This document shows, in pieces, positions 1 through 64,000 of a stretch of 64,000 nt of DNA. How positions within the stretch are numbered: position 1 is the stretch's first letter; each line of letters starts with the position of its first letter. The notes beneath the pieces are model-generated. The model saw only the letters and a list, made by a program, of their open reading frames with translations, did no database searches and was not told the origin of the DNA. The position numbers were made by a program, and so were the translations under genes. The stretch comes from an uncultured Actinomycetota bacterium (GTDB lineage Bacteria; Actinomycetota; Actinomycetes; Mycobacteriales; Pseudonocardiaceae), in assembly GCA_963729115.1 (NCBI GenBank), contig CAVSMR010000003.1, positions 1,093,720-1,157,719 on the forward strand, given 5' to 3'.

Positions 1-92
1 GAGTGGTCCACGCCCTCCATCGTGCAGGACGCGCGGAACCCGTGTCGCGGCGCGGGGCATACTCACGGGCGTCCCTGAGATGAGGAGGAACG

Positions 93-845
93 GTGCCGGC
101 GCGATTCGAGAAGACCGGGTTCTGGGTGTGGGTGACCGCGTGCATCTTCTACCCGCTGTCGTGGATCGGTAAGACCACGCCGACCGGCGCCGAGCACGTC
201 CGCCGGTCCGGTGGCGTCCTGCTCGTGATGAACCACGTCTCGCACCTCGACCCGGTGGTGGACGCCGTGTTCGTGCACCGCAACGGCCGGGTGCCGCGGT
301 TCCTCGCGAAGGAGAGCCTGTTCCGCGCGCCGGTGTTCAAGCACCTCATCGGCCGCGCCGGGAGCATCCCCGTCTACCGGGCCAGCTCGAGCGCCGGCGA
401 CAGCCTCGTCGCCGCCAAGGAGGCGCTGCGGGACGGCAAGCTGGTGGTCATCTACCCCGAGGGCACGATCACCAAGGACCCCGAGGGCTGGCCGATGCGC
501 TCGCGCACGGGCGTCGCGCGGCTCGCGCTGGACTGTCTCGAACACGACGTCCCGATCCTGACCGCCGCCCGGTGGGGGACCAACGACATCCTCAACGGCT
601 ACACCAAGAAGTTCCGCCCGTTCCCGCGCAAGCAGATCTTCTTCAACGTGTCGCCACCCGTGGACCTGTCCGCCTACCGGGACCGGCCGGTGACCAACGA
701 GGTGCTGCGGGAGATCACCGACATGCTCATGGACCGGGTCCGCGGTCAGCTCGCGGAGGTCCGCGAGGAGCCGGCGCCGGCGGAGTTCTACCTGCCGCGA
801 AAGGCCAGTGAGGCGCGCACGGAGGGCAAACCGGAGGATGCCTGA
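93..845 (+). CDS. Lysophospholipid acyltransferase (PlsC family)
   Basis: NHVSHLD (NHxxxxD) and IYPEGT motifs; GAGGAGG SD upstream of GTG; overlaps gpsA start. Confidence 0.9.
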
Positions 846-1848
846 CATCGGGCCGATCGCGGTCTTCGGCGCCGGTTCGTGGGGCACCACGTACGCCAAG
901 GTGCTCGCCGACGCTGGCTGCGAGGTCACGCTCTGGGCCCGCCGCCGCGAGATCGCCGAGGCGGTCGCGAACGGCCGGGCCAATCCCGACTACCTGCCGG
1001 GCGTGACGCTGCCGGAGTCCCTGCGGTCCACTTCGGACCCGCGGGTGGCACTGGACGGCGCGCGGACGGTGGTGCTCGCGGTGCCGAGCCAGAGCCTGCG
1101 GCACAACCTCACCGCGTGGCGCCGGCTCATCGACCCGGCCGCGACGCTCATCAGCCTCGCGAAGGGCGTGGAGCTGGGCTCGCTCAAGCGGATGAGCGAG
1201 GTCGTCGTCGAGGTGCTCGGCGTGCCGGAGGGCCAGGTCGCGGTCGTGTCCGGGCCGAACCTGGCCAAGGAGATCGCCGCCGGGCAGCCGACCGCGTCGG
1301 TCATCGCGTGCACCGACCACGACCGGGCGGTGGCCGTGCAGCAGGCGTGCACCACCGGCTACTTCCGGCCGTACACGATCACCGACGTCGTCGGCTGCGA
1401 GCTCGGCGGGGCCTGCAAGAACGTCATCGCGCTGTCCTGCGGGATGGCCGGTGGCCTGGGCTTCGGCGACAACACGCTCGCCACGCTGATCACCCGCGGG
1501 CTGGCCGAGACCTCCCGGCTCGGCGTGGCGCTGGGCGCCGACCCGATGACGTTCGCCGGGCTCGCCGGGCTCGGCGACCTGGTGGCCACCTGTGCCTCGC
1601 CGCTGTCCCGCAACCGCACGTTCGGCGAGCGGCTGGGCCGTGGCGAGTCGGTGCAGCAGGCCCAGAACGCGGCGCACGGCCAGGTCGCCGAGGGCGTCAA
1701 GTCCTGCTCGGCGATCCGCGAGCTCGCCCTGCGGCACGGCGTCGAGATGCCGATCACCGAGGTCGTGCACCGGGTGTGCCACGACGGGTTCGACCCGCGC
1801 GAGATGGCGGGCGAGCTCATCGGCCGCAAGACCAAGCCCGAGCGCTGA
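838..1848 (+). CDS. gpsA: NAD(P)H-dependent glycerol-3-phosphate dehydrogenase
   Basis: GAGSWGT Rossmann motif, [28 protein letters not shown]; start moved to ATG 838 after GGAGG. Confidence 0.95.
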
Positions 1849-1852
1849 GGGG

Positions 1853-2572
1853 TCAGGTCACGTCGAAGGTCATGATCGGGTCGGTGGTCGGCTGGCTGGA
1901 ACCGCCCGCCGGCTCGATCGTGATGCCGACCTTCTCCGCCGCGTCGATGCCCTGGACGTCGAGCGTTGCCTCGCCGTCCCGCGGCTCGAGCAGGCCCGCC
2001 GACGTGATCTTCTCGCCGATCGTCCACGCCTGGTAGTCGTGGCCGCTCGGGGCGGCGGGCAGGTCGTCGGACAGCAGCAGCATCCGGTTCGCCGACGCCG
2101 ACATCACAGCCGTCATCTGGCCCGTCGCCGGCTCGCCCTGGTGCAGGATCTGGGCGTCACCGGCGCGGACGATCTCCGCGATCGCGACGGCCTGGGCGTC
2201 GACCTCCGAACCCGGCTGCTGCGCGCGGACGAGCAGCACGCCGAGCACCCCGGACACCACCAGCAGCACCGCCGCGGCCGCGGCGGACAACCGCAGCGCC
2301 CACGGCGAACCCGGCCGGCGCAGCGGCACGACCGGCGCCTCCGGCGGCAGCTGGCGGACGTTGCGGATCTGGGCCATGACCGCGCCCTTCAGCCGCGGTG
2401 GCGGGTTGGCGGCCACGGCGGCGCCGAGCCGGGTCGCGGTCTCGCGCAGCTCGGCCACCTCCTGCCGGCAGGCGTCGCAGTCCACGAGGTGCCGCTCGAA
2501 CACCGCGCGCTCGTCATGGGACACCGCGTCCAGCGCGTAGGCACCGGTCAGGGCGTGCACGTCGGCGTTCAT
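1853..2572 (-). CDS. rskA: Anti-sigma-K factor (HxxxCxxC N-terminus, TM helix, RskA C-domain)
   Basis: MNADVHALTGAYALDA..HLVDCDAC, one TM, C-terminal YQAW..GITIEPAGGS.QPT; ATG overlaps sigK stop. Confidence 0.85.
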   Translation of the reverse strand: MNADVHALTGAYALDAVSHDERAVFERHLVDCDACRQEVAELRETATRLGAAVAANPPPRLKGAVMAQIRNVRQLPPEAPVVPLRRPGSPWALRLSAAAAAVLLVVSGVLGVLLVRAQQPGSEVDAQAVAIAEIVRAGDAQILHQGEPATGQMTAVMSASANRMLLLSDDLPAAPSGHDYQAWTIGEKITSAGLLEPRDGEATLDVQGIDAAEKVGITIEPAGGSSQPTTDPIMTFDVT

Positions 2573-3162
2573 CCGACCACCCCCAGGCAGTCGCGCAGGC
2601 GGATCAAGCCGTCCCGCAGCCGTGTCTTGATCGTGCCGAGCGGGGTCTCGAGCAGCTCGCCCACCTCTTTGTAGGTCCGGCCGCCGTAGTAGGCGAGCAC
2701 CACGGACTCGCGCTGCAGCTCGGTCAGCGTGCCGAGGCAGCGGCGCACCTGCTCCTGCTCGAACCGCGTGGCGACCTGCTCGGCGACCTCGTCGAACGGC
2801 CGGGTGGCCTCGCGGCGGCCGACGTGCTCCTCGCGGTCGGCCGCGGCCTGTGCCGAACGCACCCGGTCGACGGCCCGCCGGTGCGCGAGCGTCATCACGA
2901 ACGTGAGCACGCTGCCGCGCTCGGGGGCGTAGCGCGCGGCCGAGCGCCACAACTCCACCATCACCTCCTGCGCCACCTCCTCCGACTGCGCCGGATCCCG
3001 GACGATGCGCCGCACGGCGCCGTACACGGGGCCGATCACGATGTCGTACACCCGCTCGAAGGCCTGCTCGTCGCCGCGGGCCACGCGTCGCATGAGCTCG
3101 GCCGTGTCCGGCCCAGCCGTCGCCTCCTCGCGTGCCCGCCGAACCCGTTCGACCATGCTCAC
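2569..3162 (-). CDS. sigK: ECF sigma factor SigK
   Basis: GDEQAFERVYD, AHRRAVDRVRS, TPLGTIKTRLRDGLIRLRDCLG; coupled to rskA. Confidence 0.88.
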   Translation of the reverse strand: MSMVERVRRAREEATAGPDTAELMRRVARGDEQAFERVYDIVIGPVYGAVRRIVRDPAQSEEVAQEVMVELWRSAARYAPERGSVLTFVMTLAHRRAVDRVRSAQAAADREEHVGRREATRPFDEVAEQVATRFEQEQVRRCLGTLTELQRESVVLAYYGGRTYKEVGELLETPLGTIKTRLRDGLIRLRDCLGVVG

Positions 3163-3188
3163 TCCGCTCTAGTCCGGCGTTGCACGGT

Positions 3189-3215
3189 ATTCGGAGCGGC
3201 CGTGCGCCGGGATTG
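3189..3215 (-). promoter_or_regulatory. SigK-type autoregulatory promoter CAATCC-N15-CCGAAT
   Basis: Minus strand reads CAATCC (3215-3210), 15 nt, CCGAAT (3194-3189); one mismatch to the recalled mycobacterial SigK consensus CCATCC-N15-CCGAAT. Confidence 0.7.
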
Positions 3216-3279
3216 GGGTCAGCGTCCCACGAAGTGAACTCGTTTGCCGTCGCTTCGCCGGCATGTTTCCCTTGGCATC

Positions 3280-3360
3280 GTGTCGACCACCGTGCGCCGA
3301 TCCCGCCGGGGCTACCTGTACCTGGGCCGGGTAGCCAGCGCGCTCTGTCCCGCCGGCTGA
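3280..3360 (+). CDS. Putative Cys-containing leader peptide, 26 aa (MSTTVRRSRRGYLYLGRVASALCPAG)
   Basis: GTG 3280 to TGA 3360, 43 nt before the CDO-like gene; ends RVASALC like the actinobacterial RRHxDLxRxxSAxC leader peptides; not in the supplied ORF track. Confidence 0.55.
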   Translation: MSTTVRRSRRGYLYLGRVASALCPAG

Positions 3361-3403
3361 CCGAGCCCGCCGACTCCGCCGACACTCCCGAAGGTCCTTC
3401 CTC

Positions 3404-3848
3404 ATGTTCGCCGTGCCCGAGCACACCATCGCGTCCGCCGCGACCGCCCCGACCGTCCACCCCGCGCTGATCGCCCGCGAATACGTGCGGCACCGCGACC
3501 GCTGGGCGCACCTGCTGCGCTACGACCCCGACGTGCGGTACACCGCGCTCGTGGACCGCAGCCCCCGGGCAGGAGGTGTGGCTGATGAGCTGGCTGCCCG
3601 GCCAGGGCACCGGCCCGCACGACCACGGCGCGGCCAGCGGTGCGTTCACGATCGTCTCCGGGGAGCTGACCGAGCACGTCCTGCACCGCGGCCGCACGCA
3701 CGCGATCGGCGTCGGCCAGTCCCGCGTGTTCGGGCCCGGCTACGTGCACGAGGTGCGCAACGCCGGCCCGGACCCCGCGATCAGCATCCACGTCTACCGC
3801 GCGGTGCGGACGATGCGCGCCTACGAGGAGCTGTCCCGGGTCTCCTGA
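3404..3848 (+). pseudogene. Cysteine dioxygenase-family cupin, frameshifted (+1) in a C5 tract
   Basis: N-terminal half in frame from ATG 3404; QEVWLMSWLPGQ..HDHG..HEVRN..SIHVY in another frame; deleting one C of 3562-3566 gives a continuous 147-aa ORF. Confidence 0.72.
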
Positions 3849-4522
3849 GCGAACGGGGCCGGGCGCGCGGTCACGTGTGCCGGCACCGCCGAGCCGGCCG
3901 GCAGCTCCGGGCAGGGCAGCGGCTCGCCCCAGGTCTGGCGCAGCGGCAGCACCCCGGCCCACGCGGCGCCGTTGCGCTCGGGCGTGAGGTCGTCCGGGTC
4001 CTCCCCGGGCGGGCCGGTGCGGATCTTGACCGCGGCCTCGGCGAGGTCCAGCGCCAGCACGGCGGTCTTGGCGAGCTCCTGCTTCGTCGGCTCCCGGGCG
4101 TGCTCCCAGGAGCCGGGTGCCAGGTGGTCGGTGATCACGGCCAGGGCCGCGAGCTTCTCCTCGCGGCCGGTGAGCGGGCGGGCCGCGCCGTGGACCGTGG
4201 CGGACCGGTAGTTCACCGAGTGGTGGAACACGGCGCGGCTGTAGACGATGCCGTCGAGCAGCGTCACGTTCACGCACACCTGCGCGCCGGCGGCCGCGGC
4301 GCGCAGGCTCGCCGCACCGGTGGAGCCGTGCACGTAGAGCGTGTCGCCGGCGCGCCCGTAGCCGGTGGGGAGCACGACCGGTGCCCCGTCGACCGCGAAC
4401 GCGAGATGGCACATCAGGCCCGCGTCGAGCACGGCGTACAGCTCGGACCGGTCGGCCATCGCGCGGTCGCGACCGCGGCGGATCGTGCTGCGCGGGGTGG
4501 GGGAGAGCGCTTGCTGGGTCAC
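3821..4522 (-). CDS. Pyridoxamine 5'-phosphate oxidase-like flavin-binding protein
   Basis: PVVLPTGY..LYVHGSTG..VTLLDGIVYSRAVFHHSVNYRS; divergent from MocR regulator; start set at GTG 4522. Confidence 0.85.
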   Translation of the reverse strand: MTQQALSPTPRSTIRRGRDRAMADRSELYAVLDAGLMCHLAFAVDGAPVVLPTGYGRAGDTLYVHGSTGAASLRAAAAGAQVCVNVTLLDGIVYSRAVFHHSVNYRSATVHGAARPLTGREEKLAALAVITDHLAPGSWEHAREPTKQELAKTAVLALDLAEAAVKIRTGPPGEDPDDLTPERNGAAWAGVLPLRQTWGEPLPCPELPAGSAVPAHVTARPAPFAQETRDSSS

Positions 4523-4543
4523 CCATCCAGGTTGGCTGCGGTA

Positions 4544-4588
4544 GTGGCATCCTGGAAGGGCCACGACTTGTCAATTCTGGAAGGCCAC
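4544..4588. promoter_or_regulatory. Probable MocR operator (direct plus inverted repeats)
   Basis: CTGGAAGGGCCAC (4552-4564) and CTGGAAGGCCAC (4577-4588) direct repeats; GTGGC at 4544 is inverted to GCCAC; lies in the 69-bp divergent gap. Confidence 0.6.
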
Positions 4589-4591
4589 TTC

Positions 4592-5989
4592 ATGCCGGAG
4601 ACACCCGCGCTGCCGGTGACCCTCGATCGCTCGGCGGCCACCCCGCTCGCCGTGCAGCTGGCCGAGCAGCTTCGCGCGGCGGCCGGGGACGGGCGGCTGC
4701 GCAGCGGCGACCGGCTGCCCTCCACCCGCGCGCTGGCCGCCGAGCTGGAGGTGAGCCGCACGGTCACCGCGGCCGCGTACGAGCAGCTGCACGCGGAGGG
4801 CTGGATCGCCGGGCGGCACGGGTCGGGCACCTACGTGACGACCGAGCCGCCCGGGTCGCTGCGCGCCGACACCCGGCCCGTGCGCCGGGACGCCGCCGTG
4901 GACACCGCGCTCGACCTCACCCCGGGCTCGCCGTGGGCGGGCGGCATCGACACCGCGGCGTGGCGGCGGGCGTGGCGCGCGGCCGCGCACGTCGCGCCGA
5001 TGGTCCGGCCGAACCGCGCCGGGCTGCCCAGCTATCGCGCCACGGTGGCCGAGCATCTGTTGCGGCACCGGGGTTTGCGGGTCGGCACGCTGTCCGGACA
5101 GGACGGTCATGAGGCCGTGCTGGCCACGTCCGGGACGTCCACCGCGGCCGCCGAGCTCGCGAACGCCGTGCTGTCGCCCGGCGATGTCGTGGCCGTCGAG
5201 GAGCCGGGCTACCAGCGCGCGGTCGGCGCGCTGCGCGCGGCCGGGCTGCGGGTGGTGCCGGCCCCGGTCGACGCCGACGGCCTGCTGATCGACTCGGTGC
5301 CGGCGAGCGCGAAGGCCGTCTACTGTTCGCCCGCCCACCAGTACCCGCTCGGCGGCCGGATGTCCGCGGGCCGCCGCGTGGCGCTGGTCGAGCGCGCCCG
5401 GGAGCGGGGCTGGCTCGTGATCGAGGACGACTACGACGGCGAGCTGCGCTACGACGTGGCCCCGCTGCCGCTGCTCGCCGCGCTCGCCCCGGACGTCGTC
5501 GTCCACCTCGGCACCACGAGCAAGATCCTCACGCCGACCCTGGGGGTGGGCTGGATGGTCGCACCGCCCGCGGTCGTCACCGCGATCCTCGCCCACCGCG
5601 ACCGCACCGGCAGCGGCCCGGCGCCGGCCGGCCAGCTGGTCGTGGTCGAGTTCGCCCAGGGCGGCGACCTGGGCCGGCACCTGCGGCGGCTGCGCCGCGA
5701 GCTGTCCGAGCGCCGCTCGCTCGTGGTGGACGCCCTGGTGCGCGGCGGCGTGCGGGTGCTCGGCGACGAGGCCGGCGCGCACGTCGTCGTGCCGGTAGCC
5801 GGGGCGGACGCGGAGCGTGAGCTCGTCCGGCGCGCGCTGGGTCGCGGGTTGCTGCTCGACGGCCTGGCCAGGCATCACGTCGGGCGCGCGCGGTGGTTCG
5901 GCATCGCCCTCGGCTACGCCGCGTGCTCCCGGGAGGAGCTGCGTGACGCGCTGCCGGTGCTGGTCGAGCTGGTGCGCACGGGAACCTGA
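4592..5989 (+). CDS. MocR/GabR-family regulator (GntR HTH plus PLP aminotransferase domain)
   Basis: [23 protein letters not shown]; IEDDYDGE; GTTSK; true ATG 4592 inside track ORF 3404..5989. Confidence 0.92.
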
Positions 5990-6024
5990 CGGCCGGAACG
6001 CGGCCACGGGTATGGTCGGGCGCC

Positions 6025-7122
6025 ATGGCGAGCCAAGAGCGGATCCGCGTGGCGGTCGTGTTCGGCGGGCAGAGCACCGAGCACTCGGTGTCCTGTGTGT
6101 CCGCGGCGAGCGTGCTCGCGAACCTCGATCCCACGCGCTTCGAGGTCCTGCCGGTCGGCATCACCCTCGAGGGCTCGTGGGTGCTCGGCCCGGCCGACCC
6201 GGCGAGCCTGGCGATCGAGGGCCGCACCATGCCGAGCATCACCACCGGCACCGCGCTGACCCTGCCCGCGGACCCGACCTCGGCGAACCTCGTCGTGCTC
6301 GAGCGCGGCCGCGAGGGCGAGGTGCTGTCCAAGGTGGACGTCGTGTTCCCCGTGCTGCACGGCGCCTACGGCGAGGACGGCACGATCCAGGGGCTGCTCG
6401 AGATGGTCGGCCTGCCCTATGCGGGCGCGGGCGTGCTGTCGAGCGCGGTGGTGATGGACAAGGAGTTCACCAAGAAGTTGCTCGCCGCCGAGGGCCTGCC
6501 GGTCGGGCGGTACGAGGTGCTGCACCGCGGCCAGGCCACGCTCTCCGCCGCCCAGCGCGAGCGCATCGGGCTTCCCGCGTTCGTCAAGCCGGCCCGCGCC
6601 GGCTCGTCGACCGGTATCACGAAGGTCACCGACTGGTCCGAACTGGACGGTGCGGTCGCCACCGCGCGGGCGATCGACCCCAAGGTGCTCGTCGAGTCGG
6701 CGATCGTGGGCCGCGAGGTCGAGTGCGGCGTGCTGGAGTTCCCGGACGGGCGCGTGGAGGCCTCGCTCCCGGCGGAGATCCGCATCGCCGCCGGCGGCCC
6801 GGACTGGTATGACTTCGAGACGAAGTACCTCGACGAGGTCGCCGAGCTGGACATCCCGGCGAAGCTGGACGACGCGGTCACCGAGCGGCTGCGCGCGATG
6901 GCGGTCGAGGCGTTCCGCGCGCTGGACTGCCAGGGCCTCGCCCGCGTCGACTTCTTCGTGCGCGCGGACGGCTCGCTCGTCATCAACGAGCTCAACACGA
7001 TGCCGGGCTTCACGCCCACCTCGGCGTACCCGAAGATGTGGGCGGTCACCGGTGTCGACTACCCGACGCTGCTGTCGACCCTCGTCGACACGGCGATCGC
7101 GCGGGGCACCGGTCTGCGCTAA
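6025..7122 (+). CDS. ddl: D-alanine--D-alanine ligase
   Basis: [45 protein letters not shown]. Confidence 0.95.
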
Positions 7123-7682
7123 CCCCTGGGGCGCACGGGTTTCGTGGCGAGGGTGTCGCTGACGGCGGCCGAGACCTCCTGCAGCGGCCCGGTTCCCGAG
7201 CCCGCCGGCACGGTGAGTACCACGTAGACGGCCCGGTCCACGACCACCCACGTGGTGGCGCCGTCGCCCGCCAGGGGCAGCCACTGGACGCCGGAGATGT
7301 CGCGCAGCCCCGCGGTCGGGGTCAGCTCGTCCGGCCGGGGCAGCCCGCAGCGCAGCACGACCGGTTCGCCGCGGCCGCCACCCCACGCGGCCACCGCGGG
7401 CGGGGCGGGGTCGGCGATCTCCAGCCGGCGCAGCGTCGCTCCGCCGTCGGGCAGGGTGTCCGGCAGGGCCCGCACGAGGTTCGTACACGATGGCGTCCGC
7501 GCGTCGGGTGCGTCGACGCCGACCAGCGCGACCGGGGCGGTCGTGGTGCTGGGTGCCGCACCGGTGTCCGGTTCGCCGGCGGACGTCAGGACGAGGCCGG
7601 CGACGGCGACCCCGACCACGAGCAGCACCACGAGCACCACGGCGGCGCGGATCGCCGTCGGGGAGAGCGGATCGTCGGACAC
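7119..7682 (-). CDS. DUF3515-type membrane-anchored protein
   Basis: N-terminal TM, C..L..ALP, AAWG..PVVLRCG; usual position after ddl; start GTG 7682. Confidence 0.75.
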
Positions 7683-7701
7683 GCCCCCACTAGAACACGG
7701 G

Positions 7702-7935
7702 TCAGAGATGCACCACCGGGCAGGTGAGGGTTCGCGTGATGCCGTCGACGTTCTGGATGCGGGCGACCACGAGCTGGCCCAGCAGGTCGACGTTGTCGGC
7801 CTCGGCGCGGACGATGACGTCGTAGGGGCCCGTGACATCCTCGGCGGTGGTCACGCCGGCGATCTCCGCGATCTTGGCGGCGACCGCGGCCGCCTGGCCG
7901 ACCTCGGTCTGGATCAGGATGTATGCGTGGACCAC
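7702..7935 (-). CDS. Lrp/AsnC ligand-binding-domain protein
   Basis: MVHAYILIQTEVG..VTGPYDVIVR..TRTLTCPVVHL; 77 aa; conserved between ddl and thiL. Confidence 0.88.
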   Translation of the reverse strand: MVHAYILIQTEVGQAAAVAAKIAEIAGVTTAEDVTGPYDVIVRAEADNVDLLGQLVVARIQNVDGITRTLTCPVVHL

Positions 7936-8038
7936 GGCGCGCCCCTTCGTGTCGAGCAGCCCTCAAGAGGTAGGAACGTGAGCAGCAAAAGGTACCGCAG
8001 TTCCCGATCGTTTGGGGATCCGACTGTCGGAGGTGGCC

Positions 8039-9019
8039 ATGAACGGTAAGCGCGGCACGTCGGCGCACGACCCGCCGCAGACCGTGGCGGACGTCGGTGA
8101 GTTCGGCCTGATCCGGCGGGTGACGGCCGGCCGGACGCAGCCGCCGACCACGTTGCTGGGCCCCGGCGACGACGCCGCGGTGGTGGCGGCCGCGGACGGC
8201 CGGGTGGTCGCCGGCACCGACGTGCTCGTCGAGGGCGTGCACTTCCGGCTGGACTGGTCGACGCCGGAACACGTTGGGCAGAAAGCGATCGCGGCCAACA
8301 TGGCCGACATCGCGGCGATGGGCGCGGTGCCCACCGCGCTGCTCGTCGGGCTCGCGTGCCCCAAGTCGACGGACGCCGCGGTGGCCGAGGGGATCGTGGC
8401 CGGGATGTGGAAGGAGGCCGTGCGCGCGGGCGCCGGGATCGTCGGCGGCGACGTGGTGAGCGCGGACCAGATCGTGATCTCCGTCACCGCACTCGGGGAT
8501 CTGCAGGGCCGGGCGCCCGTTACGCGCGGCGGCGCGCTGCCCGGTGACGTGGTGGCGGTGGCCGGGAAGCTGGGCTGGGCGGCGGCCGGGCTCGCCGTGC
8601 TGGGCCGCGGTTTCCGCTCGCCGGTGACGGTCGTCGGCGCGTACCGCGCGCCCGACCCGCCGTACGCGGCCGGCCCGCAGGCGGCCCTGGCCGAGGCGAC
8701 CTCGATGATCGACGTGTCCGACGGGCTGCTCGCCGACCTCGGCCACCTCGTCGAGGAGTCCAAAGTGGCCATCGACGTGCGGACCGACCTCGTGGAGGTG
8801 CCGCAGCGGCTCGTCGACGTGGCCTCCGCGCTCGGCGCCGACCCGCGGCACTGGGTGCTCACGGGTGGGGAGGATCACGCACTCCTCGCGACGTTCCCCG
8901 GTCCGGGCGCGGTGCCCGAGGGCTGGACCACGATCGGCACGGTGACCAGGGGGAGCGCGGTGACCGTCGACGGCAAGCCGTACGAGGGCGCCGCGGGTTG
9001 GCAGCACTGGCGTGGGTGA
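8039..9019 (+). CDS. thiL: Thiamine-monophosphate kinase
   Basis: GEFGLI, GPGDDAAV, TDVLVEGVHF, DVSDGL, GGEDHAL; ATG 8039 after GGAGG. Confidence 0.95.
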   Translation: MNGKRGTSAHDPPQTVADVGEFGLIRRVTAGRTQPPTTLLGPGDDAAVVAAADGRVVAGTDVLVEGVHFRLDWSTPEHVGQKAIAANMADIAAMGAVPTALLVGLACPKSTDAAVAEGIVAGMWKEAVRAGAGIVGGDVVSADQIVISVTALGDLQGRAPVTRGGALPGDVVAVAGKLGWAAAGLAVLGRGFRSPVTVVGAYRAPDPPYAAGPQAALAEATSMIDVSDGLLADLGHLVEESKVAIDVRTDLVEVPQRLVDVASALGADPRHWVLTGGEDHALLATFPGPGAVPEGWTTIGTVTRGSAVTVDGKPYEGAAGWQHWRG

Positions 9020-9029
9020 GAATCGCGGG

Positions 9030-9518
9030 GTGCGTATCGATGCCCTGGCCTACGACCACCCCGACTCCGTGGCGCTGATCGACGAGGTCCAGCAGGAGTA
9101 CGTGGTCCGCTACGGAGAGGTGGACCTCACCCCGGTCGACCCGGCCGAGTTCGCGCCGCCGCGGGGCCTGTTCCTCGTCGGCTACCTCGACGGGCGCCCG
9201 GTCGCGTGCGGCGGCTGGCGGGTGCACGAGGGCCCGGACGGCCCGGAGGCCGAGCTCAAGCGCATGTACGTCGCCCCGGCGGCGCGCGGCCGCGGGGTCG
9301 CCAGGGCGGTGCTGGCGGAGCTGGAACGCACGGCCGTCGCCGCCGGGTACTCGCGGATGGTGCTGGAGACGGGGACCCGGCAGCCGGAGGCGATCGCGCT
9401 GTACACGTCGGCCGGCTACGCGGAGGTGCCGAAGTTCGGCTTCTACGCGGCCGAGCCCGAGGCGGTGCACCTGGGCAAGGCGATCCTCGAGGAGGCCGCG
9501 TGCCCATCTACGCGCTAG
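9030..9518 (+). CDS. GNAT-family N-acetyltransferase
   Basis: [35 protein letters not shown]. Confidence 0.88.
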
Positions 9519-10021
9519 GCGAGCTCGAGCCGGACATCCACCCCGACGCCTGGGTGCATCCGGACGCCACGATCATCGGCAACGTCTCGCTGGCGGCGTT
9601 CGTGTCGGTGTGGCCGCAGGCCGTGCTGCGCGGCGACACCGGCGAGATCGTGATCGGCGAGCGGACGAACGTCCAGGACGGCACGATCATCCACTGCACC
9701 AGGGTCCACCCGACACGCATCGGCCCGGACTCCGCGGTCGGGCACAACGCGCACATCGAGGGCGCGATCATCGGCACGCGGTGCCTGATCGCCTCGGGTT
9801 CGGTGCTGCTCAACGGTTCCGTGGTCGAGGACGGCGCGGTGCTCGGCGCGGGCGCGGTGATGCCGTACAACGGACACCTGCCGGCGGGACGGATGGCGCT
9901 GGGCGTGCCGGCGCGGGTGCGGGAGGACGCCGACGTGCCCGCGGACATGGTGTCGAGGATCGTGGAGAACTACGTGGCCCGGATCGCGAAATACCGGGCG
10001 GGCCTGCGCCGCCTCGACTGA
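9500..10021 (+). CDS. Gamma-carbonic-anhydrase-like hexapeptide-repeat protein
   Basis: [25 protein letters not shown]; GTG 9500 after GGAGG. Confidence 0.85.
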
Positions 10022-10044
10022 CCGACGCGCTAGGGTCCCGTCCC

Positions 10045-10722
10045 GTGACCGCGCGACCGTTGCCCGAAATCGTCGAGGCCGGCTGGGCGGAGGCACTCGC
10101 TCCCGTGGCCGACCGTATCGCCGCGATGGGGGAGTTCCTCCGTACCGAGATCGCCGCGGGCCGCAAGTACCTGCCGGCCGGGAACCACGTGCTGCGGGCG
10201 TTCCAGCAGCCGTTCGCCGACGTGCGCGTGCTGATCGTCGGGCAGGACCCATACCCGACGCCCGGCCACCCGATCGGCCTGTGCTTCTCGGTGGCGCCGG
10301 ACGTGCGGCCGCTGCCGAAGAGCCTGGTGAACATCTACACCGAGTACACCGACGACCTGGGCCACCCACCGCCCGCGAACGGCGACCTGTCGCCGTGGAC
10401 CGAGAACGGCGTGCTGCTGCTCAACAGGGCGCTGACCGTCGAGCCGGGCAAGCCGAACTCCCACCAGGGCAAGGGCTGGGAGGAGGTCACCGAGCAGGCG
10501 ATCCGCGCGCTGGCCGCCCGTGGTGGCCCGCTGGTGGCGATCCTGTGGGGCCGCAACGCACGCAACCTGCGGCCGCTGCTCGACCCCGTGCCGTGCATCG
10601 AGTCGGCGCACCCGAGCCCGCTGTCGGCCCGGTCGGGCTTCTTCGGGTCGAAGCCGTTCAGCCGGGCCAACCAGCTGCTGGAGCAGCAGGGCGCGCCGGC
10701 CATCGACTGGAAGCTGCCCTGA
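10045..10722 (+). CDS. ung: Uracil-DNA glycosylase (family 1)
   Basis: [23 protein letters not shown]. Confidence 0.95.
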
Positions 10723-10734
10723 GGTTTGGGCGGT

Positions 10735-10765
10735 TTGACCTCGACCTAAGCCGAGGTCGCATACT
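10735..10765 (+). promoter_or_regulatory. MerR/SoxR-type promoter (TTGACC-19 bp-CATACT) with dyad operator
   Basis: -35 10735-10740, 19-nt spacer, -10 10760-10765; dyad GACCTCG..CGAGGTC; ATG 6 nt after the -10 implies a leaderless mRNA. Confidence 0.7.
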
Positions 10766-10771
10766 CGCGGC

Positions 10772-11170
10772 ATGGCACTGACAGAGGCGGAGATCGCCTA
10801 CCTGGAGTCGCAACCGCTGGGCCGGCTCGCGACCGTGTCGCCGGACGGAACGCCCCAGGTCAAGCCGGTCGGCTTCCGGTACGACCCGGACCTGCGGGTG
10901 ATCGACATCGGCGGCCACGCCCTGGCGGCGAGCACGAAGTACCGCAACGTGGCCGCGGGCAGCCGCGCGTCGCTGGTCGTCGACGACCTGGTGTCCCGGC
11001 AGCCGTGGGTCGTCCGCGGCATGGAGATCCGCGGCGACGCCGAGGCGCTCGACGGCCAGGAGCCGATGCTTCCCGGGTTCTCCGGCCAGCGAATCCGCAT
11101 CCACCCGCGGCGCGTCATCACGTGGGGCATCGAGCCCGGCCAGGACGGCATGCGTGGGCGGGACTACTGA
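10772..11170 (+). CDS. PPOX-class probable F420-dependent oxidoreductase
   Basis: YLESQPLGRLATV..GTPQVKPVGF..KYRNV..LVVDD..RGMEIRG. Confidence 0.85.
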   Translation: MALTEAEIAYLESQPLGRLATVSPDGTPQVKPVGFRYDPDLRVIDIGGHALAASTKYRNVAAGSRASLVVDDLVSRQPWVVRGMEIRGDAEALDGQEPMLPGFSGQRIRIHPRRVITWGIEPGQDGMRGRDY

Positions 11171-11176
11171 GACATG

Positions 11177-11209
11177 CGAAGGCCGGGCCCTGCACGGGCC
11201 CGGCCTTCG
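11177..11209. terminator. Bidirectional intrinsic terminator
   Basis: Perfect 14-bp stem CGAAGGCCGGGCCC / GGGCCCGGCCTTCG between convergent genes. Confidence 0.85.
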
Positions 11210-11231
11210 GGGTTTTCGTCTGTGTCCCGGG

Positions 11232-11423
11232 TCAGCCGCGGGTGACCTTGCCTGCCTTGAGGCAGGAGGTGCACACGTTCAGCCGCTTGCGCTGCGATTG
11301 GCCGATCTTCGCGTGCACGGTCTGAATGTTCGGGTTCCACCGGCGGTTCGTGCGCCGGTGGGAGTGCGAGACCGACTTGCCGAAGCCTGGCCCCTTGCCA
11401 CAGACGTCGCAGACGGCAGCCAC
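11232..11423 (-). CDS. rpmB: 50S ribosomal protein L28 (Zn-binding C+ type)
   Basis: [43 protein letters not shown]; AAGGAG SD. Confidence 0.97.
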
Positions 11424-11611
11424 GTCAGGCACTCCTTTCGCTTCTGATTGGATACCGACCGGACGCGGTCGGAAAGCCTTGTCGGCGCGCTTGCGCCGCG
11501 CAGACCCTCGTAGGGTATCGGCTCGCGCCGACAGGTCGCACACCACCCCACTAGTCTCCGCATGTCGAGGTCGCTCGGGGGCGGCCGGAAGGCTGGCTTC
11601 GGGAGGGTTGG

Positions 11612-13393
11612 ATGCTGCGCGCGCTGAACGCCGCACACGTGCGCCGGTGGGCGGTGGCGTGCGTGCAGTCGCTGGACGCGCACCGGGAGGCCATCGACCG
11701 GATCAACGTCTTCCCGGTCGCGGACGGCGACACGGGCTCGAACCTCCTGCACACCATGCGCGCCGCGCTGGACGCGCTGCTCCGCGCCCCGGCACCCGCC
11801 CGGACGGAGGCGAGCGCGGCGCTGGCCGCCCTGGCGAAGGGCGCGCTGACCGGCGCGCGCGGCAACTCGGGCGTGATCATCTCCCAGATGCTGCGCGGCG
11901 CCGCCGACGCGGCGACCGCCGACGCGGCGACCGCTGCCCCCGATCCGGGCGCGGGGCCTGCCGCCGGTCCGGCCGGGGCTGGTCTGGCCGCTGGCGCGGG
12001 TGTCGTCGACCTCGTTGCTGCTGGTTCGGTGGGTGTGGCCGGTGGGCCGGGCATCACCGGGTTTGGGGTGCGGGCTGCGTTCGTCCGGGGGGCTGAGCGG
12101 GCGCTAGCCGCTGTGGCTGAGCCTGTGGCTGGGACCATGATCAGCGTGCTCTCGGCTGCCGCGGAGGCCGCTGCGGCTGAAACCTCCGACGAGCTGGGTG
12201 ACGTCGTGGCCGCCGCCGCGGCGGGGGCCGCGGCGGCCCTCGATGAGACGCCTCGGCAGCTCGCGGTGCTGGCCAGTGCCGGTGTGGTCGACGCCGGTGG
12301 GCGGGGGGTCGTCGTGTTGCTCGATGCGCTCGTGGCCGTCGTCAGCGAGCAGCCGGCGGCGCTTGCCGCGGCCCAGCGAGCCCGCATCGAGCAGGTGGCC
12401 GCGCCTTCGGTGCAGTCGATGTACACCGCGCGGGAGTCGGGGTCGGACGCGTTCGCCTATGAGGTCATGTACCTCCTCGAAGGGGTGGACGGCGCCGGCG
12501 ACCCGATCGGCCGGTTGCGGGACTCGCTCGTCGGGCTCGGTGACTGCGTCTCGGTCGTCGGGGACGGGGCCGGGCTGTGGACCGTCCACGTGCACTGCAA
12601 CGACATCGGCGCGGCCATCGAGGTCGGCGTCGAGACCGGCACGCCGCGCCAGATCCGGGTGGCGCGCTTCGCCGACGCGCCCTCCGCCGAGGCGTCCCGG
12701 TTCGTCAAGGACCGGGCCGTGGTCGTGCCGGTGCGCAGCACCGAGCTCGCCGACCTGCTGATCCGCGAGGGCGTCACGGTCGCCCACGTCGAGGACGGCG
12801 ACGGCGACGACCACATCGCCTACCGCCTGCTCGAGGCCGTCACCGGCACCGCCGCGGCACACGTCAGCGTCCTGCCCGGCGATGCCACGCTGATCGAGGC
12901 CTGCGACGAGGCCGCGATCCGCGCGGTGGCCGCCGGCCAGGACGTCGTCGTGGTGCCGTGCGCGTCGCCGGTACAGGTGCTCGCCGCGGTCGCCGTACAC
13001 GATCCGCGCCGGCGCGCGGGCGACGACGTGGTGGCCATGGCCGAGGCCGCGGCGGCAACCCGCCGGGGCGAGGTCGTCGTGTCGGCCGAGGCCGCGATCA
13101 CCTGGATCGGCGCGTGCGAGGCCGGCGACGTGCTCGGCTTCGCCGACGGCGAGGTGGTGCTCATCGAGGCGGGGCCACCGGGGGTGGACGTCCTCGACCG
13201 CGCCGCGTGCGGCGTGGTCGAGCGCATGCTCGGGATGGGCGGCGAGCTGGTCACCGCCCTGCTCGGCGCGGACGCGCCCGACGAGCTCGCCACCGAGCTC
13301 ACCGACTACGTGCGTCGCGAGCATCCGGAGACGGAGCTGGTCGTGTACCACGGCGGCCAGGCCGGCGCGGTGCTGATCGTCGGCGTCGAGTGA
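11612..13393 (+). CDS. DAK2-domain (FakA-like) protein
   Basis: [41 protein letters not shown]; position between rpmB and recG. Confidence 0.92.
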
Positions 13394-13407
13394 GCGCGGC
13401 GAACCCC

Positions 13408-13956
13408 CTACCAGCCGGTCGCGCCGTCGATCCGCTCGCGTAAGAGGTCCGCGTGCCCGTTGTGGCGGGCGTACTCGGCGATGAGCCGCAGCAGCATCCA
13501 GCGCAGGGAGAACGAGTCGCCGGTCTGGCGGCGCGTGCCGGTGGCGTCCAGCGACGGTGCCGCGGCCACGATCTCGCGCGACCGGTCGCACTCGCGCCGC
13601 CACACGGCGAGTGCCTCGTCGAGGTCACCGTCGAGGGAGTCGAAGTCCTGGTCGGGGTCGTCGTCGGAGTAGTGGAGCAGTTCGACGTCGTCGCCGGCGA
13701 ACTGCAGGTGCAGCCACCAGCGCTCGACGCCCGCAAGGTGCCTGACCAGGCCGTGCAGCGACAGTCCGGAGGGCGGAATGAGCTTCTCGGAGTGCTTCCG
13801 GCCGGACAGGCCGGCACACTTGAGCGCCAGCGTCTCGCGCTGGAAGTCCAGGTAGGCATCGAGCATCGTGCGCTCGTCGGCCTCCAGCGGCGGGTCGGGC
13901 CGCTGCGGGCTCTCGATCTTCATGGCGATGTTGGATTCGGGCAGGGGCTGACTCAT
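13408..13956 (-). CDS. DinB-family (DUF664) protein
   Basis: LDFQRETL..KC.GL, SLHGLVRHLAGVERWW, EYARHNGHADLLRERIDG. Confidence 0.88.
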   Translation of the reverse strand: MSQPLPESNIAMKIESPQRPDPPLEADERTMLDAYLDFQRETLALKCAGLSGRKHSEKLIPPSGLSLHGLVRHLAGVERWWLHLQFAGDDVELLHYSDDDPDQDFDSLDGDLDEALAVWRRECDRSREIVAAAPSLDATGTRRQTGDSFSLRWMLLRLIAEYARHNGHADLLRERIDGATGW

Positions 13957-13963
13957 GCCACGC

Positions 13964-13985
13964 AGCCTGTCACCGGGGTCTGACA
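13964..13985 (-). promoter_or_regulatory. PafBC/RecA-NDp-type promoter for dinB: TGTCAG-N10-CAGGCT
   Basis: Read directly on the minus strand; ATG 13956 lies 7 nt past the -10 element (leaderless). Confidence 0.6.
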
Positions 13986-14020
13986 ATTCCGGGCGGGTAC
14001 CGGCGGGGCCGCGCCGGGAA

Positions 14021-14042
14021 TGTCATGGGTGCGCGACATAAT
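14021..14042 (+). promoter_or_regulatory. PafBC/RecA-NDp-type promoter for recG: TGTCAT-N10-CATAAT
   Basis: TGTCAT 14021-14026, 10 nt, CATAAT 14037-14042; GTG 14048 and ATG 14051 just downstream. Confidence 0.6.
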
Positions 14043-14047
14043 CGCGG

Positions 14048-16234
14048 GTGATGGTCTCCATGGACGACAAGCTCGAGCCGGCGGTCGGCGCCAAGACGGC
14101 CAAGGCGCTCTCCGGAGCCCTGGACCTGCACACCGTCGGTGACCTCGTGCACTACTACCCGCGCCGCTACGCCGAGCGCGGCGAGCTGACCGACATCGCG
14201 GGGCTGGAGCTCGGCGAGCACGCCACCGTGATGGCCCGGGTCAAGTCGGTCAACGAACGCCGCATGCGCCAGCGCCGCGGCACGATCCTCGAGGTCGTGA
14301 TCACCGACGGCAGCCGGACCCTGGACTGCAAGTTCTTCAACTTCCGGCAGTTCCAGTTCCGCGTCCCGGTGGGCGCGAGCGCGCTGTTCGCCGGCAAGGT
14401 CTCGGTCTACCGGAACAAGCTGCAGCTCACCAACCCCGACTACCAGCCGCTCGAGGAGGAGCAGGAGGCCGACGAGGCCATCGACGACTTCGTCGGGCTC
14501 ATCCCGGTCTACCCGGCGGCCGCCAAGGTGCAGTCCTGGCAGATCGCGAAGTGCGTGCGGCAGGCGCTCGACATGCTCGAGCCGGTCGAGGACCCGCTGC
14601 CCGAACAGCTGCGCAAGCGGCACGACTACATCGGCTACGACGAGGCCATCCGCGCGATCCACCTGGCCAAGGACTGGGCCGGCGTGCAGGTCGCGCGCAA
14701 CCGGCTGAAGTGGGGCGAGGCGCTCGCGGTGCAGCTCGCGCTCGCCCAGCGGCGGCACGCGGCGGTAGCCCGCCCGGCCCCGGTCTGCGAGCGCAGGCCC
14801 GAGGGCATCCGCGCGGAGTTCGACGAGCGGCTGCCGTTCACGCTCACCGAGGGGCAGCGCGAGATCGGCGAGGAGGTCGCGGTCGACCTGGCCAAGGAGC
14901 ACCCGATGAACCGGCTGCTGCAGGGCGAGGTCGGCAGCGGCAAGACGATCGTGGCGCTGCGGGCGATGCTGCAGGTGGTCGACGCGGGGCGGCAGGCGGC
15001 GCTGCTCGCGCCCACCGAGGTGCTCGCCGCGCAGCACGCGCGCTCCCTCGCGGCGATGCTGGGCGACCTCGCGCAGGCCGGCCAGCTCGGCGGTGCCGAG
15101 CACGCGACGCGGATCGCGCTGCTCACGGGTTCGCTGTCGGCCGCGCAGCGCAAGCAGGCGATGCTCGACGTGGTCAGCGGGTCGGCCGGCATCGTGGTGG
15201 GCACGCACGCGCTGATCCAGGACAAGGTGGAGTTCGCCGACCTGGGCCTGGTGGTGGTCGACGAGCAGCACCGGTTCGGCGTCGAGCAGCGGGACGCGCT
15301 GCGCACGCGGGCGGGGGAGAACGTCAGCCCGCACGTGCTGGTGATGACGGCGACGCCGATTCCGCGCACGGTGGCGATGACCGTGTACGGCGACCTGGAG
15401 ACCTCGTCGCTGCGTGAGCTGCCGGCCGGGCGCTCGCCGATCAGCACGTCGGTCGTCCCGGTCGCGGAGAAGCCGGGCTGGCTGGACCGGGCGTGGCAGC
15501 GGGTGCGCGAGGAGGTCGCGGGCGGGCACCAGGCGTACGTGGTGTGCCCGCGCATCGGCGAGCAGCAGTCCGCGGACGAGGACGTGAACGAGGCGCTGGA
15601 GTCCGATTCGGACGGTCGGCGCGCGCCGCTCGCGGTGCTGGACGTCCACGAGGAGCTCGCCGCCGGGCCCCTGTCCGGGCTGCGCCTGGCGGTGCTGCAC
15701 GGCCGGCTGCCGACCGACGAGAAGGACGCGGTGATGCGGGCGTTCGCGGCGGGGGAGCTGGACGTCGTCGTGGCCACCACGGTGGTCGAGGTGGGCGTGG
15801 ACGTCCCGAACGCCACGGCCATGGTGATCATGGACGCGGACCGGTTCGGGGTCAGCCAGCTCCACCAGCTGCGCGGCCGGGTCGGGCGCGGGAAGGCGGC
15901 CGGTGTCTGCCTGCTGGTGACGGAGATGCCCGCGGGCACGGCGACCCGGGACCGGCTCGACGCCGTCGCGTCTACTTTGGACGGATTCGAGCTGGCGCGG
16001 GTGGACCTGGAGATGCGCCGCGAGGGCGACATCCTGGGGGCCTCGCAGTCCGGGCGGCAGTCGGCGCTCAAGCTGCTGTCGCTGCTGCGGGACGAGGAGC
16101 TGATCGCGGAGGCGCGGGCGGAGGCGCAGGCGTTGATCGCCTACGCGCCGGGGCTCGAGGATTTTCCAGGACTTGGCCGAATGGTGGCGAATTTGGTTAA
16201 TGATTCGCGAGCGGAGTATTTGGAAAAAGTCTGA
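14048..16234 (+). CDS. recG: ATP-dependent DNA helicase RecG
   Basis: LLQGEVGSGKT, VVDEQHRFG, MTATPIPRT, QLHQLRGRVGRG. Confidence 0.97.
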   Translation: MMVSMDDKLEPAVGAKTAKALSGALDLHTVGDLVHYYPRRYAERGELTDIAGLELGEHATVMARVKSVNERRMRQRRGTILEVVITDGSRTLDCKFFNFRQFQFRVPVGASALFAGKVSVYRNKLQLTNPDYQPLEEEQEADEAIDDFVGLIPVYPAAAKVQSWQIAKCVRQALDMLEPVEDPLPEQLRKRHDYIGYDEAIRAIHLAKDWAGVQVARNRLKWGEALAVQLALAQRRHAAVARPAPVCERRPEGIRAEFDERLPFTLTEGQREIGEEVAVDLAKEHPMNRLLQGEVGSGKTIVALRAMLQVVDAGRQAALLAPTEVLAAQHARSLAAMLGDLAQAGQLGGAEHATRIALLTGSLSAAQRKQAMLDVVSGSAGIVVGTHALIQDKVEFADLGLVVVDEQHRFGVEQRDALRTRAGENVSPHVLVMTATPIPRTVAMTVYGDLETSSLRELPAGRSPISTSVVPVAEKPGWLDRAWQRVREEVAGGHQAYVVCPRIGEQQSADEDVNEALESDSDGRRAPLAVLDVHEELAAGPLSGLRLAVLHGRLPTDEKDAVMRAFAAGELDVVVATTVVEVGVDVPNATAMVIMDADRFGVSQLHQLRGRVGRGKAAGVCLLVTEMPAGTATRDRLDAVASTLDGFELARVDLEMRREGDILGASQSGRQSALKLLSLLRDEELIAEARAEAQALIAYAPGLEDFPGLGRMVANLVNDSRAEYLEKV

Positions 16235-16370
16235 CCAGTTGAATGCGGATTCGCGCCGCCGGCCTGGTGGCCGCGCTTATCCGGCATGACCGGGATTCCG
16301 GTCGGCATATCGGCTGGTAATGCCCGGTTTGCGCATCAGCCGATTCGCGTCGGGCTCGTGGTGCCCGGAC

Positions 16371-16413
16371 GCGCAGCGGCGCCCCTGCCCTGGTGGGCCG
16401 GGGCGCCGCCGCG
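16371..16413. terminator. Imperfect hairpin, probable terminator
   Basis: GCGCAGCGGCGCCC / GGGCGCCGCCGCGC, just past the stop of the minus-strand coiled-coil gene. Confidence 0.5.
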
Positions 16414-16421
16414 CCTGGTTG

Positions 16422-18035
16422 CTACTTGTTGCCGTTGACCGGGGCCTTCACCTGGTGGCCGGGCTGCGGCTTGGGGTGCGGGCTCGGGTGCGGCGTGGGA
16501 GACGGCGACGAGGCGTCCCGCTCCGGGTGCCGGACGCCACCACCGTCGGCGCCCATGGCCTTCGTGAAGTGGCGCCGGGCCTCGCCGAGGATGGCGTACG
16601 TCGCGCTGACCTGCTCGGACACGCGGCGCTCGAAGTCGTCGGCGCGCCGGGTGCGGTCCTGTGCCTCGGCGAGCCGCTGCTCCGCGTCCTCGATGATCTT
16701 CGCGGCGCGGATCTTGGCGTTCGCCTGCTGCTCGTTCAGCTCCTTCTCGATCCTCGAGCGGCGCTCGGCGATCTCCTTGTCGCTGGCCTGGCTGCGGGCG
16801 TCGGCGTCGGCGACCGTCTTGTCGGCCTGCTGCTGTGCGATCTGCTCCAGCTCGGCCAGGTGCTTCTCGACGGTCTCGCGCTTCTCGCCGAGCGACTTGT
16901 CCGACTCGTCCGCCCGGCGCTTGGCGTCGTCGACGATCTTCGACGCCTGGGCCTGCACGGCCTGCTCGCGCTGGGCGATGACCTGCTCGGCCTCGGCCCG
17001 CTCCGCACCGACGGTCTCGCGGATCTTGACGGCCTCGCGCTCGGCGTCGCCGACGATCTTGCCGGCCCGGTCCTTCGCGAGGGAGAACCGCTCGGCCAGC
17101 TCGCGCTCCAGCTCCGTGCGCTGGGCCTGCATGGCGCCCTCGGCCTCCTCGGCCAGGGACGCCCGCTTGTCGGCGGCCTTGATGTCGAGGATCTCGCGCT
17201 GCTTGGCGGCCTCGGCGTCCCGCTGCTCGCGACGCTGCCGGGCGGCGGCGTCGAGCTGCGCGATGCGGTCCTCGTTCGACTTCGCGGCCCGCTCGACCTC
17301 GGCGCGGGCGTTGGCCATCAGCTGGTCGTGCTCGCCGACCTGCCGCGCCTTCAGCCCCTCGTACTCGGACTCGAGGGCGGCGTGGTTCTTCGCGTACTCG
17401 GCCTCGAGGGCCTTGCGGCGCTGGCCCAGCTCGGCGGTGGCCGCCTCGTGCCTGGCCTTCTGCTCCTTGGCGAAGTTCTGCACCTCGGCGCGCACGCCGG
17501 AGGCGTACTCGTCCGCCGCGCTCTTCGTCGTGATGACGTACTGGTCCGCGTTCCCGCGGATCTCGCCCGCGTGGTCGTCGGACGCCTTGCGCGTCTTCGT
17601 CGCGTACTTGTCAGCCTCGGCGCGCGTGGACGAGGCGTGCGAATCGGCCTTGGCGCGCGTCGAGTGGCTGTACTCGTCGGCCTCGGCCCGGGTCGTGCGG
17701 TCGTAGTTCTCCGCGTCGCGCTTGAACTCCGCGATCTCCTCTTCGGCCAGCTGCCACATCAGCCGCTGCCGCTCGGACATCGCCTCGTTGCTGGTGGGGT
17801 TCGAGGCAATGCGGTTGAGCTGTGCTTTGGCGTCGATCAGCTGCTGTTGGGCACTACCCAACGCCTTGGTCAGCTCGGCGACCTTCGCGACGGCCTCGTC
17901 CCTGCTCTTCTGGACGTGCCCGAGGTCGAAGGTCAGGCGCGTGACGCGCTCGTTGACCTGGCGCTGGTTGTAGCCGCGGAGAACGGTGTCGAAACGGGGG
18001 ACACGGCTGTTTGCTTCGGAATCACCAGCAGGCAT
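16422..18035 (-). CDS. FilP/DivIVA-like long coiled-coil protein
   Basis: RFDTVLRGYNQRQVNERV (DivIVA/FilP-type N-terminus), LAEEE motif, hendecad and 40-residue repeats, Pro/His-rich tail; GTG 18041 is an alternative start. Confidence 0.75.
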   Translation of the reverse strand: MPAGDSEANSRVPRFDTVLRGYNQRQVNERVTRLTFDLGHVQKSRDEAVAKVAELTKALGSAQQQLIDAKAQLNRIASNPTSNEAMSERQRLMWQLAEEEIAEFKRDAENYDRTTRAEADEYSHSTRAKADSHASSTRAEADKYATKTRKASDDHAGEIRGNADQYVITTKSAADEYASGVRAEVQNFAKEQKARHEAATAELGQRRKALEAEYAKNHAALESEYEGLKARQVGEHDQLMANARAEVERAAKSNEDRIAQLDAAARQRREQRDAEAAKQREILDIKAADKRASLAEEAEGAMQAQRTELERELAERFSLAKDRAGKIVGDAEREAVKIRETVGAERAEAEQVIAQREQAVQAQASKIVDDAKRRADESDKSLGEKRETVEKHLAELEQIAQQQADKTVADADARSQASDKEIAERRSRIEKELNEQQANAKIRAAKIIEDAEQRLAEAQDRTRRADDFERRVSEQVSATYAILGEARRHFTKAMGADGGGVRHPERDASSPSPTPHPSPHPKPQPGHQVKAPVNGNK

Positions 18036-18094
18036 TGCCACACTTTAGATGGTCCCCGCAAGGGGTGACGCGGGCGGGACTGTTGTCAGCCGAC

Positions 18095-18134
18095 GAAGGC
18101 CACCCTGCCGTCGTCGAACGGCAGGGTGGCCTTC
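18095..18134 (-). terminator. Intrinsic terminator after MMPL gene
   Basis: Perfect 17-bp stem GAAGGCCACCCTGCCGT / ACGGCAGGGTGGCCTTC. Confidence 0.85.
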
Positions 18135-18145
18135 AGTCCTACTGG

Positions 18146-20341
18146 TCACCGCACAGGTTGCGGAATGCTTGACAGTTCCTCGGTCGGGTGATCATCAATT
18201 CGTGTCCCGGCTGGACGGCCGATCCGACCCGGCCACCAGTTCGCCCGGCCCAGCAAGGCCATCAGCGACGGCAGCACGAGCACCCGGATCACCATCGCGT
18301 CGAGGAACACCGCGACCGCCAGCCCGACGCCCATCTGCTTCATCTCGTTCATGGACAGCGTCGCGAAGATGGCGAACACCGACACCATCACGATGGCCGC
18401 GCTCGTGACCACCCCGGCCGACCGGCTGATGCCGAACCCGACCGCCTGCTTGGTCGGCATGCCGCGTTGCGCCGCCTCGCGGATCCGGCTCACCACGAAG
18501 ACGTGGTAGTCCATGGACAGTCCGAACAGGACGGCGAAGAGGAACAGCGGGATCCACGTGACGATCGTGCCCGACGAGTGGAAGTCGAGGATCCCCTCCG
18601 CCCAGGTGTGCTGGAACACCAGCACGAGCGTGCCGAACGCCGCCCCCACCGACAGCAGGTTGAGCAGCAACGAGCTGAGCGCGACGGCCACCGACCGGAA
18701 CGTGGCCAGCATGACGGCGAACGTCAGCAGCAGCACGAACCCGATCACCCACGGCATCCGGTCGGACAGGTGCGTGGTGGAGTCGATGTCCCACGCGATC
18801 GGGCCGCCCACCGCCGCCTCGGCACCGGTCACCGATCCGGCGGTCGCCGGCACGAGCTCGGTGCGCAGCTTCTCCAGCGATCGGGCCGCCCCGTCCGTGC
18901 CCGGCTGCTGGCGCGTCGGCACGTCGAGCAGCGTGACCCGGCGGTCCGCGGACACCTCGATCTTCGGCGGCGCCACGCTCGCGTACAGCGGGTCCCGGCG
19001 CGTCCGGTCGTACAGCTCGGTCAGCTGCGCGCGGACCCGCTGCGCCTGGTCCGGCGCGGCCCGCACGGCGACCAGGTGGTTCACGCCCTCGCCCGGGAAG
19101 GACTCGGTCAGCCGGTCGTAGGTGCGCATCACCGGGATCGCCCGCGGCAGGTCGTCGTCACCCGACGACTTCAGCTTCAGGTCCAGCGCGGGCCAGGCGA
19201 GCGCGCCCAGAGCGGCGAGCGCCACCAGCAGCGTGGCCAGCGGGTACCGCAGGGCGGGGCGCAGCAGCGCCGGCCACACCCGCGGCGGCCCGGACCGGTT
19301 AGTCAGCCGCCACAGCAGCGGCACGCGCGGCCGGTCCACCCGCCGGCCGAGCTTGGCCAGCAACGCCGGCAGCACCGTGAGGGAGCCGAGCACGGCCACC
19401 GCCACCACGATGATCGAACCGGTGGCGAGCGAGGTGAAGACGACGTCCCCGGCCAGGTAGAGCCCGGCCATCGACACGATCACCGCGAACCCGGACACCA
19501 CCACCGCGTGCCCCGACGTGGCCGCCGCGATCTCCACCGCCCGCACGTGCGAGTTGCCGTTGGCGCGTTCCTCCCGCTCGCGCTTGAGGTAGAAGAGCGA
19601 GTAGTCCACGCCGACCGCCATGCCCATCAGCAGGATGATGCTGGAGATCGTGTCCACGGACGGGAGTGCGTGCGAGACGATCGCGGACAGCCCGAACGCC
19701 GAGGCCACCGCGGACAGCGCGAGCAGCACCGGCACGCCCGCCGCGATGATCGCGCCGAACGCCACCAGCATGATCAGCAGCGTCACCGGCAGGCTGATGA
19801 ACTCCGCCTTGGACAGGTCGTTCGCGACCTGGTCGGTGACTCCCTTCTCGATCGACGGCCCGCCGACCTGCGCCACGCGCAGGTCGGGGTGGTCGGCCTG
19901 CACCGCCGCGGTCGCGTCGAGCAGGGTCGCCACCCGGTCCGGTGCCGTGTCCGGGTCGCCGGTCATCGTCATCGGGACCAGCAGCGCGCGCCCGTCGTGC
20001 GACGGCACCGGCTCGCCGACCTCGTCGACGTCGCGAAGCGCCCCCAGCCGCTTCGCGACGTCGGCCGCCGCGGCCGCGGCGGCCGTCCGGTCCAGCTCCC
20101 CCGAGCGGGCCGTGATCAGCACGTTCTCCTCGGCCGGGTCGTCGAACTGCCCCGAGTCGATGATCTCTGTCGCGCGGGCGGTCTCGCCCTGCGCCATGTC
20201 CTTGTCGGAGGCGGTGTTCGTCCCCGCCCACGATCCGGCCGCGAAGCACACGGCGACGAACACGACCCACAGGCCGATGGCCCGCCAGGGGTGGGTCGCA
20301 CTCCACCGAGCTACGCGAACCGTCACTGCTCGCTTGGTCAC
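18146..20341 (-). CDS. MMPL (RND-superfamily) transporter
   Basis: Two TM halves with GMAVGVDYSLF and FGLSMDYHVF; start GTG 20341 with GAAAGGA SD. Confidence 0.92.
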   Translation of the reverse strand: MTKRAVTVRVARWSATHPWRAIGLWVVFVAVCFAAGSWAGTNTASDKDMAQGETARATEIIDSGQFDDPAEENVLITARSGELDRTAAAAAAADVAKRLGALRDVDEVGEPVPSHDGRALLVPMTMTGDPDTAPDRVATLLDATAAVQADHPDLRVAQVGGPSIEKGVTDQVANDLSKAEFISLPVTLLIMLVAFGAIIAAGVPVLLALSAVASAFGLSAIVSHALPSVDTISSIILLMGMAVGVDYSLFYLKREREERANGNSHVRAVEIAAATSGHAVVVSGFAVIVSMAGLYLAGDVVFTSLATGSIIVVAVAVLGSLTVLPALLAKLGRRVDRPRVPLLWRLTNRSGPPRVWPALLRPALRYPLATLLVALAALGALAWPALDLKLKSSGDDDLPRAIPVMRTYDRLTESFPGEGVNHLVAVRAAPDQAQRVRAQLTELYDRTRRDPLYASVAPPKIEVSADRRVTLLDVPTRQQPGTDGAARSLEKLRTELVPATAGSVTGAEAAVGGPIAWDIDSTTHLSDRMPWVIGFVLLLTFAVMLATFRSVAVALSSLLLNLLSVGAAFGTLVLVFQHTWAEGILDFHSSGTIVTWIPLFLFAVLFGLSMDYHVFVVSRIREAAQRGMPTKQAVGFGISRSAGVVTSAAIVMVSVFAIFATLSMNEMKQMGVGLAVAVFLDAMVIRVLVLPSLMALLGRANWWPGRIGRPAGTRIDDHPTEELSSIPQPVR

Positions 20342-20426
20342 CCGATCGTCCTTTCCGTTACGTGTCAACGGAAAGATGGTCTCGGGATGCGTGGTCCGGC
20401 ACACGGGTGCGCGCCCCCGAACCTGG

Positions 20427-20444
20427 GGTGGGGCCAGCCCCACC
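20427..20444. promoter_or_regulatory. Palindrome GGTGGGGC-CA-GCCCCACC, possible NarL/LuxR-type operator
   Basis: Perfect 8-2-8 dyad upstream of the MMPL gene; the regulator assignment is inference. Confidence 0.45.
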
Positions 20445-20538
20445 ACGCCGTCCGGCCGGCATGGCAAAGGCAAACAATATGTACGTGGTAATTGGTGAAC
20501 CTTGCTCCTGCCGCCGCTCGTCGGCTAACCCCTGAGAT

Positions 20539-21693
20539 ATGAATCTGCGCAGTGGCAAGAGGCTGGCGAAGGTCGGGGTCGCGTGCTTGATCGGCACGGT
20601 CGCCGCCGTGGTGGCGGCGATCCCCTCCAACGCGCAGCCGGCGGAGGAGACCGCCGGCTACATCGTCGTCCTGGACGACAGCACGGGGGTCCAGGCCAGG
20701 GCGGCGTCGGTCGCCGACCGTTACGGCAGCGCGGTGGAGCACACCTACACCGCCGCGCTGCACGGCTTCTCCTTGCGCCTCACCAAGAGTGAGGCGAGCG
20801 AGCTCGCCAAGGAGGGCGGCGTGGCCTACGTCGTGCCGGACACCCCGGTGCAGACGCAGGGCCAGCAGGTCAACCCGCCGTCGTGGGGGCTGGACCGCAT
20901 CGACCAGCACAACCTGCCGCTCGACGGCGTCTACAACTACCCGAACGAGGCCGAGAACGTCCACGCGTACGTCCTCGACACCGGGATCCAGGCCACGCAC
21001 CACGACTTCGGCGGCCGCGTCGCGCCGGGCTTCGACCTCGCCGGCGGCGACGGCAGGACCGACGAGAACGGGCACGGCACGTTCATGGCCGGCGTGCTCG
21101 GCGGCACCCAGTTCGGCGTCGCCAAGGGCGTCACGCTGGTGCCCGTGAAGGTCCTGGACGGCTCCGGCTCCGGCACGATCGAGGGCATCCTCGCCGGCAT
21201 CGACTGGATCACCGCGAACGCCGCCAAGCCGGCCGTGGTGAGCGTGAGCCTGGGCGGCGGCGCGAACGCCGCGCTCGACGACGCGGTCCGCAGCTCGATC
21301 GCCTCCGGCGTGTCCTACTCCGTGGTCGCCGGCGGCTCCGGGTCCGACGCCGGGAACTTCTCGCCGGGCCGCGTCGCCGAGGCGATCACGGTCGGTGGCA
21401 CCGACATGAACGACTGCGTCGCCTCCTTCTCCAACTTCGGCCCGGTGCTCGACATCTACGCGCCCGGCGTGAGCATCACCGGCCCGTGGATCGGCTCGGA
21501 CACCGCGACCAACACGCTGTCCGGTTCGGTCTCCGCGCCGCACGTGGCCGGCGGCGCCGCGTTGTACCTGCACGACAACCCGGGCGCGTCGGCAGCCGAC
21601 GTGGCCGCGCACATCACGTCGACGGCGACCCAGGGCGTGCTGTGCAACGCCAAGCCGAACACCGTGAACAGCCTGCTCTACGTCGGTCCCTGA
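20539..21693 (+). CDS. Secreted S8 subtilase (aqualysin/proteinase K-like) with I9 propeptide and degenerate active-site motifs
   Basis: Signal peptide, YIVVL I9 domain, WGLDRIDQ, VLDTG, HGT, VKVL, SAPHVAG. Confidence 0.88.
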   Translation: MNLRSGKRLAKVGVACLIGTVAAVVAAIPSNAQPAEETAGYIVVLDDSTGVQARAASVADRYGSAVEHTYTAALHGFSLRLTKSEASELAKEGGVAYVVPDTPVQTQGQQVNPPSWGLDRIDQHNLPLDGVYNYPNEAENVHAYVLDTGIQATHHDFGGRVAPGFDLAGGDGRTDENGHGTFMAGVLGGTQFGVAKGVTLVPVKVLDGSGSGTIEGILAGIDWITANAAKPAVVSVSLGGGANAALDDAVRSSIASGVSYSVVAGGSGSDAGNFSPGRVAEAITVGGTDMNDCVASFSNFGPVLDIYAPGVSITGPWIGSDTATNTLSGSVSAPHVAGGAALYLHDNPGASAADVAAHITSTATQGVLCNAKPNTVNSLLYVGP

Positions 21694-21704
21694 CCCACCT
21701 CACC

Positions 21705-21742
21705 AGCGGCGCCCGCCCTCCGCCGAGGGGGCGGGCGCCGCT
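21705..21742 (+). terminator. Intrinsic terminator
   Basis: Stem AGCGGCGCCCGCCC / GGGCGGGCGCCGCT after the subtilase stop. Confidence 0.8.
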
Positions 21743-21839
21743 TGCTGAGGGGCCTGTCACGTGGGACTGACCACCCGATACGCGGGAATCACCGGGTAAC
21801 GTGCTGAGGACTCGTCACCGGCACGTGGAGGTATCCGGC

Positions 21840-24800
21840 ATGTTCCGCAAGGTCCTCGTGGCGAACCGCGGGGAGATCGCCATCCGGGCGTTCCGCGCCG
21901 GATACGAGCTCGGCGCCGGCACGGTCGCCGTCTTCCCCCACGAGGACCGCAACTCGCTGCACCGGATGAAGGCCGACGAGGCCTACGAGATCGGCGAGGC
22001 CGGGCACCCGGTGCGGGCGTACCTGTCCGTCGAGGAGATCGTCAAGGCCGCCCGCAAGGCCGGGGCGGACGCGGTCTACCCGGGCTACGGCTTCCTCTCG
22101 GAGAACCCCGAGCTCGCCCGCGCGTGCGAGGCGGCCGGCATCACGTTCGTCGGCCCGTCGACCGAGATCCTCGAGCTGACCGGCAACAAGGCGCGCGCCG
22201 TCGCCGCCGCGCGGGAGGCCGGGCTGCCGGTGCTGCGCTCGTCGGAGCCGTCGGCGGACCTGGACACCCTGCTCGCGGCGGGGGAGGAGCTGGGCTTCCC
22301 GCTGTTCGTCAAGGCGGTCGCCGGCGGTGGCGGGCGCGGCATGCGGCGGGTGCTCGAGGCCGGGGCGCTGCGCGAGTCGATCGAGGCGGCCATGCGCGAG
22401 GCCGAGTCCGCGTTCGGCGACCCGACCGTGTTCCTCGAGCAGGCGGTCGTGCACCCGCGCCACATCGAGGTGCAGATCCTGGCCGACGGCGTGGGTGGCG
22501 TGCTGCACCTGTTCGAGCGCGACTGCTCGGTGCAGCGGCGCCACCAGAAGGTCATCGAGATCGCGCCCGCGCCGAACCTGGACCCGGAGCTGCGGGACCG
22601 GATCTGCGCCGACGCGGTCCGCTTCGCCCGGCACATCGGCTACCGCAACGCCGGCACCGTCGAGTTCCTGCTGGCGCAGGACGGCCGGCACGTGTTCATC
22701 GAGATGAACCCGCGCATCCAGGTCGAGCACACGGTGACCGAGGAGGTCACCGACGTCGACCTCGTGCAGTCGCAGCTGCGCATCGCCGCGGGCGAGACGC
22801 TCGACGACCTGGGGCTGCGGCAGGAGGACATCCGCACGCGCGGCGCCGCGCTGCAGTGCCGCATCACGACCGAGGACCCGGCCAACGGGTTCCGCCCGGA
22901 CACCGGGATCATCAGCGCCTACCGGTCGCCGGGTGGCGCGGGCATCCGGCTCGACGGCGGCACCGACTTCTCCGGCACGGAGATCAGCGCGCACTTCGAC
23001 TCGATGCTGGTCAAGCTCTCCTGCCGCGGGCGGGACTTCCCGGCCGCGGTGGCCCGGGCCCGGCGCGCGGTCGCCGAGTTCCGCATCCGCGGCGTGGCCA
23101 CGAACATCCCGTTCCTGCAGGCCGTGCTGGACGACCCGGACTTCCTCGCGGGCCGGGTCACCACGGCGTTCATCGAGGACCGGCCGCACCTGCTGACCGC
23201 GCGGCACTCCGCCGACCGCGGCACCCGGCTGCTGACCTACCTCGTCGACGTCACGGTCAACAAGCCGCACGGCGAGCGGCCCGAGATCATCGACCCGGCG
23301 AAGAAACTGCCCGCGGTCGACGTGGCCACGCCGCCCGCCGGCACCAAGGAGCGGCTCACCGAACTGGGGCCGGAGGGCTTCGCGCGCTGGCTGCGGGAGT
23401 CGAAGGCGGTGGGCGTCACCGACACGACGTTCCGCGACGCGCACCAGTCGCTGCTCGCCACCCGGGTGCGCACGAAGGACCTGGTCACGGTCGCGCCGTA
23501 CGTCGCGCAGCTGATGCCCGAGCTGCTGTCCGTGGAGTGCTGGGGCGGCGCGACCTACGACGTGGCGCTGCGCTTCCTGGCCGAGGACCCGTGGGAGCGG
23601 CTGGCGGCGCTGCGCACGGCGTTGCCCAACCTGTGCCTGCAGATGCTGCTGCGCGGGCGCAACACCGTCGGCTACACGCCCTACCCGACCGAGGTGACCG
23701 CCGCGTTCGTCGAGGAGGCGGCCGCCACCGGCATCGACATCTTCCGGATCTTCGACGCGCTGAACGACGTCGAGCAGATGCGGCCGGCCATCGACGCGGT
23801 GCTCGAGACCGGCACCTCGGTCGCCGAGGTGGCGCTCTGCTACACGGCCGACCTGTCCGACCCGGCCGAGCGTCTGTACACATTGGACTACTACCTGAAG
23901 CTCGCCGAGCAGATCGTCGGCGCGGGCGCGCAGGTGCTGTGCGTCAAGGACATGGCCGGGCTGCTGCGCCCGCCGGCCGCGCACCGGCTGGTCACCGCGC
24001 TGCGCAAGGAGTTCGACCTGCCGGTGCACCTGCACACCCACGACACCGCGGGCGGGCAGCTCGCCACCTACCTCGCCGCCATCCAGGCCGGGGTGGACGC
24101 GGTCGACGGCGCCGCCGCGTCGATGGCCGGCACCACCTCGCAGCCGTCGCTGTCCGCGATCGTCGCGGCCACCGACCACGGCGAGCGGGAGACCGGGCTG
24201 GACCTGCAGTCGGTGTGCGACCTGGAGCCGTACTGGGAGATCGTGCGCAAGGTCTACGCGCCGTTCGAGGCGGGGCTGCCCGGGCCGAGCGGGCGCGTGT
24301 ACACCCACGAGATCCCGGGTGGACAGCTGTCGAACCTGCGCACCCAGGCCACCGCGCTCGGTCTCGCGGACCGCTTCGAGCAGATCGAGGCGACCTACGC
24401 GGCGGCCGACCGGATGCTCGGCCGGCTGATCAAGGTGACCCCGTCGTCCAAAGTGGTCGGTGATCTCGCGCTGCACCTCGTCGGCGCGGGGGTGTCCCCG
24501 GCGGACTTCGAGGCCGACCCGGGCCGCTACGACGTGCCCGGCTCGGTGATCGGTTTCCTGCGCGGCGACCTCGGCGACCCGGCGGGCGGCTGGCCGGAGC
24601 CGTTCCGCAGCAAGGCGTTGCGCGGTCGTGCCGAGCCGAAACCGGCCGCCGCGCTGTCGGCGGAGGACCTGACCGGCCTGGCGCAGGACCGTCGCGCGAC
24701 GCTCAACCGGCTGCTGTTTCCCGAGCCCACCAAGGAGTTCCTGACCCACCGCGAGCAGTTCGGCGACACGAGCGTGCTGGCGAGCAAGGACTTCTTCTAC

Positions 24801-25214
24801 GGGCTGCGGTCGCGCATCGAGTACCCGGTCGACCTCGAGCGCGGCGTCCGGCTGCTGATCGAGCTGGAGGCGATCGGCGAGGCCGACGAGCGCGGCATCC
24901 GCAACGTGATGGCCAACCTCAACGGCCAGCTGCGGACCATCCAGGTCCGCGACCGGTCCGTGGCCTCGGACCTGCCGGTCGCCGAGCGCGCCGACCGGGC
25001 CAACCCGGGGCACGTCGCCGCGCCGTTCGCCGGTGTCGTGACGCTGCAGGTGGGCGAGGGCGACGAGGTCGAGACGGGCGACACGGTGGCCACCATCGAG
25101 GCGATGAAGATGGAGGCCTCGATCACCGCCCCGACGGCCGGCACCGTGGCCCGCCTGGCGATCAGCTCCGTGGCACAGGTCGAGGGTGGCGACCTGCTCG
25201 TCGTCCTGAGCTGA
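21840..25214 (+). CDS. pyc: Pyruvate carboxylase
   Basis: KVLVANRGEIA, YPGYGFLSEN, RDAHQSLLATR, HLHTHDT, biotinyl EAMKME; ATG 21840 after GGAGG. Confidence 0.97.
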   Translation: MFRKVLVANRGEIAIRAFRAGYELGAGTVAVFPHEDRNSLHRMKADEAYEIGEAGHPVRAYLSVEEIVKAARKAGADAVYPGYGFLSENPELARACEAAGITFVGPSTEILELTGNKARAVAAAREAGLPVLRSSEPSADLDTLLAAGEELGFPLFVKAVAGGGGRGMRRVLEAGALRESIEAAMREAESAFGDPTVFLEQAVVHPRHIEVQILADGVGGVLHLFERDCSVQRRHQKVIEIAPAPNLDPELRDRICADAVRFARHIGYRNAGTVEFLLAQDGRHVFIEMNPRIQVEHTVTEEVTDVDLVQSQLRIAAGETLDDLGLRQEDIRTRGAALQCRITTEDPANGFRPDTGIISAYRSPGGAGIRLDGGTDFSGTEISAHFDSMLVKLSCRGRDFPAAVARARRAVAEFRIRGVATNIPFLQAVLDDPDFLAGRVTTAFIEDRPHLLTARHSADRGTRLLTYLVDVTVNKPHGERPEIIDPAKKLPAVDVATPPAGTKERLTELGPEGFARWLRESKAVGVTDTTFRDAHQSLLATRVRTKDLVTVAPYVAQLMPELLSVECWGGATYDVALRFLAEDPWERLAALRTALPNLCLQMLLRGRNTVGYTPYPTEVTAAFVEEAAATGIDIFRIFDALNDVEQMRPAIDAVLETGTSVAEVALCYTADLSDPAERLYTLDYYLKLAEQIVGAGAQVLCVKDMAGLLRPPAAHRLVTALRKEFDLPVHLHTHDTAGGQLATYLAAIQAGVDAVDGAAASMAGTTSQPSLSAIVAATDHGERETGLDLQSVCDLEPYWEIVRKVYAPFEAGLPGPSGRVYTHEIPGGQLSNLRTQATALGLADRFEQIEATYAAADRMLGRLIKVTPSSKVVGDLALHLVGAGVSPADFEADPGRYDVPGSVIGFLRGDLGDPAGGWPEPFRSKALRGRAEPKPAAALSAEDLTGLAQDRRATLNRLLFPEPTKEFLTHREQFGDTSVLASKDFFYGLRSRIEYPVDLERGVRLLIELEAIGEADERGIRNVMANLNGQLRTIQVRDRSVASDLPVAERADRANPGHVAAPFAGVVTLQVGEGDEVETGDTVATIEAMKMEASITAPTAGTVARLAISSVAQVEGGDLLVVLS

Positions 25215-26229
25215 CCTGCGCCGCGCGGTCGTCGACCAGGCCGTGCTCGACCAGGCTCGCCGCGGTGTCCACAAGGGTCTCCCGCAACGGCCGCGCCGCC
25301 CAGTCGAGCTCGGCCTTCGCCCTGGCGGCGCTGACGTTCTCCGGGCGGCCGGCGAACTCCAGGCCGATCCGCAGCGAGTAGTCGAAGCGCGCGAGTGTCC
25401 ACATGAGCCAGTACGGCAGCGTGCCGGTCGGCACCCGGTAGCCGCGCGGGCCGAACTCGTCGGCCAGGGTCGCGGCCATCTCGGTGAGCCAGACGCTGTC
25501 GCCGGCGCAGATGTAGCGGTTGCCGGCCGCCAGCGGGCTCTCCATCGCGAGCCGGTGCGCGGTCGCGAGGTCGCGCACGTCGACCGGCGCGAAGCCGAGC
25601 TTCGGCACGGCCGGCATCTCGCGGTTGAGCAGCCGGCTCACGATCGACACCGACGTGCCCGCCGCGGCGTGCTGGATCGGGCCGAGCACCATGCCGGCGT
25701 TGATCGCGACGAGCTCCAGCTCCGGGTGCTCCGCAGCGAAGCGCCAGGCGGCCTGCTCGGCCAGCGTCTTGCTCTTCGGGTACGGCGAGCAGTTGTCCAC
25801 GACGGACCAGTCGGCCTCGGTGCGCGGCCGGTGGTCGCCACGCGCGTGCCCGGAGTTGATCGCGGCCACCGACGACGTCAGCACGACCCGCCGCACGCCG
25901 GCCGCCACGCTCGCCGCCAGCACGCGCAGCGTCCCTTCCACGGCCGGGCGGACCAGCTCGTCCTCGTCGCGGGGCGGGGTGGCCGGGAACGGCGAGGCCA
26001 CGTGCAGCACGGCGTCGACACCGGTCAGCGCGGCCGCCCAGCCCCGGTCCGTGGTCAGGTCCGCTTCGACGAACTCCAGGTCGCCGCCGAGCGCGCGCAG
26101 GTGCGCGACCCGGCCCGGGTCCGCGAGCGAGCGCACGGTGCCGCGCACCGAGTGGCCGTGCGCCAGCAGGTCGGCGATGCAGTGCCCGGCGACGAACCCG
26201 GTCGCGCCGGTGACCAGCACCTTGCTCAT
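25162..26229 (-). CDS. NAD-dependent epimerase/aldehyde reductase (extended SDR)
   Basis: VLVTGATGFVAG, VLTSS, YPKSK (YxxxK); 3' end overlaps pyc by 53 nt. Confidence 0.9.
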   Translation of the reverse strand: MSKVLVTGATGFVAGHCIADLLAHGHSVRGTVRSLADPGRVAHLRALGGDLEFVEADLTTDRGWAAALTGVDAVLHVASPFPATPPRDEDELVRPAVEGTLRVLAASVAAGVRRVVLTSSVAAINSGHARGDHRPRTEADWSVVDNCSPYPKSKTLAEQAAWRFAAEHPELELVAINAGMVLGPIQHAAAGTSVSIVSRLLNREMPAVPKLGFAPVDVRDLATAHRLAMESPLAAGNRYICAGDSVWLTEMAATLADEFGPRGYRVPTGTLPYWLMWTLARFDYSLRIGLEFAGRPENVSAARAKAELDWAARPLRETLVDTAASLVEHGLVDDRAAQVSSGRRAGRHPRPVPRS

Positions 26230-26242
26230 CTCGAACTCCCAA

Positions 26243-26277
26243 TCTAAGCAGTGATTAGAATCTAAACACTGTATAGT
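26243..26277. promoter_or_regulatory. Two tandem TetR operators TCTAAGCAGTGATTAGA and TCTAAACACTGTATAGT
   Basis: 17-bp dyads at 26243-26259 and 26261-26277 in the divergent gap; the second overlaps a TATAGT -10 element. Confidence 0.7.
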
Positions 26278-26287
26278 CGTCGGCAGC

Positions 26288-26929
26288 ATGGTCGTCAAGA
26301 AGCGGGTCACCTACGCTCGTCCGATGCCGGACGGGGAGCGCAAGCGCAGCAGCTACCACCACGGTGCGCTGCGCGAGGAGCTGCTCGAGGCATGCGTGCG
26401 GCTGATCGAGGCGGAGGGCATCGGCGCGGTGAGCCTGCGCCGGGTCGCGCGCGAGGCCGGGGTCAGCCCGGGCGCGCCGTACCACCACTTCCCGGACCGC
26501 GCGGCGCTGCTCGCGGCGATCTCGGTGCGGGGGTTCGAACAGCTCGCGACCGACCTGGGCGCGGCCCGCGAGACGGCCTCGGTCTTCCGCGAGGTGCTCC
26601 TCGCGATGCTCGTGGCCTATGTGGACTTCGCCCGCCGGCACAAGGCGTACTTCCAGCTCATGTTCCGCCCGGAGCTCTCGCAGCCGGAGAAGCACCCGGA
26701 CGCGCGCGCCGCGGGCGACGCCGCCTTCGCCGTGCTGACCGACGTGGTCGCGGACTGCGGGGTGTCGGATCCGGACGGCCTGGCCGTCTCCTTGTGGGCC
26801 TTCGGGCACGGCCTCGCATCGCTCGCGATCGACGGCCAGCTCGACCACCGCGGCGAGCTGTGGTGCACGTCGGCCGACGACCTGGTCGGGCGCGCCTTGC
26901 GGTTCGTCGAGTCGGTCCTGCCCGGCTGA
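26288..26929 (+). CDS. TetR-family regulator (WHG-type C-domain)
   Basis: YHHGALREELL, SLRRVAREAGVSPGAPYHHF, LWAFGHG. Confidence 0.92.
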   Translation: MVVKKRVTYARPMPDGERKRSSYHHGALREELLEACVRLIEAEGIGAVSLRRVAREAGVSPGAPYHHFPDRAALLAAISVRGFEQLATDLGAARETASVFREVLLAMLVAYVDFARRHKAYFQLMFRPELSQPEKHPDARAAGDAAFAVLTDVVADCGVSDPDGLAVSLWAFGHGLASLAIDGQLDHRGELWCTSADDLVGRALRFVESVLPG

Positions 26930-27024
26930 GCCCCGGCGCACGCGCCGGCGCCTTCGAAGTGATAGGCGCGTTCACGCATTCGCGCCAGATTCCGTGAGGA
27001 TCTGGCGATCTTGGGTCCGCTGAC

Positions 27025-27039
27025 GTTACGGTGTGTCAC
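27025..27039 (+). promoter_or_regulatory. BldD-like box GTTACGGTGTGTCAC
   Basis: Matches 8 of 9 constrained positions of NTNACNC(A/T)GNGTNAN; 58 nt upstream of the multicopper oxidase ATG. Confidence 0.45.
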
Positions 27040-27097
27040 CGGCCTTGGGCCGGTCCGATCGGTGGGGACCGATCGGCTGGGAATCTGGGGGTTCCTG

Positions 27098-30000
27098 ATG
27101 ACGATGCGTTTTTACGACGTCGTCGCGTTGCGGGTACCGATTGCCTTCGACGCGCACGGCGACCACGACCGGCAGGGGATGATCTTCGCGCTCGGCGAGA
27201 ACGCCGACGCGCTGCGCGAGATCGCGGCGGGCTGGCCCGATCCGTTCCCGGACCCGGTCGAGCATCCGGAGCTGATGCCGGCACCGGATCCGCTCGTCCG
27301 CCCGCTGGTGCTGCGGGCCAACGTGGGCGACCGGGTGGCCATCATGTTCCGTAACCATCTCGACCGGCCGGCGGGCATCCACGTGCAGGGCGTCGGCTAC
27401 GACGTCGACACGATGGACGGCGGCCAGGTCGGCCGCAACGCCGACTCGGCGGCCCGCGCGGGCGGGCGGCGCAGCTATGTCTGGGAGTGCACCGACGAGG
27501 GCGTGTTCTTCTTCCACGACCTCGCCGACATCCGGGGCGGGGAGGACGGCTCCAACGCCCACGGCCTGTTCGGCGCGCTGGTCGTCGAACCCGCGGGTGC
27601 ACAGTGGACGGACCCGGTGACGGGCCGGCCGGTGGTCGACGGGCTCTACGCCGACATCCACGTGCCGGGCCAGCCGAGCTTCCGCGAGTACGTCGTCTTC
27701 ATGCAGGACGAGGCGCCCAACGACAATCCGGTCAAGCCGCCGCACCCGACCTACGAGTGCGACCTGCCGCGCCCGCACGGGCATTCGGTCATCCGCGGCG
27801 AGGAGCGGCTCGTGCCCACGATCCTGACCGGGGACGACGAGCACGGGCACGGCGGGCACGCCGGCGAGGCCATGGACTCGATGATGGTCATGAGCTACCG
27901 CACCGAGCCGATGGGCTGGCGCGCGCTGGCCTACGAGCGGCTGCTCGAGCAGGGGCGGATCGACCCGGCGCGCGACGCGATCGTCGGCGAGGAGCAGCAC
28001 CACAGCTCGTGGCTGTTCGGCGACCCGGCGACGCCGATCCTGCGTGCCTACCAGGGAGACCGGGCGAAGATCCGGCTCGTGCACGCGGGCGTCAAGGAGA
28101 CCCACGTCTTCCACCTGCACCTGCACCAGTGGCGCGCGGTGCCGGGCCACGACGAGGCGCCGATCATCGACTCGATCTCGATCACGCCGCAGCAGGCGTT
28201 CACGATCGAGCCGATCGGTGGCGCGGGCTCGGTGCAGCGCGCGACCGGCGACATCATCTGGCACTGCCACCTCTACCCGCACTTCCACTCCGGCATGTGG
28301 GGTATGTGGCGGGTGTTCGACAAGCTGCAGGACGGCTCCGGCAGCTACCCGGACGGCACGCCGATCGCGGCGCTGCAGCCGCTGCCCGGCCACGAGCCGC
28401 CGGTGGCGCCGACCGCGCAGCGGCCCGGGTTCCCGGCGTTCATCGCCGGCGAGTACCCGCAGAAGTCGCCCCGCCCGCCGCGCACGCCGCTGATGCCCGA
28501 GGGTATGGGCCGCGAGCCGACCGAGCTGGAGCGCAACGCGTTCTGTCCCGACCCGCAGCCCGGCGAGGCGTTCACGAAGGCCACGCTCGACCCGGACGCG
28601 CCGGTGCGCCACTACCACCTCGTCGTGCTCGAGGGGACGGTCGACTACTACGAGTCCGCCGGCGAGGGCGGCCACGCGAACAGCTGGCACGACCACCGCG
28701 CGGTGTTCTTCGTGCTGGCCGAGGAGATCGAGGAGGCCGGCGGTGTCGAGGAGTTCCGGCGGCAGCTCGAGGAGGGCGCCCGCAAGGTCGCGCCGATCGC
28801 CATCCGCGCCCGCAAGGGCGAGGTGCTCGAGCTGACGCTCACCAACGAGCTGCCCACCGGCTGCCAGGCGGCGACGGCGTTCGACGCGGTGCTGCCGTTC
28901 CAGCCGGAGTGCGGGCTGCACGTGCACCTGGTCAAGTTCGACCCGCTGACCTCCGACGGCGCGAGCGTCGGCTGGAACTACCTGTCCGGCACGACGACCG
29001 CCGACCAGGGCGACGAGGACCACGAGCGGTACCGCAGCTGGATCTACCGGTGGTACTGCGACGAGGAGTTCGGCGTCGTGTTCTTCCACGACCACCTGCT
29101 CGCCAACGAGCGCCAGCGGCATGGCCTGTTCGGCGCGATGATCGCCGAGCCGCCGGGCGCGGTGTGGGTCGACCCGCACGACCACGCGCGCGAGGTGCGC
29201 AACGGCAACCAGGCGGTCGTGCTGCTGCCGGACGGCTCCGCGTTCCGCGAGCAGGTGCTGGGCGTCGCGGACTTCGTGCCGCTCGTCGAGCACGGCGACG
29301 GTGCGGACGGCGTGCCGATCAACCCGCCCGCGTTCCCCGGCTCGCTGGACGACCAGGGTGTGATGGGCGTGGACTACCGGTGCGCGCCGCTGCACGAGCG
29401 GCCCGGCGACCCGGCGCAGTGGTTCGCGAGCGAGGTGCACGGCGACCCGGGCACGCCGATCCTGCGCGGGTACCCGGGGGAGAGCATCCGGATCCGCCTC
29501 TACCAGGGCTCGCACGAGGAGCAGCACAGCTTCACCGTGCACGGCATGCGCTGGCACGCGTGGCGCGACGACCCGGCCTCGCCGGTGCGCGACCAGCAGA
29601 CCATCGGCATCTCCGAGGCGTTCAGCTTCCACCTGGACCGGGACACGCTGCCCGGCGATCACCTGTGGAGCTTCACCACTGCCGACGAGACCTGGCTCGG
29701 GCTGTGGGGGTTCATCCGGCTGCACGAGTCCCTTGTGGACGATCTGCCGGCCATCGCGGGTGCCTTCGAGGGGGCGGGGCTGCCGCCGATCGACCCGGTC
29801 CGGGTGCGGCGCTACGACGTGCGGGTGGTGCCGCACGAGATCGCCTACAGCGACCAGCGCAGCGACCCGTTCGGCACGGTGTACACAGTGGACGGACAGC
29901 CGCCGGGCGATCCGCTGATCCTGCGCTGCCGGGTCGGCGAGTGGGTGGAGATCCGGCTGCACAACGACCTGCCCGGACCCGGCGAGCCGACCCCGTTCGA

Positions 30001-30787
30001 CCCGGTGTTCTCCGCGAAGGACGAGCCCGCCGAGCGGGAGATCTCCGAGCGGGTGTCGCTGCACGCCGGCAGCCTGCTGCGCACGGACGTGCGGACCGCG
30101 GACGGCGCATGGGTCGGCCGCAACCCGGACACCACCATCAAGCCGGGTGACGAGATCGTGCAGCGCTGGTACGCCGACCGCGAGGGCGTGGTGCTGCTGC
30201 AGGATCGGGCGGACGTGCGGACGCACCGCCACCGCGGCCTCGTCGGCGCGCTCGTCGTGGAGCCGGCGGACGTGACGCCCACGAAATGGGTGGGGGCGCG
30301 CGCGGACCTGCGCGGGCCCGGCGGCTCGCTCGAGCGGGAGCTGGTGCTGCTGCTGCAGGACGGGGTGCGCATGTACCACGACGGCGACGCGACGCAGCCG
30401 GTCCGCGACCTGGAGGACGAGCCGGACGACACGGGGCAGAAGGCGCTGAACTACCGCAGCGCGCACCTGCTGCCGCGGCGCCCGTCGCTGGCCGATCCGG
30501 ATCCGGGCACGCCCGTGCTCGACTGCGCGCCGGGCGACCGGGTGAAGCTGCATCTCGTGCTGGGCACCGACCGTGCGCGCAACCACGGTTTCCTGGTGCA
30601 CGGCCATACCTGGCCGATGGAGGAGCACCTGAGCTCGCCGCGGGTGGGGGCGATCGGGGCCTTGAGCGTCGCCGGCGCTCGGACGCTCCGGTTCACGGCG
30701 GGAGATGCGGGTGACTACGCCTACCGGTCCGGTGTCCTGCGGTGGGCGGTCACGGAAGGGTTGTGGGGCCTGATCCGGGTCCGCTGA
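27098..30787 (+). CDS. mnxG: Large six-domain multicopper oxidase, MnxG (Mn(II) oxidase)-like, 1229 aa
   Basis: THVFHLHLHQW (28103-28126), HCHLYPHFHSGM (28262-28297), HVH (28919-28927), HDH (29087-29095); repeated GDPxTP(I/V)L and G(M/L)WG..RV domain ends; blocks match Bacillus MnxG as recalled. Confidence 0.8.
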   Translation: MTMRFYDVVALRVPIAFDAHGDHDRQGMIFALGENADALREIAAGWPDPFPDPVEHPELMPAPDPLVRPLVLRANVGDRVAIMFRNHLDRPAGIHVQGVGYDVDTMDGGQVGRNADSAARAGGRRSYVWECTDEGVFFFHDLADIRGGEDGSNAHGLFGALVVEPAGAQWTDPVTGRPVVDGLYADIHVPGQPSFREYVVFMQDEAPNDNPVKPPHPTYECDLPRPHGHSVIRGEERLVPTILTGDDEHGHGGHAGEAMDSMMVMSYRTEPMGWRALAYERLLEQGRIDPARDAIVGEEQHHSSWLFGDPATPILRAYQGDRAKIRLVHAGVKETHVFHLHLHQWRAVPGHDEAPIIDSISITPQQAFTIEPIGGAGSVQRATGDIIWHCHLYPHFHSGMWGMWRVFDKLQDGSGSYPDGTPIAALQPLPGHEPPVAPTAQRPGFPAFIAGEYPQKSPRPPRTPLMPEGMGREPTELERNAFCPDPQPGEAFTKATLDPDAPVRHYHLVVLEGTVDYYESAGEGGHANSWHDHRAVFFVLAEEIEEAGGVEEFRRQLEEGARKVAPIAIRARKGEVLELTLTNELPTGCQAATAFDAVLPFQPECGLHVHLVKFDPLTSDGASVGWNYLSGTTTADQGDEDHERYRSWIYRWYCDEEFGVVFFHDHLLANERQRHGLFGAMIAEPPGAVWVDPHDHAREVRNGNQAVVLLPDGSAFREQVLGVADFVPLVEHGDGADGVPINPPAFPGSLDDQGVMGVDYRCAPLHERPGDPAQWFASEVHGDPGTPILRGYPGESIRIRLYQGSHEEQHSFTVHGMRWHAWRDDPASPVRDQQTIGISEAFSFHLDRDTLPGDHLWSFTTADETWLGLWGFIRLHESLVDDLPAIAGAFEGAGLPPIDPVRVRRYDVRVVPHEIAYSDQRSDPFGTVYTVDGQPPGDPLILRCRVGEWVEIRLHNDLPGPGEPTPFDPVFSAKDEPAEREISERVSLHAGSLLRTDVRTADGAWVGRNPDTTIKPGDEIVQRWYADREGVVLLQDRADVRTHRHRGLVGALVVEPADVTPTKWVGARADLRGPGGSLERELVLLLQDGVRMYHDGDATQPVRDLEDEPDDTGQKALNYRSAHLLPRRPSLADPDPGTPVLDCAPGDRVKLHLVLGTDRARNHGFLVHGHTWPMEEHLSSPRVGAIGALSVAGARTLRFTAGDAGDYAYRSGVLRWAVTEGLWGLIRVR

Positions 30788-30797
30788 CCGCGGCGGG

Positions 30798-30831
30798 ACG
30801 GCGGGCCGCGTTCCCTGGTGCGGCCCGCCGT
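30798..30831 (+). terminator. Probable intrinsic terminator after the multicopper oxidase
   Basis: ACGGCGGGCCGCG / TGCGGCCCGCCGT stem ending in TTT. Confidence 0.65.
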
Positions 30832-30836
30832 TTCGT

Positions 30837-31664
30837 ATGGTGGACCGTGTGACTTCGCAGACCGCGTTGAAGGCTGCCGCCGGCCGCGCCGCGCACCTGC
30901 TCGTGGACCAGCCGCCCTACCTGCTCGACGATCCCGTGGCCGAGCGCATGCTCGGGGACCGGGCGGACGAGCTGATCGATCGGCACCGGCTGGCCGGTGC
31001 CGATCCCGTCGTGACGGCCGCCCGCGCACAGGTCACGGCCCGCACGCGGTTCACCGAGGACCGGCTCGCGGCGGCCGGGCTGGACCAGTACGTGCTGCTG
31101 GGCGCCGGGCTCGACTCGTTCGCGCACCGGTCGCCGCTGGCCGGGGCGGTGCGGGTGTTCGAGGTGGACCACCCGGAAACGCAGGAGTACAAGCGATCGG
31201 TCGCGCCGGACGGGCCGGTGACCTACGTGCCGGTCGACTTCGCGACGGACGGGTTGCTGGATCGGCTGACCGCCGCGGGTTTCGACCCGGCCCGCCCGGC
31301 GTTCGTCAGCTGGCTCGGCGTGTCGGTCTACCTCGACCTGCCCGACATCGAGCGGCTCTTGGCCGTGGTCGGCGCGTTCGCGCCCGGCAGCGAGCTCGTC
31401 GCGGAGCACATGCTGCCCGCCGGGCATCGCGACGCCGCCGGTGACGCGTACATCGAGGCGATCGAGCCCATGGTGGTGCGCGTCGGCGAGCCGTGGCGGA
31501 GCATGCTGTCCGCCGCGGCCATCACGGACGTGTTGCAGCGCAACGGGTTCGGCGCGGTGCGCTCGGTCCGCCAGCGCGACTGGGTCGACCCCGTGCTGTG
31601 GGAACGCAGCGACGGCCTGGCCCCGATCCAGGTGTCGGCGCTCGCGCACGCGGTGGTGGGCTGA
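30837..31664 (+). CDS. SAM-dependent methyltransferase (LCM/Rv0893c-like)
   Basis: QYVLLGAGLDSFAHR, VFEVDHPETQ, VPVDF, SWLGVSVYL. Confidence 0.88.
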   Translation: MVDRVTSQTALKAAAGRAAHLLVDQPPYLLDDPVAERMLGDRADELIDRHRLAGADPVVTAARAQVTARTRFTEDRLAAAGLDQYVLLGAGLDSFAHRSPLAGAVRVFEVDHPETQEYKRSVAPDGPVTYVPVDFATDGLLDRLTAAGFDPARPAFVSWLGVSVYLDLPDIERLLAVVGAFAPGSELVAEHMLPAGHRDAAGDAYIEAIEPMVVRVGEPWRSMLSAAAITDVLQRNGFGAVRSVRQRDWVDPVLWERSDGLAPIQVSALAHAVVG

Positions 31665-31665
31665 G

Positions 31666-33774
31666 TCAGTCCGGCGGCCAGGCAGGGTCGGTGGTCAGGA
31701 CGGTCAGGCGCTGGGTGGCGCGGGTCAGCGCCACGTACAGGGTGCGCGGGCCGGTCGTCGACTCGGTCACCAGCTCGTTGGGCTCCACGAGGACGACCGC
31801 GTCGTACTCCAGGCCCTTCGCGTCCAGGCCGTCGACCACGGACAGGCGCTCATCGTCCACTTCGGACAGCGCGGTGCGCACCGCGGCGAGCCGGCTGGTC
31901 GCGGTGATCACGCCCACCGTGCCGTCCACGTCGGCGAGCAGCTCGGCCGCCGCCGTGCGCACGGCGGCGGGGAGCTCGGTGGCCGACAGCGTGCGGACCG
32001 AGGGCTTCACCCCGGTCGAGCGCACGGCCGTGGGCAGCTGGTCGGGCGTGGCCACGCCGCCGACCACCTTGGCGGCCAGCTCGAAGATCTCCGCGGAGTT
32101 GCGGTAGTTCGTGGCGAGCGTGAAGCGCCGCAGCGTCGCGCGGGCGCCCAGCGCCGCGGCCCGGGCCGACGCCGCCTCCGCCGGGTCCGGCCACGAGCTC
32201 TGCACCGGGTCGCCGACGATCGTCCAGCTCGCGTACCTGCCGCGCCGGCCGACCATGCGCCACTGCATGGGGGAGAGGTCCTGCGCCTCGTCGACGACGA
32301 TGTGCGAGTACTCGTCGTAGTGCTCGGCCCGCCGGTAGCCCTGGACCGCCTCGCCCCATGCCGCGAGCTCGGCCGCCTGCTGCGCGGCCCGCCGCCGGTG
32401 CCGCCGCGGCGGCTTGCCCAGCAGCACCCGCAGCTCGTCCAGCAGCGCCACGTCCGCGACCGTCGGTCCGGCCGACCCCGTCCACGACGCCGCGAGCAGG
32501 CCGACCTCGTGCGGCGAGAGCGTCCGCCCGGCGGCCGCGGCCAGCCGCGTCCGGTCCGCGAACCAGGCCAGCACCTCGCGCGCGGTCAGGATCGGCCACC
32601 ACACCACCACGAACCGGTGGAAGTCGATGCGCTCGCCGAGCTCGGTGACCAGCGTGTCGTGATCCATGCCCGGCCGGTCGTGCGCCTGCCGCCACAACGC
32701 CTCCAGCAGCGCTTCCGCGGCGTCCACCCGGGACTGGTTCGGCGGGCGCCCGGCCGCGTGCACGGCGCGGCGCACCCGGGCGAGCTCGCTCGCGTCGAGC
32801 TTGAGGACCTCGCCGCGGTAGGTGATCCGCAGCTGCTCCGGCGCGTCCGGTGGCGCCTCCCGCAGCGCCCGCTTGAGCACCCGCCGCATCCGCAGCGACC
32901 CCTTGACCCGCGCCACGTCGGGGGTGTCGTGCGCCACGGCCCCGGCCCCGTCGAGTACCTCGCCCAGCGAGCGGAGCTCGACCGTGTCCTCGCCCATCGA
33001 GGGCAGCACGCGGGAGATGTAGGACGTGAACGCCGCCGACGGGCCGATCACGAGCACGCCGGAGCCGCCCATCCGCCGCCGGTCGCGGTAGAGCAGGTAG
33101 GCGACCCGGTGCAGCGCCACCGCGGTCTTGCCGGTGCCCGGCCCGCCGGTGATCTCGGTGATCCCGCGCCACGGCGCGCGGATCGCCTCGTCCTGCTCCT
33201 TCTGGATCGTGGCGACGATGTCGCGCATCTTGTCGCCGCGGGCGCGGGTGAGCGAGGCCATCAGCGCGCCCTCGCCGACCACGGCCATGCTCTCGGGCCG
33301 CCGGTCCGGCGCGAGCAGGTCGTCGTCGATGTCCACAACGGACTGGCCGGTCGAGCGGATGACGCGGCGGCGGATGACGTTCATCGGCTGCTCGGCGGTG
33401 GCCTGGTAGAACGCGGCCGCGGCCGGCGCCCGCCAGTCGGTGACCAGGTTGTCGAAGTTCAGGTCCCGCACGCCGAGCCGGCCGACGTGCATGGTCTCGC
33501 CGTCGGTGGTGTCCAGCCGGCCGAACACCAGACCCTCGTGCTCGGCGTCGAGGCTGCGCAGGATCTGGTTGGCGTGGCGCACCATCACGTCGCGTTCGAA
33601 CAGCATGGACGCCTGCTCGAAGATGGCCTCGTTGCGGGCGCCGTGCGCGAGCTGGTCACCGCGGCGGCGCATGTCCCGCGCCTCGGTGCGCATCTCCTCG
33701 ACCCGTGCGTACACGACATCGATATGAGCTTGCTCGACCGCGATCTCGGCCTGCCTGACAGAGGTGTGCGACAC
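31666..33774 (-). CDS. helD: HelD-like UvrD/SF1 ATPase (RNA polymerase recycling family)
   Basis: DWRAPAAAAFY, MRDIVATIQKEQD, GGPGTGKTAVALHR, VVDEAQD, KGLEYD, LYVALTRATQRL. Confidence 0.8.
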   Translation of the reverse strand: MSHTSVRQAEIAVEQAHIDVVYARVEEMRTEARDMRRRGDQLAHGARNEAIFEQASMLFERDVMVRHANQILRSLDAEHEGLVFGRLDTTDGETMHVGRLGVRDLNFDNLVTDWRAPAAAAFYQATAEQPMNVIRRRVIRSTGQSVVDIDDDLLAPDRRPESMAVVGEGALMASLTRARGDKMRDIVATIQKEQDEAIRAPWRGITEITGGPGTGKTAVALHRVAYLLYRDRRRMGGSGVLVIGPSAAFTSYISRVLPSMGEDTVELRSLGEVLDGAGAVAHDTPDVARVKGSLRMRRVLKRALREAPPDAPEQLRITYRGEVLKLDASELARVRRAVHAAGRPPNQSRVDAAEALLEALWRQAHDRPGMDHDTLVTELGERIDFHRFVVVWWPILTAREVLAWFADRTRLAAAAGRTLSPHEVGLLAASWTGSAGPTVADVALLDELRVLLGKPPRRHRRRAAQQAAELAAWGEAVQGYRRAEHYDEYSHIVVDEAQDLSPMQWRMVGRRGRYASWTIVGDPVQSSWPDPAEAASARAAALGARATLRRFTLATNYRNSAEIFELAAKVVGGVATPDQLPTAVRSTGVKPSVRTLSATELPAAVRTAAAELLADVDGTVGVITATSRLAAVRTALSEVDDERLSVVDGLDAKGLEYDAVVLVEPNELVTESTTGPRTLYVALTRATQRLTVLTTDPAWPPD

Positions 33775-33873
33775 CCAGCCGCTCCAGGTGGTGAGTGGGA
33801 AGAGCGAGCCTACGCGAATTCAGCCGTCCGGGGGGTGCGAACCCTGGTGGCGGCCCTGCGCGACGATGTCCCG

Positions 33874-34422
33874 GTGACCAGGATCGTGGCCGGGAGTGCG
33901 GGCGGGCGCCGGCTCGCCGTGCCGAAGGGAGGAACCCGGCCGACTTCCGACCGGGTTCGCGAGGCGCTGTTCAGCGCGGTCGAGGCCGCCATGGACCTCG
34001 AGGGTGCCCGCGTGCTGGACCTGTACGCCGGGACGGGCGCGCTCGGGCTGGAGGCGTTGTCGCGCGGCGCGGCCACGGCGGTGCTGGTCGAGTCGGACGC
34101 GAGCGCGGTGGCGGTGCTGCGCAAGAACATCGCCGCGGTCGGGCTGCCCGGCGCGGTGGCGCGGCCGGGCAAGGTCGCGGCGGTGCTCGCCGAGCCGCCC
34201 GCGGCGCCGTTCGACCTCGTGCTCGCCGACCCGCCGTACGCGCTGGACCCGGCCGGCGACCTGGTGGCACTCGTGTCGCACGGCTGGGTCGCCCCGGGCT
34301 CGCTGGTGGTGGTCGAACGGGCCCGCCGCTCCGGCCCACCGACGTGGCCGGCCGGGCTGGTATCCGGCAGGACCCGCCGCTACGGCGACACGGAACTGCA
34401 CTGGGCACGAGCCGAGGGCTGA
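33874..34422 (+). CDS. rsmD: 16S rRNA m2G966 methyltransferase
   Basis: RIVAG..GRRL, TRPTSDRVREALF, LDLYAGTGALGLEALSRG, DPPY. Confidence 0.93.
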   Translation: MTRIVAGSAGGRRLAVPKGGTRPTSDRVREALFSAVEAAMDLEGARVLDLYAGTGALGLEALSRGAATAVLVESDASAVAVLRKNIAAVGLPGAVARPGKVAAVLAEPPAAPFDLVLADPPYALDPAGDLVALVSHGWVAPGSLVVVERARRSGPPTWPAGLVSGRTRRYGDTELHWARAEG

Positions 34423-34541
34423 CCAGCGGTGACCTAAGGGGACCGTGACGCAACCCAGCCCCGCGCACGTGATCAACCGCACCCAACCGGGGAAACGCAA
34501 CCAACACAAAGAAATCCGGGGAGGCGGTACAGTCCGCCCCT

Positions 34542-35024
34542 ATGAGGCGCGCGGTGTGTCCTGGTTCGTACGACCCGCCGACCAACGGTCACCTCGACAT
34601 CCTCGAGCGGACCGCCGCCGTGTTCGACGAGGTCGTCGTCGCGGTGCTGATCAACAAGAACAAGCGCGGCCTGTTCACGGTCGAGGAACGCATGGAGCTG
34701 CTCGCCGAGACGGTTGCCCACCTGCCCAACGTGCGGATCGACTCGTGGCACGGCCTGCTGGTGGACTACTGCCGGCAGAACGACGTCAGCGTGATCGTCA
34801 AGGGCCTGCGCGCGGTGAGCGACTTCGACTACGAGCTGCAGATGGCGCAGATGAACCAGCAGCTGGCGGGCGTGGAGACGCTGTTCATGCCGACGAAGCC
34901 GCTGAACAGCTTCCTGTCCAGCTCGCTGGTCAAGGAGGTGGCCACCTACGGCGGCGACGTGGCACACCTGCTGCCCGAGAACGTGTACCGCCGCCTGCGC
35001 AAACGCCTCGCCGAGGAGAGCTGA
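34542..35024 (+). CDS. coaD: Phosphopantetheine adenylyltransferase
   Basis: CPGSYDPPTNGHLD, KGLRAVSDFDYE, SSSLVKE. Confidence 0.97.
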   Translation: MRRAVCPGSYDPPTNGHLDILERTAAVFDEVVVAVLINKNKRGLFTVEERMELLAETVAHLPNVRIDSWHGLLVDYCRQNDVSVIVKGLRAVSDFDYELQMAQMNQQLAGVETLFMPTKPLNSFLSSSLVKEVATYGGDVAHLLPENVYRRLRKRLAEES

Positions 35025-35026
35025 CC

Positions 35027-35476
35027 CTAGAGGGCCAGCTTCATGCCCACGTGGCTGGCGACGAAGCCCAGCCGTTCGTAGAACCGGTGGGCGTCCACCC
35101 GGCTCGCGTCCGTCGTCAGCTGCACCATGGCCGCGCCGTGCTCGCGGGAGGTCGCGATCGCCCACTGCGCCAGGCGGCGTCCGAGGCCGCTGCCGCGCTG
35201 GTCCGAGCGCACCCGCACCGCCTCGATCAGGGCCCGGGTCGCGCCGCGGCGGGACAGGCCCGGGATGAACGTCAGCTGCAGCGTGCCCACCACCGACTCA
35301 CCCGCCACCGCGACCGCGAGGTACTGGCGCGGGTCGGCGTCGATCTCCGCGAACGCCGCCGCGTAGGCCGGGTCGCCGGGGGACTCGCGGCGGGCCCCGA
35401 GCGGGTCATCGGCGAGCATGGCCACGATCGCCGGAACATCTCCTGCCGTGGCGCGGCGGATCACGAGATCATCCAT
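35027..35476 (-). CDS. GNAT-family N-acetyltransferase
   Basis: IEAVRVRSDQRGSGLG, VQLTTDASRVDAHRFYERLGF. Confidence 0.9.
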   Translation of the reverse strand: MDDLVIRRATAGDVPAIVAMLADDPLGARRESPGDPAYAAAFAEIDADPRQYLAVAVAGESVVGTLQLTFIPGLSRRGATRALIEAVRVRSDQRGSGLGRRLAQWAIATSREHGAAMVQLTTDASRVDAHRFYERLGFVASHVGMKLAL

Positions 35477-35551
35477 GCCCTCATTCAAACCGACCGGTAA
35501 CCGACTATCGGCGTATTCAGCCTTCCGGCATCGCGGAGTTACGGTCGGTGA

Positions 35552-36301
35552 ATGAGCAACGTGGCGCCCAAACGCGTGAAGACGCTCCTGACGCTGCTGA
35601 TCGCGGCCCTCGGCGTGTTCGGCCTGTCGACCGCCACGTTCGCGGCGACCGCGGCCACGGACACCACCGCGACGGCACTCGTCTCGCCGCCGTGCGGCGA
35701 CACGTCGAGCTACGACGTGGTGGCGCTGGCCGACCTGCCCCCCGAGGCGAGCGACACCGAGGACCTGATCGCGGCGGGTGGCCCGTACCCGTACCCGCAG
35801 GACGGCACCGTCTTCGACAACCGCGAGGGCATCCTGCCCGGGTGCGGCAGCGGCTACTACCACGAGTACACGGTGAAGACGCCCGGCAGCCCGGACCGCG
35901 GCGCGCGCCGGATCGTCACCGGTAGCGGCGGCGAGCACTTCTACACCGGCGACCACTACGAGACGTTCTCCCTGATCGACCTCGACGGGGGCGGCGGCAG
36001 CTCCTGCGGCAACGCCGAGCTCGAGACGGCGCCGATGTCCAGCCTGCCCGCCGAGGTGGCCGACACCGTGGCGCTGGTCCAGGCCGACGGCCCCTACCCG
36101 TACCCGCAGGACGGCACCGAGTACCAGAATCGCGAGGGCGTGCTGCCCGCGTGCGACGCCGGCTACTACCACCTCTACACGGTGCCCACCCCGGGCGCGC
36201 CCGACCGCGGCGAGCGCCGGCTGGTCACCGGCGGCGCGGGCGAGTTCTTCTACAGCCCGGACGACTACGCCTCGTTCGTGCAGGTCGACGTCAACGCCTG
36301 A
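35552..36301 (+). CDS. Secreted guanyl-specific ribonuclease (RNase Sa/N1/T1 family), two tandem domains
   Basis: Signal peptide; two copies of LP.E..DT..L....GPYPYPQDG....NREG.LP....YYH.YTV.TPG..DRG.RR.VTG. Confidence 0.9.
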   Translation: MSNVAPKRVKTLLTLLIAALGVFGLSTATFAATAATDTTATALVSPPCGDTSSYDVVALADLPPEASDTEDLIAAGGPYPYPQDGTVFDNREGILPGCGSGYYHEYTVKTPGSPDRGARRIVTGSGGEHFYTGDHYETFSLIDLDGGGGSSCGNAELETAPMSSLPAEVADTVALVQADGPYPYPQDGTEYQNREGVLPACDAGYYHLYTVPTPGAPDRGERRLVTGGAGEFFYSPDDYASFVQVDVNA

Positions 36302-36394
36302 CACGCCAGAAAGGCCCGGCCTCCCCCGACCACCCCGCACGAGACGGCAGACTGGGCCGTGGAGTCATGCGCCGGGGAGGCGGAGGAGGCACGG

Positions 36395-37111
36395 GTGTAC
36401 AAGGTGTTCGAGGCGCTCGACGAGCTCGTCACGATCCTGGAGGAGGCCAGGGGGCTGCCGATGACGTCCAGCTGCGTGGTGCCTCGCGGTGACCTCCTCG
36501 AACTGCTCGACGAGGTGCGCGACGCCCTCCCGGGGGAGGTCGACGACGCGCAGGACGTCCTCGACCGCAAGGACGAGATCATCGGCAAGGCCGAGCACGA
36601 GGCCGAGCAGACGATCAGCAAGGGCAACCTCGAGGCGCAGAAGGCGATCGAGGAGGCCCGCGCGGAGGCCGAGCGGATCGTGGCCGAAGCCCGCGCGCAC
36701 GCCGACCGGCTCGTCGCCGACGCCGAAGCGGAGGCGGACCGGACCGTCGCGGCGGGTCAGGCCAAGTTCGACGACCTGGTCAACCGCTCCCAGGACGAGG
36801 CGGACCGGATGATCCAGGCCGGCCGCGAGTCCTACGAGCGCCAGGTCGAGGACGGCCGGCTCGAGCAGGCCCGGCTGGTGTCCCAGACCGACGTCGTGCA
36901 GGCCGCGCACGCCGAGTCCGCCCGCATCCTCGACGCGACCGCCGACGAGGCCGCCCGCCAGCGCGGCGAGTGCGACGAGTACGTCGACAGCAGGCTCGCG
37001 GAGTTCGGCGACCTGCTCACCCACACCCTGCGCACGGTCGACAAGGGCCGCGCCCACCTGCGCGGGACCGCCCTCAACGGCAGTGCCGCGCCGTTCGACT
37101 ACCAGGCCTGA
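36395..37111 (+). CDS. sepIVA: SepIVA (Rv2927c-like) DivIVA-domain coiled-coil protein
   Basis: YKVFEALDELVTILEEARGLPMTSSCVVPRGD; position before yceD-rpmF-rnc. Confidence 0.85.
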   Translation: MYKVFEALDELVTILEEARGLPMTSSCVVPRGDLLELLDEVRDALPGEVDDAQDVLDRKDEIIGKAEHEAEQTISKGNLEAQKAIEEARAEAERIVAEARAHADRLVADAEAEADRTVAAGQAKFDDLVNRSQDEADRMIQAGRESYERQVEDGRLEQARLVSQTDVVQAAHAESARILDATADEAARQRGECDEYVDSRLAEFGDLLTHTLRTVDKGRAHLRGTALNGSAAPFDYQA

Positions 37112-37180
37112 GTACGCTGGGGGACCGGCGCGGGCCGCACGCGCCGGAACAATCAAGCATCGGAAAGCGTCGAGTTCGTC

Positions 37181-37738
37181 ATGTCCGAACAACGCAAGAG
37201 CCCGTGGGTGCTCGACACCCGTGAGCTCGGTCGCCGGCCGGGCCTGTCCCGCGAGGTGCACCGCGTCGTCCACACCCAGGACCCGCTCGGGGTCGAGGGT
37301 GTCATCGCCGTGCCCAAGGACGCGCGCGTCGAGCTGGACGTCCTGCTCGAGTCCGTGGTCGAGGGCGTGCTGGTGAGCGGCACCGCGTACGCGCCGCTCG
37401 AGGGCGAGTGCTCGCGCTGCCTCGACCCGATCACCGGCGGGGAGGTCGAGGTCGAGTTCACCGAGCTGTTCGCCTACCCGGACAGCGCCACCGAGCAGAC
37501 CACCGACGAGGACGAGATCGCCCGCCTGGTCAACGACCTGGTGGACCTCGAACCGGTCGTCCGTGACGCGACCGTCCTGGCCCTGCCGAGCGTGCCGCTG
37601 TGCACGCCCGACTGTGCCGGACTGTGCGCCGAATGCGGCGGCAAGTGGGCCGATCTCGGACCGGATCACCGGCATGAGACCATTGACCCTCGGTGGGCCG
37701 CGCTCACCGAGCGGTTCAGCACGGATCGGGACGACTGA
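37181..37738 (+). CDS. YceD/DUF177 family protein
   Basis: ECSRCLD, PLCTPDCAGLCAECG, IDPRWAAL; upstream of rpmF. Confidence 0.92.
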   Translation: MSEQRKSPWVLDTRELGRRPGLSREVHRVVHTQDPLGVEGVIAVPKDARVELDVLLESVVEGVLVSGTAYAPLEGECSRCLDPITGGEVEVEFTELFAYPDSATEQTTDEDEIARLVNDLVDLEPVVRDATVLALPSVPLCTPDCAGLCAECGGKWADLGPDHRHETIDPRWAALTERFSTDRDD

Positions 37739-37779
37739 GAGTCCCTCCCATCATGAGCTTTGTCGAAGGAGATTGAGTC

Positions 37780-37962
37780 GTGGCCGTCCCCAAGCGGAAG
37801 ATGTCGCGTTCGAACACGCGCTCGCGCCGGTCGCAGTGGAAGACCAGCGCCCCGCAGCTGGTGGAGTGCTCGAACCGGGCCTGCCGGAAGCCGAAGCCGC
37901 CGCACGTCGTCTGCCCGGACTGCGGTCAGTACGACAACCGTCAGGTCATCGAGCCCGCCTGA
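37780..37962 (+). CDS. rpmF: 50S ribosomal protein L32
   Basis: [32 protein letters not shown]. Confidence 0.97.
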
Positions 37963-37987
37963 TCCCATGCGAAGGTGGTAACTGTCA

Positions 37988-38731
37988 GTGGGGGGTAGGG
38001 CTGGACGAGGTCCGGCCGCCGATCCGGCGAAGCTGACCGAGGCACTCGGCGTCGAACTCGACGCCGAGCTGCTGACGCTCGCCATGACGCACCGTTCCTA
38101 TGCCTACGAGAACGGCGGGCTGCCGCCGAACGAGCGGCTGGAGTTCCTCGGTGACGCCGTGCTGGGCCTGGTGGTCACCGACCACCTGTACCGCGCGCAC
38201 CCGAACCTGCCCGAGGGGCACCTGGCGAAGCTGCGCGCCAGCGTGGTGAACATGCACGCGCTGGCCGGTGTCGCCCGCGAGCTGGGGGAGTCCGGGCTCG
38301 GCGCGCACCTGCTGCTGGGCAAGGGCGAGGAGCTCACCGGCGGCCGGGACAAGGCGAGCATCCTCGCCGACGGCATGGAGGCCGTGATCGGCGCGGTCTA
38401 CCTCGCGCACGGCGTCGAGACGGCCCGCGAGCTGGTGCACCGGCTGTTCGATCCGCTGCTCACCGAGGCGCCGCTGCTGGGCGCGGGCCTGGACTGGAAG
38501 ACGTCGCTGCAGGAGCTCACCGCGCAGGCGAGCCTCGGGGTGCCCGAGTACCGCGTGCAGGAGGAGGGCCCCGACCACCGCAAGGAGTTCACGGCCACGG
38601 TCATCGTGGCCGGGCAGGACCGCGGCAGCGGCGGTGGCCGGACCAAGAAGGAAGCCGAGCAGAAGGCCGCCGAGGCCGCCTGGCGCACCCTCTCCGAGCT
38701 GATCAAGTCCGGCAAGGACGCCACGAACTAG
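37988..38731 (+). CDS. rnc: Ribonuclease III
   Basis: [34 protein letters not shown]. Confidence 0.97.
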
Positions 38732-38758
38732 GACCGATTCCGGGGAGGCGGCCTTCCC

Positions 38759-39643
38759 TTGCCTGAGTTACCTGAGGTCGAGGTCGTTCGGCTGGGGCTC
38801 GCGGCGCACGTCACGGGCCGGCGGCTGCGCCGGGTCGACGTCCTGCACCCGCGGGCGATCCGCCGCCACGTGCTCGGCGCGGGCGACTTCACCGGCCGCC
38901 TCGCCGGGCGCACGGTCGAGGCGGTGTCGCGGCGCGGCAAGTACCTGTGGATCTCGCTCGACGAGGACGAGGCGCTGCTCGCGCACCTGGGCATGAGCGG
39001 CCAGCTGCTGGTCCAGCCGGCCGGCACGCCGGACGAGAAGCACCTGCGGATCCGGTTCTCCTTCGCCGACGGCGGGGCCGAGCTGCGGTTCGTGGACCAG
39101 CGCACGTTCGGTGGCTTCACGCTCGACGAGCTGGTCGAGGTGGACGGGACCCGGGTGCCCGCGCTGATCGCGCACATCGCCCGCGACCCGATGGACCCGC
39201 GGTTCTCGCTCCCCGCGACCGTGGCGGCGCTGCGCCGGCGGCGCACGGAGCTCAAGCGGGCGCTGCTGGACCAGTCGCTGGTGTCGGGGATCGGCAACAT
39301 CTATGCCGACGAGGCGCTGTGGCGGGCGAAGCTGCACTGGGCGCGGCCGACCGACCGGCTCTCCGCCGCGCGTGCCGGCGAGGTGCTGGCCGCGGCGACC
39401 CAGGTGATGGCCGAGGCGCTCGGGGCCGGCGGCACGTCGTTCGACGCGCTGTACGTCAACGTCAACGGGCAGTCGGGCTACTTCGACCGCTCGCTCGCCG
39501 TTTACGGGCAGGAGGGGCTGCCGTGCCCGCGGTGCGGGCGCCCGGTGCGCCGCGAGCCGTTCATGAACCGGTCGTCGTACTCGTGCCCGCGTTGCCAGCC
39601 GCGGCCCCGGGCCGCGCGAATTCCGGCAGCGCCGATTCCGTAG
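38759..39643 (+). CDS. mutM: Formamidopyrimidine-DNA glycosylase
   Basis: [33 protein letters not shown] zinc finger; TTG start. Confidence 0.96.
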
Positions 39644-39674
39644 CCGAATTCCCCGCGACATCAGGCGGCAGGTG

Positions 39675-40406
39675 TCAGGATTCCCGGGTCCACCACCGCG
39701 CGCGTTCGCGAGTCCGGATCTCGTTGGTGATCCGCGCGTAATCCTGCCCGGGCAGCGGGCCGTGCTCCATGAGTTCCTCGAACGACATCGCCGGGCCCGG
39801 TAATCGTTCGTGCGACAGGAACCGCAGCAGCCCGTCCAGCATGAGCTCGAGGTGGCGGTGGTTCAGCCGGTATTCGTCCTCGGCGGAGCCGGCGCCCGGC
39901 ACCGGCGCGGAGAACCGGATGATCAGCAGGCCGATGTCACCCGCGGTCACGTCCGGGCGCAGCGAGCCCTCCTCGTGCGCGGCGACGGCGAGCGCGCCGT
40001 GCGCCTCGCGGCAGAGCCGGCGCGCCTCCATCACCTCGTCGTCCATCGGGATGCGGTCGGCGAGCAACGGCATCACCGCGCCGATGCGCAGGTCTATCGA
40101 GTCGTGCATGTACCGGGCGAGCGCGGTGAACCCGTCGGGCTCCTCGGCCAGCGCGCTGCGTGCCTCCTCCGCGGACGTGCGCAGCGTGTACAGCGCGACC
40201 TCGCGCAGCAGGACCGAACGATCCGGAAAATGGCGGTAAAGGGTCGCGATCCCGACCCCTGCCCGGCGCGCCACCAATTCCATGGGCGTTGCCGGGCCTT
40301 TCTCGATGACGAGGTCGGTCGCGGCGCGCAGGATCTGTTCCCGGTTGCGAAGGGCATCCGCCCGGCGTCGGCGGGGTTTGGGCCGTGGTGTGTCGAGTTC
40401 CTTCAT
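39675..40406 (-). CDS. TetR-family regulator
   Basis: RADALRNREQIL, VARRAGVGIATLYRHFPDR. Confidence 0.9.
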   Translation of the reverse strand: MKELDTPRPKPRRRRADALRNREQILRAATDLVIEKGPATPMELVARRAGVGIATLYRHFPDRSVLLREVALYTLRTSAEEARSALAEEPDGFTALARYMHDSIDLRIGAVMPLLADRIPMDDEVMEARRLCREAHGALAVAAHEEGSLRPDVTAGDIGLLIIRFSAPVPGAGSAEDEYRLNHRHLELMLDGLLRFLSHERLPGPAMSFEELMEHGPLPGQDYARITNEIRTRERARWWTRES

Positions 40407-40560
40407 GTTGCCTGTCCGGACGAAATTCTCTCGGCCGAAACACGTTACCTGCCCGCGTCGGCCGATCACCAGGGGCATGAATTCCCGCGCCCGACCGCGC
40501 CGCCCGGCGGTGTCAAGATCCCGTAAGGCCCCGGCGGGCTACCGGCGCGCGCCGCGGCCG

Positions 40561-43137
40561 ATGGCGCAGACTGGGTTCGTGGAGCTGACCACGGAACCGG
40601 TGGCGGAGGCGCCGCGGCGGGACGAGCCCCGGCGCGGCGAGCTGCGCATCTACTTCGGGGCCGCGCCCGGGGTCGGCAAGACGTACGCGATGCTCGGCGA
40701 GGCGCACCGGCGGGCCGAGCGCGGCACGGACGTGGTCGCCGGGTTCGTGGAGACCCACGAGCGGGCCAAGACCGACGCGCTGGTGGCCGGCCTCGAGGTG
40801 GTGCCGCGGCGCACGCTGGTCCACCGCGGCCGCGAGTTCACCGAGCTGGACGTCGACGCCGTGCTCGCCCGCAAGCCGGAGGTGGCGCTGGTCGACGAGC
40901 TCGCGCACACCAACGTGCCGGGCTCGCGCAACGCCAAGCGCTGGCAGGACATCGAGGAGCTGCTGGCCGCCGGCATCACCGTGCTCACCACGGTCAACGT
41001 CCAGCACCTGGAGAGCCTCGTCGAGGTCGTCGAGGGGATCACCGGCGTGCGGCAGCAGGAGACCGTGCCCGACGGGATGGTCCGCGACGCCGAGCAGCTG
41101 GAGCTGATCGACATCACGCCGGAGGCGCTGCGCCGCCGCCTCGCGCACGGCAACGTGTATCCGGCCCGGGTCATCGACGCCGCGCTGGGCAACTACTTCC
41201 GGCCGGGCAACCTCATCGCGCTCCGCGAGCTCGCCCTGCTGTGGGTGGCCGACCAGGTCGACGTCGCGTTGCGGCGCTACCGCAGCGAGCAGCGGATCAC
41301 CGACACCTGGGAGGCCCGCGAGCGCGTCGTCGTCGCCGTGACCGGCGGCCGGGAGACCGAGACGCTCGTGCACCGCGCGAGCCGCATCGCCGCGCGCGCG
41401 GGTGCGGAGCTGCTCGTGCTGCACATCCTGCGCGGCGACGGGCTGACCGGGGTGAGCCCGCGCGCGGTGACCGAGATGCGCCGGCTCGCGGAGAACCTCG
41501 GCGCCTCGTTCCACACCGTGATCGGCGACGACGTGCCGGCCGCCCTGCTGGACTTCGCCCGCGGCGCCAACGCCACCCAGCTCGTCCTCGGCACGTCGCG
41601 GCGCTCCCGGCTCGCCCGGGTCTTCGACGCCGGCATCGGGGCCACCGTCGTGCAGCGGTCCGGCTCGATCGACGTGCACATGGTCACCCACTCCGAGGCG
41701 GGACGCAGCCGCCTGCCGCGCCTGGCCCGCAGCCCGCTCGCGCCCTCCCGCCGGCTCGCCGGCTTCGCCTTCGCCGTCCTAGCCCCGGTGCTCACGACCC
41801 TCGGGGGCGTGCTGCTGCGCGACCAGCTCAGCCTGTCCACCGACGTGGTCGCCTACTTCCTCGCCATCGTCGTCGCCGCGCTCCTCGGCGGGATCGCGCC
41901 GGCGGTGGTGGCGGCGCTGCTGTCGGCCTTCGGGCTCAACTTCTTCTTCGTCCCGCCCCTCCACACCCTCACCATCGCCGAGACGGAGAACCTGGCCACG
42001 CTCGTGGTGATGGTGGTGGTCGGCGTGCTCGTGGCCCTCGTGGTCGACCGGGCCGCGCGCCGCTCGGCACAGGCGGCCGCGGCCCGCACGGAGGCCTCGC
42101 TGCTGTCCTCGTACGCGCGGACCGTGCTCGTCGACCCGCATCCCGTGGAGCGGCTGCTGGAGAAGGTGCGGGAGAACTTCGGCCTGACGTCGGTGGCGCT
42201 GCTGGAGAAGCGGGACGGCGCGTGGGAGCGGGTGGCGTGCGCCGGGCCCTCGCCCTGCGACCAGCCGGAGGATGCGGACGTGGACGTGCCGGTCACCGAG
42301 GACGTGCACCTCGCGTTGCGCGGGCGGGCGCTGCCGGCCGGGACCCGGGGCGTCCTGGAGACCGTGGCCGGGCAGGCGCTGCTCGCGTTGCGCCATCAGC
42401 GGATGCGGCGCGAGGCGGCGGAGGCCAAGCGGCGCGCGGAGACCACGGAGCTGCGGACCGCGCTGCTGTCGGCCGTCGGGCACGACCTGCGCACGCCGCT
42501 CACGTCGATCAAGGCCGCGGCCGGCAGCCTGCGCGCGCCGGACCTCCAGCTGTCCGAAGACGACTCCGCGGAGCTGCTGGCGGCCATCGAGGAGTCCACC
42601 GACCGGCTGTCCGGGCTCGTCGGCAACCTGCTCGACTCGTCGCGGCTCGCCACCGGCGCGGTCCGCCCGATGCTGCGCGCGGTTACCTACGACGAGGTCG
42701 TCGCCCGCGCCCTGTCCGGGGTGGACGGACGGGCGGACGTCGCGGTCGACGTGGACGAGACGCTGCCGGCGGTGCGCGCCGACCCGGGCCTGCTGGAGCG
42801 GGTGGTGGCGAACGTCGTCGACAACGCGCTGCGGCACGGCCGGCCAGAGCGGCCGGTCGCCCCCGGCGAGCCGGCGATCGCGGTGCGGGCGAGCGCGTAC
42901 TCCGACCGGGTCGAGCTGCGGGTCGTCGACCACGGCCGCGGGCTGCCGAAGGGCCGGGTGGGCGAGTTCGCGCCGTTCCAGCGGTTGGGCGACACCTCCA
43001 GCGGCGTGGGGCTGGGCATGTCGGTGGCGAAGGGTTTCGTCGACGCGATGGATGGCACGATCCGGACCGAGGACACGCCGGGCGGCGGGCTCACCGTGGT
43101 GATCTCGCTGCCGGCCGACGCGCAGGGGCAGCCGTGA
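40561..43137 (+). CDS. kdpD: Sensor histidine kinase KdpD
   Basis: GELRIYFGAAPGVGKTYAML, DELAHTN, Usp domain, 4 TM, HDLRTPL, GVGLG. Confidence 0.95.
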   Translation: MAQTGFVELTTEPVAEAPRRDEPRRGELRIYFGAAPGVGKTYAMLGEAHRRAERGTDVVAGFVETHERAKTDALVAGLEVVPRRTLVHRGREFTELDVDAVLARKPEVALVDELAHTNVPGSRNAKRWQDIEELLAAGITVLTTVNVQHLESLVEVVEGITGVRQQETVPDGMVRDAEQLELIDITPEALRRRLAHGNVYPARVIDAALGNYFRPGNLIALRELALLWVADQVDVALRRYRSEQRITDTWEARERVVVAVTGGRETETLVHRASRIAARAGAELLVLHILRGDGLTGVSPRAVTEMRRLAENLGASFHTVIGDDVPAALLDFARGANATQLVLGTSRRSRLARVFDAGIGATVVQRSGSIDVHMVTHSEAGRSRLPRLARSPLAPSRRLAGFAFAVLAPVLTTLGGVLLRDQLSLSTDVVAYFLAIVVAALLGGIAPAVVAALLSAFGLNFFFVPPLHTLTIAETENLATLVVMVVVGVLVALVVDRAARRSAQAAAARTEASLLSSYARTVLVDPHPVERLLEKVRENFGLTSVALLEKRDGAWERVACAGPSPCDQPEDADVDVPVTEDVHLALRGRALPAGTRGVLETVAGQALLALRHQRMRREAAEAKRRAETTELRTALLSAVGHDLRTPLTSIKAAAGSLRAPDLQLSEDDSAELLAAIEESTDRLSGLVGNLLDSSRLATGAVRPMLRAVTYDEVVARALSGVDGRADVAVDVDETLPAVRADPGLLERVVANVVDNALRHGRPERPVAPGEPAIAVRASAYSDRVELRVVDHGRGLPKGRVGEFAPFQRLGDTSSGVGLGMSVAKGFVDAMDGTIRTEDTPGGGLTVVISLPADAQGQP

Positions 43138-43817
43138 CGACGGTGCTGGTGGTCGACGACGAGCCGCAGATCGTTCGCACCCTGCGGATCAACCTCGCGG
43201 CGCGCGGCTACGACGTGGCCACGGCCGCCGACGGCGGGGAGGCGCTGCGGGTGGCCGCGGCCGTGCGCCCGGACGTCGTCGTGCTCGACCTGGGCCTGCC
43301 CGACATCGACGGCTCGACGGTGATCGAGGGCCTGCGCGGGTGGACCGCGGTGCCGATCATCGTGCTGTCCGCGCGCGCCGACTCCGCCGACAAGGTGGCC
43401 GCACTCGACGCCGGCGCCGACGACTACGTGACCAAGCCGTTCGGCATGGACGAGCTGCTCGCCCGGCTGCGGGCCGCGGTCCGCCGGGCGTCGGCGACCG
43501 TGCCGAGCGGGGAGGACGCCGTGGTGGAGACCGACGCGTTCACCGTCGACCTCGCCGCGAAGAAGGTCCTGCGCGACGGCGCCGAGGTGCACCTGACACC
43601 GACCGAATGGGGCGTGCTGGAGCTGCTCGTGCGCAACAAGGGCAAGCTCGTCGGGCAGAAGCAGCTGTTGCAGGAGGTGTGGGGCCCGGCGTACGCGTCG
43701 GAGACGAACTACCTGCGGGTGTACCTGGCCCAGCTGCGCCGCAAGCTCGAACCGCAGCCGTCACGGCCGCGGCACCTGCTCACGGAGGCGGGCATGGGCT
43801 ACCGCTTCGAGGCCTAG
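43134..43817 (+). CDS. kdpE: Response regulator KdpE
   Basis: VLVVDDEPQI, LDLGLPD, GADDYVTKPF, YLRVYLAQLRRKLE; GTGA overlap with kdpD. Confidence 0.93.
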   Translation: MTTVLVVDDEPQIVRTLRINLAARGYDVATAADGGEALRVAAAVRPDVVVLDLGLPDIDGSTVIEGLRGWTAVPIIVLSARADSADKVAALDAGADDYVTKPFGMDELLARLRAAVRRASATVPSGEDAVVETDAFTVDLAAKKVLRDGAEVHLTPTEWGVLELLVRNKGKLVGQKQLLQEVWGPAYASETNYLRVYLAQLRRKLEPQPSRPRHLLTEAGMGYRFEA

Positions 43818-43828
43818 GCTGCGGGCTC

Positions 43829-44212
43829 ATGATCGGCGACCTGCAGTGCGTGGTCCTGGACTGCGCCGACGATCTGGAGCTGGCCCGCTTCTACCAGGCG
43901 CTACTGGGCGGCGAGGTGAACCGCCCGGACCGCCGGTGGGGAGTGGGCGGCGGCTGGTCGACCCTGCACGCCGCGAACGGCGCGGTGCTGTGCTTCCAGC
44001 AGGTGGCCGACCACCGGCCGCCGCGCTGGCCGGACCCGGCGCACCCGCAGCAGTCTCATCTCGACATCGGGGTCCGGGATCTCGGCGCGGCACACGAGGC
44101 GGTGCTGGCGGCGGGCGCCACGGTCCTCGATCTCGGCGACGGCCGGCGTGGCTGGCGGATCTATGCGGACCCGGCGGGGCACCCGTTCTGCGTGGTGCGC
44201 GAGGCGGGCTAG
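43829..44212 (+). CDS. VOC/glyoxalase-family protein
   Basis: VVLDC.D..ELARFY, QQSHLDI, YADPAGHPFC. Confidence 0.88.
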   Translation: MIGDLQCVVLDCADDLELARFYQALLGGEVNRPDRRWGVGGGWSTLHAANGAVLCFQQVADHRPPRWPDPAHPQQSHLDIGVRDLGAAHEAVLAAGATVLDLGDGRRGWRIYADPAGHPFCVVREAG

Positions 44213-44225
44213 GTAGAACCCACTC

Positions 44226-44954
44226 CTAATAACCGAAGTCCTGGGTCCAGTACATGCCGTCCTCGTTGAGGCCGACGCCGATGGTGTTGAGGTCGCAGTT
44301 GAGGATGTTCGCGCGGTGGCCGTCGGAGTCCATCCAGCCCTGCATGACCTGCTGGGCGTCCTGCTGGCCGACGGCGATGTTCTCCGCGCCCGGCGTCGGG
44401 TAGCCCGCGTTCACGATCCGGTCGGCGAAAGTCAGGCCTTCCGGCGTGGTGTGATCGAAGTAGTCGCGCTCGGCCATATCGCTGCTGTGCTCTTGGGCCG
44501 CCTGGGCGAGCTTGGGGTCCATCCGCAGCGGGTCGCAGCCGGACTGGGCGCGCTCGCCGTTGACCAGGTCCACGACCTCGTCCTCGATGGCGTCCTGCGG
44601 CGGCACGTCGGTCCTCGGGACGGTCTCCTCGGACGAGGTCGGCTTGGCCGAGCCGGACGAGCGCGACGTGCCGGTGCCGTCCTCGGACGTGGGCGCCTGC
44701 CCGTCCTTGCCGTCCGAACCGCCCTGGTCCTGGTCGGACGGGGCGGGGACGTTCGTGCCCATCTGCTTGCCCGGGCGGGAGAGACCACCTTGGGCGTCGT
44801 CCGCGTCGGCGGCCGACAGCGCGACGTTGGCCTGGTCGGACTTGTCCGGCCCGTCGAAGTTCGAGACCAGGGTCGCGGCACCGGCCGTCACAGCACCAAT
44901 GAGTGCCGCGGTAAGCGCGGGAAGCACTGGTCTACGTCTGCGTGCCGATGTCAC
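44226..44954 (-). CDS. CAP (SCP/PR-1) domain protein with N-terminal anchor and acidic linker
   Basis: LVNGERAQSGC, AQEHSSDMAERDYFDH, ENIA, WMDSDGHRANILNC, WTQDFG. Confidence 0.9.
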   Translation of the reverse strand: MTSARRRRPVLPALTAALIGAVTAGAATLVSNFDGPDKSDQANVALSAADADDAQGGLSRPGKQMGTNVPAPSDQDQGGSDGKDGQAPTSEDGTGTSRSSGSAKPTSSEETVPRTDVPPQDAIEDEVVDLVNGERAQSGCDPLRMDPKLAQAAQEHSSDMAERDYFDHTTPEGLTFADRIVNAGYPTPGAENIAVGQQDAQQVMQGWMDSDGHRANILNCDLNTIGVGLNEDGMYWTQDFGY

Positions 44955-44998
44955 GGTTCGGCAACGTACCACTTCTGGGTGATCTTATGAAGGCGGGT

Positions 44999-45697
44999 CT
45001 AGTTACCCGGGGTTGCAGGCGGTGTCTCGACCGTGACGTCGGTCTGCGTCGTCGACTTCAGGCCCTTGTTGTCGGTCACGGTCAGCTTGACCGTGAACGT
45101 GCCCGCGGCCGAGTAGGTGTGGTTCGCGGTCTCGCCGGTGTCCGTCGTGCCGTCGCCGAAGTTCCACTCGTACTTGACGATCGAGCCGTCCGGGTCCGTC
45201 GAGCCGCCGCCGTCGAAGGAGCATGCGAGGCCCGGTTGCGGGCAGTCCTTGCCGACCTTGGCCACCGGCGGCTTGGGGGCCGGGGTGGTCGTGGTCGGGC
45301 CGGGCCGGGTGGTGGTCGTGCCGCCGCCACCGCCGCCGGTCGAACCGCCGCCGGTCGTGGTGCCCTCGTCGGCGGTCGTCTCGTCCTCGGTCGTGCCGTC
45401 GGTGGTGGTCGCGCTGCTCTTCTTCGACGGCTTCTTGCTCGAGGTGCCGGGCAGGGAGGTGCTGACGGGGTCGGTGGTATACGTGTCCGGCGTGGAGGTC
45501 TGGTACGAATCCTCGCTCTGCGGAGCCGGCGCCGCAGAGTCGTCGCGGGTGCTGGCCAGCGCGGCGACGGTGGCGAACACGGTCGAGACCACGAGCGCCG
45601 CAACGCCGAGGGAGACGTACGGCGAGCGGGAGAGCTTGGACTTCGTCGTCTCCGGTTCGTCCGGCAGGGGCGTCAGCTCGTCGTCTGGCTCCGACAT
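44999..45697 (-). CDS. Membrane-anchored PKD-domain protein with Thr/Ser-rich stalk
   Basis: One TM, then S/T/G-rich linker, FDGGGSTDPDG, YEWNFGDG, HTYSAAGTFTVKLTVTD. Confidence 0.85.
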   Translation of the reverse strand: MSEPDDELTPLPDEPETTKSKLSRSPYVSLGVAALVVSTVFATVAALASTRDDSAAPAPQSEDSYQTSTPDTYTTDPVSTSLPGTSSKKPSKKSSATTTDGTTEDETTADEGTTTGGGSTGGGGGGTTTTRPGPTTTTPAPKPPVAKVGKDCPQPGLACSFDGGGSTDPDGSIVKYEWNFGDGTTDTGETANHTYSAAGTFTVKLTVTDNKGLKSTTQTDVTVETPPATPGN

Positions 45698-45817
45698 TGC
45701 AGGGTCCAACCTCCTCGGCTCGCCCGCCGTTACTCCGGACGGAGTATTACGACTAAGTAACGTATCACCGTCACCGAATGTGCACACATCGGATCGAGGT
45801 AGCTACCGTCCGTGGGT

Positions 45818-46102
45818 ATGTTAGATGATCAACACGTGCGGGTGACCGCCTGGGTGCACGGCCGTGTGCAGGGCGTCGGCTTCCGCTGGTGGACGCGCGC
45901 CCGCGCGTGTGAGCTCGGCCTGCGTGGCTACGCACGCAACCTCAACGACGGTCGTGTCGAGGTGGTTGCGGAGGGTGCCCGCGCCGACTGCGAGCGGCTG
46001 CTCGACCTGCTGCGCTCCGGGCGAACGCCGGGCTCGGTGGACCTCGTCGTGGACCGTTGGTCAGACCCGAAGGGCAATCTCACGGGGTTCACGGAGCGTT
46101 GA
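45818..46102 (+). CDS. acyP: Acylphosphatase
   Basis: [23 protein letters not shown]. Confidence 0.95.
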
Positions 46103-46137
46103 TCTTTTCCCAACTTGAGGGAACGAGCGAAGAAGTT

Positions 46138-46163
46138 TGAACCGCAACGAACTCTTCGGCGTA
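46138..46163 (+). promoter_or_regulatory. SigL-type ECF promoter TGAACC-N16-CGT
   Basis: TGAACC 46138-46143, 16 nt, CGTA 46160-46163, immediately before the ECF sigma gene. Confidence 0.65.
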
Positions 46164-46173
46164 TGAAATTAAT

Positions 46174-46692
46174 GTGGGGAACACCCCGGACCAGGAGGAC
46201 GAGCTCCTCCGCGAGCTCTACAGCCGTTACCGACGGCCACTGCTCGGCTACGTGCTCCGAGCGGTCGGCGGCGATCACCAGTACGCCGAGGACATCGTGC
46301 AGGAGACCCTGCTGCGAGCCTGGCGCAACTCCGGCAACCTGACCGCAGACGCCGCGGGCCCGTGGCTGTACACGGTCGCCCACAACCTCGTCGTCTCCGG
46401 ATTTCGCAAGCAGGGCGCCCGTGTCGACGAGGTGCCGATCATGGAACGCGACTGGGCCCGGCAGACCGACGACTTCGACCGGGTCCTGCAGGGCTGGCAG
46501 ATCGCCGAGGCGATGCGCCTGCTGTCGAAGGACCACCGGGCCGTCATCGGCGAGCTGTTCTACCGCCGCCGCACGATCGCCGAGGCCGCCGCCGCGCTGG
46601 GCGTGCCGCCCGGCACGGTCAAGTCCCGCTCGTTCTATGCGCTGCGGGCCCTGCGTGACGCGCTCGAGGAGCGGGGGGTGACCGAGCCATGA
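46174..46692 (+). CDS. ECF sigma factor (SigL-like)
   Basis: AEDIVQETLLRAW, WLYTVAHN, GVPPGTVKSRSFYALRALR. Confidence 0.9.
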   Translation: MGNTPDQEDELLRELYSRYRRPLLGYVLRAVGGDHQYAEDIVQETLLRAWRNSGNLTADAAGPWLYTVAHNLVVSGFRKQGARVDEVPIMERDWARQTDDFDRVLQGWQIAEAMRLLSKDHRAVIGELFYRRRTIAEAAAALGVPPGTVKSRSFYALRALRDALEERGVTEP

Positions 46693-47573
46693 CCTGCGCG
46701 AACACCGTCACGCTCGGCGCGTACCTGCTCGGCGCGCTCGACCCGCGGGAACGCTTCGACTTCGAGGCCCACCTCGGCAGCTGCGACACCTGCCGCGCCG
46801 AGCTGGTCCGGCTCGCCCCGCTGCCGGGCATGCTCAACCAGATCTCGCTGGACGACTTCTCCGACGGCCTGCCCCCGACCACGCTCGAGGACACCCACCC
46901 GACCGCGCCCGTCCCCGGCCTGCCGCTGTCCACGCAGCTGCGCCGACCGGAGGTCGCGAGCCTGCCCGAGCTGGCCCACCCGGAGCTCTTCCGCGCCGAG
47001 GCCGGCTTCCCGGACGAGCCGATCCCGCCCGAGTTCGGCGGCCCCGTGCCCAGCCCGCGCGGCCCGGTGCCCGCGCGCGAGGTGCCGCCCCCGCCCGTCG
47101 GCCGGATCAGGCCCGACACGCCCGCCACGTCCGACACGCCGGCGCGCACGGCCCGCCGCAGGCGCTACTGGCGCGTGGCGGCCGCGGCTGCGGTCGTGCT
47201 GGTCTTCGTCATCGGCGGGGTGCTCGGCTGGCGCGCGACGCAGCCTGAGCCGGTCCAGCGCGAGGCGGCCGGCATCACCTGGACGGCGAGCACGCCGGAC
47301 GGCTCCGCGACGGCCGACGCGCGGCTGATCGACCACGAGTGGGGCACCGAGATCCAGATGCGGATCCACGGCCTGCCCCCTGGCCGGCAGTGCTACGTGA
47401 TCGTCTACGACGGGAACGGGTACCACGAGATCGCGGGCTGGTGGGGGACCGACCACGACAGCGCCGAGGAGATCCCGGCGAGCACCTCGATCCAGCGCAG
47501 CAAGATCGCAAAACTGGAGCTCCTGCTCGATGACCGGAAGGTCGCGTTGACCATCCCGGCACAGCACCGCTAG
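46689..47573 (+). CDS. ZAS anti-sigma factor (RslA-like) with Pro-rich linker
   Basis: LGAYLLGALD..HLGSCDTC, TM helix, extracellular WGTEI domain; ATGA overlap. Confidence 0.85.
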   Translation: MTCANTVTLGAYLLGALDPRERFDFEAHLGSCDTCRAELVRLAPLPGMLNQISLDDFSDGLPPTTLEDTHPTAPVPGLPLSTQLRRPEVASLPELAHPELFRAEAGFPDEPIPPEFGGPVPSPRGPVPAREVPPPPVGRIRPDTPATSDTPARTARRRRYWRVAAAAAVVLVFVIGGVLGWRATQPEPVQREAAGITWTASTPDGSATADARLIDHEWGTEIQMRIHGLPPGRQCYVIVYDGNGYHEIAGWWGTDHDSAEEIPASTSIQRSKIAKLELLLDDRKVALTIPAQHR

Positions 47574-47682
47574 CACGCGTCCACCGCCCCGCCGCACGCC
47601 CGCCTCCCACGGATCCCCGGGGCGCCCAGGTACCCTCGATGAACAGACCGCGCTTCACGGTTGTCTGAGAGGTACGCGTCTC

Positions 47683-50600
47683 GTGCATTTGAAGAGCCTG
47701 ACGCTCAAGGGGTTCAAGTCCTTCGCGTCGGCCACCACGTTGCGCTTCGAACCGGGGATCACCTGCGTCGTCGGCCCCAACGGGTCGGGCAAGTCCAACG
47801 TGCTGGACGCGCTGCGCTGGGTCATGGGCACCCAGGGCGCGAAGGACCTGCGCGGCGGCAAGATGGAGGACGTCATCTTCGCCGGCACCGCCGGCCGCGC
47901 CCCGCTCGGCCGTGCCGAGGTCAGCCTCACGATCGACAACTCCGACGGCGCCCTGCCGATCGACTACACCGAGGTGTCGATCACCCGCCGGATGTTCCGC
48001 GACGGGGCCAGCGAGTACGAGATCAACGGCAACACGTGCCGGCTGATGGACGTCCAGGAGCTGCTCTCGGACTCCGGCATCGGCCGCGAGATGCACGTGA
48101 TCGTCGGGCAGGGCCAGCTCGCGCAGATCCTCGAGTCCAAGCCCGAGGAGCGCCGCGCGTTCATCGAGGAGGCGGCCGGCGTCCTCAAGCACCGCAAGCG
48201 CAAGGAGAAGGCGCTGCGGAAGCTGGACGCGATGCAGGCCAACCTCACCCGGCTCACCGACCTGACCAGCGAGCTGCGCCGCCAGCTCAAGCCGCTGGGC
48301 AAGCAGGCCGAGATCGCCCGCAAGGCGCAGGCCGTGCAGGCCGAGCTGCGCGACTCCCGGCTGCGGCTGCACGCCGAGGACCTGGTCACCCAGCGCGCGG
48401 ACCTCGCCAAGGACGCCGCCGACGAGGCCGCCGCCCGCGCCCGCCGCCACGAGGTCGAGCAGGCCCTGGAGGTCGCGGACGCGAAGCAGACCGCGGTGGA
48501 GGACCAGCTCGCGGTCGACGCGCCGCGCCTGCAGTCCGCGCAGGAGACCTGGTACAAGCTCTCCGCGCTGGAGGAGCGGCTGCGCGGCACCGTGCGGCTG
48601 GCCGTCGAGCGCGAGCGGCACCTGTCCGCCGAGGTGGAGGCACCTCGTGGCGGCCGGGACCCCGAGGAGCTCGAGGCGGAGGCCGAGGAGATCGCGATCC
48701 GCGAGGCGGAGCTGGCCGAGCACGTGGAGGTCGCCCGGCACGCGCTGGGCGAGACCGCCGAGCGGCGCGCCGAGCTGGAGCAGGTCGTGCAGGCCGCCGA
48801 GCAGGCCCACCTGGCCGCCGTGCGCGCCGTGGCCGACCGGCGCGAGGGCCTCGCCCGGCTCGCCGGGCAGGTCGACGCGCTGCGCAGCAAGACGGGCGCG
48901 ACCGCCGAGGAGATCGAGCGGCTGTCCACCACGCTCGCCGAGGCCACCGAGCGGGCCGAGGCGGCCGCCGTCGAGCTGGCCGAGGCGCAGGCCGTGACCG
49001 GCGTCGAGGACGCCGACGACGCCGGGCTCGCCGACCGGTTCGAGCAGGCCACGGCGGCGCAGCGGGCCGCCCAGGCGCGCGTGGACGAGCTGGTCGCCGT
49101 CGAGCGCACGGCGGAGAAGGACATCGCGTCGTGGCAGGCGCGGGTCGACGCGCTGGCGATGGGTCTGTCGCGCAAGGACGGCGCGGGCGCGCTGCTCGCC
49201 GCGGGCGACCGGATGCCGGGCCTGCTCGGCTCGGTGGCCGCGCTGCTGACCGTCGAGCCCGGCGCGGAGGCGGCCCTCGCCGCGGCGCTGGGCCCGGTCG
49301 CGGACGCGGTCGCGGTGGCCTCCGGGGACGACGCGGTCACCGCGCTGGAGCTGCTGCGCACCGGCGACTCGGGCCGGGCCGGGGTGCTCGTGGCCGGCTG
49401 GTCCACAGTGGATCGATCGGGCTGGCCGCAGCTGCCGCCGGGGGCGCGCTGGGCGGCCGACCTGGTGCGCTCGCCGGAGTCCCTGCGGCACGCGGTGCTC
49501 TCCGCGCTGGAGCAGGTGGCGGTCGTGGACTCGCTGCGCGCCGCCCGCGACCTCGTGGCCCGCCATCCCCAGGTCCGCGCGGTCACCGCCGAGGGCGACG
49601 TGTTCGGCGCGCACTGGGTGGCCGGTGGCTCCGAGCGCGGGCGGAGCGTGATCGAGGTACAGGCCGCGGTCGACGAGGCCAACGAGAAGCTCGCCGCGGC
49701 CGAGGTCGCCGCGGAGCGGGCGGCCGCCGCGCTCGAGGGTGCGCGGGCCGAGCAGCAGGCGCGGGCCGCGGACGCGCACGCCGCCGGGGAGGCACGCAAC
49801 GACGCCAAGGTGCGGGCCGCCCGTTCGGCCGAGCGGCTGAGCCGGCTGCACAAGGCCGTGCGCGCGGCACAGGCCGAGGCCGAGCGGGTGCAGTCCCAGC
49901 GGGCCAACGTCGAGCACGCCCGCGAGGAGGCGCTGACCAAGCTCGCGGAGCTGGAGGAGCGGCTGGTCGTCGCCGAGGAGGCGCCGCTGGAGGACGAGCC
50001 GGACACCGCGCTGCGCGACGAGGCGGCCGCCTCGCTGACCGCGTCCCGGCAGCAGGAGATGGACGCGCGGCTGACGCTGCGCACCGCCGAGGAGCGCCAC
50101 CGCGCGCTGTACGGCAAGGCGGAGGAGCTGCGCCGTGCGGCGCGGGCCGAGCGCGAGGCGCGCGAGCGGGCGGCGCGGGCGCTGGCCGCACGCGCACGCG
50201 GCGCGGAGGTGGCCCGGGCGGTCGTGCGGGGCGGTGAGCTCGCGCTCGAGCGGATCGCCGGGTCGCTGCGGGCCGCCGCGGACGAGCGGGACACCGTGCA
50301 GGCGCAGCGCCACGACCGGGAGCAGGCGCTGCAGCAGGTCCGCAACCGGGTGCGCGAGCTGTCCAACGAGCTGGAGAAGCTGACCGACGCCGTGCACCGC
50401 GACGAGGTGCTGCGGGCCGAGCAGCGGCTGCGCCTGGAGCAGCTCGAGGTCAAGATCGCGGAGAGCTTCGGCATCGGGCTCGAGGACCTGGTGGCCGAGT
50501 ACGGCCCGGCCGTGCCGGTGCCGCCGAGCCCGGTCGAGATGGCCGAGTACGAGGCGGCCAAGGAGCGTGGCGAGACGGTCGTCGCGCCGCAGCCGAGCCC

Positions 50601-51279
50601 GTACGACCGGGGCACGCAGGAGCGGCGGGCGAAGCGAGCCGAGCGGGACCTGACGTTGCTGGGCAAGGTGAACCCCCTGGCGCTGGAGGAGTTCGCGGCG
50701 CTGGAGGAGCGGTACAAGTTCCTGTCCACGCAGCTGGAGGACCTCAAGGCGACCCGGCGCGACCTGCTGACCGTGGTCAAGGAGGTCGACGACAAGATCC
50801 TCGAGGTGTTCACGTCGGCCTACGAGGACGTGGCCCGCGAGTTCGAGATCGTGTTCTCGACGCTGTTCCCGGGTGGCGAGGGCCGGCTGATCCTCACCGA
50901 GCCCGAGGACGTGCTGACCACCGGCGTGGACGTCGAGGCCCGGCCGCCGGGCAAGAAGATCAAGCGGCTGTCGCTGCTGTCCGGCGGCGAGAAGTCGCTC
51001 GTGGCGGTCGCCATGCTGGTGGCGATCTTCCGGGCGCGACCCTCGCCGTTCTACGTGCTGGACGAGGTGGAGGCGGCGCTGGACGACGTCAACATGCGCC
51101 GGCTCATCGGCCTGCTGGAGGAGCTGCGCGCGACCTCCCAGCTGCTGATCATCACCCACCAGAAGCCGACCATGGACATCGCCGACGCCCTCTACGGCGT
51201 CAGCATGCGCGGCGACGGGATCACGCAGGTGATCTCCCAGCGGCTGCACGGCCGCGAGGAGAAGCCGGCGCCCGCCTAG
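47683..51279 (+). CDS. smc: Chromosome segregation protein SMC
   Basis: LKGFKSF, GPNGSGKSN, long coiled coils, LSGGEKS, LDEVEAALD. Confidence 0.97.
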   Translation: MHLKSLTLKGFKSFASATTLRFEPGITCVVGPNGSGKSNVLDALRWVMGTQGAKDLRGGKMEDVIFAGTAGRAPLGRAEVSLTIDNSDGALPIDYTEVSITRRMFRDGASEYEINGNTCRLMDVQELLSDSGIGREMHVIVGQGQLAQILESKPEERRAFIEEAAGVLKHRKRKEKALRKLDAMQANLTRLTDLTSELRRQLKPLGKQAEIARKAQAVQAELRDSRLRLHAEDLVTQRADLAKDAADEAAARARRHEVEQALEVADAKQTAVEDQLAVDAPRLQSAQETWYKLSALEERLRGTVRLAVERERHLSAEVEAPRGGRDPEELEAEAEEIAIREAELAEHVEVARHALGETAERRAELEQVVQAAEQAHLAAVRAVADRREGLARLAGQVDALRSKTGATAEEIERLSTTLAEATERAEAAAVELAEAQAVTGVEDADDAGLADRFEQATAAQRAAQARVDELVAVERTAEKDIASWQARVDALAMGLSRKDGAGALLAAGDRMPGLLGSVAALLTVEPGAEAALAAALGPVADAVAVASGDDAVTALELLRTGDSGRAGVLVAGWSTVDRSGWPQLPPGARWAADLVRSPESLRHAVLSALEQVAVVDSLRAARDLVARHPQVRAVTAEGDVFGAHWVAGGSERGRSVIEVQAAVDEANEKLAAAEVAAERAAAALEGARAEQQARAADAHAAGEARNDAKVRAARSAERLSRLHKAVRAAQAEAERVQSQRANVEHAREEALTKLAELEERLVVAEEAPLEDEPDTALRDEAAASLTASRQQEMDARLTLRTAEERHRALYGKAEELRRAARAEREARERAARALAARARGAEVARAVVRGGELALERIAGSLRAAADERDTVQAQRHDREQALQQVRNRVRELSNELEKLTDAVHRDEVLRAEQRLRLEQLEVKIAESFGIGLEDLVAEYGPAVPVPPSPVEMAEYEAAKERGETVVAPQPSPYDRGTQERRAKRAERDLTLLGKVNPLALEEFAALEERYKFLSTQLEDLKATRRDLLTVVKEVDDKILEVFTSAYEDVAREFEIVFSTLFPGGEGRLILTEPEDVLTTGVDVEARPPGKKIKRLSLLSGGEKSLVAVAMLVAIFRARPSPFYVLDEVEAALDDVNMRRLIGLLEELRATSQLLIITHQKPTMDIADALYGVSMRGDGITQVISQRLHGREEKPAPA

Positions 51280-51300
51280 GTTCCTGTGTTGACCACACAG

Positions 51301-51339
51301 CGAGAGGCCCCCTTCGCCGCCGGCGAAGGGGGCCTCTCG
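51301..51339. terminator. Bidirectional intrinsic terminator
   Basis: CGAGAGGCCCCCTTCGCCG / CGGCGAAGGGGGCCTCTCG perfect inverted repeat between convergent genes. Confidence 0.88.
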
Positions 51340-51350
51340 GTTGTCGCTAG

Positions 51351-51833
51351 TCAGGCGCCGTAAGCGGGGCCAGCTTGCGGGGTGGTGTCCGCGTTCGGGG
51401 CGGCGCGGAAGGCCAGGAACGCGGCGACGCCGGAGGCGATCGCCACGACCAGGCCGACGAAGAGGCCGAAGCCCGCGCCGGCCTCGAGGCCGCTGTCGGT
51501 GAGCAGGCCGGTACCGAGCCCGCCGTCGTCGGGCAGGGTCACCCAGCGCAGGACGATGATCACCACGGCAGCCGCGGCGAGCGAGAGCCAGATCAACGGG
51601 ACCCGCGCGACCTGGACGCCGAAGTGCGGAAGCGCGATCAGCACCGCGGCGGCCATCAGCATCAGGATGGGCAGCCAAGCGCCGATGCCCGTGTTCCACG
51701 CACTGATCGACTCACCGAAGCCGGCGTAGGAGACGGAGTACCACGGAAAGAAACTAACAATGAATGCGAGTAGACCGGCACCGATGCCCGCCCATTCCAG
51801 CGTAGTAACGCGCTTGACATCGAATTCCGCCAT
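51351..51833 (-). CDS. Four-TM membrane protein of unknown function
   Basis: 160 aa, four hydrophobic segments, SFFPWY motif, AAAGG SD. Confidence 0.75.
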   Translation of the reverse strand: MAEFDVKRVTTLEWAGIGAGLLAFIVSFFPWYSVSYAGFGESISAWNTGIGAWLPILMLMAAAVLIALPHFGVQVARVPLIWLSLAAAAVVIIVLRWVTLPDDGGLGTGLLTDSGLEAGAGFGLFVGLVVAIASGVAAFLAFRAAPNADTTPQAGPAYGA

Positions 51834-52030
51834 GCGAGTGGCCTTTCCGCTCTTGCTTTGGTCTGGTCAGGATAGGAGGCACGTACCCCCCAGGAGCAGG
51901 AGAATTATGGAGCACAAGACGATCGAGTAAGTCACGGAAATGCATCGAACTGCCCTCTTGATCGACCGACTCCGCCCCTACGGGCACAAATCGTTCGCGC
52001 CGATCACCCTCGGCAGTATTAGCTTTCGCC

Positions 52031-52993
52031 ATGTACGACGTTCGACCAGCGACGCCGGGCGACCTGACGGACGTGATCGCCTTGATCACGCGGCTGCAGG
52101 CCGACCCGGCACACCTCATCGCCTTCCACGGCGACTCCGCCGACGAGGTTGCCGAGGAGCTCGCCGGCCTGCGGCCCGACTGGGTCTCCGGCGCCGCGGT
52201 GGCCATCGACCGCAACGAGCGGATACGCGGCGTGCTCAGCGTGGAGGCCGACGACGACCAGCACCGCGCGTACCTGTACGGGCCGTTCGTCGACGTGCCC
52301 GCGAACCACCCCGCCGCCGGCCAGCTCTGGCAGGCCACCGCGGATGCCCTGCTCGACCTCGCCGCCCGGCTGCCCCGGATGGCCGGCGTGACCCGGCTCG
52401 AGCTGTTCGGCCACCGGCAGAACCGGCTGCTCGCCGACTTCGCCGCCCGCCACGACGTGGCTGCCCGCACCACGACCCGCCTGTTCACCCTCGCCGGCGC
52501 GGACCTGCGCTCGCTGCTCGTCCGGGCCGCCGACGCCGCGCCGCCCGCCGAGGACCGCATCTGCCCCCTGCCCGCCGACCCGGCGATCCGCGACGCGGTC
52601 GCCCGGCTGCACGACCGCTGCTTCCCGCACGCCCCGACCCCGGGCCAGCGGCTCGTCGCCGACGACGCCGAGCACACGGTCGTCGTGCTGCTCGGCAACG
52701 CCGGCGTGCTCGGCTATGCCGGCGGCTACCCGCAGGCCGAGGAGTACTACGTGGACGTCGTCGGCGTCGACCCCGCGTGCCGGTCGCTCGGCGCCGGCCG
52801 GCTGCTCGTGCGCCGCCTGCTGGCCGAGCTCGCGCGGCGGGCGGGCGCCCGTCACCAGGCGGCCGCCCTGATCCGGCTCGGCAACGACGCCTCCGAGCGG
52901 ATGTTCACCGCGCTCGGCTTCGCGCTCACCCTCGAGCTGGTGAGCTACTCGAAGACCGACTACGTCCCGGCGGTCACGCAGCCTTCGCCGTGA
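52031..52993 (+). CDS. Double-domain GNAT-family acetyltransferase
   Basis: YVDVVGVDPACRSLGAGRLL, NDASERMFTALGF; 320 aa. Confidence 0.75.
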   Translation: MYDVRPATPGDLTDVIALITRLQADPAHLIAFHGDSADEVAEELAGLRPDWVSGAAVAIDRNERIRGVLSVEADDDQHRAYLYGPFVDVPANHPAAGQLWQATADALLDLAARLPRMAGVTRLELFGHRQNRLLADFAARHDVAARTTTRLFTLAGADLRSLLVRAADAAPPAEDRICPLPADPAIRDAVARLHDRCFPHAPTPGQRLVADDAEHTVVVLLGNAGVLGYAGGYPQAEEYYVDVVGVDPACRSLGAGRLLVRRLLAELARRAGARHQAAALIRLGNDASERMFTALGFALTLELVSYSKTDYVPAVTQPSP

Positions 52994-54599
52994 CCTCCTC
53001 CTGCGCCTCGGGCTCGGGGGTGCGGTGGCGCAGCGCCAGCAGGCCGCCGACGATCAGCGTCACCGCCACCCCGAGCGGGGTGTACCACCAGCTCACCAGG
53101 CTCCGCACGCCCTCGGCCGGCACGGCGGCCGAGAAGTCGATCGTGATCGAGTCCCACTCGCCGTGGCCGTTCGCCACCGGGTCCGCCGCCGCCGACGGGC
53201 CGACGAACTTGACGCCCAGGATCACGAACGTCATCACCGCGACGGTCACGACGAACGCGACGATCCCGTCGGTCTGGGTGGCCTTCTTCACCATCAGGCC
53301 GAGCAGGAACGCGCCGAGCAGCGCGCCGTAGGTGTACCCGGTGATGCCGAGCGCCTGCACGACGATCGGGTCCGCGGCGGTCTTGTTGGCGGTGGCGAAC
53401 AGGCCGGCGCACACGATCAGCAGGCCCGCCCACACGATCGTCCACACCCGACCGAGCCGCAGCCGGTCCGCGTCGGACAGCGTGCGCCGGGAGACCCGCT
53501 CGTACACGTCGGTCACCGTCGCCGACGCCAGCGCGCCCAGCGAGGACGACAGCGCGGCGGCCAGGATGCCCGCGATCACGAAGCCGGACAGGCCCGACGG
53601 CAGCTCGGTGACGATGTAGTTCGCGAACAGCTCGTCCTTGTTGCCCAGCCCGAGCCCGCCCGCCGACACGGGATCGGTCGGCACGGCCGCCTGGTAGAAG
53701 GCCCACATCATCACGCCGATGAACAGGAAGAACGCGAACTGCAGGAACACCACGAAGCCGCTCGCGATCAGCGCCTTCTGGGCCGCCCGCACCTCCCGGG
53801 TCGCCATCAGCCGCTGCACGATCAGCTGGTCCACGCCGTGCGAGGCCATGGCCAGCATCGTGCCGCCGAAGAACGCCGCCACGAACGGGAAGCCGCCGGT
53901 CAGCGCGTTTGACGAGAAGTCGAACAGCTGGAACTTCGAGGCGTCCATCGCGTCGCCGAACCAGCCGTCGGGCAGCGCGCCGGCGAGCGCGATCATCACG
54001 ATGACGCCGCCCAGGACGTACCAGACCATCTGGATCGCGTCGACCCACACGACCGCTCGCACGCCGCCGACGAACGTGTAGAACACCATCGCGACGCCGA
54101 GCACGGCCACGATCGCCCAGTAGGACGCGTCGACGCCGTAGGACGCGAGCACCACCTTGATCGGGATCGCCGTCGCGAACAGCCGGATGCCGTCGGCCAG
54201 CAGGCGGGTGAACTGGAAGGTCACCGACGCGGTCGCCCGCATGCCGTCGCCGTACCGCTGGCCCAGGAACGCGTACGCGGTCACCAGGTCGCCGCCGATG
54301 TAGCGGGGCAGCAGGACGAACGCCACGATGATCCGCCCGACGATGTAGCCGAGCGCGAGCGTCAGGTACGTCATGCCGCCCGCCTGCGGTGGCGCGAGGT
54401 AGGCCACCACCGGCACGGACAGCACGGTGAGCGTCGAGGTCTCCGCGGACACCACGGACACGCACACCACCCACCAGGAGATCTTCCGCTCGCTGATGAA
54501 GTAGTCGGTGGCCGACTTCTGCCTGCCGCCGATGAGGACGCCGAGCAGGGGCATCCCCACCAGGAAGATCAGGATGATCGCGACGTCGAGCGCGCGCAC
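52974..54599 (-). CDS. Sodium:solute symporter (SSS) family transporter
   Basis: SATDYF, SAETSTLT, GGVRAVVWVDAIQ, DQLIVQRL; directly downstream of anmK. Confidence 0.9.
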   Translation of the reverse strand: MRALDVAIILIFLVGMPLLGVLIGGRQKSATDYFISERKISWWVVCVSVVSAETSTLTVLSVPVVAYLAPPQAGGMTYLTLALGYIVGRIIVAFVLLPRYIGGDLVTAYAFLGQRYGDGMRATASVTFQFTRLLADGIRLFATAIPIKVVLASYGVDASYWAIVAVLGVAMVFYTFVGGVRAVVWVDAIQMVWYVLGGVIVMIALAGALPDGWFGDAMDASKFQLFDFSSNALTGGFPFVAAFFGGTMLAMASHGVDQLIVQRLMATREVRAAQKALIASGFVVFLQFAFFLFIGVMMWAFYQAAVPTDPVSAGGLGLGNKDELFANYIVTELPSGLSGFVIAGILAAALSSSLGALASATVTDVYERVSRRTLSDADRLRLGRVWTIVWAGLLIVCAGLFATANKTAADPIVVQALGITGYTYGALLGAFLLGLMVKKATQTDGIVAFVVTVAVMTFVILGVKFVGPSAAADPVANGHGEWDSITIDFSAAVPAEGVRSLVSWWYTPLGVAVTLIVGGLLALRHRTPEPEAQEEVTAKAA

Positions 54600-54602
54600 G
54601 GT

Positions 54603-55811
54603 TTACCTCCCGCTGATCGCCGGACTGGCCACCCGCAGCCGGGTGACGGTGGTCGTGGTGGGTTCGGGCAGCCGCAGGGCGCCGCTGCCGGGCGTGATGC
54701 TGCCGAGCAGGCGCGGCCCGCGGGCTCCGGTCGCGCTCGGCACGTTCGCCGGGATGCCGGTCCAGGTCAGGAAGCCGAGCAACGCCGTCAGGTACGCCTC
54801 CTTCGCGTCCCCGGGCAGGCCCAGCTCGTCGCTGACGACGAGCTCGGCCGGGTCGAGGAGGCGGCGGAGCGCGACCATGAGCGTCGGGTTGCGCACGCCG
54901 CCGCCGGAGGCGACGACCTTCGTGACGCCGTGCGCGCGGCACGCCTCGGCGACCGTGGTCGCGGTCAGCTCGACCAGCGTGGCGAGCAGGTCCGGGCCGC
55001 TGACCCGCGGCACCTTGTCCAGCGCCTCGCGCAGGTACTCGGTGTGGAAGCGCTCCTTGCCGGTCGACTTCGGCGGCCCGGCCGCGTAGAACGGGTCCGC
55101 GAGCAGGAGCTTGAGCAGGTCCTCGCGGCAGCTTCCCTGCGCGGCGAGGTCGCCGTCGACGTCCTGCTGCCAGGCGCCGTTGGAGATCATCCGCGAGGCC
55201 GCGTCGAGCAGCGCGTTGCCCGGGCCGGTGTCGTAGGCGAGCGCGGGGGAGTCGGCGGTGACCACGGTGATGTTGGCGATCCCGCCGATGTTGAGCCCGG
55301 CGACCGTCCCGTCGCCGGCGAGCTCGCGCAGCCACAGCCGGTCGAGCACGCTCGCGAGGGGTGCGCCGTGCCCGCCGGCGGCCACGTCGCGGGCGCGCAG
55401 GCCGGCGACCACGGGCAGCCCGGTGGCCTCCGCGAGCCACGCCGGTTCGCCGATCTGCAGCGTGCCCCGCACGTGTCCGTCCGCGTCGTCCACCCAGTGG
55501 AACAGGGTCTGGCCGAGCGAGGCGACCAGGTCGGCCTCGCCGCCGGCGAGGTCGGCGAGCGCCCCGGCCGCGGCGCCGGCGAACGCCTGGCCGACCTCGG
55601 TGTCGAGCCGGCACAGCTCGCCGGCGGTGCAGTTCTGCGGCGGCAGGGCCGCCAGCAGGGAGTTGCGGAGGGCGGCGGGATAGGGCATCTCGGCGTGCCC
55701 GCGCGGGGCGAGCTCGATGGTCCCGCCGGACACGGTCAGCTCGGCCACCGCCACGTCGATGCCGTCCATGGACGTTCCGGACAGCAACCCGATCACCCGG
55801 CACGAAGTCAC
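54603..55811 (-). CDS. anmK: Anhydro-N-acetylmuramic acid kinase
   Basis: IGLLSGTSMDGID, GQT, DVAAGGHGAPL, NIGGIANIT, DTGPGN, STGKERF, KEA. Confidence 0.93.
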   Translation of the reverse strand: MTSCRVIGLLSGTSMDGIDVAVAELTVSGGTIELAPRGHAEMPYPAALRNSLLAALPPQNCTAGELCRLDTEVGQAFAGAAAGALADLAGGEADLVASLGQTLFHWVDDADGHVRGTLQIGEPAWLAEATGLPVVAGLRARDVAAGGHGAPLASVLDRLWLRELAGDGTVAGLNIGGIANITVVTADSPALAYDTGPGNALLDAASRMISNGAWQQDVDGDLAAQGSCREDLLKLLLADPFYAAGPPKSTGKERFHTEYLREALDKVPRVSGPDLLATLVELTATTVAEACRAHGVTKVVASGGGVRNPTLMVALRRLLDPAELVVSDELGLPGDAKEAYLTALLGFLTWTGIPANVPSATGARGPRLLGSITPGSGALRLPEPTTTTVTRLRVASPAISGR

Positions 55812-55905
55812 AGGATCTGGACTATCCAGTCGGGACGGTGCCGCGCAAGATGGTGCGTTACTTCTTGACCAAATCGATGTCGTTTGCTGTTGAGTATTCC
55901 CGGCA

Positions 55906-55921
55906 GGAGGTATAGACCAGC
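55906..55921. promoter_or_regulatory. DasR-responsive-element-like site GGAGGTATAGACCAGC
   Basis: 12 of 16 matches to A(G/C)TGGTCTAGACCA(G/C)T; in the anmK/ngcE divergent gap. Confidence 0.55.
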
Positions 55922-56006
55922 AAGATACTGTGTCAGCCTGCGCCGGGGAGCGGGGTCGGCCCGCCCGTTCGATGCAACTGGAAACGCGAGGACACGAGGA
56001 GCGAGC

Positions 56007-57431
56007 ATGACCAAGTTTTCGGCGGATTGGAGCAGGAGGAACTTCCTGCGCGGCGCCCTTGCCACCGGTGCCCTAGTGCTGCCGGGATCGAGTGCTCTGG
56101 TCGGCTGTGCCACCTCCGGTGGTGGCCAGGAGTCGACGGAGGGGGAGAAGACGGACCAGAACCCGCTCGGCGTCCCCACCGACTCCCCGCTCGAGGTCTA
56201 CATCTTCAACGGCGGCTTCGGCGACAAGTACGCCACCGACGTGCACGAGCCGATCTACCACGAGAAGTACCCGAAGGCCAAGATCAACCACAAGGCCGAG
56301 GTCGACATCGCGTCCGCCCTGCAGTCGCGCTTCGTCGGCGGCAACCCGCCGGACTTCGTCAACGACTCCGGCGACGGCCAGATCCCGCTGGGCCAGCTCG
56401 TCTCCGACAAGCAGCTCTACGACCTGACCGACCTGTTCGACGCGCCGAGCTGGGACGACCCGGACACGAAGGTCCGCGACACGCTCGTGCCGGGCGCGAT
56501 CGAGCAGGGCACGTTCGGCGACAAGCCCTACGTCATGAACATGGCGCTGACGGTCTTCGGCCTCTGGTACAACAAGGCGCTCTTCGACAAGAACGGCTGG
56601 GAGCCGCCCGAGACGTGGGACGACATGCTCACGCTCTGCGCGGAGATCAAGAAGGCCGGCATCGCGCCGTGGACCTACCCCGGCGTGCACGCCCGGTACA
56701 TGAGCTGGCCGCTGCTGTCGATGGCCGCCAAGCTCGGTGGCCCGGACGTGGTCAAGGCGATCGACAACCTCGAGGAAGGCGCCTGGCAGCACGAGGCGGT
56801 CAAGGAGTCGGCCAACGCGCTGGCGGGCCTGCGCACGAAGGGTTTCGTCCTGCCCGGCACCGACGGCATGGACCACATCCAGGCCCAGGGCCAGTGGTGC
56901 GCGGGCAAGGCCGCGTTCGTGCCGTGTGGCTCGTGGCTGGAGAACGAGCAGAAGGACGCGCCCAAGGCCGCCGGCTTCGAGTTCGCCGTGATGCCCGACC
57001 CGCTGCTGTCCAGCGACTCGAAGATGCCGCGGGAGACGATCTACGCCACGCCCGGCGAGCCCTACGTGGTGCCGGCGGCCGCGAAGAACCCGCGCGGCGG
57101 CCTGGAGTACATGCGGATCATGCTCTCCAAGGAGGGCGCGAAGGGCTTCACCGAGCAGGTCTCCAGCCTGACCGTGGTCAAGGGTGCCGCCGACGGCGTC
57201 AAGCTGCCGGCCGGCCTGACCTCCGGGCAGGAGGCGCTCAAGGCCGCCGGCGACAACGTGCTCAACTGGATGTGGAACACGTGGTACGGCGACATGTGGA
57301 ACCCCGGCATCAACTCGCAGATGCAGGACCTGCTCTCCGGTCGCAAGAACGTGGACCAGTTCGCCGAAGGCTGCGAGGCCGAGGCGAAGAAGGTCCGTGA
57401 CGACGACTCCGTCACGAAGTACACCCGCTGA
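56007..57431 (+). CDS. ngcE: GlcNAc/chitobiose ABC transporter substrate-binding lipoprotein
   Basis: Tat motif SRRNFL plus lipobox LVGC; NPLGV, FNGGFG, NPPD, CGSWLENE, KNPRGGLEYMRIMLS. Confidence 0.82.
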   Translation: MTKFSADWSRRNFLRGALATGALVLPGSSALVGCATSGGGQESTEGEKTDQNPLGVPTDSPLEVYIFNGGFGDKYATDVHEPIYHEKYPKAKINHKAEVDIASALQSRFVGGNPPDFVNDSGDGQIPLGQLVSDKQLYDLTDLFDAPSWDDPDTKVRDTLVPGAIEQGTFGDKPYVMNMALTVFGLWYNKALFDKNGWEPPETWDDMLTLCAEIKKAGIAPWTYPGVHARYMSWPLLSMAAKLGGPDVVKAIDNLEEGAWQHEAVKESANALAGLRTKGFVLPGTDGMDHIQAQGQWCAGKAAFVPCGSWLENEQKDAPKAAGFEFAVMPDPLLSSDSKMPRETIYATPGEPYVVPAAAKNPRGGLEYMRIMLSKEGAKGFTEQVSSLTVVKGAADGVKLPAGLTSGQEALKAAGDNVLNWMWNTWYGDMWNPGINSQMQDLLSGRKNVDQFAEGCEAEAKKVRDDDSVTKYTR

Positions 57432-57449
57432 TCCACCCCGGAGTGCTCG

Positions 57450-58448
57450 TTGTCGACCGACGTATCCATCCGTGACACCGCGCCGCGCCGGTCGGCTCGC
57501 CGGGTGACCTCGACGCCTGCGCCCGCCTTGCAGCAGGGGAAGGCCGCGTTCGTCGCGGCCTTCCTCCTGGTGCCGGTCGGGCTCTACGCGTTGTTCGTGG
57601 TCTCGCCCTACGCGCAGGCGATCTACATCTCGCTGACGGACTGGACCGGGCTCACCGCCGACCAGCAGTTCATCGGGTTCGACAACTACGTCCGCCTCTT
57701 CCACGACGAGCAGTTCTGGGTCGCGTTGCGCAACAACGGGATCCTGCTGCTCGTCGTGCCCGCGGTGACGGTCCTGCTCGGACTGTTCTTCGCCTCGATG
57801 CTCAACGTGGGCCGGCGCGGCAAGACCGGTATCGAGGGCGTGCGCGGTTCGGGCGTGTACAAGATCGTCTACTTCTTCCCGCAGGTGCTCTCGGTCGCGA
57901 TCGTCGGCGTGCTGTTCAAGTACGTCTTCGCGCCCTCGGAGTCGGGCGGCATCTTCAACGGCCTGCTGAACGCGGTCGGCCTCGACTCGCTGGCCCGGCC
58001 GTGGCTCGGCGACCCGGTGTTCGCGTTCTGGTGCGTCGTGGTCGTGATGATCTGGTCGTTCGTCGGGTTCTACGTGGTGCTGTTCTCCGCGGCGATGCAG
58101 TCGATCCCGAAGGAGATCTACGAGGCGGCCCTGCTCGACGGGTCCAACCGCTACACCACGTTCCGGCACGTGACGCTGCCGCTGGTGTGGGACACGGTGC
58201 AGGTCGGCTGGGTGTACCTGGCGATCCAGGCGATGGACGCCTTCGCGCTCGTGCACATCATGCTGGGTATCAGCGGCGGGCCCTCGCGGGCCGGGGACGT
58301 GCTGGGCGTGGCGCTGTACCGGGCCGCGTTCAACCGGTACCGGTTCGGCTACGCCTCCGCGATCGGCGTCGTGCTGCTGCTGTTGACGTTGCTGGTCGCG
58401 GTGCTGTTCATGCGAGCGGCCCGACGCGAGCGGGTGGAACTTTCATGA
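57450..58448 (+). CDS. ngcF: Carbohydrate ABC permease (NgcF-like)
   Basis: SLTDWTG, IGFDNY, YEAALLDGS (EAA motif), FGYASAIG. Confidence 0.82.
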   Translation: MSTDVSIRDTAPRRSARRVTSTPAPALQQGKAAFVAAFLLVPVGLYALFVVSPYAQAIYISLTDWTGLTADQQFIGFDNYVRLFHDEQFWVALRNNGILLLVVPAVTVLLGLFFASMLNVGRRGKTGIEGVRGSGVYKIVYFFPQVLSVAIVGVLFKYVFAPSESGGIFNGLLNAVGLDSLARPWLGDPVFAFWCVVVVMIWSFVGFYVVLFSAAMQSIPKEIYEAALLDGSNRYTTFRHVTLPLVWDTVQVGWVYLAIQAMDAFALVHIMLGISGGPSRAGDVLGVALYRAAFNRYRFGYASAIGVVLLLLTLLVAVLFMRAARRERVELS

Positions 58449-59386
58449 CCGGGAGTGGTCCAGTGACGACTGTCGAGGAGGCGCCCGCCGTTTCGGTGAC
58501 TCCGCCGCGGCGGCGCTCGCCGGGCGTTGGTGCCGGGCAGGGTGCGCTGAACCTGCTCAACGGGACGTTCCTGCTCATCTGGGGGCTCGTCACCACGCTG
58601 CCGCTGCTGTGGGCGGTCGTGTCGTCGTTCAAGACGAACACGGAGTTCCTGTCCGACCCGTGGGCGCTGCCCGGCGCGGCGCACATCGAGAACTTCGGGC
58701 GCGCGTGGACGGTCGCGAACATCGGGCAGTACTTCGTCAACAGCGTGATCGTCGTGGTCGTCTCGGTGCCGCTCACGATGCTGCTCGGCGCGATGGCCGC
58801 CTACGTCCTCGCCCGCTACGACTTCCCCGGCAACCGGATCGTCTACTTCGGCTTCGTCGCCGGCCTGATGTTCCCGGTGTTCCTCGCGCTGGTGCCGCTG
58901 TTCTTCGTCGTGCGCAACACGGCGAACTTCCCGCTGCTGGGCGAGGTGCTCGGGCTCAACAGCCACCTGTCGCTCTCGCTCGTGTACGTCGCGTTCTCGA
59001 TGCCGTTCACGGTGTTCTTCCTCACCGCGTTCTTCCGGACGCTGCCGAACTCGATCGCCGAGGCGGCGATCGTGGACGGTTGCTCCCATTTCGGACTGTT
59101 CTTCCGGGTCATGCTGCCGATGGCCAAGCCCGGCCTGATCAGCATCGGGCTGTTCAACGTGCTGGGGCACTGGAACCAGTACGTGCTGCCGGTGGTGCTG
59201 ATGAACCAGTCGGACAAGAGGGTGCTGGCGCAGGGACTCGCGTCGCTCGCCATCAGCCAGGGCTATCGCGGCGACTGGACGGCGTTGTTCGCGGGCCTGG
59301 TGATCGCGCTGCTGCCGGTGCTGATCGTGTACGTGCTGTTCCAGAAGCAGGTGCAGGCGGGTCTGACGGCGGGCGTGCTGAAGTAG
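58445..59386 (+). CDS. ngcG: Carbohydrate ABC permease (NgcG-like)
   Basis: SSFKTN, AYVLARYDFPG, EAAIVDG, WNQY; ATG 58445 overlaps the ngcF stop. Confidence 0.82.
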   Translation: MTGSGPVTTVEEAPAVSVTPPRRRSPGVGAGQGALNLLNGTFLLIWGLVTTLPLLWAVVSSFKTNTEFLSDPWALPGAAHIENFGRAWTVANIGQYFVNSVIVVVVSVPLTMLLGAMAAYVLARYDFPGNRIVYFGFVAGLMFPVFLALVPLFFVVRNTANFPLLGEVLGLNSHLSLSLVYVAFSMPFTVFFLTAFFRTLPNSIAEAAIVDGCSHFGLFFRVMLPMAKPGLISIGLFNVLGHWNQYVLPVVLMNQSDKRVLAQGLASLAISQGYRGDWTALFAGLVIALLPVLIVYVLFQKQVQAGLTAGVLK

Positions 59387-59415
59387 CCGCCGGTGCTTGA
59401 TGCGAGGATGGCGAC

Positions 59416-60714
59416 GTGTCGAGCACCGTGATCGTGATCATCGTCGTCGTCGTGGTTCTGCTCGCGCTCGCGCTGGTCGCGGGCGTCACGCTGAGCCGGC
59501 GCCGGCGGATCAGCCTGACCGAGCGGGAGCGCGCGGCGGAGGCCGAGGGCAAGCCGCGCGGCGGCTACCAGGCCGGCGGGGGGATCAGCTTCGCGGCCGG
59601 CGGGCGGACCGCCGAGGAGGCACCGCCCGACGCGGGCGCCGCCGTCCCGGAGCAGGCCGAGGCGCCCGAGCCGGTCGCGGAGGAGCCCGAGAAGGACCCG
59701 GCCGCCGTGGTCCCGGCCGAACCCGCGCTCGTCGACGAGCTCGCGCCCACCGCGCCGCCCGAGCCGATCGAGGAGATCGAGCCGACCAGCGGCCGGCTGG
59801 AGCGGCTGCGCGAGCGGCTGGCGAAGTCGCGCTCGACGTTCGGCCAGGGCCTGCTGGGGCTGCTCGGCGCGGGTGACCTCGACGAGGACTCGTGGACCGA
59901 GATCGAGGACACGCTGCTGATGGCCGACCTCGGCGCGGCCACCACCGAGGAGGTCATCGGGAAGCTGCGGGCCGGGCTCGTCGCGCGCGGCGTGCGCAGC
60001 GCCGAGGACGCCCGCACGATGCTGCGCGACGTGCTCGTCGAGGCCCTGCACCCGGAGATGGACCGGGCCGTCCGCGCCCTCCCGCACGAGAGCAACGGAA
60101 CCAAGCTGCCCGGCGTCGTGCTGGTCACCGGTGTCAACGGCACCGGCAAGACCACCACCACCGGCAAGCTCGCCCGCGTGCTCGTCGCCGACGGTCGCAC
60201 GGTCGTGCTGGGCGCGGCGGACACCTTCCGCGCCGCCGCCACCGAGCAGCTCGCCACCTGGGCGCAGCGCGTGGGCGCGGAGGTCGTGCGCGGCAAGGAC
60301 GGCGCCGACCCGGCCGCGGTGGCGTTCGACTCGGTGCGGCGGGGCGTCGAGACGGGCGTGGACGCGGTCCTCGTCGACACGGCGGGCCGGCTGCACACGA
60401 AGACCGGCCTGATGGACGAGCTGGGCAAGGTCAAGCGGGTGGTCGAGAAGCAGACCAAGGTCGACGAGGTGCTGCTGGTGCTCGACGCCACGACCGGGCA
60501 GAACGGGCTCACGCAGGCGCGGGTGTTCGCCGAGGTCGTGGACATCACCGGCATCGTGCTCACCAAGCTCGACGGCACCGCGAAGGGCGGCATCGTGTTC
60601 CAGGTGCAGCGCGAGCTGGGCGTGCCGGTCAAGCTCGTCGGGCTCGGCGAGGGCGCCGACGACCTGGCGCCGTTCGAGCCGGGCGCGTTCGTCGACGCGC
60701 TGCTGGGGGTGTGA
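59416..60714 (+). CDS. ftsY: SRP receptor FtsY
   Basis: GVNGTGKTTT, DTFRAAA, DTAGRLH, TKLDGTAKGG; N-terminal TM and acidic linker. Confidence 0.97.
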   Translation: MSSTVIVIIVVVVVLLALALVAGVTLSRRRRISLTERERAAEAEGKPRGGYQAGGGISFAAGGRTAEEAPPDAGAAVPEQAEAPEPVAEEPEKDPAAVVPAEPALVDELAPTAPPEPIEEIEPTSGRLERLRERLAKSRSTFGQGLLGLLGAGDLDEDSWTEIEDTLLMADLGAATTEEVIGKLRAGLVARGVRSAEDARTMLRDVLVEALHPEMDRAVRALPHESNGTKLPGVVLVTGVNGTGKTTTTGKLARVLVADGRTVVLGAADTFRAAATEQLATWAQRVGAEVVRGKDGADPAAVAFDSVRRGVETGVDAVLVDTAGRLHTKTGLMDELGKVKRVVEKQTKVDEVLLVLDATTGQNGLTQARVFAEVVDITGIVLTKLDGTAKGGIVFQVQRELGVPVKLVGLGEGADDLAPFEPGAFVDALLGV

Positions 60715-60715
60715 G

Positions 60716-61291
60716 ATGGAGTTCCGCGACGTCGTCCGCAAGCGGCGGATGGTACGGAAGTTCGACCCGGACCGGCCGGTGCCCGCCGACGTGCTCGACC
60801 GGATCCTGCACAACGCCACCCGCGGCCCCTCGGCCGGCTTCTCCCAGGGCCAGGCGTTCCTGGTGCTGGAGGGCGAGGACCTGGCCAGGTTCTGGGCGAT
60901 GCGGCCGAAGGGCAACGACGTGAGCACCGCGCCGCTGCTGATCGTGCCGCTGTCGTGCAAGCGGGTGTACCTCGACCGCTACGCCGAGCCCGACAAGGGC
61001 TGGACGGACCGGGACGAGGCGCGCTGGCCGGTCCCGTTCTGGCACATCGACACGGGCATGGCGACCCTGCTCATCCTGCAGACGGCCGTCGACGAGGGGC
61101 TGGGCGCGCTGTACTTCGGGATCATGCCCGACGACGTCGGGAAGTTCCGCGACCTGTACGGCGTGCCCGACGACCACGAGCCGATCGGCGCCGTGGCCAT
61201 CGGCTACTCCGCCGAACCCGAGCAGTCCGGCTCCCCCCGGCGGCGCGGTCGCCGCGCGTACGAGGAGGTAGTGCACCGCGGCCGGTGGTGA
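60716..61291 (+). CDS. Nitroreductase-family protein
   Basis: RKRRMVRKF, PSAGFSQG, WHIDTGMA, AVDEGLG. Confidence 0.9.
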   Translation: MEFRDVVRKRRMVRKFDPDRPVPADVLDRILHNATRGPSAGFSQGQAFLVLEGEDLARFWAMRPKGNDVSTAPLLIVPLSCKRVYLDRYAEPDKGWTDRDEARWPVPFWHIDTGMATLLILQTAVDEGLGALYFGIMPDDVGKFRDLYGVPDDHEPIGAVAIGYSAEPEQSGSPRRRGRRAYEEVVHRGRW

Positions 61292-61330
61292 CCTGCCCGC
61301 GGACCGCCGGGTCGGCCGCACAATGGTGCC

Positions 61331-62293
61331 GTGCAGGGACATGATCTCGTTCCGCTGGGCCGCACCGGGGTGACGGTCAGCAGGCTGGGGCTGGGGCTGG
61401 CGTCGATCGGCGGGCTGTTCGCGCCCGTGCCCGAAAGGCAGGCGATCGCCACCGTCGACCACGCGTGGGAGCTCGGTGTCCGGCTGTACGACACCGCGCC
61501 CGTGTACGGGTACGGGCGTTCGGAGACCTACGCCGGGCGGTCGCTGGCCGCGCGCCCGCGTGCCGAGTTCGTGTTGTGCACCAAGGTGGGCCGGCTGATC
61601 GAACCCGGCGGCCCGGACACGCAGGAGATCTGGGCCGACCCGCCGGCCGGCGTCGGGCCCCGCCTGGACTACTCCTACCCGGCCGTCCGGCGCTCCGTCG
61701 AGGAGAGCCTCGAGCGGCTCGGCATGGACCGGGTCGACGTGCTCCACGTGCACGACCCGGAGCAGGACTTCGCCACCGCGGTCACCGGTGCCTACCGGGC
61801 GCTGGCGGAGCTGCGGACCGAGGGCACCATCGGGGCGGTGTCGATCGGGGTGAACCACGCCGATGTCGCCGTCCGGTTCCTCCGCGAAGCCCCCGCACCG
61901 GGGCCGGACTGCGTGCTGCTCGCCGGCCGGTACACGCTGCTCGACCAGTCCGGACTCGCCGAGCTCCTACCGTTGTGCCGCCGACGCGGGGTGTCGGTCA
62001 TCGCGGCCGGCGTGTACCAGGGCGGCCGGTTGACCGCGCCGGACGGCGCGATCGACTCGCGCGTCCTGGCCTGGCGCAGGCTCTGCGAGCGCCATGACGT
62101 GCCACTGCGGGCCGCGGCCGTGCAGTTCCCGTTCACCCACGGGGCCGTCGACGCGGCGGTCGTAGGTGCCCGCGAACCCCGGGAGATCGCCGACAGCATG
62201 AGGTGGCTGTCCCATCCGGTGCCACCGGCGCTGTGGCACGACGCGAGGAGAGCCGGTCTCGTGCCCGAAGACGTACCGGTGGCCGGCGGATAA
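61331..62293 (+). CDS. Aldo/keto reductase
   Basis: YDTAPVYG, TKVGR, SLERLGMDRVD..HDP. Confidence 0.9.
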   Translation: MQGHDLVPLGRTGVTVSRLGLGLASIGGLFAPVPERQAIATVDHAWELGVRLYDTAPVYGYGRSETYAGRSLAARPRAEFVLCTKVGRLIEPGGPDTQEIWADPPAGVGPRLDYSYPAVRRSVEESLERLGMDRVDVLHVHDPEQDFATAVTGAYRALAELRTEGTIGAVSIGVNHADVAVRFLREAPAPGPDCVLLAGRYTLLDQSGLAELLPLCRRRGVSVIAAGVYQGGRLTAPDGAIDSRVLAWRRLCERHDVPLRAAAVQFPFTHGAVDAAVVGAREPREIADSMRWLSHPVPPALWHDARRAGLVPEDVPVAGG

Positions 62294-62420
62294 CGGGTGC
62301 TCACCGCGACCACGAACCCGTCCCCGATGTCTCCACAATGGACAGTAGAGCCGCGCGCCGGGTCTGGTCGGCGAATCGCCCTCCGGGCGCTGGTCATGAG
62401 TGCCGCCTAGGCTGTAGGCC

Positions 62421-63998
62421 ATGGTCGACATCCAGGTACTCGGCGAGCAGGTCGAGCGAAGCGACGAGATCCTGACCCCGGCGGCGCTGGCGTTCCTCGC
62501 CGGCCTCCACACGCGGTTCGCGGACCGGCGGGACGAGCTCGTGGCCGCGCGGGCGAAGCGGCGGGCGGAGGCGTCCCGCACGGGCAAGCTGGACTTCCTT
62601 GACGAGACCCGCGAGGTGCGCGAGTCCGCCTGGCAGGTCGCCGGCGCGCCGGCGGACCTCGCCGACCGGCGGGTGGAGATCACCGGCCCGACCGAGCGCA
62701 AGATGGCGATCAACGCGCTCAACTCCGGCGCCAAGATCTGGCTCGCCGACCTCGAGGACGCCAACACTCCACACTGGACGAACGTGGTGTCCGGCCAGGT
62801 CAACCTGTACGACGCGGTCCGCAAGGCGATCGCGTTCACCTCGGCCGAGGGCAAGTCGTACGCGCTGCGTGACGACGTCGAGCACGCGGTCATCGTGATG
62901 CGGCCGCGCGGCTGGCACCTCGACGAGCGCCACCTGACCTTCGACGGCCGCCGCGCGGTCGGCGCGCTGGTCGACTTCGGCCTCTACTTCTTCCACAACG
63001 CCCAGGCCCTCCTCGAGCGCGGCAGCGGCCCGTACTGCTACCTCCCCAAGATCGAGAGCCACCTCGAGGCGCGCCTCTGGAACGACGTCTTCACCCACGC
63101 CCAGGAGGAGCTCGGCGTCCCACACGGCACCGTCCGCGCGACCGTGCTCATCGAGACGATCCCGGCCGCGTTCGAGATGGAGGAGATCCTCTACGAGCTG
63201 CGCGACCACGCCTCCGGCCTGAACGCCGGCCGCTGGGACTACCTGTTCAGCCTCATCAAGTACTTCCGGGACGCCGGCCCCGACTTCGTGCTGCCGGACC
63301 GCAACGACGTCACGATGACCGCGCCGTTCATGCGGGCCTACACCGAGCTGCTCGTGCGCACGTGCCACAAGCGCGGGGCGTTCGCGATGGGCGGGATGGC
63401 CGCGTTCATCCCGAACCGCCGGGACCCCGAGGTCACCGAGAAGGCGCTCGCCAAGGTGCACGACGACAAGCGCCGCGAGGCCGGTGACGGGTTCGACGGC
63501 TCGTGGGTCGCGCACCCCGACCTCGTGCCGATCTGCGACGAGGAGTTCACCGCCGTGCTCGGCGAGCGGCCCAACCAGCTCGACCGGCTGCGCGAGGACG
63601 TCTCGGTGACCGCGGCGCAGCTGCTCGACGTCAAGGCCACGCCGGGCGCGGCCACCGAGGCCGGCCTGCGCGCGGCGGTCGACGTCGGCGTCCGGTACCT
63701 CGCCTCGTGGCTGAGCGGCAACGGCGCGGCCGCGATCCACAACCTGATGGAGGACGCCGCGACCGCGGAGATCTCCCGCTCGCAGGTGTGGCAGTGGGTG
63801 CGCAACGGCGTCGTGCTCGACACCGGCGCCGAGGTGACCACCGAGCTCGTGCGCGGGGTGCTCGCGCAGACCCGCGCCGCGCTCGCCGACCAGCTGCCCG
63901 CGGAGTACCTCGAGCCGGCCGTCGAGCTGTTCGAGCAGGTGGCGCTGGCCGACGAGTTCCCCGACTTCCTGACCTTGCCCGCGTACGAGCGGATCTAG
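62421..63998 (+). CDS. aceB: Malate synthase A
   Basis: RRVEITGP, DLEDA, RPRGWHL, LNAGRWDYLFS, GFDGSWVAHP, MEDAATAEISR. Confidence 0.97.
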   Translation: MVDIQVLGEQVERSDEILTPAALAFLAGLHTRFADRRDELVAARAKRRAEASRTGKLDFLDETREVRESAWQVAGAPADLADRRVEITGPTERKMAINALNSGAKIWLADLEDANTPHWTNVVSGQVNLYDAVRKAIAFTSAEGKSYALRDDVEHAVIVMRPRGWHLDERHLTFDGRRAVGALVDFGLYFFHNAQALLERGSGPYCYLPKIESHLEARLWNDVFTHAQEELGVPHGTVRATVLIETIPAAFEMEEILYELRDHASGLNAGRWDYLFSLIKYFRDAGPDFVLPDRNDVTMTAPFMRAYTELLVRTCHKRGAFAMGGMAAFIPNRRDPEVTEKALAKVHDDKRREAGDGFDGSWVAHPDLVPICDEEFTAVLGERPNQLDRLREDVSVTAAQLLDVKATPGAATEAGLRAAVDVGVRYLASWLSGNGAAAIHNLMEDAATAEISRSQVWQWVRNGVVLDTGAEVTTELVRGVLAQTRAALADQLPAEYLEPAVELFEQVALADEFPDFLTLPAYERI

Positions 63999-64000
63999 CC

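Follow-up and report, generated by a model that had tools for sequence, protein, structure and literature searches.

A stand-alone multicopper oxidase of the Bacillus MnxG family in a soil actinomycete

The 64-kb window analyzed here (the whole stretch of DNA under study) contains a gene that raises a simple question: Is a giant multicopper oxidase resembling the Mn(II) oxidase of Bacillus spores also a manganese oxidase in an actinomycete, and how did it come to lie between pyc and rsmD? The gene occupies positions 27098..30787 of the + strand, stop codon included, and runs from an ATG at 27098 to a TGA at 30785-30787. Its 1229-aa product contains all four Cu motifs quoted in the first-pass annotation of this DNA, together with the Pfam domains Cu-oxidase_3 and Cu-oxidase_2. 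A G-rich Shine-Dalgarno-like run (27087..27091, +) can be read directly in the sequence 6 nt 5' of the ATG, and the start at 27098 is supported because the N-termini of orthologues begin at the same point (e.g., MSVRFFDVVAL). The GC3 of the oxidase frame is 0.95, as in the neighboring genes, and comparison with Actinophytocola orthologues gives dN/dS values of 0.23-0.44, indicating purifying selection. An antisense ORF of 1200 aa (27026-30628) was rejected as a usual artefact of high-GC DNA. The oxidase sequence was found in soil metagenome runs only, and the host is a soil actinomycete, Actinophytocola.

The first-pass annotation had called the product a giant multicopper oxidase of the MnxG type, and had proposed a sequence search against MnxG of Bacillus sp. 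PL-12 and an overlay of an AlphaFold model on the MnxG structure. Both comparisons bear this out. The phmmer match to PL-12 MnxG (PDB 9bxa_A) is full-length (E 8.8e-234; query residues 3-207, 265-886, and 934-1228), with an identity to Bacillus-type MnxG of about 38-40% (40% over 1126 aligned positions), and the likeness in size is real as well (1229 versus about 1220 aa). The AlphaFold model of residues 1-1200 (pLDDT 86.8, pTM 0.88) superposes on 9bxa_A with TM scores of 0.85/0.84, the next best fold match being ceruloplasmin (TM 0.5-0.63). The sequence blocks that the first-pass annotation had listed as shared are found in five matched pairs of window and Bacillus-type sequence: HHSSWLFGDPATPILRAYQGD / HHDSWVYGDPSTPILRGYVGD, GVKETHVFHLHLHQW / GVKETHVFHYHVHQW, HCHLYPHFHSGMWG / HCHLYPHFAAGMWG, DPLTSDGASVGWNY / DVLVNDGANVGWNY, and GDYAYRSG / GDYMYRSG. 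The stretch EEQHHSSW...FGDPATPILR, beside the Cu motifs, is also common to both enzymes. Thus, with its Cu ligands intact, the window gene is a six-domain multicopper oxidase of the Bacillus MnxG family.

The four Cu motifs, THVFHLHLHQW (residues 335-345), HCHLYPHFHSGM (residues 389-400), HVH (residues 608-610), and HDH (residues 664-666), all lie inside the first 54% of the protein, well within the N-terminal two-thirds to which they had been assigned. The HxxHxH motif (28103..28120, +; H336, H339, H341), kept in 97-100% of 59 family members, supplies one type-1 His and two His of the trinuclear cluster. The HCHx3Hx4M motif (28262..28297, +; H389, C390, H391, H395, M400) supplies the type-1 Cys, His, and Met and two further cluster His; its His and Cys are kept in 97-98% of the 59 members, and Met400 in at least 90% of 39 aligned sequences. 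Among the same 59 members, HVH (28919..28927, +; H608, H610) is conserved in 100% and HDH (29087..29095, +; H664, H666) in 97-98%. Residue H395 aligns with position 340 of 9bxa_A, which is Ala because that entry is the H340A mutant. Domain 2 houses the sole type-1 site (H336, C390, H395, M400) and, with H339, H341, H389, and H391, one half of the only trinuclear cluster, which domain 3 completes with H608, H610, H664, and H666. All 12 type-1 and trinuclear ligands are present, the 11 His and Cys among them each kept in 97-100% of the 59 members, so that the window oxidase, judged by its ligand residues, is very probably an active enzyme.

The six-domain repeat proposed in the first-pass annotation is evident as a triplicated two-cupredoxin unit, with self-BLAST E values between thirds of 1.6e-26, 6e-17, and 2e-24 and an hhalign probability of 100. 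Repeat unit A (residues 1-430, domains 1 and 2; 27098..28387, +), delimited by BLAST, hhalign, and the secondary structure of the model, carries the type-1 site and one half of the trinuclear cluster, both in domain 2. The other half comes from domain 3 of repeat unit B (28595..29752, +; residues 500-885, domains 3 and 4), which is delimited by the internal triplication and the model. Repeat unit C (29780..30784, +; residues 895-1229, domains 5 and 6), delimited by the triplication and the family alignment, has no Cys and no complete Cu motif. Invariant His residues occur in unit C (H1043 and H1168) and in domain 4 (H810). Domains 1 and 2 are separated by a disordered His/Gly/Met-rich linker (residues 216-259; 27743..27874, +; pLDDT <50), whose sequence includes ...PHGHS...DDEHGHGGHAGEAMDSMM. 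As had been claimed, there is no N-terminal signal peptide: residues 1-80 contain no twin-arginine motif, and the highest 19-residue hydropathy is 1.05, with no membrane segment. An export signal is likewise missing in all 22 family members inspected, which span all clades.

Comparison with other multicopper oxidases sharpens this picture. Bacillus MnxG, the oxidase subunit of the MnxE3F3G complex of PL-12 and SG-1 spores, has the same six-cupredoxin fold, a type-1 Cu in domain 2, a trinuclear cluster where domains 2 and 3 meet, ligand motifs identical to those of the window protein, and likewise no signal peptide. The window protein differs in belonging to another major clade and in its extra disordered His/Met-rich linker, and its actinomycete host has neither endospores nor exosporium; moreover, the Mn(II) oxidase activity demonstrated for Bacillus MnxG is only putative in the window protein. 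Ceruloplasmin and factors V/VIII also have six cupredoxin domains, a pair repeated three times. In ceruloplasmin, however, domains 1 and 6 hold the trinuclear cluster between them and type-1 sites occupy domains 2, 4, and 6; the window oxidase has only one type-1 site, that of domain 2, and forms its cluster between domains 2 and 3. Sequence matches to the ceruloplasmin and factor V-VIII family are only local (E 1e-4 to 1e-6); this family was rejected, given an identity in the structural alignment of about 12% and cluster ligands in domains 2/3. The MnxG of Pseudomonas putida type (about 1900 aa), with which the first-pass annotation had also suggested a comparison, has repeated cupredoxin domains too, and its Cu motifs match the window oxidase locally, but a score of 236.9 bits against NCBIfam model NF041487 (1894 positions), far under the cut-off of 3100, places the window oxidase outside that family. 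The small laccases of Streptomyces (SLAC, Ssl1), which are trimeric and Tat-exported, match the window protein over one pair of cupredoxin domains (E about 1e-11); they are two-domain proteins of about 280-320 aa, whereas the window oxidase is a single six-domain chain without a signal peptide.

The MnxG family is found in at least 567 species, its hosts including other actinomycetes, cyanobacteria, myxobacteria, proteobacteria, and gut Clostridia, which are strict anaerobes. In a neighbor-joining tree, Bacillus MnxG falls in a Firmicutes clade, grouped with Clostridia, and the window protein in a separate actinomycete clade; its nearest relatives are actinomycete proteins (70-89% identity, versus 40% for Bacillus). 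The earlier designation as an MnxG orthologue therefore stands insofar as the protein is a full-length member of the MnxG-type family, but "orthologue" is too strong for a protein in a separate clade of so wide a family. Homologues of Bacillus MnxG in Actinobacteria were already counted in a 2022 preprint (bioRxiv 10.1101/2022.11.10.515945). RefSeq lists those of Actinophytocola, Actinomadura, Streptomyces, and others as an uncharacterized "multicopper oxidase domain-containing protein", and homologues already carry the label "manganese oxidase" in some pipelines (JGI). The Actinophytocola, Actinomadura, and Streptomyces homologues are direct orthologues or close paralogues of the window oxidase at 70-89% identity, with the same synteny in Actinophytocola, from which the window copy differs in nothing substantive; the differences are confined to its immediate small neighbors (a TetR gene and an epimerase upstream, an LCM-type methyltransferase downstream). 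The window gene is thus a typical, ordinary, already annotated member of a very widespread family.

This leaves the central puzzle: What does such an enzyme oxidize, and where? The explanation that we favor, with a probability of roughly 0.6, is that the gene, inherited vertically within Actinophytocola, specifies a stand-alone oxidase of the Bacillus MnxG family with its catalytic apparatus intact. By the proposed mechanism, a one-electron donor would be oxidized at the type-1 copper, electrons would pass over the Cys390-His389/His391 bridge to the trinuclear cluster, and O2 would be reduced there to water. The substrate would most likely be a metal ion, with Mn(II) the single most likely candidate because its oxidation is the only activity demonstrated in the family; we found in the literature no activity data for any non-Bacillus member. 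The enzyme would act without an MnxE3F3 accessory ring and without an export signal, and its disordered His/Met-rich linker may bind metal. These three features together make it probable that the site of action, unlike that of a secreted laccase, would be inside the cell or in a cell-associated structure.

Mn(II) oxidation by the window oxidase is therefore a reasonable guess, and a tentative one, given the breadth of the family, the separate clade, and the missing mnxE and mnxF. A fuller version of this idea, that the protein is a genuine physiological Mn(II) oxidase giving MnO2 biomineralization and functionally equal to Bacillus Mnx, draws on a family, fold, and Cu sites like those of the only characterized member and on the EEQHHSSW block common to the Bacillus-type protein. 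Mn-oxidizing Streptomyces isolates are known as well, although the trait has not been linked to any gene (PMC7414890). Against this version stand the lack of an export signal, an identity of only 40% to Bacillus-type MnxG, a neighborhood without Mn- or Cu-handling genes, the spread of the family among anaerobes, and the missing accessory subunits. The reported minimum for an active Bacillus enzyme is mnxE, mnxF, and mnxG together (PMC5622069), and activity of the lone window subunit is therefore not guaranteed. Among six-frame ORFs of the 64-kb window and of 82 related non-Bacillales loci, phmmer searches with MnxA-F and an HMM of 120 MnxE sequences found no match at E<=0.1, whereas the same kind of search recovered MnxD, MnxE, and MnxF beside the oxidase on a Priestia plasmid (E 9e-51, 1e-25, and 1e-23). 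Of 124 MnxE homologues, every one with a named source comes from Bacillales, to which MnxE and MnxF, by these searches, appear to be confined. The Bacillus Mnx operon comprises mnxA-F; the window oxidase, with no homologue of the operon partners mnxA-D (including the SCO1/SenC-like mnxC) in the 64-kb window, has as neighbors a TetR regulator, an epimerase, a methyltransferase, and a helicase. Actinomycetes are not known to form endospores, and a signal-less oxidase in such a host would put Mn oxide inside the cell, where its usefulness seems unlikely. The presence of the family in strictly anaerobic gut Clostridia and of some Streptomyces and Actinokineospora copies in apparent biosynthetic clusters further argues that Mn mineralization is not the family-wide role. 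We regard full equivalence to Bacillus Mnx as doubtful.

A somewhat less probable alternative is that the protein is a metallo-oxidase working within the cell on a different metal, for instance Cu(I) or Fe(II), in the homeostasis of metals or of oxidative stress, with the linker as a metal-capturing arm. The linker would suit this role, recalling the Met-rich segment of CueO, and the actinomycete, cyanobacterial, and proteobacterial clades carry it, unlike the Bacillus and Clostridia members; yet its sequence and length are poorly conserved, and the Pseudonocardia endophytica protein has none. The missing signal peptide also speaks for this alternative, as do the Fur-like regulator and catalase-peroxidase that adjoin the gene in the Actinomadura clade, but the window neighborhood contains no copper-resistance genes. 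We consider this alternative unlikely.

More improbable still is an oxidase of small organic molecules, acting in laccase-like coupling or as a tailoring enzyme. The oxidase gene of the Actinokineospora / Streptomyces albireticuli subclade (55-58% identity) stands last in a conserved cluster that also comprises aminotransferase, DHDPS, haem-oxygenase-like, Rieske, and methyltransferase genes; DSBA and a neocarzinostatin-family protein come next. A Pseudonocardia plasmid copy comes after an AfsR/SARP regulator. The window oxidase, however, is surrounded by housekeeping genes without biosynthetic ones, and no neighbor is conserved across the actinomycete clades.

The vertical descent included in our favored reading rests on the order of these surroundings. 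As the first-pass annotation had placed it, the oxidase lies between pyc, the left syntenic anchor (pyruvate carboxylase; 21801..25214, +; Pfam), and rsmD, the right one (33874..34422, +), identified by tblastn with a protein annotated as PF03602 (L001; 72% identity, E 8e-72). Its right neighbor in all seven Actinophytocola-clade loci is a UvrD-like helicase (31666..33774, -; Pfam), and coaD (34473-35024; Pfam) comes after rsmD; the order pyc…oxidase…helicase-rsmD-coaD is common to these seven loci, and pyc itself holds the same place, at 89-93% identity, in all six related loci whose flank extends there. A TetR-family regulator (26288..26929, +; Pfam TetR_N and TetR_C_33), 168 bp upstream of the oxidase and common only to the two closest relatives (L005 and L006), is a possible local regulator. 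The intergenic stretch between these two genes holds an imperfect palindrome (26930-26971).

Divergence of the oxidase from its orthologues (88/80/78/74% identity) runs parallel to that of the flanking helicase (87/80/79/84%) and rsmD (87/73/72/74%), and its GC (0.71-0.73) and GC3 are those of the flanks. Composition, synteny, and divergence thus give no evidence of a recent lateral insertion into the pyc-rsmD gap, which the first-pass annotation had thought probable. Since pyc and rsmD-coaD lie side by side in certain other actinomycetes, Mycobacterium tuberculosis among them, the interval studied here would hold extra genes, and the small genes beside the oxidase vary among relatives and plasmid-borne family members exist; nevertheless, a recent acquisition, for example from Bacillus, is already contradicted by the matching composition, the single position in seven loci, the parallel divergence, and the actinomycete affinity of the closest relatives, and we give it very little credence. 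Vertical inheritance within the genus is instead suggested by the same comparisons. An older transfer among actinomycetes is plausible, because the gene tree departs from taxonomy and members are located on Pseudonocardia megaplasmids.

What, then, would the answer mean? Under either outcome the window gene is typical and already annotated, and no singular discovery. Should it oxidize Mn(II) alone, MnxG-type manganese biomineralization would reach soil actinomycetes, and a simpler single-subunit enzyme would be at hand for mechanistic and remediation work; should it not, caution would be due with automated "manganese oxidase" labels across a large family. It is possible, though we hold it only tentatively, that the MnxG family began with the stand-alone form, without signal peptide or MnxE/MnxF, and that this form predominates in it. 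If so, either Mn(II) is oxidized without the accessory ring, and the window protein would be the first actinomycete Mn oxidase of the MnxG type, or the family role is an intracellular oxidation unrelated to Mn mineralization, and the Mnx complex of Bacillales would then have specialized late.

The oxidase gene lies at 27098-30787 on the + strand of the window, where ORF reading and translation give 1229 codons and confirm the 1229-aa product described in the first-pass annotation. This frame has a third-position GC of 0.95, equal to that of the surrounding genes, in a window of 71-74% GC. The ATG at 27098 is preceded by a G-rich, ribosome-binding-like run and matches the N-termini of the orthologues (MSVRFFDVVAL or MTVRTYDVVAL). 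Comparison with four Actinophytocola orthologues gives dN/dS values of 0.23-0.44. A further orthologue, from an Actinophytocola MAG (L006, 8543-12387), is interrupted by a frameshift that leaves two overlapping ORFs, and was left out of this comparison because the frameshift is probably an assembly error. Third-position GC, intact copper ligands and dN/dS rule out a pseudogene or chance ORF, and an antisense ORF at 27026-30628 was dismissed as the usual high-GC artefact. A scan for promoters and terminators flanking the oxidase gave nothing above chance, and the spacer between the TetR gene and the oxidase contains only weak inverted repeats. No RNA runs carrying the oxidase sequence were found; the matching runs were of soil metagenome DNA only. 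As previously claimed, the protein has no signal peptide, with neither a twin-arginine motif nor a hydrophobic segment (top 19-residue hydropathy, 1.05).

Pfam assigns Cu-oxidase_3 to residues 72-165 and Cu-oxidase_2 to residues 309-406. The best PDB match is MnxG from Bacillus sp. PL-12 (9bxa_A, E 8.8e-234), aligned over residues 3-207, 265-886 and 934-1228; the matches ranking next are two-domain laccases, at ~1e-11. An AlphaFold model of residues 1-1200, computed from 39 aligned sequences (pLDDT 86.8, pTM 0.88), superimposes on the same chain (entry 'Mnx H340A complex') with TM scores of 0.85/0.84, whereas ceruloplasmin and coagulation factors V/VIII fall behind it, with TM scores of 0.5-0.63 at 12% identity. 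Alignment with the PL-12 enzyme and overlay on the MnxG structure had both been proposed as checks, and both favor the MnxG family; a Bacillus-type MnxG sequence does contain the sequence blocks listed in that annotation as common to Bacillus MnxG. The thirds of the protein align with one another (BLAST E 1.6e-26, 6e-17 and 2e-24; hhalign probability 100), and the six-domain repeat claimed earlier is therefore a triplicated two-cupredoxin unit. Against the NCBIfam model of the Pseudomonas-type MnxG, in contrast, the protein scores only 237 bits with a cut-off of 3100; "MnxG-type" is used here in the Bacillus sense alone. With this restriction, the family assignment is correct.

The four expected copper motifs are all present: THVFHLHLHQW (residues 335-345), HCHLYPHFHSGM (389-400), HVH (608-610) and HDH (664-666). 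By alignment, the type-1 ligands are H336, C390, H395 and M400, and the trinuclear cluster has eight histidines (H339, H341, H389, H391, H608, H610, H664 and H666). Each of the 11 His/Cys ligands is kept in 97-100% of 59 aligned family members, and M400 in at least 90% of 39 aligned sequences. H395 pairs with position 340 of the 9BXA chain, which is Ala because that entry is the H340A mutant; a wild-type Bacillus-type sequence has His at the aligned position. The Cys is missing at the equivalent positions of domains 4 and 6, and no full HxH pairs occur at those of domains 1 and 5, so that the alignment predicts just one type-1 site, carried by domain 2, and one trinuclear cluster, formed where domains 2 and 3 meet. 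Outside the canonical motifs, H810, H1043 and H1168 (domains 4, 5 and 6; nt about 29525, 30224 and 30599) are invariant in 59/59 family members and match copper-ligand positions by internal repeat, which suggests candidate additional mononuclear metal sites. Residues 216-259 form a disordered linker rich in His, Gly and Met. The actinomycete, cyanobacterial and proteobacterial clades have this linker at differing lengths; Bacillus and Clostridia members lack it. Multicopper-oxidase chemistry is a secure prediction: the type-1 copper would oxidize the substrate, and the trinuclear cluster would reduce O2 in the coupled step. All the evidence agrees in pointing to an enzyme predicted to be active.

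The oxidase belongs to a known, widespread and already annotated family. A search of 5.8 billion proteins, with 8000 candidates scored, gave 2462 matches at E≤1e-10. Many are full-length (1200-1440 aa), from Actinophytocola, Actinomadura, Streptomyces, Actinokineospora, Pseudonocardia, cyanobacteria, Archangium, alphaproteobacteria and Clostridia. Most bear the annotation "multicopper oxidase domain-containing protein"; JGI labels some of them "manganese oxidase". Relatives occur in at least 567 species (scan of one genome per species), the nearest being Actinophytocola MAGs at 87-88% identity, which makes a soil Actinophytocola the most likely origin of the window. Orthologues are also present in A. 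glycyrrhizae and A. xinjiangensis. A 2022 preprint had already put the number of Bacillus-type MnxG homologues in Actinobacteria at 29 (bioRxiv 10.1101/2022.11.10.515945).

When a fragment taken from the PDB alignment was used to look for Bacillus MnxG, all the gene calls retrieved were truncated or frameshifted. As the Bacillus-type reference we used two mnx operons (mnxA-G) from metagenome contigs, with the frameshifted mnxG merged before alignment and MnxE and MnxF confirmed against 9BXA chains B and E. The oxidase shares 40% identity with this Bacillus-type MnxG, and Clostridial members share 44-52%. The neighbor-joining tree places Bacillus MnxG in a Firmicutes clade and the oxidase in a monophyletic Actinophytocola group, within an actinomycete clade that includes Actinomadura and some Streptomyces (70-73% identity). 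Other Pseudonocardiaceae versions are more distant (Actinokineospora 55-57%, Actinomycetospora 48%), and that of Actinomycetospora clusters with long cyanobacterial and proteobacterial forms. Given the low identity and the separate clade, the oxidase belongs to the family but is not closely orthologous to the Bacillus enzyme, and the earlier claim of orthology is not established.

The first-pass annotation had also proposed lateral acquisition into the gap between pyc and rsmD. The location stands: pyc (21801-25214) lies to the left and rsmD (33874-34422), followed by coaD, to the right. Two other rsmD candidates (33795-34448 and 33896-34432) had no Pfam match. The data speak against a recent transfer. 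There is no compositional sign of one, since GC and GC3 equal the flank values, and the order pyc…oxidase…UvrD-like helicase, rsmD, coaD is common to seven Actinophytocola-clade loci. Across four relatives (L005, L026, L031 and L009), divergence of the oxidase (88, 80, 78 and 74% identity) tracks that of the flanking helicase (87, 80, 79 and 84%) and rsmD (87, 73, 72 and 74%). Composition, synteny and divergence thus imply that the common ancestor of the sampled Actinophytocola already carried the oxidase here. Variation between relatives is limited to the small genes immediately adjoining it: in the window, an epimerase and the TetR gene precede the oxidase and an LCM-type methyltransferase follows it; in the relatives, DSBA or ABATE/zf-CGNR genes take these places. 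The LCM-type SAM-dependent methyltransferase (30837-31664, +), between oxidase and helicase, has a counterpart in 0/7 related loci and is therefore a strain-specific insertion. An older transfer among actinomycetes is plausible, because the gene tree departs from taxonomy and family members occur on plasmids (Pseudonocardia megaplasmids; Bacillus, Priestia and haloarchaeal plasmids).

Further along the window, a 249-aa protein with two stretches matching PF00545 (barnase/RNase-Sa-type ribonuclease; 35552-36301, +) precedes a 250-aa ORF that lacks a Pfam match (36359-37111, +). In a related locus (L002), a PF00545 ribonuclease and then a 250-aa protein without a Pfam match lie downstream of coaD.

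The minimum for an active Bacillus enzyme is mnxE, mnxF and mnxG, and the complex is MnxE3F3G (PMC5622069). We searched six-frame ORFs with MnxA-F (phmmer) and with a MnxE HMM trained on 120 sequences, in most loci with up to 10 kb of flank per side, and found no MnxA-F homologue in the window or in 82 related non-Bacillales loci. The positive control, a Priestia megaterium plasmid, returned MnxD (9e-51), MnxE (1e-25) and MnxF (1e-23) directly upstream of the oxidase, and every named source among 124 MnxE homologues in the large database is Bacillales. With neither MnxE nor MnxF found, the oxidase is predicted to be a stand-alone enzyme, as far as 64 kb of genome shows. Neighbor clustering of 39 actinomycete loci, then of 83 non-duplicate sequences including the window, revealed no universal partner gene, only lineage-specific synteny.

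Several lineages have neighborhoods of their own. In the Actinokineospora/Streptomyces albireticuli-eurocidicus subclade (L004 1-19840, L033, L034, L035, L037, L038, L040 and L042), the oxidase closes a conserved operon-like cluster (aminotransferase, DUF6190, DHDPS, haem-oxygenase-like, Rieske and methyltransferase genes, then DSBA and a neocarzinostatin-family protein) with the appearance of a biosynthetic gene cluster. Ten gut Clostridia loci (L059, L060, L066, L069, L074, L078, L081-L084) have a conserved ~315-aa gene immediately upstream; the presence of an O2-dependent family in strict anaerobes is curious. Six Actinomadura/Spirillospora loci (L010, L011, L014, L018, L023 and L030) carry, by eye, a Fur-family-like regulator downstream and a catalase-peroxidase-like protein on the opposite strand. 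In L085, a DUF2935 gene is found close to the Bacillus-type mnx operon. Priestia megaterium plasmids of about 97-140 kb hold the mnxD-E-F-G module, complete and with a CopC gene nearby in NZ_CP085418.1 (L087, 4456-10406), and Bacillus cereus and B. mycoides plasmids hold a full-length oxidase. Pseudonocardia megaplasmids of 850-875 kb carry a stand-alone copy behind an AfsR/SARP regulator, that of pBCI1-2 (L088) being 59% identical to the window protein.

What, then, might the enzyme oxidize? Mn(II) is put at a probability of roughly 0.3; its oxidation is the sole activity demonstrated in the family, and the conserved EEQHHSSW block is common to the oxidase and the Bacillus-type enzyme. A role in Mn mineralization is opposed by the missing MnxE and MnxF, the missing export signal in an actinomycete host that forms no endospores, the occurrence of the family in strict anaerobes, and the biosynthetic-looking gene context in one actinomycete subclade. 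As a manganese biomineralization enzyme, the role first proposed for it, the oxidase is not established. Oxidation of another metal is unlikely, and action on an organic substrate is more doubtful still. Oxidation of Mn(II) by a lone subunit, if true, would make this oxidase of greater interest.

Follow-up and report, generated by a model that had tools for sequence, protein, structure and literature searches.

A putatively secreted two-domain RNase Sa-type protein of the Pseudonocardiaceae with an apparently inactive second domain that may bind guanine in RNA

The locus and the two-domain protein

The window is the whole stretch of DNA that was analysed, with a length of 64,000 nucleotides, and all coordinates without a contig prefix refer to it. 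It contains a gene for a protein with two domains of the RNase Sa type, located between a divergent acetyltransferase gene and a gene for a Glu/Ala-rich protein. The features are listed below in order along the forward strand. Residues with the prefix Sa are numbered as in RNase Sa, and all others as in the full-length protein.

35027-35476, reverse strand: GNAT acetyltransferase, the divergent upstream neighbour; not a barstar
35552-36301, forward strand: coding sequence of the two-domain RNase Sa-type protein (249 amino acids plus stop, ATG start; PF00545)
35552-35653, forward strand: putative Sec-type signal peptide (approximately residues 1-31/34), read by eye from the sequence
35690-35986, forward strand: domain 1, RNase Sa-type with an intact catalytic site (residues 47-145), assigned by phmmer against the PDB, Foldseek and the invariant active site
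35693-35695, forward strand: Cys48, presumed to form a disulfide with Cys98 (35843-35845)
35819-35827, forward strand: guanine-recognition loop of domain 1, N90-R91-E92 (Sa N39-R40-E41)
35864-35866, forward strand: Glu105, the general base (Sa Glu54)
35954-35956, forward strand: His135, the general acid (Sa His85)
35987-36004, forward strand: Gly/Ser linker G146-S151 (GGGGSS), with an AF2 pLDDT <50 at 147-150
36005-36298, forward strand: domain 2, RNase Sa-type pseudo-domain, apparently dead in catalysis (residues 152-249; second PF00545 stretch)
36005-36007, forward strand: Cys152, presumed to form the pair of domain 2 with Cys201 (36152-36154)
36128-36136, forward strand: guanine-recognition loop of domain 2, N193-R194-E195, retained
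36173-36175, forward strand: Leu208, replacing the catalytic Glu
36263-36265, forward strand: Asp238, replacing the catalytic His at a variable site
36359-37111, forward strand: 250-amino-acid Glu/Ala-rich protein, the downstream neighbour, with family-wide synteny; no Pfam family, not a barstar

The profile PF00545 (Ribonuclease), which describes the RNase Sa type of the N1/T1 microbial ribonuclease superfamily, matches the protein twice (E = 4.3e-45). In the genome search domain 1 scored 85.9 bits and domain 2 scored 70.6 bits, with a cut-off of 24. No NCBIfam family matches the 249-amino-acid protein. Homologues have the same start and share the N-terminus MSN(V/I)T. Beginning there, the chain forms the putative signal peptide, in which a KRVK n-region, a hydrophobic core and an ATFA/ATA cleavage motif can be read, and neither a twin-arginine motif nor a lipobox is present; the AF2 pLDDT is ~50 across it. 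After a short Thr/Ala-rich stretch the chain passes into domain 1, and through the linker into domain 2. The two domains are ~55% identical. The organization in tandem domains, the linker, the Cys pairs and the states of the two active sites are all as the original prediction described them, and its four codon coordinates are exact.

Both domains of the protein are strongly acidic, with net charges of -12 and -11. Across the family domain 2 is the less acidic, with a mean net charge of -7.5 compared with -11.1 for domain 1. Such acidity is unlike that of a typical RNA-binding module and counts against RNA binding, although RNase Sa itself is acidic too.

Residues 56-143 align with the RNase Sa chains of the PDB (phmmer, E ~1e-33), and this alignment fixes the Sa numbering. 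Domain 1 is ~62-64% identical to RNase Sa over 91-92 residues, and shares a common fold (TM ~0.9+) with RNases Sa, Sa2 and Sa3 of Streptomyces aureofaciens (PDB 1RGG, 1PYL and 1MGR). It also contains the equivalents of the catalytic Glu54, His85, Arg65 and Arg69 and of the Q/N-R-E guanine loop of RNase Sa. Actinomycete origin and secretion are further points in common, secretion being a prediction here. The RNase Sa enzymes are single domains of ~96 residues, whereas the tandem protein carries the additional, apparently dead domain. The cysteines differ as well. RNase Sa has a Cys7-Cys96 disulfide, whereas in each domain of the tandem protein the presumed pair joins a Cys of an N-terminal extension to one at Sa position 47.

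An AF2 model built from a 113-sequence alignment has pLDDT >90 in both domains, <50 in the linker and a pTM of 0.52. It shows two well-folded beads with no confident mutual orientation. A fixed contact between the domains, or auto-inhibition, is unsupported by the pTM and the linker pLDDT, which are weak negative evidence. The Foldseek matches to 1pyl, 1rge and 1mgr (TMt 0.89-0.97, rmsd 0.6-1.0 Å) each align one domain, and no solved chain in the PDB spans both (best TMq 0.37).

An assembly artefact at the domain junction is excluded, with soil-metagenome contigs spanning 35707-36066 and 35926-36119 with 0-1 differences. Contigs of four soil metagenomes carry the tandem gene almost unchanged, including the inter-domain junction. 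The sequence was found in soil, plant and root metagenome runs and in two runs of unrecorded type, with no RNA runs among them. A promoter and terminator scan of 35350-36450 found neither, and such a scan is uninformative for a high-GC actinomycete.

Conservation and descent of the second domain

The best 120 homologues were taken from a large protein collection, and the domains of the 116 that have two were aligned to a common profile. They derive from Actinophytocola, Amycolatopsis, Sciscionella, Actinocatenispora and Actinopolymorpha, and the names of the homologues assign the genome of the window to Actinophytocola. The residues at the functional positions are as follows (n = 116 for each domain).

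Sa Asn39: domain 1 N 116; domain 2 N 115
Sa Arg40: domain 1 R 113; domain 2 R 113
Sa Glu41: domain 1 E 116; domain 2 E 115
Sa Glu54: domain 1 E 116; domain 2 L 107, R 3, V 2, I 2, E 1
Sa Arg65: domain 1 R 116; domain 2 R 80
Sa Arg69: domain 1 R 116; domain 2 R 114
Sa Asp84: domain 1 D 116; domain 2 D 114
Sa His85: domain 1 H 116; domain 2 R 65, H 20, D 13, N 6, S 5, G 3
Sa Tyr86: domain 1 Y 116; domain 2 Y 112
Sa Phe89: domain 1 F 116; domain 2 F 114

The catalytic residues of domain 1 (E105, H135, R116 and R120) are thus each invariant, as is the equivalent of Sa R68 (116/116). In domain 2 the conserved hallmark is the replacement of Glu by Leu, position 54 being aliphatic in 111 of the 116 sequences, and Asp in place of His is a minority state at an unconstrained site. 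The original prediction had domain 2 losing exactly the two catalytic residues under selection. The change at the Glu is indeed general, but that at the His is not, the site being most often Arg and still His in 20 sequences. The neighbouring position 53, His in RNase Sa, is likewise unconserved in domain 2 (H 77, R 18 and others). In the window protein Asp238 places a negative charge beside the phosphate site, and should weaken guanine or RNA binding relative to the Arg typical of the family.

Domain 2 of the window protein keeps N193-R194-E195, R219, R222, R223, D237, Y239 and its own Cys pair. Across the homologues no part of the domain is better conserved than the guanine loop, whose entropies are 0.07-0.21 compared with typical values of 1-2. 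Tyr37, Val15, Pro58, Leu70 and Pro83 are conserved specifically in domain 2. The full alignment contains 36 invariant columns, including N193, E195, Y206, R223, G227, D237 and F242, and there are no stops or frameshifts in domain 2 in any of the 116 homologues, which come from several genera and families. The Cys pair co-occurs in ~100 of the 116 sequences for domain 1 and ~95 for domain 2; homologues that do not have it carry an alternative Cys6/Cys90 pair. Judged by its residues, domain 2 cannot perform canonical acid-base catalysis.

A set of 151 genomes of the family Pseudonocardiaceae was searched for PF00545 and barstar genes. Full-length tandem genes occur in four genera: in four genomes of g1 (G000, which contains the window, G145, G039 and G083), four of g21, two of g41 and one of g39. 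In most of the remaining genera the orthologue has one domain only, behind the same signal peptide. The two forms occupy one locus, between coaD (sometimes together with the GNAT gene) and the gene for the 250-amino-acid protein, yceD, rpmF and rnc, with the tandem copies of g41 lying away from it. Maximum likelihood analysis of the individual domains places every domain 2 sequence, from at least four genera, in one clade (support 100/95), on longer branches than those of domain 1; the sequences of domain 1 are intermixed with single-domain orthologues. Since domain 2 is monophyletic and domain 1 is mixed in this way, a single ancient duplication and inactivation is indicated, after which some lineages would have lost domain 2 or had the gene at the locus replaced. 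Many syntenic orthologues have no domain 2, and it is therefore dispensable.

In g21, g39 and g41 the 58-68 loop of domain 2, including Arg65 and Arg68, is deleted, while the NRE loop, YYxL, Arg69 and the YTPDxYxTF motif are retained. Any conserved function would therefore depend on the guanine loop, Arg69 and Tyr86 alone.

Selection was estimated as dN/dS by the method of Nei and Gojobori (NG86), pooled over five independent pairs (95% confidence intervals in parentheses).

Five pairs pooled: domain 1 0.29 (0.21-0.39); domain 2 0.43 (0.33-0.59)
Window's own genus only: domain 1 0.35 (0.23-0.53); domain 2 0.69 (0.45-1.08)

Overall, domain 2 is under purifying selection that is looser than that on domain 1. 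In genus g21 its dN/dS is 0.16-0.29. Over the short times within the window's genus the constraint on domain 2 is weak, and not clearly distinguishable from neutrality; one pair gives 0.96. On its homology to an enzyme, its loss of catalytic residues and the pooled purifying selection, domain 2 is classed as a pseudo-enzyme.

Barstar genes of the genome

The gene has no adjacent barstar, as the original prediction had noted. The genes coaD and yceD flank its two immediate neighbours, one on each side, and neither is a barstar; no barstar was found at the coaD-yceD locus in ~26 syntenic relatives checked. A search of the whole genome found two barstar (PF01337) genes elsewhere (93.9 and 71.4 bits, confirmed by hmmscan), both unlinked to the tandem gene.

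C11:1130307-1130549, on contig 11: barstar beside a second RNase (PF01337)
C3:807612-807863, on the window's own contig, 322 kb off: orphan barstar (PF01337), with a variant helix-2 motif

The barstar of contig 11 adjoins a second RNase gene, which is single-domain and catalytically intact, and the two make up a classical pair. In the 151 genomes of the family RNase and barstar occur together, with 120 genomes having an RNase and 135 a barstar, and 118 of the 120 RNase-positive genomes also having a barstar (Fisher p = 1e-9). Of the 11 genomes with a tandem gene, seven encode just one barstar, which lies beside the second RNase. In many genomes that have only the syntenic RNase, barstar is encoded on a different contig or at a distance of hundreds of kb. 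An unlinked inhibitor is therefore the rule for this orthologue group.

The comparison with the barnase-barstar and RNase Sa-barstar pairing (PF01337; PDB 1AY7) is a partial one. Barstar homologues are encoded in the same genome, but the tandem RNase has no linked inhibitor gene in any sampled relative, and the only linked barstar here belongs to a different, single-domain RNase on another contig. The orphan barstar was considered as the tandem enzyme's own inhibitor, but this does not hold as a conserved feature, since in seven of the 11 genomes the one barstar present is that beside the second, single-domain RNase. In the relative G039 a deletion has removed the second RNase, so that what is left of its signal peptide now runs into an intact barstar, and no PF00545 gene other than the tandem RNase remains. 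This would fit a barstar guarding against domain 1 in trans.

Possible roles of the second domain

On balance we think that the protein is a Sec-exported, guanyl-specific enzyme of the RNase Sa type (N1/T1) with a fused pseudo-enzyme domain, and that the role of domain 2 is a non-cleaving binding of guanine in RNA, which gives a firmer hold on the polymeric substrate. Domain 1 would be the enzyme, using the guanine loop N90-R91-E92, the phosphate-binding Arg116 and Arg120, the base Glu105 and the acid His135. Domain 2 arose from a single internal duplication in an ancestor within the Pseudonocardiaceae. Its base was lost by a change of Glu to Leu that was conserved thereafter, and its acid site, which is Asp here, was freed from constraint. 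The fold, the Cys pair, N193-R194-E195, Arg223 and two aromatic residues, Tyr191 and Tyr239, were kept, and the domain may bind a guanine nucleotide, or guanine within RNA, and leave it uncleaved. Held by a flexible Gly/Ser tether, it would keep the enzyme on polymeric RNA through avidity or local concentration, in analogy with the binding module of a secreted hydrolase. The producing cell would be protected before export by a barstar encoded elsewhere in its genome; which barstar acts on domain 1 is a matter of inference.

The same combination appears in other lineages. Domain 2 alone was searched against 1.84 billion cluster representatives, giving 2322 matches of which the best 150 were examined. 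Among these, both Glu54 and His85 are kept in 136 of 138 single-domain representatives, whereas nine of the 12 multi-domain representatives tabulated have at least one domain without Glu54 and/or His85. Glu54 is replaced by Leu, Gln, Met or Trp, and His85 by Arg or Phe. All nine carry one or more intact domains as well, and the NRE loop is usually kept. In the tree, the dead and live domains of one protein often fall together. The live or dead label changes seven times on it, and well-supported branches force at least three changes. An active-dead-active array from a Caldilineaceae genome belongs to a different phylum. One further candidate, P0196, has 1087 amino acids and 12 matched stretches, but was discarded as a protein of low-complexity repeats rather than an RNase array.

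Among the best 150 of the 2322 matches the tree thus suggests at least three independent origins of dead domains fused to a live copy. Of the indirect arguments that a secreted RNase may benefit from a non-cutting domain, this repeated loss, almost only beside a live copy, is the strongest. It is possible, though we offer this tentatively, that dead RNase Sa-type domains are guanine-specific, non-cleaving RNA-binding modules that have evolved recurrently by duplication and inactivation in several phyla (Actinomycetota, Chloroflexota and others), the domain 2 clade of Actinophytocola and Amycolatopsis being the largest and oldest. If so, they would correspond, for nucleic acids, to the binding modules that accompany secreted glycoside hydrolases.

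Domain 2 might instead bind no ligand, and act as an appendage for folding, solubility, stability or protease shielding, the conserved residues reflecting constraint by the fold alone. A hydrophobic Leu in place of the catalytic Glu would be expected if stability were selected once catalysis was unneeded, the acid site is freely variable, both domains are acidic and AF2 gives an independent, well-folded bead. Constraint by the fold alone sits poorly with the guanine loop being the most conserved part of the domain, and with the independent lineages that have a dead domain mostly having kept NRE too. E41K is among the substitutions of the 5K variant of RNase Sa, as listed in a pKa table (PMC2956060; PDB 3a5e), and Glu41 is dispensable for the RNase Sa fold because this variant crystallised with Lys there. 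Since Glu41 is nevertheless present in 115 of the 116 domain 2 sequences, a retained ligand site is argued for, beyond structural constraint. We regard a ligand-free role as unlikely.

A role in binding protein is less likely still. The partner could be a barstar-type inhibitor, with domain 2 serving as a pre-export safety catch or a decoy, or another protein or a component of the cell envelope. Domain 2 retains Arg69, Asp84 and Tyr86, which we take to be part of the surface that RNase Sa and barnase offer to barstar (PDB 1AY7). Replacement of Glu54 takes away a negative charge facing the acidic barstar, and the barstars of the genome outnumber its linked RNase genes by one. Yet the equivalents of the barstar hot spots are unconserved, with R, H, D, N or S at the His85 site and Arg65 in only 80 of 116 sequences, and in three genera the Arg65/Arg68 loop is deleted; the decoy proposed in the original prediction is disfavoured on these grounds. 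The single barstar of seven of the 11 tandem-bearing genomes leaves no dedicated extra inhibitor to accompany domain 2, and barstar is cytoplasmic whereas the mature tandem protein is expected to be extracellular.

That domain 2 is a functionless, decaying duplicate whose loss is pending is very improbable, and largely refuted. The dN/dS within the window's genus, with an interval that reaches 1.08, the single pair at 0.96, the longer branches of the domain 2 clade and its absence from many orthologues could all be read as decay. Against this, the domain is intact in all 116 homologues, with the 36 invariant columns, the interval of the pooled dN/dS excludes 1, and the AF2 pLDDT is >90. The original prediction that domain 2 is selected rather than decaying holds, given one clade extending over at least four genera, a near-invariant guanine loop, the pooled dN/dS of 0.43 and the recurrence in other lineages; relatives do not keep Glu and His in domain 2 with a dN/dS near 1, and have Leu in 107 of 116 cases. 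It is scarcely credible that domain 2 is still an enzyme acting through other residues or on a different substrate, for although His85 is present in 20 of 116 sequences and the catalytic Glu of RNase T1 can be partly replaced by a neighbouring His, position 54 is aliphatic and the His at 53 unconserved, and the window protein has neither acid nor base in domain 2.

The nearest published parallel is the RALPH effectors of powdery mildews. These are described as RNase T1/F1-like pseudo-enzymes that are functional despite lost catalytic residues (bioRxiv 10.64898/2026.08.13.744637; PMC7857584). They resemble domain 2 in belonging to the same microbial RNase superfamily and persisting with their catalytic residues lost, but are eukaryotic, stand-alone, highly diverged and host-targeted, whereas domain 2 is bacterial and fused to an active partner. 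Tandem catalytic domains with one active and one dead member also occur in other enzymes. The D1 and D2 domains of receptor tyrosine phosphatases and the kinase and pseudokinase domains of JAK are of this kind. As in the tandem RNase, there is an internal duplication in which one copy is catalytic and the other conserved without catalysis, but their folds are unrelated and their roles are intracellular and regulatory. The AF2 model of the tandem RNase (pTM 0.52) indicates no allosteric contact between domains, unlike these proteins. No account of a natural bacterial protein of the RNase Sa type that carries a conserved dead paralogue beside its active domain was found in full-text searches of the literature library consulted. 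The family is well known, and homologues are already in the databases under generic RNase names, as 'guanyl-specific ribonuclease Sa' or 'ribonuclease domain-containing protein'.

Applied to the whole protein, an RNase label ignores a half that by its residues cannot be an enzyme; domain 2 is homologous to PF00545, but should not be filed as an active RNase. The unlinked barstar of the Pseudonocardiaceae matters when RNase toxicity is predicted from gene neighbourhoods. With losses beside a live copy having occurred several times independently in the sample examined, these proteins offer a clean system for the evolution of pseudo-enzymes. RNase Sa and barnase are textbook models of folding, catalysis and protein-protein recognition, and with such a classic model system domain 2 is readily testable. 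In it a bacterial enzyme domain appears to have been put to new use, probably as a module for RNA binding. If domain 2 does bind guanine or RNA, it would provide a small, stable and natural guanine-binding scaffold, and would show soil bacteria improving their capture of extracellular RNA.

Cysteine pairs and sequence variants of the tandem RNase

Each of the two RNase Sa-type (PF00545) domains of the tandem RNase carries its own pair of cysteine residues, located in the window as follows:

35693-35695 and 35843-35845 (+), Cys48 and Cys98 codons, active domain 1
36005-36007 and 36152-36154 (+), Cys152 and Cys201 codons, catalytically dead domain 2

In RNase Sa the pair is Cys7–Cys96, whereas in each domain here a cysteine of the N-terminal extension is accompanied by one at Sa position 47. 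In about 13–15 of the 116 homologues the usual pair is replaced by Cys6/Cys90 in one or both domains; from the sequences this looks like a putative covarying alternative disulfide. Near-identical copies of the gene (window 35500-36350) are present in several independent soil metagenomes, and the placeable variants all fall at third codon positions, i.e. 35695 C>T (Cys48 codon) and 36040 C>G (Ser163 codon).

Downstream of the RNase is the following gene:

36359..37111 (+), 250-aa Glu/Ala/Asp-rich protein, coiled-coil in appearance by eye

This protein has no Pfam match. It is 55–87% identical across the sampled genera having the RNase locus, where its gene is syntenic, flanked by the RNase on one side and yceD on the other.

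Unfused and multi-domain relatives

In another genome of the family (G032), two RNase genes of one domain each lie side by side without being fused, and both match residues 2–146 of the tandem RNase:

G032:C2:1336414-1336827 (-), RNase gene
G032:C2:1336874-1337290 (-), RNase gene

These may resemble the unfused stage before domain fusion. Multi-domain PF00545 arrays also occur among metagenomic cluster representatives:

P0121 (Caldilineaceae, 424 aa), active-dead-active
P0090 (317 aa), dead-dead-active
P0125 (385 aa), cold-shock-like N-terminus and hydrophobic segment (both assigned by eye), then an active and a Glu-to-Gln domain
P0126 (391 aa), three domains, two of them Glu-to-Met

Barstar homologues

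The window's own genome contains an orphan barstar homologue. Its helix-2 motif reads ENWPALDECL, the usual form being NLDALxDCL, and it is surrounded by genes for a HypB-like GTPase and a possible phosphotransferase and by a 339-aa ORF. In G039, a relative of the same genus, an intact barstar is joined directly to a remnant of the signal peptide of the second, single-domain RNase.

L002 1510..1884 (+), C3:807612-807863 region, orphan barstar (PF01337, 3.1e-19)
L037 3371..3925 (-), contig C4 of G039, fused signal-peptide remnant and barstar ORF

The RNase domain of the second RNase is deleted in G039 while its inhibitor is kept, and the only PF00545 gene remaining there is the tandem RNase.
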